Below the pieces are notes generated by a model. The model was given only the letters and a program-made list of their open reading frames with translations, was not told where the DNA came from and did no database searches. This document shows positions 1 to 64,000 of a stretch of DNA of 64,000 nucleotides, piece by piece. The DNA lies in NCBI GenBank assembly GCA_004022145.1, contig RCNU01000016.1; one strand, 5' to 3'. Numbering within the stretch: the stretch's first letter is position 1; each line of letters starts with the position of its first letter. This DNA comes from Paecilomyces variotii. Its lineage: Eukaryota. Position numbers and translations under genes: made by a program.

Positions 1-465
1 GTTCCACCAGACCAGAGCCGAAGTGCGCTCGTCGTCGCTGAACGGTCTGGTAGTCAATCCACTGGTAGGGACCGAACGTCTTGGTGGCGGGGTTGTAGGA
101 TCTCCAGCCTAGACAGTCATTCTTGGGATATCGGTTTGCTGGCCACAGTCAGTATTGAAACGAGCGCCCTATCTAGCCTTCGCGGCTTACCCGACGTTTC
201 AAAGACATCATGAGCGGTGCGGATCTAGTAAAAGAGCAATTAGCGAGGGTTTCCAATGATAGAGCAATGCGAATATATCTTGTGAGTAGCATACCTTTGG
301 ATCTAGCGTCTCAAGCAGCTCTTTCTGACAGTTCCACGCACGGTAAACCCTGCTTCGACCGGGCTTCTCGGTTCCAGGAAGGGCCACACTCTGGGGCGTG
401 CCCTTGGGAGGCTCCTGTCGCAGCTCCTCTGCGCGAGCAAGGTCAACGGGTTTGGAGAAAAACAT
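1..465 (-). CDS. Long-chain fatty acyl-CoA synthetase (AMP-binding family), 5' part only; gene runs off the left edge
   Basis: Exons 465-295, 224-191, 138-1 joined by GT..AG introns give MFFSKPVDLARAEELRQEPPKGTPQSVALPGTEKPGRSRVYRAWNCQKELLETLDPK|IRTAHDVFETS|ANRYPKNDCLGWRSYNPATKTFGPYQWIDYQTVQRRRAHFGSGLVE, typical of the N-terminus of Faa2/ACSL-type enzymes. Confidence 0.85.
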
Positions 466-994
466 TGTTCAAATCTATTATCTGGAAGACGAGAGAGATA
501 CTATGTTAGTTACCATTGACCACCTTGCGGAGAGGTTCAATATAGGAATATGACGTCCACATACCGTCGACTGCCCGTTGATAACCCAAACTAGACTCCT
601 TGAGTATGATATCGTCCCGGGGGAGGACGACAGTTTGGAACAAACACAAAAGGAGAGACCTCAAATCAGACCACCAGATGTGCCCGATAGAGAAAAGAGA
701 AAGACTCCAGAGTAGAAAATAATAATGAAGAAAAGAGATGCGCGGCCTCCGGACGGAGATAGAGCCACGGTGGACTAGAATGCTAGCTTAATTTAGATTA
801 TAAACCCCGAGTCTATAACCCGAAGGATATGCGGAGAAGAGAGAGAGAGGAGAGAAAGAGAGCTCCCTACTTACTTCACATGTGTAATCCTCTCTCTCTC
901 TCTCTTTTCTCGGAAGGGCGAACAGCGGCGTGCCCGGAGAATCGCACGTAGTGGCTGCGCGAAGGGGACTGAATTCCAGATAGCCCTCATTTTA

Positions 995-1908
995 CCTCGG
1001 TAGCTACTGGATCTGGTTTAGACTTCCATGTGGATAGAGGATGTGTCGCCTTCGCAGCGCCTTGATTCCGCTTGTCTGGACGAGTCGGATGCAGGGACCG
1101 CTTCCCAGAGATCTCGGCGCAAGCGAACGCATTTCGGGAACCCCGTTGCCTGGACCCTCGGGGCTAGACGAATGAAGGAATGTTGTTCGTCAACGGAGAT
1201 CGGGTCGTTTTGTTTTAGCCCGCATCCACTCCTGATCCTAAACCGGTCCCCGTGTATGAGCCTGAGCCACATTCTGGATGTTTTTCCCAGAATCCCCAAG
1301 TCTCCGCGGCCAAGACGGGTATTAGGTTGCCGGCGCGGGAGGAAGAAAGAAAAAGGGGAGACAGGTGAGAGAGAAGAAAAGAAGAATATCAACGCCGTTA
1401 AGGTGCTTATCTCGGAACAATCCAAGCATTCGGACTAGAACAATATCCAGATTCCAGGAATAATAGTTGCATCTTCAGATAAACTCCGTGTATATTAGAC
1501 GGGATAACGAAGAAACTAGCGACGTTCCCAGTTTCCCGGAGCGCCCGATGGAGCATCTTCGCGTATGCATCTGCATTATTATTGTGTTGTGCCGGGATGC
1601 ATACTTATCGCGTCGCATCGTGCCAGCCTGTCAGGTTTCCTGTCGGGGCTACCGGACGAACGAGCGTTTGATGCAGCTGATGAAGGTTGGGACTATCTAA
1701 CAGTTAGAGTAATCGACAGTCGAACTAGACTGGTTAGTGAGTTATGTTATTCCATCTGATGCGGGGTGAAGTCAGCAGTCAGCCACCACCTCCTCTCCTA
1801 GGAATAGATCGATTTAATTTGCAGACCAGTTAGAAGAAGAGTATCGCACCGATCGATGGCAGGCAAGAAGTAGGTTCAAACTCTAGGAAGCACAAGTTGG
1901 GACCTCGG
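995..1908. promoter_or_regulatory. Three CCTCGG (CCGAGG) FarA/FarB-type fatty-acid response cores upstream of the acyl-CoA synthetase
   Basis: CCTCGG at 995-1000, 1156-1161 and 1903-1908. CCGAGG is the established FarA/FarB core in Aspergillus fatty-acid utilisation genes. The motif is short, so chance occurrence is possible. Confidence 0.5.
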
Positions 1909-2687
1909 TAACTAGCCTGTGACGCGATTGGGATAAAGTACTTGTTCGTTGATCCTGACGGGTAGAGGAGAGAGAGAGAGTACTTAATACTGGTAGAAAG
2001 TCAAGTTAATACTCATGTTTTGTTCGTAAGGTGCACCGTTTATTTTACCACTCTGGTACCTGCAATTGGATTCAGTATATGTGGATTCATCAGTGATTTA
2101 TTATCCATTGATTTCTCCAAGAATAATAATAATGATAATAAATACCCGCCCGTTCAACTTTCCTGAAGTCCAACAAAGACACTCGACAAGCACGTGAGAC
2201 GGCCAACAGCCGAAAGGAATTCATGTGGATGTAACAGTCGACAATCGAGTTGTTTCATTCATTTATTTCATCGATTCCACAGTTCTAGATCCTAATGAAA
2301 CACACAGAGCCCACTCTGTACTACCCTGAAGACCATATTGAAATATACAAGACATAATTTATGTTCGCATCATATCCGTAGTATCATTTTTCATAATATG
2401 AGTATTAAGCTAATAATAAAACCAGCCAACATAAAACATCTCCTCATTACTCCGAACAACATATACCGGAGCGGGGTACCATCCATCCATTGCAATACGA
2501 AAAAAAAAAAAATAAATAAATAAACCATGAAGAAAACACACCCGACACAAACATGCTATTCGAGCAAGGACACCGTAATATGCACGGAGAATATCAATGT
2601 CACAAATCATGCAAGGTATTGACGATATACAGATGAATAGTTAGAAGGCGGTCTTCATGCTATGCTGTTGCGACCTGAGAGAGGAGA

Positions 2688-2713
2688 AAGAAGAAGAAGA
2701 AGAAGAAGAAGAA
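2688..2713. repeat. (AAG)n microsatellite just downstream of the permease stop
   Basis: aagaagaagaagaagaagaagaag read directly. Confidence 0.9.
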
Positions 2714-2737
2714 GGATAGTTGCTAGCTAGCAGTCAA

Positions 2738-4513
2738 CTAACCGCTCACCCAGGCCCAGAACTTCCCCCAGCGCGTCGTCGGCGCCTGTGTCTCCCACAC
2801 GACGTCGAACTCGGTACGGCCCGTGTCGATATCTGCTTCTTCCGGCTTGACAAAGGCCGGGCGGTAGATGATCTTGTGTCCGAGGTACAGCACCACGAAC
2901 AGGATCAGACTGATGTACGCGACGAAAAAATCGGACACGCTGAAGGTGGGAATCCACGCGGTGAAACCCTGAGTGAGGATAATGAGGATGTTGAAAAACA
3001 GGCCGTACCAGGCGAAGAACGGCTGCCACATCGCCTTGTACGGGAGCAGGTCGCGGGAGATATTCCGCGCCTTCAGAGCACGCATAAAGGCTAGATGGCA
3101 GGCGTTCAGCGATGCCCAGGTGATGAAACCGGCCACACCGGAGATGTTCAGGAGCCAGTTGAAGACGGTACCACCGCCGTTCGACAGGTTCAGGAAACCC
3201 AGCAGACCGAATGCGGCGGTGACGCCGACTCCGTAGTAAGGCACACCGCCCTTGGACGTCCATTTGAGGATGCGCGGCGCAAATCCTTCCTGTGCGAGAC
3301 CGATGAGGATACGGCTGCCACTGTAGACGTTCGAGTTGGCCGCAGACAGCACGACCGTCAGCAAGACGGCGTTGATCAGACCAGGCAGCACCTTGACACC
3401 GGCGAGTTTGGCGGCAATGACAAACGGAGACGCAGACGCATCCGACGCATCGGAGAGCAGGTTAGGGTCGGTGTACGGCACCAGCAGACCGATGAAGAAG
3501 ATGGTCAACACGAAGAAGAACAGGATACGGTAGAAAGTCTTGCGGATGGCTGAGGGCACTGTCTTGCGAGGGTTCTCCGTCTCTCCTGCTGCGATACCGA
3601 CCAGCTCGGTACCCTGATACGAGAATCCTGCCTGGATAAGCACGGCCCAGAATCCAACAAACTTGGCCTTGGACTCGCTCGACGTGATCAGATGCGGGGC
3701 GAACGCGCCGGGGTTTCCCCAGGTGTGGAATCCAAGATATCCATGCTGACCAGCGCCAGCATCAATACAAATGGCGAAGATCATGAATCCAATGACCGTC
3801 AGCACCTTGATACTGGAGAACCAGAACTCCAGCTCTCCGTAGAAGTTCACCGGCAGGAAGTTGAGCACGGTGATGAAGACCCAGAAGATGGCGATGAAGA
3901 TACCGATGGAGAGCTCCCGGTCCCAATACTGGATGATCAGACCCGTCGCCGTCAACTCGAGCGCAAAGGTAATAGCCCATGAAAACCAGTAGATCCAGCC
4001 CATGGCGAAACCCAGACTGGGATCGATCAGACGAGTGGCATAGGACGTGAACGCTCCGGGAATGGGGATATAAGTCGCCATCTCTCCCAGAGACGTCATG
4101 ACGGAATAGACAATACTACCGACGAAGATGTATGCGATGAGCGCTCCGGCCGGCCCTGAATTGGCGATGGCAGTACCGCTACCGATGAAGAGACCCGTTC
4201 CAATCGTTCCACCTGAGCATCATCAGAGTAAGCGCGCGACCTCTTCAGTCAATATAACACTGCCAATAATGACAAGCTTGGACCAACCTATCGCGATCAT
4301 CTGCAGATGTCTGCTCTTGAGCTTGCGCTTGAGATCGGGCAAGGGATTCGACTCGCGGCCAGCGCCATGCTTCTCGATATCTGCGTCATCGTTGGATCGC
4401 TGTCCTGAATGCACCGAATACTCCTTGACTGGGAACTCCAGGCTCTTCTCCTCATCCGCCTTGCTGCCCTCCGCCGTCTTAGGCACACGAGTCACCTCAT
4501 CCTCCGAAGCCAT
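2738..4513 (-). CDS. Amino-acid permease, YAT/APC family (Can1/Lyp1/Dip5-like)
   Basis: Exons 4513-4288 and 4212-2738. Motifs LKRKLKSRHLQMIAIG|GTIGTG, YGELEFWFSSIK, FSYQGTELVGIAAGETENPRK; many hydrophobic segments. Confidence 0.95.
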
Positions 4514-5991
4514 GCCTGCCTACCTGCCTAGTCGATGCAGGGTACTAGTATAAGTGGTATTGCACTCGCGAAAAATCGTGGCTCTATCCCAGACGAGACA
4601 GAAGACAAGACAAGACAAGACAGAACAGACCACGCGCCAAGCAGAGACTCCCTCTCCCCTCTCGTCTCGTCACGTCTCTACTTTTCTCTGGTATCTAGGT
4701 AGTGTGTGGGGAGCCAACCACGGGTCTGATCGAGCCAAGTCGTTCGTTACCGAATGTGCTCAAACCCCCATACCGGCGCCAGTCTAGTCAGGACTCTGTT
4801 ATGTAAAAGAAAGTCGAGAGGGAAGAAAGACGAAGACGAAAACGAAAGAAAAAAACGAACACTCTCCCTGTGCACCTGGGGAATTGGCCGACATATAACT
4901 AATTCACTGCACCCAGTCGGCCAGGGATCCAAGTCCAAGTCTGTCATCCATGGATAAACGCGGCAAGACGCGGTGCGAGCGGGAATTTTCTTCTCATTAT
5001 TATTCTCTCGACAATTAGCAGAGAGGCAAACGGGGAAGGTAAAGACGATTATGTGGGTCGTGGAACAGAAAAAAAAGTGATGATCTCGGCAGGCCGAGAA
5101 GGCTGTTTCTGTGCAGTATTTCGGAGCGGTGGCGAATCCTTTTTCTCTGTTTTTTTCCCTTGTTGTTCGGGTGAAGCCGACTAACGTACTTAGCTAGTTC
5201 ACTCACTCACTAGTTATTATTATTAACTAATTAATTACTTAAATGTCTGGTCTGTGTCACTGGGGCTGATTGATAATGACACATTCATGTCTGTCAGGAT
5301 TTCCACAGAAAACGTGGTGGCTATTATTATTATTTGCTTCCCCCGCGTAGCACAGCCAGATAGATGAGTTCAAAGTACGTAGTTACTGTAACGTTGCAAT
5401 AATGAAAATCTCATATGTACTACGTAGTCAATTCTAATCCCCTAGGACCAGAACTGCCTAGTTGAAATATCATTAATGCAACGGCACCAGCCGAATGTTC
5501 CGAGTAAGTATAGAACCACAGGAAAAAAAAGCTCATCGAATCAGCGTGGGTTGTCATAACTCTACTTTACTACTGTATTTATATCCAGGAACATGATGAT
5601 CATTGTCTACGCGAATATACACCAACGTCACTAGACAAGGATAAACTCTCTTGATGAAGGACAATTGGATATTTTCGATGCGAAGTTTGTGTGGAATTGA
5701 ATCGGTACCGGTAATTAAGCTGACGGACGACTTTGAGAGAGCCATGGGACGAAGGTCCAAGCGCCAGGGCATATTCCAGAAGACAGTAAGTAACTACTTA
5801 ACAGTAATGCAAAATAACTATCAAGCTTAGCTGACAAATCCGATGAGCTGGAGATTCAAACAGACATGATGAAAAAAGGAAAATAAAAATAAAAGGAAAA
5901 GAAAAAAAAATCAATTGCATCATCAGGGGTAGTTACATATCTGCATGACCGAAAAGAAGCATAACTAACTATGGTATACTCAAAATGAACC

Positions 5992-6637
5992 TCAAACACC
6001 CGCATGAGGCGCCATCTGCACTTCCGGAACAGTTTCCTTATTCTGGCTACTTCGACCACCGATCAGATTGAAGATGGCAAAGCCAGCACTTACGGCAAAC
6101 AGGACCCTACCACGCATGAGCAATTGCTATCTCGCAGAAGAATGAATCACCACTGATATGGATAGGAGGCACACTCACCACTCAAAGGCCCCAAACACCG
6201 TCGCGGCCTGCGAGGATCTACACGGCGAACTGTGACATGCTTCCGGCGGGGGCAGCAGCGCCGCCAGGGCGATAAAGGCTGCAAACCAGAAAATCATCGT
6301 GACGGCCTCCATGCCCACGATGGCGAAGCGATGTGCGATCTGCGGTACGTATACCGGCGACAGAGCGAGGTATGGCGTCGCGACCAACAGCGTCCACACG
6401 GACGTGAAGAGCATGAAGTTGAGTACGTCGGAGCTGAATCCATAGTCTTCGTCGTCGAAGACACTGATTACTGTTCCATGTTAGCATGCTATTCCCCCAG
6501 GGAGAATGGGACCTAGCTATCGATATCGACGTACCATATGCAATCAAGCCTAGGACGATGATAGCAAAGATAGCCTGGACAGCGCGCGCTGGGAGCACCC
6601 AGGGGACCTGCCTCCAAGCAATCGCCATGGCTGTCAT
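5992..6637 (-). CDS. MARVEL (membrane-associating) domain protein
   Basis: Three exons (~6637/6628-6534, 6470-6179, ~6106-5992): RAVQAIFAIIVLGLIAY..LNFMLFTSVWTLL..MEAVTMIFWFAAFIALA..C....C...QAATVFGAFEW|VLFAVS. Four TM helices in the fungal MARVEL pattern. Confidence 0.85.
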
Positions 6638-7745
6638 CAAGTTGCAGGGTCGTCCAGCGATCAAGATCTGAAGTACTCTTCAGAAGAGGGACAACAAATG
6701 GAGCTCCAACGCGAATTCGAAGCGAATCGATGCGCAATCCTCTCGATCAGAGAGCTATGTCCGCTGCTGGAATCGAGCAATAGCGCATCGCACTGGTAGG
6801 AAATCCGTGACGAAAGACGTAGAAAATGCGAGGGGGTCACTGGAATTAGCGGTCACGTTGGGCTCACAATCCTGTCCGATGGCACACGCTGGTCATGGCG
6901 ATAATGACGGCCATGGCCTTGGTTGTTGCCTTGGTTCTTGATGCTGATCCCGCCCGATCATCCTGTTATGGCGCTGTGTCAGTGTCGTGTCAAATGAGGG
7001 GTCATGGACTTGAGACGCTCTGACGTGGAGGGCGGCTTGGTCACTCTTGCTAGCATTCCTCGCATTCAATCATTCATTCGTTCGTTCGATCGATTGTCGC
7101 ATGCAGTGGCACAAGCGATAGTCCTTCATTGAGCTTCAGTTCAGAACAGTTGTCTGATGACCGCGAATTATTGTGGCTTGGCTTGGCTTGGCCACTACAG
7201 TTAGTTATCAGCGGGGGATCCTCGTGGGATATTCTATTTAGCCCGTAGTTTATTTTGAGGGGTCCGTTCTTTCAGTATACAGAGGTCTTTGCTTTGCTCT
7301 ATGATGCATAATTTTCGTATTCCAAGTGATGCCACACTCCAAGTTTGAGGTGATTTAAATTAAAACGTCAACGAAGAGAGAGCCTCGTTCATGCGCCGTT
7401 GAGTGTTTTAGGTCGACATATCTACAATACCGATCAATGCGCGTATGGACGGGACCATTGCTGTAATTAACTAGAGGATAGGGCTGAAACAACAGACATC
7501 GATCATGCTGGGCGCTACAGTTAAACAAATGCTGTGAAATTCCCTCTGGACTATTTTGAGAAATTAGGCAGGTCTTCGCTCTCGATAATAGTCGTATCTG
7601 AATCATGTCATGTCATTGAAATCTCGCTATATAGTGGTAATCTTAAACGCCAGCAAACACAAAAAACAATCAAGTCCGGTTCCAATCTCTCTATCGTATC
7701 ATATCCGTATCTGTCCCATTCTAGCCACACAGGGCCCATCGTCGA

Positions 7746-8685
7746 TCAATAACCAGCTAATCTGGTATCGCCCGTCGGCATGCTGAGAAACCAGCGCGAA
7801 AGCAGCGCCAAGACATCTTCATCTTCCTGTCGAAGATCGTAGAGTGGGCTCTTCTGGATAATCAACTGGAGCCCCGTCCAGTGGGCATGAAGGATTCGGA
7901 TATGCCGTGGTCCCATCATGGAAAACATGAGGACCTACATGTAGGTTCCGCATCAGCTACACACGAACCCAGCAGGACATTTATGATGACTTGTCGGGGG
8001 AGGGGAGAAAGGGTTATATTACCGGCTGAACCTCATGAGTATTAACGTTCCTCCTCCTTATGATCCTCGACAACGCAATAACCTCCGAACGAAGCAGCGT
8101 CTCATCATCCCCGTCGAAATCGGAAATCAACGCACATTTCGTCTGCGGCCTGGGAGCACTTTCTGGTCCCGCAAAGACATAAACCGCCTCCACGTACCAG
8201 TGAGGTCGAATCACCGTGTCGTATTCCCAGAGATTACGGTACTTCATGTCCGACACCTTGCGCCAGCCCAGGTCGTAGAAGATGTTGAATTTGACATCGG
8301 GCCGTCGCGATCCACATTCGGGGAGGTATTTGCGCAGGTAATACCACAGTGAGCGCGCGTGTTCGCCTGGGGTCTCTTTGGGGTCTGGGTAGTATTTAGG
8401 GAAGAGGGAATCGAACACCCCTTCTCTAGGTGGAGTTAGGAGTTCGAAGGGATAAGGATAGAAGTAACATGGCTCCCACTCTGGTTTCGCGTTCTTGCCG
8501 ATGTTGGCAAAGGAGACGGACTTCACCCAGACGTTGAGGTTGCGAAGCTCATCGATCGTGAACCTGTCTTGTCCCTTGGGGAGTCCGGCCTCGACTTCGC
8601 GGAGGACCGTATTGCGTTGCTCCAGGGGCCCCGTCGAGACGGTGTTCGGGAATTTGGGGGAGAAGAGGTCGAATACTTGTGCCAT
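7746..8685 (-). CDS. Conserved hypothetical protein (two exons)
   Basis: Exon 8685-8023, intron GTAATA..CTGAT..TAG (8022-7935), exon 7934-7746 joining as VQP|VLMFSMMGPRHIRILHAHWTGLQLIIQKSPLYDL. About 283 aa, no domain recognised. Confidence 0.75.
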
Positions 8686-8969
8686 GGTTGCTCTAGTCCC
8701 AGGAGCTGTTGAGGCAGACAGGTCCTTGATATGGGATAGACTGGTGCTGAGGGAGAATACTGTTCTGGTGTCAGGCTGGCCAGAGATGTGTTGTCGCCTG
8801 CGTGTTGCAGTAGCTCCTCAGTCGGCGTGCAGGTACTAACTAATAATATCGCGATAGACTTGCAGATGCCCCTCCCGTTCGGTGTTTCTCTACGTCGTGG
8901 TCAAATTAAGCCTGGAGAGGTATGAAAACAATAATGTGGGAAGAGATGCATCGTCTATGATATGATCTG

Positions 8970-8995
8970 TATATATATATATATATATATATATA
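8970..8995. repeat. (TA)13 microsatellite
   Basis: Read directly. Confidence 0.95.
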
Positions 8996-9787
8996 GATAT
9001 AGACTCGCACCGGGAAGCAAGGTGAAGCGGTTGGGCTGATTCCTGTTGTTGTTCGCACTATTTGTGCCCAATGCAGACCAACTCGACATGCATGATAAGA
9101 GTCGGGGTAGACAGGGGGTTCTTTTTCTAGACTGGTCTGGAGCGTGTACGTGTTGCGATTCGGATGTATGAGATGTATTCCTGTAGTTCCTTTATCTAGA
9201 TCGACTCAATATATCGAAAGCGGGAAGGGAACAGTGAAAAGTAGCGTACTTATCTAACTAGTGTATTATTATTATTATTATCAAGTACTGCACCAGATCG
9301 TCTAGTTAGTGACTTAAGCTAATTTCTTCTTCTCTCTCCCAACATCGTCAACTCAGCTCCCCCAAGTAACCGGCGACGCATTGGCCCTTCAACGGTGATG
9401 GTGTCAGTTCGATCAGCGAGTTGTCGATGGGAAGTCCGTCTTCGGGCCTGCAATGATTGGAGAAAGCAAAAGAAAATGTATTATTACTTATTCAACAAAC
9501 TCAATCACGCCATCGAGCCCGACTTTGGTGACCCCCGCACTCCGGAACGGTGAGGGAAAAAATGCCCCTCATATATAATAATAATCACGTACGACCGCAA
9601 TTCTCTGAGATTTTCCTGTTTGTTGTCTGACGGTTTCTGCAGTATTATTACTCGGTTTGAACGTTGGACGGAAATAATATCCATCACGGAAGTAGACGGA
9701 AACATCAACAGACTCTAACTACTTCAACGAGTGATTTGTGCGGGGATTCCCTATTGAATCGATCGTCGCATCGCATCGCATCGAATC

Positions 9788-11516
<1,729 letters not shown>

Positions 11517-12438
11517 GTTAGAGTAGTTTTCGGAACTCAGATGGTGGTATTTTTTTTTTTTTTTTTGCTCAATTTCAATTGAAAGGAAGCATCTCGGGCT
11601 TAGGAGATGGTGGTGGTGATTCTGTTCTTGTTTATGCTTAATTGTTGAGTGATGATTGTCGTATAGAGATGTCTGAGCTCTCCATTCATGATACCATATT
11701 ATATGAGATCTCTTTTTATCCATTTTATTATATCGATGTCTTCTTCTGTGCCAAAATGGAAACGAAAATTATGCACATATCTGCCCCATTTATTTACTGA
11801 TATCAGTGCTATCTTTACTACGTGGAATCTACAATAGAGAAGAAGATCATATCGGACTCCGAATGTGATAATCATTGACGTTAACTTATGACTGATACTA
11901 AAGGTCCTCCCCCCGTTCACACAAAAAAGCCTTTTTTTTTGTCCCACTAAGAGAAGTAGACCGCCCGGAACCCATGAAAAATAAAAGAAACTGACTCCAA
12001 CGTGTCAATGTGAAAACTGAAAAGAAGATAGCCGCATGAAAACACCCGACCGAGACAGGCTGATGAGAACTAGCTTGTCGGGTCCAATCGTAACAGAAAA
12101 CGGAAAACCTCGATTAATAACCTCGCCCAAAACATGGAAGCGTCATGCATGCGACAGCCCATCGACTAATAAGAGATTCAGCGCCATGTGTCCCGATAGA
12201 CGATAAGACCATTAAGGCAGCTGAAAGAGCTCAACGGGAGGATATCGAATCGACAATTATGGTGAATTTTGTACATTGGAATCGGGAAAAAAAAGCAGTC
12301 CGTAGGAAAACAAGATCGGAAGGGGAATAACAAGAAGAAACAACGCTTTTCATTGAGACAGAGCTTTCAAGTCCCTTGAGAGATGAGGTATGGATGAGGA
12401 TGAGAAACGACCAGTATCGGTTCCAGCCCGATCCCTGC

Positions 12439-15253
12439 TTAGCTCTGGCCGGGGGGCGGCGGCTGGGCAGGGGAAGAACTGCCTTGAGCACCGCCCATCA
12501 TGAAGCCGGGAGGAAACATGGGAACACCGGGGAACGAGAAACCGAAACCAGGAACTGCCGGCGGCACTCCGACATTGGCGTTGGACACGTCTCGATCAGG
12601 ATGGCCGCCCGGACCACCCGGACCGCCGTGGCCATGGCTATCCATACCACGCTCCGGACGACGACCTCCGAAGCGGTCGTGCTGAGAGCGAGAAGATTGG
12701 GGACCACGCTGACCTCCCTTGTCAGTAGCCATACGTCGACTGATAGCTTTCGACGACACCCCGGCACCGATCTCGATATCGGGTTCCTCGACGACCATTC
12801 CGGACTCGATCTGTCTACCGCCCGTTCCACCGTATTCAGCGGTAAGCATCCACTTGCGATCGGCCTCCGTTAGTCTCTCGATCGGGATAACACTGACACC
12901 CGTCTGGTAGTCGCTGCAGTCACGTGGGCCGAACCCAACACCCCATCGTGTCTATTACCTCGTCAGTACATTTCTTCAATAAAAAATATTGTTAAATCAC
13001 GTACCCTGAGCTGCATGTCGCCGGACTTGTACTGCTCCATACCCTCGCGGGCATTCACAGCATCCTGACGGTTGATCATCTTGACGAAGGCATGGCGCTT
13101 GTCGACGTTGACAATGCAAGTCTGGACAACACCAAACTTGTTGAAAAGAGAGCGCAGGTGGGCCTCAGAAGAACTATGAAGATGTTAACAAAAGAGCAGG
13201 GTTGAGAGAAGTTTTGGGGGAAGAGCAACTTACGTGACACCACCAACGAAAAGGGTACGGCTGAGCACTGTTACAGAAAGTGTAAGTAACCGGATGTATA
13301 TCTGAGCATCGGCGAGAACGAACCTTTGATGTTACCCTGGCCTATCGAGTAATCCCACTCGACAAACTTGGGTCCAGGAGGGGGCAAAGTCGGGTCCTTA
13401 CGGGGAGGCGTGGGCGTACGGCGTCTTCGACCGGCAGGGCTGCGCTGGCGATAGTCATTGGGCCGACGGCGAGCGTCGCGGGGATCCCCGCCTCTACGAC
13501 CAGGGGAGTCTCCGTTGTACTCGCCATATACGGGGCTGTCGCGACGGCGCGGAGGAGAGACATCGCGGCGTCGATCCCAGCCGGGAGAGCGGGAGCGACG
13601 ACGATATCCGCCGGGCGGAGAGCGCATGTAGTCACGTTCCCTCTCGCGGTCCCGGTCCATGTCACGTGATGGCACGTCGGTGCGGGCGCCCCAGGCATTC
13701 ACGTTTTGGCCTGGCGGCTGCATATAACCCGGCATCTGGCCGGCGGCCATGTTGGCCATACCGGTGTTGGCGCTGTTGGACAGACTAAGGATTTGCAGTG
13801 CGGTCGCCCACTGCTCCTGCGGGATTCCCTGGGCCGCCAGGAGCTGGAGCAGCTGCACCTGCTGGAGCGCCTCTGGCGCGATGGCCGGTGCCGCGGGGGC
13901 CGCTGTGGCCTGGGGGAGCAGCGCTGCCAGCGGGTTCTGAGGAGCAGCTAACGGGTTGGGAGTCTGACTCTGAGAGACCAGGCCTTGGTTCTGAGCGACA
14001 TTACCCAGGGCCGCAAACGGCGTCGCTAGATTTCCTGCATAAGGGTTTACGGCAGCCTGCCCGTTCGGTGGTTGCGAAGCCTGGTCTACGGACGAGGTCA
14101 CCGGCGGCGCAGCTGCAGTCTGTGTACTTAATAGAGAATTACTCTGTGCCGGCACGCTCGGGGCGGTCGGGGCGGGGGTGCTCTGTTTCGCCATGTCTGC
14201 AAGAGCCTTCAGTATGCTCGAGGTATCCGGGGCAGGAGTCGAAGTAGCAACGCCGTTCTGCTGCTGCTGCTGCTGCTGGGGGGCGCCAAAGGGGATATGG
14301 CCTGGTGCGGGGGAGCCATCGGGGGTGGTAGATTCAACGTCTAGAACAGAAGCAGAAATAGTATTAGAATCACGTTGTCCAACACAAGCTTGACCGCCGA
14401 CGGTATTTAATACTGGTCGGACAGAGATACAGATCAGTAAGTTTGAGGGGAGCTTACTGTGAGACGGGGGAGCGTTTAATTTCTCTTTGAACGAAGCAAG
14501 CATCGGTGCAGGGAAGGTGTAGCCACGCTCCCAGATATCCACCAGCTTCTTGATTTTTTCCTAAACACGACAGCACATGATACGTAAGTTGGACTATTCG
14601 GTCACAGATAGCGGAAGAAGCGCCTGGACGGCAACAAGACACGTCTAAGTGGGAAGTATAAGGGACCAGCAGCGGGAAATACGGAGATCCGATCTTATAG
14701 GTGATTAACGGGGCTCTACGAGCCAACCGCATCTCATCGGCCGCTATTGCCCGCAACGGTCTCTGGTATTCTTGATGATTATCTTTGTGGTCTTTTCTAG
14801 AGCGTACCTTTTGATCTTCAGGAGCATTGTTTATGATATCTGTCATCAGAACGGGTAACAGTTCGGTCACTCTGTTAACGCCAGCGGCGAAGGTTCCATC
14901 GGGAGCTGCACTACCGGAGGGCTGGCCCGCCTTGCGCGCTGCTTCTACCCACTGTCGAGTTACGGAGTCTACGACATAGAGTACGCCCAACTTGTGTGTT
15001 CCCGGTGCCCTCTTGAAGTGCGTGTAGATCTTCTGGATGAGAACAGACTCGGACTGCGAACAAGGATGAAGTTAGCATGGGTGTCCCGTCAACACATCAT
15101 AAGACGGCAGAGATAAAATTGATAGGCACATACCTGAACGTTGGCTGTACAGAGCGAAGTGATGCTGTTGATCTTGGATCCTGATACACCTGGGGGTTTA
15201 AGAGCAAGCATGGACTGGAGATAGCCATCCAGCTCTGCTACGGCAGAAGACAT
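12439..15253 (-). CDS. nrd1: Nrd1/Seb1-like RNA-binding protein (CTD-interacting domain + RS-rich region + RRM)
   Basis: N-terminus MSSAVAELDGYLQSMLALKPPGVSGSKINSIT, LGVLYVVDSVTR (CID), R/S/D-rich segment, RRM SRTLFVGGV..FNKFGVVQTCIVNVDKRHAFVKM..RWGVGFGPRDCSDY. Multiple GT-AG introns. Confidence 0.93.
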
Positions 15254-17072
15254 GGCGGGTCGGTGTGGATAGAAGTCGACACCAGTCCGTATAATAAGAT
15301 CTTGTTTCTCGGTTGTGTACCTTCCGTCCCAGCGATGAATTTGCACAGGTCCACAGTTCGGGTCTACTGGAAGCGATAGCCAGCAAAAGGCGAATTGAAC
15401 AGTAGTAATCTGGCGTCTAGATGAGGAAAACTGATAAAATTTCCGATTCTTTGTGTAGGAGAATCTCCTTGTGTTTCCTTTTTGAGTGCGACAGTCGCGT
15501 CACTACGGACTCTAACCAGCGCACACTCTGCGATCGCGGTTCGCGCACCTACAGCCGGGAAAAAAACAAGCCAAGCGACGATTCAGGCAGTCGCGTGGCG
15601 ATCGAGTACGAGTACAGTTCAAAACAGCTGCGAAGATGAAGAAAGGGAAAAGAGAGAATATCGTTATAACGTACGACTCGTCCTGGCGATGAGCAAGTCG
15701 ATGGACGATGGACGATGGACGGGAGGTGATGTTGATGGAAGAAGGAAGAAAGGGAGAGTGAGCCAGGAGGTTGGCAGGAGTTTTGGGCGAGCAGAAACTG
15801 CCGTGCCCAGGGCTAACCGCATGCGGTAGCTATTCATCAGGTGATCAAACGTGACCTGAGGTATGGGTGCCTGTATGCCTCAGGCCATATATGGATGGCT
15901 GATGCATACTCTCGTTCATTATTGTTAACTAGTTGAGCGCTATCTAGATATACAGGCACTGAGTTACTGCTTTATTTCATCAGTAGATATGTCGCATTTG
16001 TACGGAAATAATTCCCCGACCAAGATGATATCCACATTTACTCCTGAAACTACTCTATCTACGGGAAACACGGAGAAGACTACGGAGTATGGGGAGCTAC
16101 CACCTCGTGGGGGAGGGTTCGGGGACATGGCCTTAACCTTGTGGTCGGTCCATAGGGCAGATTGGAGGGCATAATTGGCTGTCTGGTGCCAGATGAGATG
16201 CATCTGAGGCTGTATAGAGGCATTAGAGCACAACCAGGTGGATAGACGAGGTTCTCGGTAAAGCGATCTCGGCAGAAAGGAAGCATTCGTCGACTCTCAA
16301 GGGTCGCAACGGCCACGAGACCAGCGACGGAACACGGAGACGGCTAACGCTCCGGACGGCCAGCCTTCGCGGCTTTCGGCACGTCCCAGTATGTCCCTGT
16401 ACTGGCAGTACGGCCTCCGTATTACGCTGCGGTGCATCGCCAGGCGACGTCACTGTTGCAACTTGCGGCTGTCCAGAATAATAATGCATAATACCTAATG
16501 GTATTTTTAATGGTATGTGACCGGTACGGCCAGTACATATAATACAGAAGAATACCGCTAGCCTGTTATGGGAGCTCCAGCTGTCCTGATCTTGTCGAAT
16601 GCACGTCCCTTTGATTATTCCGCCGCAACGTCTCTGGGTGCTTTTTTTTCTTCTCAAATCAGCAAGAGGGTCTTTTTAAGCACCGAGCAAGTCAGCACGC
16701 GGGTTTTGGCGGATAAGTGAGGGTCGGAGTGGGCAAGGGCACAAATGCTCGACTTAGGCTATCCGTGGATTGCGATGTGTTTGCGCCGAGATGCCCGGTT
16801 TCCCGGGGACGTTACGACACTCCCGCGTTACCGTACCGAACGCCTTTCTGCGCCCGCCCCCCTAGCGTTTAGCGCCTGCGCGTGTGTATCATCGTACAGC
16901 TGTACCGTTGCAAAAGTTACGGCCAGAGGGAAAAAAGGGCCGCAAAAGCAACAGCTTCGCCCGTCATCTCTTCTCTTTTCTTCTCAACTCTTCTCCCTTT
17001 CATACCCCATCTCTCCTCTTCCACAGTATATCCAACCTTCCTGTCTCCTCTCAAGCTTTTGAGTAAGCAGAT

Positions 17073-18915
17073 ATGGCTTCCTCTCTCAGACTAACGACTT
17101 CTGCCCTCCGCTCGACTTCCCTTGCTGGGAAGCCCGCGGTGCAGTCTGCGGCCTTCAATGGCTTGCGCTGCTACTCTTCCGGCAAGGCCAAGGTATGTAG
17201 TCCCTCCAAATCGTGTCCACCTCGTGGTAGGAACTGATTCTGACCGTCAATGCCACAGTCCCTGAAGGAAACCTTCGCCGACAAGATCCCTGGTGAGATT
17301 GAGAAGGTCAAGAAGCTCCGCAAGTGTGTACCCTTCTTCTTTTCTCCCCTTACTCCGCCCGATGTTGAACAGAAACTGATGGTCGAATCATAGGGAGTAC
17401 GGCAACAAGGTCATTGGAGAGGTCACTCTCGACCAGGCCTACGGTGGTGCCCGTGGCATCAAGTGCCTCGTCTGGGAGGTGGGTGATTGATTTTCCAGGC
17501 GCATTCGTCTGGGCGAGAGCTAACGTTCAATGTTAGGGTTCCGTCCTGGACTCCGAGGAGGGTATCCGATTCCGTGGCAAGACCGTGAGTAGCACAACAC
17601 CAAAGAATTGAATGCCGGCATTTTTACTAACGCAATTCCAGATCCCTGAGTGCCAGAAGCTCCTGCCTAAGGCCCCCGGTGGAGAGGAGCCCCTCCCCGA
17701 AGGTAGGCGACAGAAAAAAAGAGAATACATCACATCAGACATGACTAATGGACCCAGGTCTCTTCTGGCTTCTGCTGACCGGCGAGATCCCCAGCGAGCA
17801 GCAAGTCCGCGAGCTGTCCGCTGAGTGGGCTGCTCGTTCCGATGTCCCCAAGTTCATTGAGGAGCTCATCGACCGCTGCCCCAGCGACCTCCACCCCATG
17901 GCCCAGTTCTCTCTGGCTGTCACTGCTCTCGAGCACGAGTCCTCCTTCGCCAAGGCCTACGCCAAGGGTATCAACAAGAAGGAATACTGGGGCTACACCT
18001 TCGAGGACTCGATGGACCTGATTGCCAAGCTGCCCACCATCGCCGCCCGCATCTACCGCAACGTCTTCAAGGACGGCAAGGTCGCTCCTGTCCAGAAGGA
18101 CAAGGACTACGCCTTCAACCTGGCCAACCAGCTCGGATTCGGCGACAACAAGGACTTCGTCGAGCTCATGCGTCTGTACCTGACCATCCACTCCGACCAC
18201 GAGGGTGGTAACGTCAGCGCCCACACCACCCACCTGGTTGGTAGCGCTCTGAGCTCCCCCATGCTCTCTCTGGCCGCCGGTCTCAACGGTCTGGCTGGTC
18301 CTCTCCACGGACTGTAAGGATCTGTCGCCATCTACCAATTTGCGAATTGCGCTAACGAGTTCTACAGGGCCAACCAGGAGGTGCTCAACTGGCTCACCAA
18401 GATGAAGAAGGCCATTGGCAACGACCTCAGCGACGATGCCATCCGCAACTACCTGTGGTCGACCCTGAACGCCGGCCAGGTCGTTCCCGGATACGGCCAC
18501 GCCGTCCTCCGCAAGACTGACCCGCGTTACACTTCCCAGCGCGAGTTTGCTCTCCGCAAGCTGCCCGATGACCCCATGTTCAAGCTGGTCAGCCAGGTCT
18601 ACAAGATCGCTCCTGGCGTCCTGACCGAGCACGGCAAGACCAAGAACCCCTACCCCAACGTTGACGCTGTACGTGATCCCCCTTGACGTTGCACTGTTGG
18701 ACCACTCTTACTGACGTTGACTGCAGCACTCTGGTGTCCTGCTCCAGTACTACGGTCTCACCGAGGCCAACTACTACACCGTCCTGTTCGGTGTCTCCCG
18801 TGCTCTGGGAGTCCTGCCCCAGCTGATCATCGACCGTGCTCTTGGTGCCCCCATTGAGCGCCCGAAGTCGTTCAGCACTGACGCCTACGCCAAGCTTGTT
18901 GGCGCCCAGCTGTAA
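17073..18915 (+). CDS. citA: Mitochondrial citrate synthase
   Basis: Eight exons. Presequence [17 protein letters not shown]..; motifs [50 protein letters not shown]; ends GAQL*. Confidence 0.97.
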
Positions 18916-19193
18916 AAAAAATAGTGTATAGGTAGCTTGTGTGGGGAACCAGGTCCGGCGCCATGACGGGCAGGATGATGCTTCTCCTTTGATTCTTATT
19001 TAGTGGACCGGGCAGCGCTGGATCTGCCGTTTTGTTCGATTACGTTTAATGAAACTTGACTAGTTCAAGCGGGCCATGTGTGTCGTTGCGGTGTTGTTTT
19101 GTTTTGCGTGATCCTACGTAGTAGTTAGTATGTAGGTATGTTGCGATGGGAGACGTAAGCATTGCTTGTCCCTCAGCCAAGACTAGTCTGAGA

Positions 19194-19221
19194 TGACTCG
19201 AGTAGGGTAATTAGTGAGTCA
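19194..19221. promoter_or_regulatory. Paired Gcn4/CpcA-type sites upstream of yhm2
   Basis: TGACTC at 19194-19199 and TGAGTCA at 19215-19221, about 660 bp upstream of the yhm2 ATG. Confidence 0.35.
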
Positions 19222-19878
19222 ACTCGACAGTCTCGATCGCCGTACGAGCACGGAGGAATTGACTCCCCATCAGTTCCTCTCGAGACGGCCAGGGCGTTGA
19301 ATAATAGATATGGTCTCAACGCGAATGCTTGTCCTGTTGGGGACGCTGAACTGCCCGTCGCCCAACGGAGCTGCCTCGGCGCCTCACCGTCCGGCCCAAA
19401 GCAGGCTAGCGTGTATCTATCCCTGTTGGGACTAGCGTCGGGTCGTGCAGATTGCAAGATTGGGGGCTCCAGCTTAGTTACCCGGCCGAGTTAGTTAGTC
19501 TTAGCAGTCCGGGGGGCCTCAGCTCTGCTCCCCCAGCATTATTGTATGCCAGTCTATCTATTAGTGAATTCACTAATAATAAGGTCCTCGTCGCTCTCCC
19601 TGCTCTGCTCTGCTGGTCTTTCTCTCTTCCTTTCTTTCTTTCATCTATCTATCTATCTATCTATCCGGTGTCGCTGACTTCTCTCCCTCCGTCTATCGTC
19701 GTTTCCATCCTCCTCCCCCAGCCCTCCTAGCTCCTCCCCTTGGATCCATAGCCGATTCCACTGGCCCTGCTGCTGGTCCTTAGCCGTCACCGTTCTCCGA
19801 TCTCCCGAATCCCATAAAGCGACGAAGCCCCCTACATCCCTTGGTCAGGGCCCCTTTCAGCGTTCCCAGTATCCAGAG

Positions 19879-21241
19879 ATGTCCGCCGCTACCGCTCAGG
19901 CCGCCTCCGGCCACAAGATCGAGAAGAAGCCCGTCAAGTTCAGCAATCTGCTGCGTGAGTACATCGCCTGCCGCAATGCAGGATCTTACTGCAGGAGGGA
20001 GATGGACAATGTTTCTAACGTCGATGCGCAGTGGGTGCGGGATTGAACCTGTTCGAGTACGTTTTGTTGTCCTGAAATCCACTCGAATCCTGAATTCAAG
20101 CTGACCGGAATCTAGGGTTACCTCGCTGGGTCAGGTACAGGCCACCCTCACCTCAATAATTACAATAATACAAGTCATCATGCGCACTCCGCTGACTCGT
20201 GATAATAGCCGCTGGAAGTGATCAAGACAACCATGGCCGCCAACCGTCAGGACAGCTTTGCGACGGCCATCGGTCGGATTTGGGGTCGTGGCGGGATCTT
20301 CGGCTGTAAGGGCGCCCCTCTCCTGCCGTATGGAGCTGCTGATCACTAATCACGAAATGCAATCGAACAGTTTACCAAGGTCTCATTCCCTGGGCCTGGA
20401 TTGAGGCCTCCACCAAGGGCGCCGTTCTGCTGTTCGTCGCGTCCGAGGCGGAATACGTCGCAAAGACGTTTGGCGCTGGCGACTTCGTCGCTGGTATCTC
20501 GGCCGGTATGACCGGTGGTGTCGCCCAGGCGTATGCCACCATGGGTTTCTGCACCTGCATGAAGACGGTCGAGATCACCAAGCACAAGATGGCTGCGGCG
20601 GGTGTCAAGCCCCCCAGCACTTTTGCTACGTTTATGGACATCTACCGCAAGGAAGGTATCCGCGGTATCAACCGTGGTGTCAACGCTGTGGCCATCCGTC
20701 AGACGACCAACTGGGGTTCCCGCTTCGGTCTGTCCCGTCTGGCGGAGACCGCTATCCGCAACGTCACTGGCAAGGACGAGAAGCAGAATCTCAATGCGTT
20801 CGAGAAGATCCTCGCGTCGGGTCTGGGAGGTGGTCTGTCCGCCTGGAACCAGCCGATCGAGGTCATCCGTGTGGAGATGCAGAGCAAGAAGGAAGATCCC
20901 AACCGCCCCAAGAACCTGACCGTCGGCAAGACCCTGAAGTACATCTACGAGAGCAACGGTCTGAAGGGTCTATACCGGGGAGTCACTCCTCGAATCGGCC
21001 TGGGTATCTGGCAGACTGTGTGCATGGTTGCTCTGGGTGACATGTAAGTTGTCTTTTCTTTTTCTTTCCCTTTTCCCTTTCGTCCGTTGATCAGCACCCA
21101 CGCGGTGTTGTACTCTTTATTATTGGTCATGTGACAACCGAGGTATCCGAAATCGCTGACATGTGGATCTCCTTTGAACCGAGCAGGGCCAAGGAAGCAG
21201 TCGAAAAACTGACTGGCGACAAAGTCACCGCGAAGCATTAG
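19879..21241 (+). CDS. yhm2: Mitochondrial citrate/2-oxoglutarate carrier (Yhm2/YhmA)
   Basis: Exons 19879-19954, 20032-20056, 20116-20134, ~20209-20304, 20371-21042, 21187-21241: [82 protein letters not shown]. Carrier Px[DE]xx[KR] motifs. Confidence 0.95.
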
Positions 21242-24200
21242 AAGAGGGTTGAGATGCCTTTTTCCATGTTGGAAGCGAGTATTGCCGGGTAGATCTTTTG
21301 CCGTCTTGACCGGTACGAATTGTAGGAGTCGGGACAGAATATTAATAAGGAACCGATTTGCACAAAAGCTGATTACGCCAAACCTTTCATTGTTGAGTTC
21401 TCTCGTGTTAGACGTATTATTATGGTATAGAGTATTATGCAGTATCTACATGTTCAAACATGCCAGTTAGCCGACTATTATGCGAATACTATCATACGCT
21501 GTTACATCACTATAGTAAACATGAAGTATTTTTGTAACTAAACACACTCGAAATGCAAAAGATAGAATTGTTTCAAAGATAACAGTTGCTTTCCATAACG
21601 AATAAAAAGCAATAACTTCGTTAAGTTATAATTCATTGTTGAGCTTACAGAGCAAATAGTATAAATGTGGATAAATAATCGAGTCTCAAAATAATACCCG
21701 TCCGGATTCGGACTTGAGTCGTTTTGCTCCGATGCGGAAGTCGGAAGTAAAGCCTGACATTCGATATCGGAGGTTTTACCTCTATGCTTATTTCTTTCTC
21801 TATTGCTATCGGAGTATATTATAATATATGGCTCGAAAGGGGCTGTGGATTATAATAACCTGTTATAATAATATAATATTGTCTATTTGTATTGGTTTTT
21901 TTTTATCTCTCTCTTTCTCGTTCTTTCACCTGAAACAACTAAGTAAGTATATCTAGTGCTAGGTAAGATCCTCCAGCCTAGATACAGGACCTACAATATG
22001 AAACGAGCTCATAGCTAAAGATACCGCTCTTTGAACCGTCATAGTCGTGATCTCAGGACTGTCTAGGTTATCGTATGCTCGAGTCCTCTATCTATCTTTG
22101 TGGGCCATAACTACTGTTTTCAAATGCATTATATAAACTGTGTCGTCGTATGTTAAATCATGATGCGCTGGATAGCTGTCTGCATTGCATACTTAGCTGC
22201 TGAGATTGTTGTCTTGTGCTGCAGGCCCTTGACTAAAGAGTTTCTCAGGAATTCTAGGGCGAGTGAAATATCTTAGAGTAGATCGGATAGTAAATAAATA
22301 TTCTGAAAAATCAGTCCGCGAAGGGAAGAAAAAGCATACGCAAACTGAAATCATTGGCGTTATGGTAATTCTCTAGGATTAGCAGCTAGGTTTCATACGT
22401 CTTCGTTGAATAAATTCGGTCTAATCTTCCTTAGAGATATTCGGGTCTATGGTATCTCTGTTTGCCATTTCTCCACTTGGTCTATCTATCAAGTGACACT
22501 ACCACACTGCACTCCTCATCGAAAATCGCCTCAGTGAAACCAAAGAACTATTGGAATTCATATGCCCCAGATCTGACTTGAGGATAATATCGATCGACAC
22601 TATATTCCATTCCTATGGGTATATTCCATTCATATGGGCAATGTAAGCGAGCCCACGATAATGTAAACAGGAGCGATAAAAGTCCAAATGGTAACGAACT
22701 GTCTATAGTTTATTTAAAGGCGAGTAATATATATGTATATATATACTCTTGGCAGGCTAACGCTGCATAATGCTTGGGATTCTGTGGTAAGCTTAGACAG
22801 ACTATTTATTCCTATAGTTGGAGCTCGTCGTAGAGAAGGTGTGGGAGGACTTTGTCAGATTACTTGGCTAAGTAGGGAGTCTTTAACTTCTTTCTTGTTA
22901 ATGAAAACCTTTCTGTCAGATTGATTTGTGAGATATGAATCGGTCGTTCGTTATGCAGGTGCCTAGTTAATATATTACCTTGTTCACCTATAGGAATGAA
23001 TAACAGGGTTAAAGTGGGAATATTCCCTGATCCACACAAGTGTAATGGCGTTAACTGGGGTGCACAGTATAATCCAACTAAATCGTGCATAAATGAAATA
23101 CTTAAGTTCACAAAAGAGCTAACAAATAAGTACCTATGGGATCAAATCCTTTTCTGTAATTATTTGCCTCGGCAACTTACCATGTCCTTCGGGTCTATCA
23201 AGATGAAATAAGCCGGGTGGAGAAAACGCATACTGCTGTAGAAGAAACCAGTTCGACTATTTAACCGTGCTAGTCTAATTTGTATCTCCTCCGATCATCA
23301 AATATCTAAGCGGTTTGATAATCACCAGACTCTTCAAGCGGAGTTTCTTCGTATGGATATCACCCAGACCATTCGGGGACCTGTTCATTGAGATGGGCTC
23401 TTTGGCCTGCTGAACGAAGATTGGTGACATGACCTTCCCTAAGCAGACAGCTGCAAAATAGTCTAGTTACATGGATAAGCTACTGCGAGACCGTTATCGT
23501 CTAACTATACAGTCGAAGTTAACCAGAGAGTTGTTTCACTGTTTTTACCAATAATGTTCTGTATTGGGCCCGCATGCCTTCATATCCATCCCGAAGGACA
23601 CGAGATACGGAGTACAGGTTGATGGATCATGGAACCCATTAGAGACATAATCTACCAGGCGAACACGTTAGCTGAAAGATCCTCATGTAGTTCAGGCCCT
23701 CTCCCGTTAGTGGGCTCGCGTGGCGTGGCCGGTGCCCGAGGTTGAACTTTAACGATCAACACTATTGTTTATGGTAGATCGCCTACCGAGGCCTATGCCC
23801 CCGAGGGATTCGACCCCCTGAAGATCTAATCATCGCTCAGGTGCGGAGAACTGTTGGATCTTTTCTTTAAGTTCCAATAGAGTGTCGATCTCCAGTATCT
23901 AGGACCCGACCTGAAGGATCCTGCGCGATACTCCACAGCCAGATGTAGCATGGACGTGGTCAGAAACGGTATCGTGGGATCTGCGATGGCGGAATCGCGA
24001 TTCATGTACCTAGCACACGGGAAAACGATCTTGTGAGTATACTCTCACAGAAGCCGCATAGGTAACAGTGCGTGCTCTTAGCTCGTATGAACTGTCGATG
24101 GGGGAGATATATGGCGTATCAGCCTTCTCCTCGGGAGCATCCGTCCCAGTGTTATTCAGATGTCCTTATTTCGCTATAGTCGAATATACCTCGTACAATT

Positions 24201-24261
24201 GATGCTCATTACGATTCCGACGACAATCGTCGGTTGACTTCCTAGATACGCATGGCCCATA

Positions 24262-25975
24262 ATGCATCTGTTTCGCATAATAGTCCTCATCGCGACGACC
24301 CTACCAGTCGTGCGTGTCGCTGGAGAATCAGATTCGAAACTACCAGCCCTGCCTCGGTGCGCTGTATGCGTTTCCTTCTGCCTCTCTTTGGTTGTTTAGA
24401 CTCCGTCTGATGATATAGTAGCTTGCGTGCAAGCAACAAGTGCTCGTTAATCACACATCTTCATGCTCGACCACCGACACGACATGTCTCTGCTCTGATA
24501 CCCAATATCAAACTGCTCTTGCCGACTGTGCCATGGTGAGCTGTTCCGTTCGAGAAGCGTTAAGTAAGTAATTCATCACTACGATCATTACCAGCAGTTC
24601 TGATATCCTAACCAAATCATTGCCAGCGGCCAAATTTGTGGAGTCCCGCCAATGCAACATCCCTATCCGCCGGCGCTATGCTGTAGCAGATGCTGGCACG
24701 ATTATACCGTTCGTATTCGCCACTGTTCTCGTCATGATCAGGATCACTGCCAAATCCATGCGTCTGGGAGGTGGCTGGGGTCCTGATGACTTCACTATTG
24801 TTGCTTCATATGTGAGAAGTATCCTTGTTCTGGTATAACCCGCTTTTAACATTCCACTAACTAGAGTATACAGGCATTGGCAATAGTGGTATTCTCACTA
24901 AATATTTCAAGTAAGGATTATGAAAGGACCGATATTGCGTGGTTGATAATTGATCAATTCCAGTGGTCCGTTATGGCTTCGGTATGAATATATGGGACAT
25001 TTTCCCACTAGACAATATCACCAAAGCATACAAGGTCCGTTTGTCTCTTCAATATCTTGAAAGAACCACTATGCTGACTTATTTCACTCAAGTATTTCTA
25101 CGTCTTCATCCTAGCATACAAAGGCCTCATATCTCTCGCTAAGATTTCCGTCTGCCTGTTCCTACTACGAATCTTCCAGTCCAACATATTCCGCTACACC
25201 GCGTACACTATGATTGGAATTAACTCTGCTGTCGCTATCAGTTGGATCATAGTGGATGCTTTCCACTGCGTTCCCGTTCATTTAGCATGGACGGGCTGGC
25301 AATACCCAGAACAAGGGAAATGCATCGACTTCAACGCCGCGACCTTCGCCAATGGCTTTGTCAACATCGCAGTCGACACGATCATGGTGATTATGCCTGT
25401 CTACGAAATCATGAAGTTGACCTTGTCTTTTCGCAAAAAGATAGGTGTCGCTTTTATGTTTGCTATTGGCTTGGTGTGAGTATAAACCCTGCTATATTTT
25501 TGCATCACTTGTATTTACTTCGTTGGATCGATAGGTTGGCTGCCATCGGGGTTATCCGTGTGATTGTCTTCTCCTACAATAGTTCATCTGCAAATCCCAC
25601 ATGTAAGTGCATCCGCCAAAACGCAGAAAAAGAAAAAGCCAGTACAGCAAAGCTAACTCAACTCTTCCAGGGGACATGCAAGCCCTCAACCACTGGTCCG
25701 TAATCGAATGCCAAGTCGCCATAATCTGTGCCTGTCTACCTGCAACTCGAGTCTTCATCGCACACATCTTCCCTGGTGTATTCCAGTTCACAACCGGCCA
25801 TGTTTCAAGTTATCAATCGCAGCCGTGCCGGCCCAGACAAACGCGACATCTAAATGAAACCAGCCGCATTTCACAGAAGATCTCATATACAGTTGATTAT
25901 AGCGATGAGCGGGGCGAATCGAGGAGTTCTGTGCAGCTTGTAGATGTTGAAATGGCGAAGCATCAAATTAATTGA
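24262..25975 (+). CDS. CFEM-domain PTH11-like integral membrane receptor
   Basis: Signal peptide MHLFRIIVLIATTL.., CFEM cysteine pattern LPRCA|LAC..CSTTDTTCLCSD..DCAMVSC, then GWGPDDF, YGFGMNIWD, AKISVCLFLLRIF, CVPV..W..C, WSVIECQVAIICACLP. About eight short introns. Confidence 0.88.
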
Positions 25976-26878
25976 ATGAAGAAATGGGATGGGATTGTTA
26001 CGTTATGTTTTATTGGAATGTTGGTGGGAGTTTTTTTTTGGCTTTTATCTGGGTATGTACTGTACATATTTCCTTTCTTCCTTCGCAGGGTTTTATAATT
26101 GGTTAGGCTTGTTGTATATTTATAACTGTAATACATTAACTATTTTAAACTTGACTAGTGAACAGGATTAATTCATAGGATTTGACGTTTACTTATTTTT
26201 TTACTTTATCCGGTCATCGGAAATGGCCCCAAACTCTTCCGAGAATTGGCGATCTTTGTCCAGACAGATTATTGGCTAGGAGGACTACCAGAGCTCTAAG
26301 ACTCGAAACATGAACTATACGCCGATTCCATGGTATTTAATTCATGAACAATCTTATGGTAGTACAGATAAACAAATTCCCACGGTATCTGTGGCGCTCC
26401 AAATCCGGGGTACAATTAACGGGCTCTCAGTAGTCACGTGGGGCCGAGGTTAAAGTACTTACGCACGTATTATTATTGGAGATCCCCTGAACCGTTTGCG
26501 GCTTAATCAATAATATCCCGAGCGGTTTGGTGGCTTCATTAATGGTCCCGATAAGATGACAGTCGCATCAGGGATTCCATTGACGAAAAAGTATGGATAC
26601 TCGCAGCGAAATGGACTAACACATGTTTCTCTGGAGTTTCATTGTTCGAGAAATCCGAAAATCAAAGCCATTACCCTTTGAATTGTTGCTGTGTCGGTTC
26701 CTTCGTCCGCATTTTGCTTCTCTTCAATCCTCAGTTGACTGCTCATGTACTTATTTGGATAAAGATACCACTTGTAGCTCAGTTCATCAGAGCCTGAGCC
26801 AGCTTGAGTAATCGACAGCGCCACCAGCCAGACACCTTAATTTTGCTCTTGACTGGTCTTGAACCCGGTCTCACACAA

Positions 26879-27763
26879 ATGGCGACCAAAGCAACTGCTG
26901 AAAATCCTTTATCGGAATTTGTACGCCTTTCCTCGTCGATCTACATCAAAGAACCGACGGGCACATTGGGGAGTGATAGTGCTATTCCATCCACTATTGT
27001 GCTGTCTTCTTGGATGAATGCTCCTCCCCGAGCTTTTATCAAATTCGTCAAGGAATACGCTCGTCTTGCGCCAAACTCGCGGATTATTTTCATCCTCAAC
27101 ACTTCTTCTCATATCTTTTTGCGCGAGGCTCGCCAGCGCTCGCGTTTGATGCCTGTCGTTGAGGCTGTCCGCAACACCGCATCCCCACGCGAACCTGTAT
27201 TTCTACACATCTTCTCCAATGGAGGAAGCTTGGCCGCGACGCACCTGGTCAAGACATACCGTCAAGTGACAGGTTCATCCCTGATCGTCCCTTCGATGGT
27301 CATCGACAGCGCGCCTGGGAGAGCCACTATCCGCACAAGTGCCAAGGCATTGTCCTATGCTCTGCCAAAGCACCCCATTCTGCATCGCCTCTGTCTGAGC
27401 ATCGTCTATGCCTTTCTGATTGGCAACTGGTTTCTTAACAAAGTCTTCCGACAGCCAGACGTTATCGAGTTAACACGCCAGGCACTCAACGACGCAAGCC
27501 TTTTTGGCGTCTCAGGGGATATCAAGCGAAGATGCTATATATATTCGGATGAAGATGAATTAATCAAGTCATCGGACGTGGAGGAACATGCCAGCGAAGC
27601 TGAGGCAAGTGGCTGGATTGTTGAGAGGGCCAAATTCCATGGCAGCGCCCACGTGGCGCACATGCGGACAGACCCTCAGAAGTACTGGGTCATTATTGAG
27701 AGATACTTGCGGTACAGTGTGGATGGTGAATCTGAAAAATCAAAAGAGGAGTTAGTCCAGTGA
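26879..27763 (+). CDS. DUF829/TMEM53 (PaxU-like) alpha/beta-fold protein
   Basis: Intronless. Motifs WMNAPPR, HIFSNGG, IDSAPG, RCYIYSDEDELI, F.GSAHVAHMRTDP.KYW. ATG at 26879; the track start at 26804 is a TTG. Confidence 0.85.
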   Translation: MATKATAENPLSEFVRLSSSIYIKEPTGTLGSDSAIPSTIVLSSWMNAPPRAFIKFVKEYARLAPNSRIIFILNTSSHIFLREARQRSRLMPVVEAVRNTASPREPVFLHIFSNGGSLAATHLVKTYRQVTGSSLIVPSMVIDSAPGRATIRTSAKALSYALPKHPILHRLCLSIVYAFLIGNWFLNKVFRQPDVIELTRQALNDASLFGVSGDIKRRCYIYSDEDELIKSSDVEEHASEAEASGWIVERAKFHGSAHVAHMRTDPQKYWVIIERYLRYSVDGESEKSKEELVQ

Positions 27764-29170
27764 CAGGACGGAACATAAGTGAAGTCCATGTACATACGCT
27801 CTTCAGTGTACATACATACTTAAAACATCTGTGGACTGGGTGGACTAATGCTTTTCTGACTATGCCAAGTGCAGAGGTAGAGACATCGTCTCTTTTGTTT
27901 TAGATTCGTTAAACCTGCAGTATAAATTGCTTATTCTTCTTGTGGATAGATTTGAACTCTCAAAACATTGTCAGAAATGCGCCACCGCTTGATGTTGCCA
28001 TAATACAACCCTGAAACCTTCCTTCCCTCACAGAGAATTCTACCTTCGTTCTCAGCAACAAAGTCGGAAACGAATCATGATACTAGTGGAATGTTCTACG
28101 CCTGGTAGTCCCATTTGCTCTCACTGGGTCGGATCATGTCATACTTGTCTGAGTTTGTGCGTTTCCAAGATGACGGCATATCAGTGCGGAATTCCAAGGT
28201 TCAAGAGTTGTTATAACTACTACATAGGTATTCTAGATTGTTTTCAAAGGTTCGCATCACACGGAACGCCAAAGGCTTATCGCATGTCCAAGAACATATT
28301 GCCTGACTTTGACCTGTAGGGCACCCCTGCAATTTCCCATGTCCTCGAAGCAGCACGTTCTATCATAAAATGTCCCCCTTTAAGCACATCCTTTCGAGTC
28401 CATTCCGGGACTTGATTGCTATCTATCCTGCGTGTGCTGTGGCATATAATATGAGCCAAGTCTGTGTACATAAAGCTTTCGCTGAACCACGGAAACCGTC
28501 AGAAATCCCAGCTCTTCTCGTTTCCCACTAGTTATTCAAGACATGACATCAACGCTTGGCGAATACATCTCGTTTATTCCACACCAATTGTTTCTAAAAT
28601 ATCAGATGTCGAAAGGTCACGGATATAAAAACCGATGGCTCTAATGAGCTGGAACATCAATAGCCTTTCAGCACCAGTCCCAGGTTAATACACACGCAGC
28701 TGACATATTTTGATAGTAAGAGTGACGCGGAAGAGTGGTCACGCTTTGGTATACAGAGCGAGGCCCGCCACTGAGCAGTTGCAACAGGAGCTTTGATTCC
28801 TGAGAAATGCAGCAGCTGAACTGAACTGAGAACCATATCTACGTCGATAGATGGGTTTGGCTGAAACTGCAGATACATGACTAGTCATATTGTCCTTCAA
28901 AAACAGATCTCATTTTCCGATAGCGATCGCTTACTTCCCGGCAAGTTCACCGCGGCGGAGAGATTCACATCGTTCATTAATAGTCCAGACCTCTCACGCT
29001 AGGAAAATCCTAGTGCGTGTAACTGTGCTTCGAAAGACTTAATTACGAGCTTCCTGGATGGTTGAGAGAAAGGCACTCGGGTCATAAGGTACTGTCCCCG
29101 TGTATTTCAGTCGATATCTGTTGCGCTATCATCTATATGCAATGTGCTATTGAATAATAGGGTCATGCAA

Positions 29171-29210
29171 CCCCCCCCCCCCCCCCCCCCCCCCCCCCTC
29201 TCTCTCTCTC
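29171..29210. repeat. C28 homopolymer followed by (TC)6
   Basis: Read directly. Confidence 0.9.
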
Positions 29211-29282
29211 ATACTTTGGATTTCTCGCGTGCTGGTAGACATTGTGTGATGATGAACGCTAATCGTGCGCAGACTTACAGAC

Positions 29283-31413
29283 ATGTCGTTCCAACAGGTC
29301 CCTAGAGTAGAGACCTTTAAGCTCCCGAAGCAGAAAGAAGTGCGAACAAAGCTTCCGGGGTACGGCCTGCCTTTGGACTATGTACCAAAAGCGAAGAATC
29401 TTTATGGGGTCGAAGTCAAATCATTGTTTCCCACCGCCCTTGACGATAGAGACATTGGGAATGGTTATATCAAGTAAGAAGCTTTCCCCACATCCTCTCT
29501 TATTTGTGAGCAACTCAGCTAAGAGTAATATCTACAGTCAGCCTCTTCTCCCACTTAGGGAGATTGAGATGATGAAAGCCATGGAGAACCTTACAGAAAA
29601 CGAACAATGGCATGTCAAGGTAAGTTGATCTTATATTTGGTCTACAAGTCTCTCCTTCTCAATCAATTTATCCTCATACATATAAAAACTACCTCCTTCG
29701 CTTGTACTTGTCACGTCTAACTCCGTATCAGGTCTATGACGATGTCATAGCCAATAGATGGAAGAAAGAAATAATGGACTCTTCAATCGAGATCACTCCT
29801 CTTATGGCCGACTGGATCATTGAGGAGTTGAGGTTCAAAGCCAAAATTTACGAGCGCTCTAAAGCAATCGGCTTCTACAACGGTGACGTGACTAAGTCGG
29901 ACGACATTATAGACCCTGCCCTCAGAAATAGACTGTTGGAAACTAGTAAAGGGCTCGAAGATCCCCAGCAGCACTTGAATGCATACACACCCGACTCGGG
30001 GGGAACGGAGCTCGACTTGGTCCAGCCGACTCTGTTTCCTTTGATCTTCGGACGGAGCCGAGTCCTAAAGGATAAGGTAATCGGTATAGACGACGCACTT
30101 GAACATATCGGACAGGGCGAGGTCATTCCGAAACCAGACGACCCCGGGATCACTCGAGAAGATATGGTGTGGAGGATCTACTCTCGGTCTGACATTAATG
30201 TGAAACCATTCAGCACCGATTTCCAAATGCTTCCCTCAGAGGTTCAGCTGGGGACAGATGGGAAATGGCATCTGGCCAGCTACGTCAATAATCTCCACCC
30301 GGTGAAGTTCAAGGAGCTTTACGGAGTCCTTGATGAAATAATAGACAGAGTCGCGGGGCTTTGGGAGATGACCTTGACACCAGTAAAGGATATGCTCCAT
30401 TCGAGGGCCCGGGTCGAATATCACAAAGTGGAATACGAGCCTATCTCCGAGGAAGCGAAAGAATCCCGTCCGGTCAAGGAGCCCAGTGAGACAGAAGCCG
30501 AATACGAAGCTCGCGTCCAAGAATGGAAGATGCGGCATTACCGGGTCAAACAGCCGGATGTTGGAGAATTTCGACCATGGGCCGTTCCCAAGTTCATGAT
30601 AGAGCACCTTCCGGAAGACCAGCCCAATCCACTTCGCATCGAGGAGCCAGTCAGGCTCAAAGAGGAATATGGCGAACGCGGACTGCAGGTTTTTGTTAGG
30701 GTCATGAAAATCGAACTTTCTCCCGAACGTCCTGAATACTCAAGTGAATTCCACGTTGAGGGCCAGATGGTCAGTCACCCTTCCCTTCCTTCCCTTCCCT
30801 TTGCTTTCTTTTCATTTGACAAGCTAACAAGCTATTGTTTCAGAACGAACGCATCTGCGCATCAGCGCTCTATTACTATGATTCAGAGAATGTCCAAGGC
30901 GGCCGCATGACATTCCGCCAGGCCACAGACACAGGAAGTATCTCCGAAATCAAATACGAACCAGGTGATAGCGTCTGGCTCAAGCAGGTATTCGGACTCG
31001 ACAACGGCGCACCTTTAGTGCAAGAAGTCGGATCATTGAGCACCAAAGTCGGCCGTGTGATCTCATACCCCAGCACCTTGCAGCATCGCATCGAACCGCT
31101 CCGATTAATTGATCCCTCGAAGCCTGGATATCGCAAGATTCTGGGTCTTTACCTCGTCGACCCGAATATTCGCATCATCTCGACTGCGAATGTCCCTCCG
31201 CAGCGTCTGGACTGGACTGATGGGTCGGATAACCTGCAGCGTGCGCTCAGTAACATGTCGATCGAGGAACAGGATAAGGTTCTTGATCGACGGGACCGGT
31301 TCCCCTTCACAATTGAGGAGGCTCATGAGTTCCGCAAGAGGCAGCGTAAGGAACGGATTGAGTTTTTGAAATACCAGGATGTGGCCTTTACTTCCAACCA
31401 TGTGGTGGTCTAG
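29283..31413 (+). CDS. DUF4246-family protein
   Basis: Four exons: LPGYGLPL.., REIEMMKAMENLT....WHVK|VYD, DLVQPTLFPL, FQMLPSEV, SYVNNLHP, FHVEGQM|NERICASALYYYDSEN, YPSTLQHRIEP..GYRKILGLYLVDP..IISTANVPPQ. Confidence 0.85.
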
Positions 31414-31884
31414 TGCTGTATGTTGGGGGGTCGGGCAACTTTTTGTTTGTTGAAGTTATTAATAGGAAAACTAGATTGGATTATAGCAATCAATTCTGTT
31501 GTCGTTTAACAACTATAACTGCAGTTAGTCGACGTAGGAAGTCACTTACGATTTTCAGCCATGCGCATATACCTTGTTCTATCGAGATCAACTAGATCTC
31601 TATATAAATGAAAGCAGGATTCCATGAATATCATACCATTCTATGCTATGTCATGCTATGCTATGCTAATCGGTACCTAGTGCGTAAAGCTTCATTTTTC
31701 TTTTCACCAAAAAGGACAAACCAAACCGATTGAGAAAAAGAAAAAAAGGAACCGCCCGCGCTATGCAGATGCTGAATACGAGTAGAAGTACAGAAATGAA
31801 GAGTACAGACAGACTTTTGCGGACGTAGTCGACATCAAATGAACAGAGACAACAACCCGTAAACATAAACACCGTGGTGTTTCT

Positions 31885-34800
31885 TTATCGACCTCTCGAC
31901 TCTGGGAATTCATCTTCCAGCTTCAACCGCGCAGTGACGTTCATACTGAACAGTTCCTGGATGAGGAGCTTAGCCGCGTAGGGGATGACCATTTTCACGA
32001 CGCCGCGGGAGCTCTTGCATCGCTGACACCAATTGAGGTAGCCCATGAAACCGCACTGTTCGCACACGTCGACTTCGTGGCGATCAGATGAGATCATGAG
32101 ACGCTCGAGCAGGAGTTGACTGGTACCGTAGGCGATCAGACAGTCACGCTCCATCTCTCCGAGACGGAGACCACCGTCGCGGGATCGACCTTCGGTGGGT
32201 TGGCGGGTGAGGGTAGCGCGAGGACCGCGGGCACGGGAGTGCATCTTGTCTTGAACCATGTGCTTCAGTTTCTGGTAGTAGATGGGACCGGTGAAAACGT
32301 AGAAGGGGAGGGCTTCACCGGTGATACCGGAAGTAAGATACTCTTTTCCACCGTAACTGAATCCCTTGTCGACGAGGATAGCGGACATTTCTTCGACGGG
32401 GGAGCCGCCGAATGCAGTACCGTAGCCGTGCTGGCCAGAGAGGACACCGGCCTTTCCAGCCACAAGCTCCAGCATCTTACCGACTGTCATACGCGAGGGG
32501 AAACCATGAGGGTTCATGATAATATCGGGGACGATGCCACTGTCAGTGAAAGGCATGTCGGCTTGTTCGGCGATAATACCAACAACACCCTTCTGACCGT
32601 GACGGGAGGAGAACTTATCACCGACTTCTGGACGACGAGTCTGTCTCGTCTGGACCTTAATGAGCTGACTCTCTCCTTCAGTCACCGAGATCATGACCTT
32701 GTCGATGTAGCTGGGGTCGGGCAGCTTGTAAGTCATAGGAGCCGGGAGGTACGAGACCGGCTTCCCGACATCAGACCCGAAGCCAGATGAGAGAGCATTC
32801 TCTGGAGTGACCTTGTTGATGTACACTTCACCTGCGCTGACCTGCTCCCCCACAGCGGCCAAACCGTCACTGTCCAGAAGGGCGTGCTTCCTGATCGGAG
32901 CGTCATTCTCATATTGCGGACCGGTGAGTTTATCCTTGCTACCGTTCGAGTAGCTCTTGAGGTTAGTTGCGTATTTCCGGAAGACCTGGCAGCGTCCGAA
33001 ACCTCTGTCCACGGAACCCTTATTCAGGACGAGGGCATCCTCAATATCGTAACCGGAGTAACTCATGACAGCCACTGTGGCGTTCTGTCCAGCAGGGAGC
33101 TGGTCGTATTTGACAAGCTCGATGGTCCGTGTCTTGACCATTGGTTTCTGCGGATATACCATGAGGTAGAGAAGGGAATCGATACGGAGAAACTGGTTCG
33201 AAGCAATGGCGCCAATGGCTTGTTTACCCATTGCACATTGATAGGTGTTACGGGGGGACTGGTTGTGGTGAGGGTAAGGAATAAGTCCGGCGACTGCTCC
33301 TAGGACCGTGAAGGGCTCAATTTCAAGGTGTGTCGTAGTGTCGATGATGTCCTTCTCATACAAAGCAATATTTGAATCGTTCTCCTCGTTCACATCCAGG
33401 TACTCTACCAAACCCTGGGCGAGGAAATCATCAAATTGCATAGTTCCATCGCGAAGCTTCTTGAGATGATGTGCCTTCACAAGCGACTTGCCGTTCTCGA
33501 CGACGATGAGGGGTCTACAAATACGACCATCGTCGGTGGCGATATGGACTGCGGCCTGATGGTGGTTGATGTAGATGCTCACAAACTCCGAAATACGCCC
33601 CATGCGTCTTAGCCTTCGGAAGGCATTCAGGAAGTATTTCGGTCGTCTCGTCAACGCCATCGGCGTACCGTTCATCGAGATAATATAGCCTCCATGTCCA
33701 TAAAGCTCCCGACCACTCATGGTCAGTATATCTTCCGCTCCAAGCATGAAGACTAGTTTGCGCACAGGTTCCTCCTCATCGTTCGTTGTGATGTGTGTCA
33801 TGAGAGCAAGATTCTTGACCAGACCACATGCTTCTCCTTCTGGGGTGTCTGACGGACACAGCATTCCAAACTGCGACGGTTGCAGTGCTCTGGGACCACT
33901 GACCTTTCTGGTCTTCTCAAACTGACTGGATATACGCGTCATCATACCGAGGGCGGCTATGTAACTCAGACGACTGAGAACGTGCGTAACACCAGCACGC
34001 TCCATACGGAAACGCTTCAAACTCCAGTTACCGGTCGAGATGGCACGATTCATTCCCTGTGTAATGTGATTGCCATGCATGCTCACCACGCTCCACGCAT
34101 CGAAAGCCTCTGCACGGACACGCTTGTTCAGGACTTTATCGATATTCATCTTGATATCGAATTGGAATTTCTTGAACAAGTCCTCGAAGAGCAGAGCAAG
34201 AAGCTGGCCAGCCAGCTCAAGTCTCTTGTTACCGACATAATCACGGTCATCTACCATCTTCGCGTCATGTTTTGCCATCAGTACACGACGAGCCATGTGG
34301 CAGATGTAAATGGCTTTTGGTCGGAAGTTCAGATCCTTCACCTCGATGTGAGAAATAATGACGGAGGCGATAGCCTCGACGGCTTCCTGGACGTGAGTTC
34401 TGCTGTAGGCCGACGACTGCTTGCGGTTAATCTTGATCCGCGAGCCGATCCACTGAAGTGCTTGCTGTTGGGTGAAGATTCCAAGCTTGATGGCCTCCTC
34501 GAAGTTGATGGCGAAGTCTTCCTGGTAGGCTGTATCGACACCCGCCACCAAAAGCAACATCTCCTTGTCGGAGTGGATCCCCATAGCCTTCAGGAGGATT
34601 ACCAGAGGAATATCTTCACTGAGCACATTGTGCTTCACGTACAACTTGTCCTTCTTCAGAATGATGTAACTCTTGGACTTGCGCTCGTTGGAAGAACTCG
34701 TCACGGAAGCCTGCACGATCTCCTTCTTCGGATCCGTCTCCACAATGATACGATTCTTGCTCAGTTGCTCCTGAACGAGGATAACCTTCTCCGTACCGTT

Positions 34801-35595
34801 CACAATGAAATAGCCGCCAGGGTCCAGCGGACACTCGTTCAACACGTGCATCTCGGAGGCCGTCTTGTTCGACAGAACACATTTAGAGCTTCGCAACATG
34901 ACTGGCATTCTGCCAATGGCCACTCCTTTCCTCATAACACGTTGTCGCCCTCGCACGTATTCGAAATCAACCAGAATGGGAGCGGCGTAGGTCATGTCAC
35001 GAAGTCGACACTCGTTCGGCGTCACAGTCGACTCGAATCCCGCAGGTTCGGTTTGCGGCTCATCCGCACGGCAGGGCCGTCCCACGTAGATGTCTGTGAA
35101 CTTGATATAAAACTGGTGGTCGACATCGCTGCGAATTGTCGAACTCGCCTGGACGATCTTCTTCAACTGGACTTCAACGAAGTAGTTGTACGAATCGATG
35201 TGCTGCTTGACCAATCCCTTCACCTTCAGGAACGCCGGGAGCAGATTCCACTTGTCACGCGCGGTATCGATGGGATCCGTGAGAGATTTGCTGTAGTAGA
35301 ATGGTTCCAACAGAGCATCGAAGGGATCCGTCCGCCGGTGCTTGTGAGGAGGCGACTGTTCCCTCGATTGTTCCTGATAATCACCGGTCGTCCTATTCTC
35401 CGGGACAGTGGTCTGCTGATTTTGCTGCGCCATCCGCTTCCGCTTCAAAGCCGCATCTGAAGTTATGGGGGCCACCTGTTGTTCCATCTCATCAGTAAAA
35501 TCTTCTTTAGTAACAGCGGGGACGCCGGCATTCCGCACCTGCGAAGCGGGCGCAGAAGTAGGGCCCTCGGCCTGAGGCCTCCTGCGAGGAGGCAT
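31885..35595 (-). CDS. RPC2: RNA polymerase III second-largest subunit (C128)
   Basis: Intronless. [66 protein letters not shown]-terminal zinc ribbon. First in-frame ATG at 35595 (MPPRRR). Confidence 0.97.
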
Positions 35596-38500
35596 GATTA
35601 CGAGGAAGCCGCCTTCAGCGTTTGCGCAGAATTGTCGACTGTATGGCGGAGAGATGCTGCAGCAGAAGCCGTGCGGCGAAAAAAGAGTTAATAATCCTAG
35701 ACGGAATAAATCGAGCTCTCCGGCTCTATTTGGTGGAGGGGAAAGATCAGAGGGTCTCCGGCTTATGTAATATAGTCTAATACCGATATGGACTAGTCTG
35801 CCGTGACTCACATGTTCTACTGGCACGTGCTTATCAATCACAAATGAGATCAAGCCCTAACTGTCTGCCCTAATTTACCTTAAGCAGACATGCTAGCATC
35901 TTACATTGGCGAATACCTCAGTGGTAGATGAGAAGCAAAAAGAGCTTGGTGATAGTGTAGAAGATTAATGTCGCGTTATTCATAATCAATGTACTCTGGA
36001 AATTCCACTGAAGCTTTGAATGTTTAATTAGAGTAGTCTGATGCTGTTACGCTAGCTATTTGCAGTAATTATATATTTCCGCAGACCTCGTCTTTGAATT
36101 TATCCACACAGAGGATAGAGACACATCTAGCGGACTTAGGGGAATAATAAGAAGCAAGCACTTCTCCCATGTCTATAATAACAGACTTATCAGAAAGAGA
36201 GGTAGCATACACCGTAAAATCATGATGAACGTCTCCATGAGACTACTCGCACGGTCTCATGACATTTTCGAGGTTTAACTTGGAGATACAAAGATTGAGC
36301 TCCATGGCTACCGGTTCCACATATCCAATTCCAACGTGCCTCGGCTAAGTTAATTATTATAATGACATTTTTAAGTTCTTTTTTGACATGACCTTGGATA
36401 CATTACAAAGTATAGTTAGAACAACTGCTTCTTAGTGTAACCCGTTCCCGCCGTTTTCGCCCCACAAGGTGGTAGTGGTAGAATTATCGATACCATGACC
36501 TCGTTTGTATACTGTATCCGGCGGATATAGCTGCAGTTAGTGCGTTAGGCTTAATTGGATTGGGAGATATCTATACTTTGCTGCCACGGAGATTATTATT
36601 ATTGATGAGAACTGTCTTAGAATTGGATGTGCCCTTTTTGGTCATACGCGTAATGGCTGAGACACGTCCTTGTAGTTGATTTTGAGATCAACTAGCTACT
36701 ACGGAGGAAAAGTCTTAAGGAATGATTTCCGAGGCAATGTGCCTTTGTTCTCGTATCTCGTGTTTGAATGTGACAGGCAGTAGTATGACGTGGAGAATGC
36801 AAATAAGGAGGTACACGATCCGGGTGGGCACTTCCATATAAAGAATCTCACAGCTGCTCCTGCATTCTCAGGTCCGGGGTTAAGAGCTGAACTGACCATG
36901 GCATTGAACAATTGAAGAATATGATTTGCTGTGGTAGGCGCCTAGACAGTCAATGTGTGCCTTGTAAACTGTTGGCAGTTTTACACTGGGCTGATCTTCG
37001 ATAAGATGCAGATAGATTGGGTGCGAAATGGCACAAGTGCTGCTGCCTGCCTGGTAATTCAGACAAGCAGAAAGTGAACTTCAGGAAAGAACACGTCTGG
37101 GACTGCTTTGCTGGCACCAGCACGTCCTGGTCAGGGGACTCAGGAGAAGAGAGCCATCATCCAGGGCTGCGTTAGCTCCCATATCACGAAATGCAGCTCC
37201 GTCGGTTCGTTGAACACCGACAGATATTCCTTGCATCTACGGAGACAGTCTCCCGAGCGCCGCATTGAGATTAGTTAGCGCTACCCCTGACAATAGCATT
37301 AGTTGACAGGAGATAGTAAGCCAAGAACATTGCTGAGCAGATCATCACGATGCCAGCTAAATGGATCGTAAGACGAGGTTGATCCCACCACTTGCGGTCC
37401 GTTTACAGCCGATCGCTGAGACAAAAGAAGACCTATTGTTGCGGGGTCGGGCCACTACGCCCTGCTCATAGTCTTTGCCTTGCTGCTTATCAGTCTCAGG
37501 TTTGGCGGTATATGGGACAACTGTCACTGGGCTGCATACGTCCTTTCCATGTAGAGTATCATCTCCTCCATAGCCGAGCGCACAATGCTCGCTTGCCTCA
37601 TTTTGTGGCAAGATCCAATGGAGCAATGACGCCTTCAGGTAACGCACAGAAGCTGCGGGTTCGCCATCAACCATCATTTTTCTCCGCATTACCGCGGTGA
37701 ATTAGGCATGTCTTCTCATCAATTCTTATGGGCTCGAATAAAATACTCTATTGAGCCACCCTAGCTTTCCAGTATTTTTATGGCTCTCAATGGCCATCAT
37801 GTGGAGCTCGCTTGTGTGCGTTTAGATCATGGTAGACGGACGTTGAGAGCTCGGTCACGTGCGGGAAACGACTTATCGAGGAATTTCGATATTCTCGAGG
37901 ACCTTTGTGCGATCAATTGGCGAGCCCCAGCTGCGCAATTGTTCTAGAACGCATGAAACTTCCATCAGCGGGCACGAAAGCACCGGATCTATGCGTCAAA
38001 TAATCATAGTCGTCTGAAGACTGCGAAGAAAATAAGCGTGTGGCACTAAGTATGCGGCAGGGAGCGCGGGGATAGACAAGGCGCGTCGACGACTTGACCG
38101 GCCGCAGTAGCGAAGCGTGGATCGGTCCACCAGGCCGTGCTTTGTCATTGGCAAAGAAGTGACACCTCATCGGGCATGAAACAGCACGTTTCAACTCGCA
38201 ATCGGCTTGGAATGTGTGCTTCTCGTGGCATTGACGGCATCTCGGGCTCAGAGACCGTACAATAGATCATGCGCCGATCTATCTTTGTGCACAGGAATGT
38301 CAACATGATCCGGGAGCGCCAGAAACAAATGTGACGGGGAAATGAAAGGAGCCCAGGAACTCGAAACAGATCTTGCGATCTGAAGCGCAATAATAATAAG
38401 GGCCGACGTTAGGCGCCCAAGGCAAGGCCCCAAAGTGGTCCGCGCCGATTGGATTTGCGCCCTGAGCCTTCGGGACGGCGCCTTATCCCCACAAAGAGCA

Positions 38501-40653
38501 CCACGGCAGAATGCGCTGCTTGTCAGTGAAATGGAGGATTCGAAGGTGGCACCGTGAAGACGAAATCATAGCGGGCTGGATAGGTATCGATCAGCGCTGG
38601 ATTCGGCCTGTATTCCCTGTCCTGCTACACCGCTCCATTCCCCCTCTTGGGAATGGCATCATTAACGTCAGATCTCGAGGCTTTCTCGAACTCTAATCGT
38701 TCCGTGAACGCCAGGGTCTGGCTGATTTCGCCAGTCAATTCGCCCGCGCCATTGGCTGTGGCTTCATGACTTCGTGGCATCCTGGCATTCGGACCTTCTC
38801 TTCATCGCATCGAGGTACGGAGGATTGCTATTTGTGCATGGTGGGAGTCGCTGGGTTCTCAAGCTCCGAATATGGTACAGCGTTCGAAGGGTCTTGATCC
38901 GTGGAACGAGCCTTATGCAATCCATGGCTGACCGGGCTGTTGAGCCCCTCACTGATACCCGCAATAAGAGCAGTCCAATCCTTCTATCTTTGTTCGGCCG
39001 GCACCCTTGGAACCATTGAAGAACAATCGACCGCGAAAAGAATCGTGTCGCGAACCAAAGAGTGGGCGTGTTATGGTCCCCATAATAAGAGCGGTTTCTT
39101 GGGGGGTTTTTTTTTCTGCACTGGATTGTTTTGTTGACCGGCACAACAGGAGTCGGCTGTCCGCGTGTCTGCAGCTGGTCCTCAATCGTCACATTTCTCA
39201 ATGGAGGGGGTGAGGCAACGGTATCGGGTGACTACTGGTGGATAGTACGATCCAGGCACGTTTTGCACACACTGCACGTCCCACAGCTTGGCCCGGCGCC
39301 ATTTCCGCTATCGCGGTGCGAACAGGAGTACGGATAGGTAGCAGGAAGTAGTAGGTACTTCGTGTCATGTATTATTATTCCATGCAGTAGACTCCCATAC
39401 TCCATACTTTCAGTTGTAACTTTAAGGAGCAGCAATCCTGCAGAGCAAATGAGGCAGGCCCCTCGAACAGCGCAGCAACGCACAGGGTACAACGTGCACC
39501 GTGCTCTCGAAAGGGCCATCAGCTAGGTGGTCTGGGAGACGTCCTCAGACGTCTGAACTCGGATGGAGCGCGAGAGCAGCACTACCGGACGCCGGCGCAG
39601 AAGTACCATACCGGGTGTGACTTTGCTGGCAGGTGCCTGGCGGCTAAGAGAAAAATAAACCAGCTAAGGAGCAAATTAGCACTACCCTCGATGGTGGGAT
39701 AGGGAGCTTCACGAGGGCTTAGACGGCCAACGGTCCTTCGCTGGGTGGAACAATGTATGTACTGTAAGAACTGTAGGCGTGTTGGGTGAGCCTGACGGTA
39801 ACCAGTGAGCATGCACGACGGGGCGACAACGTAGCTCCAGCAGCAGAGAAACATTTAATTCCTGTGAAGCTGATCTCCAGTCGGGAAGGTCGAGGCCGTG
39901 ATGTGCATAAGGTAGAGCAATTAGAGCCCAAGGCCAGTTCGTCTCGCTCCCCCGCTCTGGCAACCCGCGCTCTCTCATCTCTGCTCGCCTCCTCCCTCTC
40001 CTCCTTCCATCTCATCTTTCCCAGCTCCGGGAACCTGTAAAACAGTTTCCTTTTCTTCGTGTGCTCTTTGTTCTCTTGACGTCTCCTCGGTGCTTCGTCT
40101 GCTGCGTGCGACGGAGCGTACAACGTCGGATACGCCGCCGGTCCAGCGTCTGGTCTATGAGCAGAGCTGATTCAACTCCGCATATCCAGGGGGGCTGACC
40201 CCAGGCTGGCTGGACAGCGCTACTCTCCGAGCCTCACACAAAACAACAAGAACTCGACCTACTAGACGGACAGAGAAACAAGGACAGCATCTCCTTTCGA
40301 GTGTTGCAGGTCTCTCGAGGCGTCTCTGGTAAGTTTATGGCGCTGCTTGTCGCATCTCAATAATGCTCCTCCGACGGCCCCTCAGCCCCTCCCCTCTCCT
40401 TACTTACAACACACCGCCAACCACCACTTCCCCAGCCCTCGTTTCCCCCCCTAAACCCCTCCCCCGGCCACTTCGTCTTCCTCTCCGCCACTGTGCACCC
40501 CTCTCTGGCTGCAATTGTTGGTCTTCAGATCGACATTGTACCGCCTCCCCTGTTTACCAAAGATCTATCCGATCTAGCTCTTGCTTGGGGGATCTCACTG
40601 ACATGTCGACCGCGGTCCACGTTGCAGCCTGACCTTGCCCGCATCCTCCCACC

Positions 40654-43600
40654 ATGGCCTTCAAGAACGGCCTCAGCGAGCGACTCGACGAGCTACGCTT
40701 CACCTCACCGCGCTCTCCTCAGTCCGAATCCCCTTTCTCGGGTTATGGCTCTCTTTCGCCGGGTCAATCGAGCTTCATGGCGTTCCAACGACCTTCTCAA
40801 GATGTGCGCGCCAACCTCCAACGCCGTTTCACCACCGACGCGAGCAAGCTCTCTTCGTGGAGTTATTTCAATCAGCAGCAGCAACCTCAGTTGCCGGAGT
40901 CCATAGACCTGCTCTCCTCGGTAAGCTTGTCATCTCTACAATTGCTTCCCTTGCACCGGGTGTGTTTATTGCGCTTGAGGGGAATCTCTGTCCTGCGGGA
41001 TGTTGACCACATTCACCGGTGACTGTTGCTCGATTACCCCTCCTCACCCGATAGGCATTCATTCACTGTCAACCATTTCACTGACACTTGCAAATTGGTA
41101 GACTACTCAGCTTCATAAATCCCAGCTCGTGAGACCTCCAGCTTCCTCCTTCACCTCACCCCTCACCCCCAATTCATCTCTCAGTTCTCTCGATTCTCAC
41201 CCTCGTACACTGCCTAACATCAGATCCAGTTCGAAAAGAAGCGCCAGCATATCGAGTATATGCGAGAGCAAAAGAAACGCTTCGAAGCGGACATGAAGCT
41301 CCTTGATCTCCAGCACGAGAGGGAGAAACAGGAAATGGACCAGCTGGCACGCGACCTGGCTCAGGCAGGGCTCTCTGGCCCTGTCAGTGAACCTACCACT
41401 CCGCCTGAGTATCGTGACAGCGGATTTCCCACTGTATTTTCTCGTCCTACTCGATTCTCTACCTCGAGCGTCACGTCCTCCCCGGGGATCTTCAATGTCT
41501 TCGCCCCGTCTCAGGTAACCTCTCCTCAATCTAACCAGGCTAGGTCCAGCGCTGCCCAGACTCCCAACAACCGTTTCTCTGTACAGTCTGTGCCGGGCTC
41601 CCGTAGAAACTCGGAAGAGGAGAGCTACTTTAGCGAGACTCTTTCACCATATCGCAATTCGTCATCGTAAGTTCTAACCTTCATTGTCTTGTGGATAATG
41701 GCAACATTCCCCCACCAGTTGGGATTGTATAGTTTTTGTTCTATTGTCCCCCCTCTGATACTTTTCGCCTGGTCTCGTCCATTTCGTCTCATCTTTTGTC
41801 TCGTCTTTTGTCTCGTCTTTTGTCTCGTCTTCTCACCCACGTGCTCACCACTTTTGTCTGATGGCTACCCATACCATACCCCCACATTATTATCACAGCA
41901 CTATGGCTTTACTAGCTTGGGATTTTCACTGACAAAGGCGGATAGAGTGAACAACCGTTATTCGATGCCTGTTACCGGCTTGTCATCTCAGCTCCGCTCG
42001 AGCCTGGCGGGCTTTGGCAACAACAATAACGGTAACGGCATTGATTCCTTCAGTGCGGCCAAGTATCTCTTCCACAATGAAGATGATAGAGCGACCCTGA
42101 AGGACGAAGACAGGCTCCCGACTCCTGACATCAAGAGCTATCTCAAAATGACCGATCCAGATGACAAGTTCCCTACTTTGTCTCGTCGTGAGGACAACTC
42201 GGGACTGGTAAGTCTGTTTTAGGCTATGGCGGGAACACTGAATGCTAACGCTTTGAGCAGCTCTCTGCCAACTCTGATGCGCTGGACTTGGCCAATTCCC
42301 GTACTCCAGGACCACAGGACAACTGGAGCTCGCACAACCGTCATCGCTCTTCTCACCAGAGTATGCCCCAGGGTGCGCTGAACATGTACCGTCTCGATCA
42401 GCTCAGCAGCCCTCAGAGTGAAAAGCCGATCAACGTGGCTAATCCTTCTCGCCACCTAGCTCGTCACTCTCTCGAAGTCAATCTGCTCTATGGCGGTGAA
42501 AATGGCCATGAAGCGCTGGCTCCCAATAACTCTAGCCGTCCGACGTCCCTGCAGTCGTCCTATTCGACCAACGATCTCCCGACTGTCAAGGGCAATGGCT
42601 TTAATGCCGCCATTACACCCCCAAAGACCCACGCTGAACAGTTCCACCACCACAATGCCAGCTTGGGTCGCATTCCCGGTAACATGGTCGGTAATCGGCA
42701 GAATCGTGAGTCGCCAGAGCGTGATGAGATGAAGCTCCACACCACGCAGGGCCAGCACTCCGCTCTTCAAGCAAGCGCTGCGCCATTCGGACCTCAGTTG
42801 ACTTCTCCTACGTCTCCTACGAGCATCGCCGGCTCCGTCACTCCAACCCCGCTTACGGCGTTTCAGACTCCATTCTATGGTTATGGTATGCCAGCCTACG
42901 CCGGTGCGAACCCCATGCAGGCCAACGGCCAAGTGCAGAACTATACGGCACCGGGTTCGTATGCCGCTTACCCATACGGGAACTATCGGTTCCCTGAGAA
43001 TTCCGCGCGGGGCTTGAACTCTCGTCGCAATGGGGAGGGAGATGCTCCTCAGCTGTCTCGTTTCAGTAATGTTCCCCTCGAACATTACCGCGGCGAGCTC
43101 TACGGACTGTGCAAGGACCAGCACGGATGCCGTTATCTCCAGAGGAAGCTTGAGGATCGCAACCCCGAGCATGTCCAAATGATATTTGACGAGACCCACA
43201 TGCATGTGGTTGAGCTGATGACCGGTATGCAGTGGGCAATTTTCTCTCCCAAATGTTATATGACGCTAACTATCAGCTTCTAGATCCCTTTGGTAATTAT
43301 CTCTGCCAGAAGCTACTTGAATATTCCAACGATGAGCAGCGTACTGCTTTGATTAACAACGCGGCGCCGCAGCTTGTGAAGATCGCACTCAACCAGCATG
43401 GAACCCGTGCTCTCCAGAAGATGATCGAGTTCATCTCTACTCCTGAGCAGACGCAGACCGTGATTCGCGCTCTTCGGGACCGCGTGGTGGATCTCGTGCA
43501 AGATCTGAATGGCAACCATGTTATTCAGAAGTGCCTCAACCGTCTCTCCGCTGAGGATGCCCAGTTCATTTACGAGGCGGTTGGTGGTAACTGCATCGTC

Positions 43601-44440
43601 GTCGGAACTCATCGCCATGGATGCTGTGTCCTCCAACGCTGCATCGACCACGCCTCTGGCGAACAGCGTGCCCGCCTCATTGCGCAGATCACCGGCAATG
43701 CCTTTCACCTCGTCCAGGACCCCTTCGGTAACTACGTTGTTCAGTACATTCTTGATCTTGCTGAGCCCCATTTCACGGAGCCCTTGTGCCAGAGCTTCCG
43801 TGGCAATGTTCCCGCCTTGTCGAAGCAAAAGTTCAGTTCGAACGTGATTGAGAAGTGTCTTCGCACTGCAGATTACCAGATGCGCCGCCAGATGATCGAT
43901 GAGATGTTGGCCCCCAGCGAGCTGGAGAAGATGCTCCGGGACTCATTTGCTAACTACGTGGTCCAAACTGCGATGGACTTCGCTGACCCTGAAACCCGTG
44001 CTCGCATGGTCGACGCCATCCGTCCGATTCTTCCGTCTATTCGCCAGACCCCTCATGGTCGCCGTATTGCTGGAAAAATGATGGGATCCGAGGGTTCTGG
44101 CAGGACCAGCGGCGCTACGAGCAGCACTGCAAGCGGACAGGTCACTCCTAACGAGATGACTTCTGGTCAGCTCCCAGCGACATTGCAGATTCCTCAGAAA
44201 CCTTTCTTGTACCAACACAACTCTTTCCCCGCCTCCAACGTCGGTCCTCAGTTCGGAAACCAAGGCATGGGGTTTAGTGACGCCGGAAACTCTGCCTTTG
44301 TCCCTGGTTCTGCATCCGGGTCCGCCTCCAACACCCCGTCTGGCGGTGCTAGCGAGACGCACACCCCCATATTCAGCCCTACGCCCCAGCATCCTAACGG
44401 CAGCCTTGGTGCTCAGGGTCAAGTGTACGGATACATCTAG
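40654..44440 (+). CDS. Pumilio-family RNA-binding protein (Puf4/Mpt5-like)
   Basis: Exons ~40654-40920, 41102-41128, 41230-41667, 41946-42207, 42261-43223, 43284-44440. PUF repeats CKDQHGCRYLQ, DPFGNYLCQK, NQHGTRALQK, DLNGNHVIQK, HRHGCCVLQR, DPFGNYVVQY, QKFSSNVIEK, DSFANYVVQT. Confidence 0.94.
41794..41830. repeat. Intronic 12-bp tandem repeat (TTTTGTCTCGTC)x3
   Basis: Read directly inside intron 41668-41945 of the Pumilio gene. Confidence 0.85.
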
Positions 44441-45385
44441 AGTTTTCTTTTGTTGTTTCCGATTCATGAGACCTTGTTACAGGATTGTACTCATACTTGA
44501 GACGATGCAACGATATTCATGACTTTTTACGGCCCTCGACTGACTGTCAGCGAGATTCTCGGGAACCGAATGTGACAACATACCAAGACCGCCATATTTC
44601 TGCTTTCCCTTCGCATCATTTCTGAATCTGCCTGGCAACGCATTTGCAGTACTGGCGTCTTGATTTATCCTTTTGTACACCAATTTTGGATGCTACTGCA
44701 TGCACCAACATCATAACGACGAAATCTTACCATATGTGTTTATGATCGAAGCTATGTCTCACTTCACTTATGGCAAGCAGCATCTGGCCTCTTGGTTTCC
44801 TTTTCATGATTGTGCTTTTATTTTTACACCCTTTTTTTCTTTTCTTTTTCTCTTCTGTGGCAAATCGCCCTATGATCATCTATGCAGAGAGAGCAGCTTT
44901 GCGTCAGAAAACAAACTGCACTATCATCCCCTCCTCATTTTGCCCCTGGTTTACCAGACGATTGATCATTTTGACGCAGAAGCAAGCATGACAGTATATT
45001 ACAGTGTGCTGGTCTCAGAGCTGGCGATCCCACTTCTTGTGTCTTCTTTGATTCAGAACGGGACATTGGTTTGCACATGCAACTGATTAGCTCCTGGGTT
45101 TGGTATTTGAAGATTTATGGCTTCATGTCACTGGATCTCTTTGGAAACCATTTTGTCTTTATATTGGCATTAGGCAGAATAGATGTATCCATACTTTGAA
45201 CCGCATTGGTCTTGTAGTGATCTTACTGTCCTACATCAATCCATTGGCTTTACTCAGCTATTCTAGTTTGTAGACATAATTCTGGGAAACCTTCTTCTTT
45301 GCCATGTAAACGCATCTATGATATGCTACCATAAAGATGCACATGAATAGCTGAATAAGTTGAGATTGCTCATCTCGGATAATTA

Positions 45386-45432
45386 CTGTATTTAATTATC
45401 TGCCGACCGTTTCTACCTGCCGACTGTTTTTT
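45386..45432. repeat. Left terminal inverted repeat of the DNA transposon
   Basis: Pairs with ~54999-55045, with five mismatches, four of them transitions. Confidence 0.9.
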
Positions 45433-46033
45433 ACTATAGAACGCTGAATTATTAAATCTACTAGATTTCAATAATAATATGTTTAAATTAATTAATATTT
45501 AGAGGGTTTAATCTAGGCGAATAGTAGATTATATTAGACTAGTTTTTAGGATCTCTAAATTGCTTAGGGAGTTATATCTGCTGTCCTTAACTAATTATTA
45601 TTAAGGGGATTATTTTAGCTTTAACTACCTATTTAATAGTATTTTCTTCTAATATCTGTTATTTTATAGGTTTAAATCTCTTCCTTAGGCTTTAATTAGC
45701 CTATTTTAATTCTTTTTAAAGCTAAATAGCTGCCTATTTTATTACTTTTTCTTCTTTTTTAAAGTATTATTTTTCCTCCTATACTTATAGATAAGGCTAA
45801 ATAGTCTATTTCTTAAATTTTATGCTTTTTTTAAGTAATATATTATTTTTTTTCTTACTGCTACTATTGCTAAAATTAAAGCTTTTATTTTTAGTATTAT
45901 AATTATTATTTAGCTTTCTCCTTATTTATTAGAATCTATTATACCTCTTAAACTTTAATTAGACTAAAAAAAATAGTATTATTATCTTTTAATTAGTAGG
46001 AAAAAAGCTATAAAGTCTTAGTAAGCTATTACT

Positions 46034-46465
46034 TATAAGGAACGGGGGTTCCTAGAAGTTACTGATAAATTACTCCGCCAGCGATTATAGCGAGAGGGGT
46101 AATAGCTTTATATATCTAGCTCGGAGAAGGGTCTATTAGTAAGATAAAGGGTTAACTATTATAATAAAGGGTCTAATTAGTATAGAGAAGAGTCTATGCT
46201 AGAAGGTCCTAATAGTAAAGAATCTATATAAATAAAGAAATAGTAGGGTATATATTATATTAGAATAAATTACTAGCTTCTAATAAGATAGCAATCTAGA
46301 GCCTATTTATATTCTAAATCTTAAGCACTTCTTAGCTTTATCTTATATAAATTCTAAAAGTGGGAAGAGTAGAATTTAACTAATTACCTTAGTATTATAT
46401 TTAAATTTAGAGCTTTACTATAGTCCTATAAGCTTATGCCCTAGCAAGAAGCTAAGGGCATAATA
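46034..46465 (-). repeat. 3' LTR (432 bp)
   Basis: Same length as 53138-53569 and colinear with it; differences seen are C/T and G/A transitions. Confidence 0.95.
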
Positions 46466-46466
46466 A

Positions 46467-46482
46467 TATTCTCTCTCTTTTT
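46467..46482 (-). other. Polypurine tract (plus-strand primer) of the retrotransposon
   Basis: Minus strand reads aaaaagagagagaata immediately before the 3' LTR. Confidence 0.75.
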
Positions 46483-46880
46483 AAAGGCTTATCTTTAAGC
46501 TATTATAAAGTTATTATATTAAATATAGAATATAGCTTTATAGAGGTTTATAATATAATAAATAAAAGAACTTCTTGCTATCTTTATAATAAAAGGTTAA
46601 GAAATTATATAAATTAGAAGTGTTATTTATATAATATTATAAGGTTAGAATTTTAACCTCTAGTAACTATCTTCCTACTTCCTGCTATATATAGCTCCTA
46701 GTCTTAAATATGTTTAAATAAAGATCTAGACGTATTTTTAAGGTTATAATAATACTAATAGTATAGCAGTTTATTAAACTTAAAAAATTAATTATTTTTT
46801 TATTAGTTTTTAAAGCTTCCTGCTTTAAGGGTAAGTTATCTTAATTAACTATATTAATATAAGCTAATTTAATTTAGATA

Positions 46881-48132
46881 ATACCGCCCTGAATTTATTT
46901 TATATCTAAGTAATATAAGAAGACTTCTTAAGTAAGTATTCTAGTATAAGATTTTATATATTATATGCTAATTTCTATAGTATTAATAGTTTAAGAATAT
47001 TATCTCCCCCTCTAGGGAGCTATCTCCTCCTCCTGCCTCTAAGATAGAGAATATAACTGCTGCTATTATAATATAGCTAAATCTAATTACTACTATAATA
47101 TTAGAAAATAATCCTCTAACTATTATTAAGATATTAGGGACTTTAGCCGCTATTATAATACTAGAGAGATTACCTCCTTAGATAAATATTACCCCTTTTA
47201 TAGCTATTAATAGATCGGTATCTCTATTTACTTTAAATCCTGTAGAGGATCTATTAGTTAAAATAAATATTACGCTAGAATTAAGGTATAAAAGATTTAT
47301 ACCTCTACTAGATTAGCCTTTTTCTATAGTTTTAGCTATTATATAAATAAGTTTATTTAACTTAATAATAGCGCCAAAAAGCCTGCTAAAAAGAAAGAGG
47401 ACTTATCTTATTATTAAATTAGCTATTATAGCTAAGCTAAGGGTAACTTCTGCTTATACTATAAAAAGGCCTTAGAGATAAAGTATAGGGCATAAAAAGG
47501 TTATTAATATAAAAACCTAGACTAAATTAGCTATTATTAAAATACTAATTAAGACTACTATTATTGCTATTACTAATATAATAGTAGAGAATAGCTTTAT
47601 TATCTTTTAGCTAGGTAAGGAGTTTCTTCTAATATTTTAAAAGATATGCCTTTATTATTTAAAGGGGCTAATTAAGAATCTAGCACTTTAGTATACCTAT
47701 ACTAATACTAATATTAAGTGCAACTATTATAATTATAAGTATAAGCCCTATATTTTAATCTTACTAGTTTATAAGGATAAGCTTATTTATCTACAGAGCC
47801 TTAGCTAAGAGGCCTATCTCTTAGATAATTATAAGTCCTTTAAGAAGGCCTATAATAAATATAAATCCTTTATAGAGGTATACCTGTATAAAATACCTAC
47901 TAAGGTAAATATAAATAAGCTTATATTTACTATCTTATTAACCCTATCTTTATATAAGCAGTTTATAATATAGCTCCAGTAAAAGTTACTTAGATTACTC
48001 TATTTAATAGTATTAAATCTGCAGCGCGTATAAGAAATTATATATATTACTTATAATATTCCTTCTTTCTCTAATAAGGAGGAGAATAAATCTATACTAA
48101 TAGGGTTCTATAATAGTAAAATAGATAAGTAG
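46881..48132 (+). pseudogene. RIP-mutated two-exon antisense accessory gene inside the retrotransposon (about 400 codons, reconstructed C6 zinc-cluster-like motif)
   Basis: Exon 1 46881-46931 (ATA CCG CCC TGA.., de-RIP MPPR..), intron 46932-46980 (GTAAGT..GCTAAT..TAG), exon 2 46981-48132 read in a single frame. All stops are TAA/TAG/TGA, which RIP can derive from CAA/CAG/CGA/TGG. Surviving text includes IISPSRELSPPPAS, APKSLLKRKR and an acidic-looking tail. Confidence 0.7.
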
Positions 48133-48314
48133 AGAGAATTAATCTTAGGCCTATATTTTTAGTTCTTATTAGGGGTAGCTTAATTAAAATAAATTTATTT
48201 CTAGATAGACTAGCTTCTTATATTTTTATTAAAACTCTTAAACCTCTATAGATAGGTAAATAGAAAAAAAGTAATATAAATTTAACAATAAAATAGTTAA
48301 GTAAAATTTATAAA

Positions 48315-51300
48315 CTTAGTAGGAAAAAAGAGAAATTTTACTAGTTTTATTAACTCCTTTTTCTAGAGCTTTTTAGAGCCCTTCTTAAAGAGGTCTTATT
48401 AACAGCTTATATTATTACCTTAAATTTAGCTAATATATCTTAGATATATTTAAGGTCTTCCTTAAGCTGCTATAAATTTTTATAATCTAAATAGCCCTTT
48501 TATTTAATTAAATATTGCTTTTTTTCTTATATTATCTATTTATTTAAAATAGCTTTAATCTCCTATTCTAGTTTATTATCTACTAAGATTAGGTCTAGAT
48601 ACTTAAGTTTAGCCCTTAGTCTCTAATAATAGGGCTCTAATAGGGAGATATAAAAAATTAAGTATATTTTACCTAGGCTCTTTGGGAGCTTAAGCTAATA
48701 GCCTATAGGCTTAAGTTCTAATTCTCTCTATAACTTTATAAGGTCCTGAGTATTTTATATCTAATTTCTTAATTAATTAATCTGTCTTTAAATTCTTTAT
48801 TAAAAGGCAGACTTAGTCTCCTACTATATAAGATCTAGGCTTATACTTCTTATTATAATACTTCTATTGCGTAATAATAGCCTTTTAGAGGAATTCTTCT
48901 AATTAAATATATATTTTAGCAAGTTTCTTTAATTAATTATTAACTGCTAGTATATTTATTCGCTTCCTAGAGTTATAATTATCTTAACTTCTAGGGTTAA
49001 ATCTATAAATAATACAGAAGGGAGTTATACCTATAAAGGCATAGATTAAATTATTATATGTAAACTCTGCTATAGTTAATAAAGATACTTAATTATCTTG
49101 CTTATAGTTTAAATAGACTTAGAGATAATACTCTAGCATCTAATTCTGCCTTTTAGTCTAGCTATTAGTCTGGGGATAAAATATAGTGCTTAAAAGTCTA
49201 ATAATTTAAATATAGCAGTAAAGTTCTATCTAGTATTTATTAGTAAATAGCGCCCCTCTATTTAATATAATTAACTATAGAGGTTTAAAGCAGTTATAAA
49301 TATAATCTATAACAAGGTTAGCTATTTTATTTACCTTTAATATTTTATAAGTAGGGATATAGAGCACTATCTTTAAATAGCAGTCTATAATTATTAATAT
49401 TAAATTATAGATAATTCCTTATTTCTCTAATAGCAGCAGTCTTACTATAAAATTTATTAAGATATTCTATTATAGCTGCGCTAAGATTAGCAGAGACTTT
49501 AGCTCTTTATATAGCTTATACTATAGAATTTAGTTTTTCTAGCAAATATTATATATAGATATATACTCTTATATATCCTATACTATCTTAAGCTAATTAA
49601 ATCTTCTTTAAAGCAGCTCTTTAGTTTTCTTAATACCTTAATACTCTATATAAAGGTTATTATAATATATTTAAAGGAGCTCTTACTTTATAGTGGGTAT
49701 ATCTAATATAAATATAGTACTACTCTTCTATAGTAGTCCTTTATTGTCTATTCTCTATACTATCTCTAAGCTATCTCTAGGAATATACGCTTTTAGTTCC
49801 CTAGTTTTCTTTAAGATAAAGGTATTCCTTACTTAAAGCTGCTTTAATATAAAGAGCAGGCTAGAAATTATAGTATCTTAAATAGACTCTTCCCTAATTA
49901 TTTTAATAACTAGTATTCTTTATACTAGATATTCTAGACTACCTATACTACCCGCTTTAATAAGTTTATGCTCTAGACTGCTTTCTTATATATACTTATC
50001 TTAAGCTTTATATAAGAGCTTTTTTTAAAGACTATAAAGAGTTAGAAGTAATTCTATCTAGGATTTAAATTTAGATAGTTTAAAATCTACCCTCTTAAAT
50101 AGGGTATCTGTAGCATTAAGTTATCTTAGCTTATATTTAATTTAAAAGTTATATGCTGCTAATAATTCTGCCTATTAAGCTTATCTATTATTTAATATCT
50201 TTACAGTAAAGAAATAGCATAAGTTTATATAATTACTTTATACCTATATAGGGTATTTACTACCTTCTAGATAATAATACTAATATTTAAAAGTATTAAC
50301 AATAGCTAGAAGTTCTTAGTTATAGATCTTATAGCATGCCTCTATTTTAATAAACTTCTAAGCATAATATACTACAGGGTGCTAGTTCTTAGATACAGTT
50401 TATTAATCTATTTAAATTCTAATTTATAGACCTATCTCTAACCTAGTACTTAGAGCTATCTTATTACTGTCTCCCTGAAGGAGTATAGCGGTAAGAGCAA
50501 ATCTTAAGATATTAGTTGCTAGTATTATTAGCTTCTCTAAATTAAAATGCCTTAATACTAGCAGAGTTATAAAAGCTAATTTTAGCTTATTAAATACCTT
50601 TGCAGCTTCTCTAATCTAGGTAAATATCTTAATTTTCTTCCCCTAGATGCTTTTTTTTAGCAGATTAATTAGAGGAGCTGTCTTTATAAAGTAATTATAG
50701 ATAAATCTTCTAAAGAAACTAGTAAATCTTAGGAAGACTTAAACTTTCTTAAAGAATTTAAGCTCTAGCTAATCTCTAATAGTTTTTATTCTACTAGGAT
50801 CTATTTCTATTCTATCTTTTCCTATAAAAAAATTAAGGAATTTAACTCTTTCCTTATATAATTTATATTTAGATAACTTTATATATAATTTATACTCTTA
50901 TAGCCTCTCTAGGACCTGCACTATATATCTCTTATACTCCTTAATAGAGTTAGAGAAGATTAAGATATTATTTAAATATATAATATAATAAATATCTAAT
51001 AATCCCTATAATACCTAATTAATATAGGCTTAAAAAATAGCAGGCGCATTATACAGGCTAAATAGTATTATTAAGTATTTAAAGTATCTATAATAGGTTT
51101 AGAAGGCTATCTTCTATTTATCTCCTTAGCAGATTTAAATCTAATAATAGGCGTCCCTAAGATTAAGCTTAGTAAAGATCTTAGAGCTAATTAATTAGTT
51201 AAGCATTTTATCTATTCTAGGTAAAGGATATCTGTTTTTTATAGTAATGCTATTTAAAGCTCTATAGTTAATACAGAGCCTTAATATATTATCTGCCTTT

Positions 51301-53100
51301 AGAATAAATAGAATAGGTGCCTCTATAAGACTAGTTAATAATTATATCTAATTCTTCTATTATATATCTTTAAGATATTTATATAGAATATCTAATTTTT
51401 TAGCAGAGAGGTTATAAAGTCTACTTTATAGAGGCGCCTTACTATTTAAAAGTTTAATCTTATATTTATTTATCTTAGCAGGCAATATACTTATACCCTT
51501 CTTTAAGAAGACTTTAATATACTTCTTATATTCTAGAGGTAGGTTTTTAAAAGTAATAGGGTTAATTTAGTCCCTATAGAATATATAGATTATCTCTTTT
51601 CTTACTATCTTAGAGAATTATTAAGCACTTTTAATCTTTACCTATAGCTAATATAGAATATAATATCTTTAAGTTATTAACTCTTAATTTATAATAGGAT
51701 TTATAGCATATAGCTATAGTTTCTTAAGAATAATACTTAATCTAGGTATTAGGATAATATAAAAGCATACTTTTACTTTTTCTATTATTTCTTTAGAGTT
51801 AGTAATATAGATCTCTGCTTCGAATAATCTATACTTCTAAATTTTATACCTATTAATAGATTTAAAGTTTATATACTATTAGAAGTTTAAAGGAATTCTA
51901 TAATATATAGCTATATCTAGGCTAATATAGCAGCGGGCTAATCTAGAATTAATAAAAACCTTATCTTTAAATATATTATTAAGAAGGTGCAGTTATACTA
52001 AGATATATAAAGATTCTTTCTCTAGCTTAAACTCTTTATTATAAAAGGCTATAATAGTCTTAGGTTTTCCTTTCTTAAAGAGGTCTTTTTTTTTTAGGCA
52101 TAATTTAAATCTCTATATATAGCCTGTTTTATTATAGTTAAAGCAATAATCTTCTTTTTTAAGCCGATCTTATTCTATTAGTAATCTGAACTTCTTTTTT
52201 TTTAGGGTTTAGTTAGCTCTGCGCGCTAGTTATTAGTCTCCTTCTTCTTTTGCCCTAGGGGGGAGTCCTTTAATATATTCTATATTAATCTACTCGCGTT
52301 TAGCGGAGTAAGTTAATTTATAGTCTTATTCTTCTTTTAGTTTATCTCCTAATTAGTAGCTAAAGATACTAATTAGTTAAGGTTTATTAGGAGATCTTAA
52401 TAATTTAATAACTTTATTTAAATCTTAAGTTATAATTTTATATAGAAGATATAAGACTAGATAATTCTATTATTATTAAACCCTTTACCCTAATTTAACT
52501 TTACTTAAGCCTGCTTAAAATAGTGTAAAAAGGCTTAAGCGGTTTAATTAAAATATTAGATTAAGGTATAAAAACAGTTTATTACATTTTATTCTTAGTA
52601 ATATAGATTATTAAGCAAATCTAGTAACTAACCCTTAAATCCTTCTTAGGTTAATATCTAGAAGTTAGGATCCTCTTGCTAGTAAATCTAAGACTAAGCT
52701 AATTCTCTATCTAGCAACACTGCAGTATAGGTAACTTTCTTAGCTTTATCTTTAAATAACAAAGTATTATAAGCTAAGTATTTATCTATATACTAGCATT
52801 ACTAGTAATAGGCATTAAGTATAGTAGCTTTATACCTCTATAATTCTAGTAGCTTAAGCCTTAGCTGCTTATTAGTATAACTAGCAGTAAGGAGCTATAG
52901 GAGGTCTCTCTTTATTAATAATTTATTTTCTATTTGAGCTCGCTTTATCCCTAAGCCTATTAGAGTATCTTCTAGGGTTTATAAGCTAGCTTTAGCAATC
53001 GGTTACTGCAAGCTAGGTTTAGCGCTCTCCGAATCCTTTAAAATATATATTATAGGCTAAGTGCTAAGACCTTTATCCCCTAAATTATAGAATATATTAA
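48315..53100 (-). pseudogene. RIP-mutated gag-pol (zinc knuckle, protease, RT, RNase H region, integrase, chromodomain)
   Basis: Minus-strand relics: CFNYNKTGYI (CFNCNKTGH, ~52145), VFINSR (FIDSG protease, ~51950), YFKYLIILFSLYNAPAIF*AYIN (HFEYLVMPFGLCNAPATFQ, ~51060), IIYLNNILIFS (YLDD, ~50970), STIFYPQTNS*TKRQN*MLEYYL (integrase, ~49160), KQYLIK*KGY..NL*Q (chromodomain, ~48500). Ends approximate. Confidence 0.92.
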
Positions 53101-53137
53101 TACTGCTACTTATATTGCTAGGTTAAGCAATTTAAAT

Positions 53138-53569
53138 TATAAGGAATAGGGGTTCCTAGAGATTGCTAATAAATTACTCCGCTAGCAATTATAGCGAGAG
53201 AAGTAATAGCTTTATATATTTAGCTTAAAGAAAGATCTACTAATAAAATAAAGGGTTAACTATTATAATAAAGGGTCTAACTAGTGTAGAGAAAAGTCTA
53301 TACTAAAGGGTCCTAATAATAAAGAGTCTATATAAGTAAAGAAATAATAAGGTATATATTATATTAAAATAGATTGCTAGCTTCTAATAAGATAATAATC
53401 TAGAGCCTATTTATATTCTAAATCTTAAGCACTTCCTAGCTTTATCTTATATAAATCCTGAAAGCGAGGAGAGCGGGGTTTAACTAATTACCTCAGTATT
53501 ATATTTAGATTTAGGGCTTCGCTACAGTCTTACGAGCTTATGCCTTAGTAAGAAGCTAGGGGCATAATA
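53138..53569 (-). repeat. 5' LTR (432 bp)
   Basis: Direct repeat of 46034-46465, adjacent to the gag start. Confidence 0.95.
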
Positions 53570-53574
53570 TTACT

Positions 53575-54900
53575 TTAACTGCTTATTAAAAATAATATAT
53601 TATAGACTAGTATTCTATTATTAGAGGAGTATATTTTTAATATATAGGTCTATTATAATATTTATAAGCTTTAATATCTTCTTATTATATATATTATTTA
53701 GAACTTCTTATAGAAGCTTTTTAATCCCCCGCTAATTACTTATAGATAATACTAATTAACTTAATTTACTAGAGAAAGGCCTATCTTTAGGTTTCTTTTT
53801 AAAATGCTTAAGAATAATCTATAGGTTAAATAGGTATAGACCGGTTGCTGCCTATTTATTATTAATATTTTTTATTATAAAAATAATATCTTAGCTAAAG
53901 AAGAAGAGATTAAAAAAATCTCTCTTCTTAAAGCAGCTAAGTCTTAGGCATTTATTTATTTATATATTTAATTAAGTATTATAGGCTCTAGCTAATAGGC
54001 TAAATAAAGAAATATTAAGTAACTATAATATATAGATAGAATAAGATAGAAATAATAATAATAAGATTCTATTATAATTATAATAATTAATAAAATATTT
54101 TATAATATAAGAGTTATAGCTATTAAGGATTAATAGCTAATAGCTTTTACTTACCTTTACCTTAGTCTTTTTATTAAAGATTTTAACTAGCTAGCAATAT
54201 CTTATCTTATTATTAGTCTAGCTACTAAGAGAAAAGATAAAAAAATATTTATAAATTTTAGGATTAAATATTTAAAGCTATATATCTTATAATTTTTTTA
54301 GTATAGTTTTATAGATTAAAGCTAATAATAAAAATATTTTATTTATATAAATAGCAGCAAATACTATAATTTATTTCTTATTCTTATCTTAGATTAATTA
54401 TTTAATATATCCTTATTTATAGTAATAATAAGAAAAGATTTTTTTAACTTTTTTTAAAACTCTAATTATAAAACCTTTTTTATCTATATTATAGATATTA
54501 TATAGCTTAATCTTAAATTTCTAAAGCTTTTAATCTATAAACTTAAAATATAGGGAATATTTAAATATAAAATTAGCTTACTTATATAAGATATTTATAA
54601 TAATATCCTAAGCTAATAAGAGGTCTTATTTATATCTTTTTATAAAATATAATAGCTATTGCTTTTTAAACTCTTTTTTAAAAATTTTTTTATAAAGTTT
54701 TATAATATTTTATATAAAAGAGATAAGTTATATTCTATAAGGCTATTAATCTATTTAATAAATATTTTTTCTTACTAGATATTTAGGAATTATTAGTTTT
54801 TATATTAGACTATTAACAGGCCCTAGATACCCTTATATTATTATGTTAAGATTATATAGTTTATACTATATTTTTTTGCAATTTTTATATAATTAGGTTT
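53575..54900 (-). pseudogene. RIP-mutated DDE_1 (pogo/Fot1) transposase, N-terminal and catalytic part; C-terminal part lies at ~45500-46033
   Basis: Minus strand ~54150-53980 reads Y*LLILNSYNSYI (YRLLILDGHNSH) and LLLFLSYSIYIL*LLNISLFSLLARAY (FPPHSTH.LQPLDVSLFGPLARAY), diagnostic DDE_1 motifs. Boundaries approximate. Confidence 0.85.
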
Positions 54901-54998
54901 TTTGTCAGGCTCTAAAGACTTTAAATCTTTAAGAGCTAATAAAATAGGATCTATATTAGTAGTTTGGTGGGTGGTTGAATTAATTGGGGGAGTTTTAA

Positions 54999-55045
54999 AA
55001 AAAACAGTCGGCAGGTGGAAACGGTCGTCAGATGACTAAACACAG
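54999..55045. repeat. Right terminal inverted repeat of the DNA transposon
   Basis: aaaaaacagtcggcaggtggaaacggtcgtcagatgactaaacacag followed by TA. Confidence 0.9.
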
Positions 55046-55170
55046 TAGCGCACGTGACCTGACGCGCTGCTCGTCGCGTTCTCGAAGAGATGCCTTTCAT
55101 CAAAGGGGAAGACCATACATCTGCAGGCCGTCACTTGGCCACTTCACGTCTTCAGAAACAAGGAAACTCC

Positions 55171-56868
55171 ATGGCTCCAATAGTCTCCCAGCAGCTGATT
55201 CAGTCACTGAGCCAGCAATGGCCTTGTCGCGAGCTCCAGATTCGGCAACTTGCAAGCCTACTTAGCGTAAGCTCTTTCCTGTGCGCTTAGCTACTCGAAT
55301 CTGTCGATAAGATTGAATATTAGCTGACCCAATTTTTGGTATTTTGAGCAGCCTACGATACCTAGTCCAGCAACGTTGGTTGTCCACGGTATCTCTGCAA
55401 CTTGCAAGTCGACAATCGTCCGCGCCGTGCTCTCATCTCTCGATGTACCCCATGCGATCGTGAAAAGCGCAGAGTGTATAACCGGACGACATTTGCTCAC
55501 AAAGATCCTACTGACGGCCCTTGAGTCGTTAGGTCTTAAAGATGAGTGGGAGAAGTTTGGCAAGGGGAAATGCGAGCATGCCAGTTCATTGGCGGTGCTG
55601 CTGGCCAACGCTCTGGAATCGAAGATGGGGAAGGTCCAGAAGTTCGTAATAGTTTTGGACGGTATTGACAAGCAAAGAGAGGCGCCATATACTATGTTGT
55701 CGGCATTGGCGAGGTTGGGTGAAGTGGTCAGTATATGCCTCTGGTTTCATGTCTCGCGGCTGGCGACTGACTCTGCTAGATACCATCATTATCCGTTGTC
55801 CTCATAGTGGGATCTACACCGCGACCCCTCTTCCTACATTCAGCAGCAGTGCCTCATATCAGTTTCCCTCCTTACACTAGGACCGAAGCTATCACGATTC
55901 TCACTGCCGCAGAACCACCGCATGTGGACGGTCTCCCCGCAGAAGCTGCTTCGAAGCTCTATCCCCATTTTGTTTCTACCATCTATGATTCTTTGGTTGG
56001 GCCTACTGCTGGAACGATCCCAACTTTTCGGTCTATATGCGAGAGACTTTGGCCTCGTTTTGTCAGTCCCATCGTGAATGGGGAGAACCCCCCTGGAGGC
56101 AGCCGGGAATGGGACTTTCCGCGGCTGCTTGTGAAGAATCGATCGCTTTTCCGACAGCAGGGTGAATCTGCACTTGTTCATCGCATCGTTCCGGAAGGCT
56201 CGTCGACTGGGAAGGTTTCAGCCCCAGCACCCTCACCACTGCCTTCATTACCTTATTTCCCGACTTTAATCCTAACTTCCGCCTATGTGGCATCTCATAC
56301 ACCTCCTCGTCTAGATACTATCTTCTTCTCGAAATTCTCCTCGTCGTCTCTGTCCGCACGGAACAAACGGTCACACCACAGACGACGCTTGAAGCTGCTC
56401 TCCCAGGCGCGAGCGGAAGACAGCCGAGACGATTCCCAGGATCCTTCAACCCCTAGTAAAAAGGGGAAGCGTCAAAAGACGCGCATCACCAAATCGACAC
56501 TTGAATCCGCGTTAGCTACATCATCCGCTACGACATCAGCTAGCAAAGGAATCACGGGGCCTTCTACCATTCTCACCGCTAGACCATTCCCTCTAGAACG
56601 ACTTATCGCCGTCTACCGTGCCATTGACCCCAATCCTCCCGCTAATCCTATTCGCGCAGCATCAGTGGCGGACGCAATCTATGCAGAGCTCGCGACTTTG
56701 CGACGTTTACGGCTGGTGGTGCCCTCCTCAGGCGCGGCTAGCAGCAGTGGAGGAACCGCAGACACGGGAGAGAAGTGGTGCGTCAATTTCTCTGGAGACT
56801 GGATCGGCGATCTAGCGAAGGGAATCGGCGTCGAGGTCGGAGAATGGTTAGTTGGTGGTTTGGACTGA
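55171..56868 (+). CDS. ORC5: Origin recognition complex subunit 5
   Basis: Exons 55171-55266, 55352-55726, 55780-56868: WPCRELQIRQL, Walker-A-like VHGISATCKSTIV, ECITGRHLL, VLDGID, FPPYT, AYVASHTPPRLD..FFSK, RPFPLERLIAVY, ELATLRRLRLV. An upstream in-frame ATG at 55090 is also possible. Confidence 0.9.
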
Positions 56869-57023
56869 TCGTGAGAATGTCGTATCGCCTGGTTGCGTTC
56901 TGGGGATCTAGCAGAGATTTGTACTATTATAATGTGCATTATTGCATTTATGAGACCAATGATAAAATCATTACAATATTCCATCCTGCGGATCACATTC
57001 CGCTGTTTCTGATTCCATTAACA

Positions 57024-59171
57024 TTACCACGTCCACTCCTGCACCGTGGGCCCATCATTTACCAATAACCGCGGCGTGTGCGTTCCCAAAGCAGGCCAAT
57101 CTCCCGACTCGAACAGTACAGCTCTCGTCTGGCCTCGCTGACGAGCTTCCTGAAGAGGCGACGGCACTATTTGCCCCGTTCTAAGGGAAAATAGTTCAGG
57201 TTTATGGTCCTCGATCACTTTAAAAGAGAGAAGAAGTTAGTTACTGTGATTTGGGTTTTGTTTATCTGGGTTTGGCGGGTGGGCAAGATGGAGAGAGATG
57301 TACCTGCGGCAAGGAGCCCAAGATCAGGACTAACATCAAAATCGCAGATAGTCTCGCTGGAGTATTCTGGAAAGGTGATGTATGGCTTTGTGGAAGAGTG
57401 ACGATGGCTTGTGGGTTTGGGCCGAGTCTGGAGACCGTTGGCCGGGTAGCGGATGTCGTATATTTGGAGCTTTGATGCTTCATTTTTAGTGTATTATTCC
57501 CAGGTGAATCGACAAGGTAAAGGGGAAGGGAAGGAGAAGGTAAATGATTGAACATACCGACTGTCGTCCTGACACCGCAAGTCTGTATTCATCTACTTTT
57601 CGAATCTTGGCAACAGACCTGTTATGCTGTAATCTCGTCACTGTACCACGACTGCGGAGGTCATGGAAAAAGATAGAGGAATCTCGTAAGCCGGAAACGA
57701 TGACTTCGGAAGTAAGCCATTCGACGGACATTACGCTGGCGTGTGAATGTTTCGGTCTGGGTGGGATTGCATCCAGGGGGGTATTTTCGGGATGTGGAAA
57801 TGGTTTAGGGGATAAGGACCAGCCGTATCCGATGCCTTCTAGGGTGTGTAGGCCGTCTGAGGTTCCGACGGCGAAAAGTGGAATGTCTCCTGTTGGACAT
57901 GGAGAAGAGCACCATAGGGATGAGGACCCTGGCATGCGTGTCGGATGGGTTACTGGGGGAGTTGTTAGCACTCGAACTGTAGATACAGGGTGTACTAAGC
58001 TAGTTACGTACAACCAGAGGGCCATATATACATGTCCTCTCTGTCTTCGGGGTTAGGTAGTCTTCTCGTTGCTAGAATTGAATCGCCTCTTGGTCCGCTA
58101 TCCATTGTTGCTCTGTAGCATGTTAGTGAGTTTCTTGGCGGACGGACTCGGATGACTTACAGAAGGAATCCAGTATGACTGAGAGAGATTGAAGAGAGCT
58201 ATGGCCAAGTTAGCAGGTGGTATCCGGTAACAAGGATGTTCTAATGTACCCTATATGGTTCTCTGTAGAGTGGTCGCTCTAATGAGTTGTTGTACGTCCA
58301 AGTCTCGCGATGAGATTCTGGAAAGCACATTCTGATATGGTCAACGCTGTCCGTCCTCTAGATCCTTGACAATTGATGACTTACGAGATTACCGACTCGC
58401 CTCCAATAAGGCTTCCTTCATAACGTAAGTACTTTTCCATATAAGCGGCATTATAAGAAAAGTTCTTACCTGCCACCATGAGCCCTGAGCGACTACTGCG
58501 CTGGAGGAACCACAGCTGATATTCTGGCGTATCTCTAATAGACCAAAACTTATGCAACTCCCTTCGTCGCACTTGGCTCACATATGCTCTTCCTTGCTGC
58601 TCGAACATGATGCCCCTAGATCGCGGCTCTGCATTCACTTCTCTTTCTACCCCGATGAGCGGGTGCCCAAGGGAACTTGATCTCTTGATTCTTTCCGTTG
58701 CAACTCTGCGTGCGCGGAAGATATCTTTCTTGCGTTTCTGCTGACTTGTAAGTACCATGACTAGGAATAGAAAAGGATAAGTTTGGGAGTGATAACCTTC
58801 TCATCTAGTCGTCTCTGCTTAATGGCCCTTTCAGAATATTGGGATCCCGATGGCGCGACATGGTTGGCTTGGATTTTGAAGTATTTGTTCTTTTCGGCGT
58901 CTAGTTCAAAAGTGAGTTAGTATCATGTAGGAGGAACCAGTATGATGACCAAATTACTTGGTATAGTATAGGAGATTTCAGGTTCTCAAATTGATAGAAA
59001 CAATAAGACACTTCTTATTCCATGGATGTATTCTCGAGTACAAATGCGGGTGAACCGCGTCGAAGTTATTCAAACAAAATAGTTTCGACCAAGAGCAGAG
59101 AATCCGTAAAATACAAATCAAGTTATGCTAATTAACTCACCATAATAAAAGCCTGGGATATCCCTGGCCAT
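57024..59171 (-). CDS. DCAF4/WDR21-like WD40-repeat protein (putative CUL4-DDB1 substrate receptor)
   Basis: Exon 1 59171-59141 plus the exon from 58900 give MARDIPGFYY|DAEKNKYFKIQANH, the characteristic N-terminus. Later VMSVEWL..GLRDSSIFFHDLRS, YDIRY, LFSLRTGQ, VQEWTW*. Internal exon boundaries are only partly resolved. Confidence 0.75.
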
Positions 59172-60595
59172 CTTGCTTCTAGCTCAATATAAGCAAGAAT
59201 CAGGAAGATAGGCTGAGGTCTGGACGCGCTAGCCAGTCACGCGTGGATACCGATCTCCCTCTGACCCTGGTTGTAGCTGATCCTGAGAGTGGTTTCATAC
59301 AAAGATCTATAAAGACTCCATGGAGACAATGCCAGAGCGTAAGGAGAATCCAGATATGCACCGGAGTCGAAAATATGGTCTCCAGAGGTTCAGCAAGTGC
59401 GGGTAGAAAATAGTTGCCGCGAAGTCGATAAGATCCGCTGCGGCCACAGACTAAGTAGTTGTCTAAAGTAGCCAGGGTGATCTATTATGGCATTTAACGT
59501 GTAATATGTTTCTGCAGGCAATATTTATCTGACGCGATTCTCATGAAATTCTTTTCTGATCTTATCGCATCGCGAACAGTGACGTGCGTCCCGCCAACTG
59601 GCTTATGTAAGACTATCTCGACGGTTGGATGAAATGTGATTGGCCCATTGTGCTTCCACAGTGTATAAGGATTCGAATTCTCGTTTAAGGTAGGATTGAA
59701 AACGGTTATTATTGAGCTAAGAAAGGATATGGTCGCAACTATGGTGAGTTTCCAATGAGGTATTTCATACAAGATGCATACGCCGGTCGGTGTCTTGACA
59801 CTTGTGGTCTGGTGGAAGGAAGTCGCCTTTTATTCGCCAAGGAAGACGGAATTCCAGATAATAATGAGCAACATCTGACAGAAAAGTCTCCTGGAGTCTC
59901 CTAGAAAGAGTCACAGATGTCAAGAAAATTGGGATATGCAGGGTATCTTCTTCCCTCTGTCTCTGTGTCCTGACTCGTGCTTCTTACATCCTATCACAGG
60001 AAACTGGAAGGGCTCGATACCTTTGCCAATGCCACAGGTGCATTCCTCCATATCAATATGGTCTACTGTAAGTGAGGTACTTTGATAATGGACGCCACGC
60101 CTACGTATTGTGTCGCTAGGGATTGACTTTGGCCATAGCTCGCAGCTCATACAGTGCCTACCGTGGACAATACGGTATGATATAACAGAGCAGGGTGTGA
60201 ACTGAACGAACAAGAAATCATCAGAATTAATGTATATAGTACGAATTCTACGAGCCTTCTCGTCCTATAGCTAACAGCTATTTTTATCGCTGTCATAATG
60301 GTTGGAGTGTGTTTTCTGTACTGTGTTGCACACCTGCCTTCATTATTGTGGCCTGTCGCTGCTCCTGCTTAAACTCGGCCTCCTTCCTATCTCTGCTCCT
60401 CCACCCCTTCCTATTTTCGTCCTTTGTCTTCTTTTCTTACTTCCTTCTGCTGCTGTTCTGGAGTGAGTCTTTTCCTCCAGATTCACTCGTTTGTCTATCT
60501 AACTCATTTGCACGCTTTCTTTTACTAACTTGCTTATACTCGTAGTCTTTATATCATTGGTGTGATCATTATACTCGGTCATCAGGCTTTACATC

Positions 60596-63500
60596 ATGGT
60601 AGAATCCAATGGCGCTGCCCCCTATGTGGGCTCAACCCGTTTGGGGGCTGAAGTGCCAGCGAGAGACTTCGACGGTGTCACGGAAAGGAAGCAGATCGAG
60701 CCCACGACAAATGAGAAACAGCTCCCACTGGACGACAACGATGAAGAAGACGAGGACATGGACGCGCTTATTGAGGAGCTCGAGTCACAAGATGGTCATA
60801 TCGATCAGGAAGACGAAGCTGATAATGAACCTGGCGGTGCTCGTCCTGTCCCTGACGAATTGCTTCAGACAGATACTCGCATCGGTTTGACAGATGCTGA
60901 GGTTCTGCTGCGGCGTAAGAAGTACGGGCTCAATCAGATGAAAGAAGAGAAGGAAAACATGATGCTGAAGTTTCTCTCCTATTTCGTCGGACCGATCCAA
61001 TTTGTCATGGAAGTAAGTGATAACCGAGTCTCCCACTCACACCTATATGTGATCTGGATTAGCACATCGAGCAAGAACTCTGGGAATATGCTAATTTGGA
61101 TTTATTTCGAATAGGCTGCAGCAGTTCTTGCAGCAGGTCTCGAGGACTGGGTCGATTTCGGAGTCATCTGCGCTTTGCTGCTTCTCAACGCAGGCGTCGG
61201 TTTCATTCAGGAATTTCAAGCTGGCTCGATTGTCGAGGAACTGAAGAAAACGCTCGCACTCAAGGCAATCGTTCTTCGTAGCGGAAGACTGGTTGAAATC
61301 GAAGCACCTGGAGTCGTTCCCGGAGATATCTTGCAAGTTGAAGAGGTAAGCGGTGGCAGAGCATCTGGTTGCTGCATAACACTAATCAGCGCAGGGTACC
61401 ATCGTTCCAGCTGATGGCCGTATCGTCACTGAAGATGCTTTTCTCCAAGTCGACCAGTCTTCCATCACCGGTGAGTCCTTGGCCGTCGACAAACACACGG
61501 GAGATACTTGCTATGCCTCGTCAGCAATCAAACGGGGAGAAGCCTTCCTCGTCGTCACTGCAACCGGAGATAATACCTTTGTGGGTCGTGCAGCTGCTCT
61601 AGTCAGCGCAGCATCAGCCGGCTCTGGTCACTTTACGGAGGTCCTCAATGGCATTGGTACTGTTTTGCTGATTTTGGTTATCCTGACCTTGCTCATTGTC
61701 TGGGTGTCTTCATTCTATCGGTCTAATGGCATCGTGACTATTCTCGAGTTTACCCTTGCCATCACCATCATCGGCGTCCCTGTCGGGCTTCCGGCTGTGG
61801 TCACGACTACCATGGCTGTTGGCGCTGCCTACCTTGCCAAGAAGCAGGCTATTGTCCAGAAGCTCTCTGCCATTGAGTCTTTAGCTGGAGTCGAGATTCT
61901 TTGCTCGGACAAGACGGGCACCTTGACGAAGAACAAGCTCTCTTTGGCCGAGCCTTACACCGTGGCTGGGGTTGATCCTGAGGATCTCATGCTCACAGCG
62001 TGCCTAGCTGCCTCGCGCAAGAAGAAAGGAATCGACGCCATTGACAAAGCCTTCTTGAAGTCTCTCAGATACTACCCACGAGCCAAAAGTGCACTCACTC
62101 AGTACAAGGTCATCGACTTCCATCCCTTCGACCCGGTTTCCAAAAAGGTTGTTGCCGTAGTCCAGTCTCCCCAGGGGGAACGAATCACCTGCGTCAAGGG
62201 TGCTCCTCTTTTTGTTCTGAAAACTGTCGAAGAGGACCACCAAATCCCTGAGGAGATTGACAATGCATATAAGAACAAGGTCGCCGAGTTTGCTACTCGC
62301 GGATTCCGCTCACTTGGAGTTGCTCGTAAGCGTGGAGAGGGCGCATGGGAGATTCTGGGAATCATGCCTTGCTCTGATCCACCTCGTCATGATACTGCAA
62401 AGACCATCCATGAGGCGAAGACTTTGGGTCTTTCGATCAAGATGTTAACCGGTGATGCTGTTGGTATCGCCCGAGAGACTTCGCGACAGCTCGGTCTAGG
62501 GACCAATGTATATAATGCGGAACGTCTCGGTTTGGGTGGTGGCGGCGACATGCCTGGTTCTGAGGTGTATGATTTTGTCGAAGCAGCAGATGGGTTTGCG
62601 GAAGTATTCCCTCAGCACAAATATAACGTTGTCGAGATTCTACAACAGCGTGGCTACCTGGTCGCCATGACGGGGGATGGCGTCAATGATGCTCCATCTC
62701 TCAAGAAAGCCGATACAGGAATCGCCGTCGAAGGTGCCTCAGATGCTGCACGCTCTGCTGCCGATATTGTGTTCCTCGCCCCAGGTCTATCTGCCATTAT
62801 CGACGCTTTGAAGACTTCCCGCCAGATCTTCCACCGCATGTACGCGTATGTGGTGTACCGAATTGCGCTGTCACTGCATCTGGAGTTTTTCTTGGGCCTG
62901 TGGATTGCTATCCTTAACGAAAGTCTGAACCTTCAACTGGTTGTCTTCATCGCTATTTTCGCAGACATTGCGACTCTGGCTATTGCTTACGACAATGCAC
63001 CGTATTCCAAGACACCAGTGAAATGGAATCTTCCTAAACTCTGGGGGATGTCCATTATCCTAGGCGTTGTTCTGGCTGTAGGCACGTGGATCGCCCTTAC
63101 TACCATGTTTGCTGGCGGAGAGGACGGTGGTATTGTGCAGAATTTCGGACGACGTGATGAGGTCCTTTTCCTTGAGATCTCGTTGACTGAAAACTGGTTA
63201 ATTTTCATCACCCGGGCCAATGGACCGTTCTGGTCCTCGATTCCATCGTGGCAGTTGACAGGAGCCATTCTGGTTGTTGATATTGTTGCAACCCTATTCT
63301 GCATATTCGGTTGGTTTGTCGGTGGCCAGACCTCGATCGTGGCTGTTGTCCGTATTTGGATCTTCTCATTTGGCGTCTTCTGTGTAATGGGCGGGCTCTA
63401 TTATCTTCTCCAGGGGTCTGCCGGGTTTGATAATTTGATGCACGGGAAGAGTCCCAAGGGTAGCCAGAAACAGCGTTCCCTGGAAGATTTCGGTGAGTGT

Positions 63501-63599
63501 CTCGTACTGACTGCATCTGAGTTAGAATATCATATACTGATTCTATTTCTAGTTGTCTCGCTGCAACGAGTCTCCACGCAGCATGAGAAGAGTTCATGA
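60596..63599 (+). CDS. pma1: Plasma-membrane H+-ATPase (P3A type)
   Basis: Exons 60596-61012, 61114-~61345, ~61395-63492, 63553-63599. [13 protein letters not shown] (phospho-Asp), [23 protein letters not shown]-terminus [13 protein letters not shown]. Confidence 0.96.
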
Positions 63600-64000
63600 G
63601 ATCTGGTTGAGACCAGCTGAAGCAGCGGCGGTTCTCCCTCTTCTGGTGATTGGCCACGGCATACATGATATGCCCCCTTTCCGGTTCAATGACTGATCTC
63701 TGATGATGCGCTGAGCTCAGATCTTCCTGCATGTCCCATGCCTAGTAATGCCGCTAACGTATCCTTGTCTTTTGGTCCAACACTTGTGGCACCGTATTCT
63801 GACTGGTGTAATTTCTTTTATGGCGACTGTCCCTTCCACATGACTATAGCGTCTTCTGTGTTCGTTGCACTGTGGATATATACCTGTTTATGGAGAGCAT
63901 GCCGGTGTGGAGTCGCGGTGGTATATAGCTTTCATTATTGTTTGCTAGGTACAATGGGCAGTACAGGAAATAGGAATAACAGGACTATTCTCATGCAGAT

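Follow-up and report, generated by a model that had tools for sequence, protein, structure and literature searches.

Extra genes in the LTR retrotransposons of fungi have, to our knowledge, rarely been reported. One such gene, brtn, reportedly consists of two exons and is said to have been described by Zhao et al. (2011, Virology 417:248) in Botrytis, a genus of the Leotiomycetes. Antisense genes also lie near the 3' LTR of deltaretroviruses, where they encode a nuclear protein and where some isoforms are spliced. As the published accounts have it, brtn is an additional antisense gene of the Boty-like (BcGypsy1) retrotransposons of Botrytis cinerea (PMC8365987, PMC4227169), and the deltaretroviral genes include HBZ of HTLV-1 and APH-2 of HTLV-2 (PMC11963269). 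Among plant Ty3/Gypsy retrotransposons, maize Grande, rice RIRE2, and the Silene and other Retand elements with a TRP28 domain are described as carrying an ORF termed aORF-3R, for which a nuclear or regulatory role is suspected (PMC7264820, PMC11963269). Paecilomyces variotii itself is reported to contain a putative Tf2-type retrotransposon, Tn123, of 7,091 bp in strain CBS 144490, and RIP-mutated copies of this element form AT-rich regions (PMC6300479).

Here, we describe an orphan addition to the extra antisense ORFs known from LTR retrotransposons, of the kind represented by brtn. It was found in a stretch of 64,000 nucleotides of P. variotii DNA, which we refer to as the window. In our main reading, to which we assign a probability of roughly 0.85, the interval that separates pol from the 3' LTR in a Ty3/Gypsy chromovirus of the window is the RIP-destroyed relic of a two-exon accessory gene of that P. 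variotii element family.

The resemblance to brtn, the closest precedent among fungi, is one of setting: both host elements are fungal Ty3/Gypsy chromoviruses (gag, RT, IN, and CHROMO are described for the Botrytis element; PMC4227169) with an extra gene antisense to gag-pol. The two cases differ in host class, P. variotii belonging to the Eurotiales (PMC6300479), and in sequence, since library searches in which the presence of brtn itself is unconfirmed surfaced no similarity between them. The plant aORF-3R, as described, shares with our gene an opposite-strand position between pol and the 3' LTR and its occurrence in most copies of the family, but the plant elements are of the Tat/Retand type, Retand being a non-chromovirus lineage (PMC11963269), and their reported intervals measure 2.9 to 6.6 kb compared with 1.86 kb in P. 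variotii. Neither the antisense gene nor its relatives gave a Pfam match to Transposase_28 (PF04195), the family of the plant TRP28 proteins. HBZ and APH-2 likewise encode proteins antisense to a reverse-transcribing element, close to its 3' LTR; the P. variotii element, in contrast, is a retrotransposon and not an infectious virus, any promoter in its 3' LTR is hypothetical, and the relatives of its antisense gene gave no Pfam match to bZIP. Tn123 resembles the host element in species, in its Tf2/Gypsy type, in its size (the LTRs of the window element are about 7.1 kb apart from start to start), and in having copies made AT-rich by CpA>TpA RIP (PMC6300479). In this comparison, which is by description and not by sequence, the difference is that the available text on Tn123 mentions no antisense gene (PMC6300479). 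Across the literature searched, brtn was the sole fungal antisense case found, and no description of the present gene in P. variotii was found.

The host element and its unexplained interval

The element lies within an AT-rich block of the window (about 45000 to 55000) that has a GC content of 17 to 30%, while the rest of the window is at about 50%. Comparison of this block with itself by BLAST revealed one pair of direct repeats, 46022-46485 and 53124-53590, with 85% identity. Pairwise alignment of the two LTR regions ended slightly earlier, at about 46466 and about 53570, than the BLAST ends at 46485 and 53590. We therefore place the 3' LTR at 46022-46466 on the minus strand, where the shared sequence starts at TATTATGCCC and the minus-strand 5' end is uncertain by a few bases; the 5' LTR, which both comparisons support, is placed at 53124 to about 53570 on the same strand. 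Directly before the 3' LTR is a polypurine tract, AAAAAGAGAGAGAA on the minus strand (46482-46469), and the alignment of the two LTR regions contained no such purine run upstream of the 5' LTR.

Between the LTRs, the minus strand contains a RIP-mutated gag-pol (48344-53123) that encoded reverse transcriptase (RT), RNase H, an integrase that includes an SH3-like domain, and a probable chromodomain. A single minus frame, read with X at stop codons, matched the Pfam families RVT_1 (E = 4.1e-17), RT_RNaseH_2 (2.2e-12), and RT_RNaseH (9e-11), and the same frame matched SH3_Tf2-1 at 8.5e-06, a score below the curated cut-off. Searches with chromoviral polyproteins by tblastn aligned about 1000 residues overall, from 51833 to 48699 in frame -3 and from 48703 to 48356 in frame -1, with a frameshift in pol near 48700, and RT, RNase H, and integrase were found in Gypsy order between the LTRs. 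Pfam gave no match to Chromo on the RIP-mutated frames. The segment from 48703 to 48356, however, aligns to residues 1478-1588 of P0010, a chromoviral polyprotein of Aspergillus hiratsukae for which PF00385 is among the precomputed domains, and a chromodomain-like motif, E.E...IL......YL.KWKGY, can be seen in the minus-strand translation. When the pol region was compared with proteins of 884 to 2814 amino acids, 163 matches were obtained, and the best 120 of these were examined; among these 120, the best named relatives were from Berkeleyomyces rouxiae and A. hiratsukae, and there was no named match from P. variotii.

The RIP indices of the element are extreme, with TpA/ApT at 1.52 and (CpA+TpG)/(ApC+GpT) at 0.36; the host DNA around it has 0.73 and 1.16, respectively. 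Because these indices accompany a pair of LTRs and Pfam and tblastn matches to pol, we identify 46022-53590, by its sequence, as a Ty3/Gypsy chromovirus that lies on the minus strand and is heavily mutated by RIP.

A first-pass annotation of the window had drawn attention to a stretch between pol and the polypurine tract for which gag-pol offered no explanation, and had placed the end of pol near 48315. The stretch is indeed there and measures about 1.86 kb, but the end of pol lies 30 to 40 bp further right. The alignment to the A. hiratsukae polyprotein reaches residue 1588 of 1592 at 48356, which puts the end of pol at about 48344.

Layout and predicted splicing of the antisense gene

The first-pass annotation proposed that this interval holds a spliced gene on the plus strand, and the sequence elements on which it relied are all present: ATA CCG CCC TGA at 46881-46892, GTAAGT at 46932-46937, GCTAAT at 46967-46972, and TAG at 46978-46980, as well as AAT AAG GAG GAG AAT AAA shortly before a stop codon TAG at 48130-48132. 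The 384 codons that it read in one frame to 48132 have the fewest stops of the six frames (17, terminal stop included, for 46981-48132, compared to 26 to 67 in the other five). Chance does not account for this. In 1000 dinucleotide-preserving shuffles of 46483-48400, the most stop-poor 380-codon window across all frames had 33.3 stops on average and 22 at the least, with none at or below 15, while the frame 46990-48129 has 14 stops in 380 codons; a low-stop frame arising by chance was ruled out on this basis.

To look for relatives, the plus-frame translation of the window, with X at stop codons (P0001), was compared by phmmer to 1.84 billion representative proteins at E <= 0.001. Five were found: P0002 (248 amino acids [aa]; E = 4.6e-30), P0003 (97 aa; 2.8e-23), P0004 (72 aa; 2.0e-17), P0005 (207 aa; 1.3e-05), and P0006 (82 aa; 5.3e-04). 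P0002 and P0005 are annotated as hypothetical proteins of P. variotii strains, as is P0007 (135 aa), a member of the P0003 cluster. P0003, P0004, and P0006 come from short contigs, and fragments of the gene are found on individual short contigs in Logan, ENA, and JGI data. By tblastn, the relatives match the plus-strand translation of the window at 46993-47514 and 47617-48123, and jointly they span both halves and both termini of the gene. As gene models predicted in databases, which probably belong to one and the same family of repeats, they document an open frame rather than the production of a protein.

P0007 was the most informative for the 5' end of the gene. It begins MPPRICFVSKRRKKTPQPEDITSPSGELSPPPAS, in agreement with the MPPR start that had been predicted for the ancestral protein, and its residues 1-17, MPPRICFVSKRRKKTPQ, align to exon 1 (46881-46931, plus strand, 17 codons), which in the window reads IPP-stop-IYFISK-stop-YKKTS-stop. 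Every difference between the two is a C>T or G>A change. These changes include the mutation of the start codon from ATG to ATA and three RIP-type stops (46890 TGA, 46911 TAA, and 46929 TAA), which stand opposite R, R, and Q of P0007. When exon 1 is joined to the sequence from 46990 onward, P0007 aligns over 133 gap-free columns, 80 of which are identical; C>T or G>A alone can account for 52 of the 53 mismatches, whereas changes in the opposite direction can account for only 1, and the six window stops within the alignment are all opposite R or Q.

Exon 1 is followed by a predicted phase 0 intron, and the two exons are in different frames (46881 mod 3 = 0; 46990 mod 3 = 1). The first-pass annotation had given this intron 49 nt. 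Its donor (GTAAGT) and its phase stand, but its acceptor at 46978-46980 probably does not. The gene models of P0007 and P0002 continue across the exon junction uninterrupted, and both do without three codons that read in the window as Y followed by two stops; P0007 is collinear with the window without a gap only upon removal of 58 nt. Because P0007 and P0002 do not have these three codons, the TAG at 46987-46989 is the more likely acceptor, which gives an intron of 58 nt (46932-46989, plus strand) with the branch-like GCTAAT at 46967-46972; the phase is 0 either way. Among the 15 of 25 contig joints examined, which included those of a metatranscriptome (X20), none connected 46931 to 46990 or to 46981, but these contigs derive from diverged and probably silent copies, so this result is uninformative either way.

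Exon 2 (46990-48132, plus strand) comprises 380 codons and the stop codon TAG at 48130-48132, and is supported by the phmmer and tblastn relatives and by the stop statistics. Its N-terminal half is Ser/Pro-rich with a KRKR patch, and its C-terminal half has a Cys motif and predicted helices as well as an acidic tail. The end of P0005, ..PPFSDEEEEDIIKGFYGGKVAE, coincides with ..IPSFSNKEENKSILIGFYNSKIDK in the window, which is followed by TAG. The two coding exons, 46881-46931 and 46990-48132, are thus predicted to have formerly encoded about 397 residues.

Upstream of exon 1, the region 46483-46880 (plus strand) is, by its position, the presumed promoter and 5' untranslated region. It contains a second intron-like unit (46831-46877, plus strand; GTAAGT..CTAAT..TAG) whose last base is 3 nt upstream of the start codon. 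Within 45001-55000, GTAAGT is found at just three places on the plus strand and at one on the minus strand. All three plus-strand sites are intron-like, and two of them, 46831 and 46932, are at the 5' end of the gene, each with CTAAT and TAG at intron-like distances downstream. At its other end, the gene converges on pol, as had been noted, and the gap of about 180 bp given for the two ends becomes a spacer of about 0.2 kb (48133-48343) now that pol ends at about 48344.

The copy of the gene in the window is dead. Its ATG has become ATA, and it has 17 internal stops, three in exon 1 and 14 RIP-type stops in exon 2, each of which is a type of stop that can arise by C>T or G>A. The earlier attribution of the stops to RIP agrees with the relatives, in which 14 of the 17 internal stops are opposite R, Q, or W. 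In the alignment to P0002, which is more distant than P0007, all 9 window stops are opposite R or Q, and 85 of 108 mismatches are RIP-derivable. In the alignment to P0005, which corresponds to the C-terminal half, 56 of its 117 mismatches are RIP-derivable, while indels and the other 61 mismatches lie beyond RIP, and 5 of its 7 window stops are opposite R or W, the other two being in poorly aligned stretches. The stop at 47518 is outside the P0002 and P0005 alignments.

Relatives, sister copies, and the origin of the gene

Bounded by the end of pol, with its probable chromodomain, on one side and by the polypurine tract on the other, the gene occupies the strand opposite gag-pol. This is the position that defines the plant aORF-3R and the one that had been proposed from the window sequence. 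The RIP signature of the gene is that of the rest of the element (TpA/ApT of 1.51 and 1.52, respectively, and a GC content of 0.256 in both). Since the gene is inside the LTR pair, is beyond the homology-defined end of pol, and shares this signature, it most likely belongs to the element.

Sister copies that lack the interval would have spoken against the gene being part of the family, as the first-pass annotation had pointed out. Contigs from four public runs (two with one species label, one food-fermentation metagenome, and the metatranscriptome X20) were placed on 46000-49000 at a likeness of at least 80%. The runs contributed 1905, 801, 1364, and 276 contigs, and all 30 bins of 46000-49000 were covered in 4 of 4 runs. 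The differences among these copies are nearly all transitions (in X1, 736 transition places versus 8 transversion places). Because such transition-diverged contigs occur in all four runs, many RIP-diverged sister copies hold the interval, as most copies of a family do in the case of aORF-3R. None of the contigs, which are short and extend over a few hundred bases at most, spans pol, gene, and LTR together; the antisense position beside pol was seen directly in the window alone. Separately, the contig cover from X20 may stem from DNA carry-over.

Protein searches outlined the family from the other side. P0002 covers residues ~1-190 of the gene and P0005 covers ~185-397, so that together they extend from start to stop. 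The protein-library searches yielded no full-length gene model, P0007, P0002, and P0005 all being partial, and those with the window protein, P0002, and P0005 yielded no named homologue outside P. variotii. A profile (A2) and P0005 gave 599 and 236 pattern matches, respectively, among metagenome contigs, with 0 confirmed, and A2 gave 48 among viral contigs, again with 0 confirmed.

P0002 is unusual among the relatives. It appears RIP-free, and it is identical in at least four accessions on 5 contigs that are up to 798 kb long. Its C terminus is a 55-residue coiled coil that is missing from the element in the window and is common to P0008, another P. variotii protein. P0002 could thus be a host or chimeric gene. 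In tblastn searches with composition correction off, P0002 and P0008 also matched 13631-14341 of the window; these matches vanished with the correction on.

These properties of P0002 bear on the question of where the gene came from. The element may have captured a host gene or gene fragment by transduction or recombination, with P0002 or its ancestor as the host source, an origin that we regard as unlikely. It would fit a gene family found in P. variotii only and a relative that appears RIP-free and is identical in at least four accessions, and it would also fit the 23 of 108 differences between P0002 and the window that lie beyond RIP and the different C terminus that P0002 has in common with P0008. 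The diverged sister contigs, which number in the hundreds and occur in all four runs, however, exclude a one-off capture in the window copy, so any capture must predate the amplification of the family. Moreover, an antisense position with an intron of its own is a recurrent layout of element-borne antisense ORFs in the accounts of plant and other systems (PMC7264820, PMC11963269). Capture as an origin and present-day membership in the element are, in any case, mutually compatible.

Coding status, possible function, and meaning

Features that had been predicted for the ancestral protein, namely, a Ser/Pro-rich N terminus, a KRKR patch, a Cys motif, and an acidic tail, can be recognized in the less mutated relatives P0002, P0005, and P0007. 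Residues 1-180 of P0002 are rich in Ser, Pro, and Ala and include the basic patches KRKRTRP and KRPRRRS, the first of which corresponds to the KRKR patch (LSKRKRT in P0002 and LLKRKRT in the window). P0005 has four Cys within 27 residues in LCYSKALVQDPKRRCVRPYINAKCLYC, two of which are Tyr in the window; downstream of these Cys are predicted helices and an acidic tail (FSDEEEEDII versus FSNKEENKSI in the window).

Domain and structure searches added little to this picture. Pfam returned no family for the plus frame or for any minus frame of 46486-48720; at E <= 1, it returned none for P0001, P0005, P0006, or P0007 and chance-level matches for P0002 and P0008 (E = 0.12 and 0.6). A PDB sequence search with P0005 gave 0 matches at E <= 1. 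AlphaFold2 run without an alignment modeled P0005 with a mean pLDDT of 40.4 and P0002 with a mean pLDDT of 61.7; in the latter, only a helix at 181-247 (67 residues) was confident, and it lies in the part absent from the element in the window, while residues 1-180 were modeled at low confidence. The best score in the ESM Atlas, 0.90, was to Ascomycota clusters and is uninformative, recognition being below the usual level.

The lack of a domain and of a confident fold (mean pLDDT of 40.4 and 61.7), together with an N-terminal half that looks disordered, is what would be expected if no protein was ever made and the interval were a noncoding sequence or an antisense RNA unit that ab initio gene finders had annotated; the named relatives are, after all, without exception predictions labeled hypothetical protein. 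We consider this very improbable, because even after RIP the gene frame has fewer stops per codon than the RT-IN frame of the element's own pol (14 in 380 compared to 72 in 921). In addition, the open stretches of the relatives, one no shorter than 190 codons and another no shorter than 200, together span the gene from start to stop, with the end of P0005 at the window stop. A start codon, a frame-restoring intron, and conserved motifs (AINRSVS, PVEDLL, KRKR, KPYIL, and GFY) also persist between diverged lineages. That the plus frame is just the mirror image of a minus-strand extension of pol or of an env-like ORF has a negligible chance of being correct: the complementary minus frame is also stop-poor (26 in 383 codons versus 44 to 67 in the remaining frames), but the plus frame has fewer (17), the pol homologue ends at 48356, the minus frames are without a Pfam match, and the protein relatives all match the plus translation.

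For an accessory gene of the chromovirus, we can sketch how intact copies might have worked. The antisense mRNA would start in or just inside the 3' LTR region and would be spliced; its intron, being antisense to the genomic RNA, could survive retrotransposition. The product would be a largely disordered Ser/Pro/Ala-rich protein with basic patches resembling nuclear localization signals and a Cys-containing, helical C-terminal half. By analogy to the systems described above, such a protein might tentatively be viewed as acting in the nucleus as an accessory or regulator of the element. The role of nuclear regulator or anti-silencing factor that the first-pass annotation suggested is likewise speculative. 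It is also conceivable, if rather doubtful, that the antisense transcript itself damps sense expression. A more elaborate scenario is speculative and unlikely: a lineage-restricted, element-borne nuclear factor would aid the persistence of the chromovirus in a RIP-proficient genome, by tuning its own transcription or chromatin or by antisense-RNA feedback, and P0002 would be a host-domesticated copy, kept identical in at least four strains and fused to a coiled-coil tail.

The gene would be a second, unrelated antisense example in fungi, and the retention of its intron fits the antisense orientation. This suggests that antisense accessory genes have originated repeatedly in chromoviruses, as they have in plant elements and deltaretroviruses. 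P. variotii is described as transformable, crossable, and RIP-active (PMC6300479), and this tractability makes a role of the gene in retrotransposition, silencing, or RIP avoidance directly testable. More generally, reading RIP backwards recovers coding relics from DNA at 25% GC, and what fungal proteomes list as hypothetical proteins can be pieces of accessory genes that belong to transposons.

A possible leader intron upstream of the antisense gene

The pattern GTAAGT occurs only three times on the plus strand in 10 kb, as found by pattern scan. One occurrence opens a second intron-like unit of 47 nt (positions 46831 to 46877, plus strand), in which GTAAGT is followed by GCTAAT and TAG. The start codon of the antisense gene, the two-exon relic carried on the plus strand of the chromovirus, lies 3 nt past the end of this unit. 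The unit may be a 5′-UTR intron of the antisense gene.

Sister copies and the pol frameshift

Within pol, the integrase and the chromodomain are read in separate frames, with the change at approximately 48698 to 48705. In all four public sequencing runs, sister contigs in which 7 nt of the window are missing account for about half of the depth at 48698; the frameshift is therefore an indel of 7 nt for which the copies are polymorphic. In run X10, one contig lacks 685 nt within 47719 to 48405 and carries 11 other letters instead; the sister copy it represents has lost the end of pol and the 3′ portion of the antisense gene through this deletion. Run X20, a metatranscriptome from a food fermentation, yielded 276 contigs that align to the element within 46000 to 49000 at 80% likeness or more. 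These may represent either RNA of RIP-mutated copies or DNA carry-over.

AT-rich DNA around the element

The AT-rich block reaches past the LTRs by approximately 1 kb on one side (45000 to 46021) and 1.4 kb on the other (53591 to 55000), and GC content in these flanks falls as low as 17 to 18%. The block also contains an inverted match of 49 nt at 90% identity (45384 to 45432 and 54999 to 55047). The element may have inserted into older repeat DNA or have been RIP-mutated along with such DNA.

A shared helix in two P. variotii proteins

In P0002, a hypothetical P. variotii protein of 248 residues, the N-terminal half of the antisense protein encoded by the element is joined to a coiled-coil helix (residues ~191 to 248) that is confidently predicted in the modeled structure. 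The same helix is present in a second P. variotii protein, P0008, but there the N terminus is unrelated; the window's element has no counterpart of the helix. P0002 may be a domesticated fusion, or its gene model may be a chimera.
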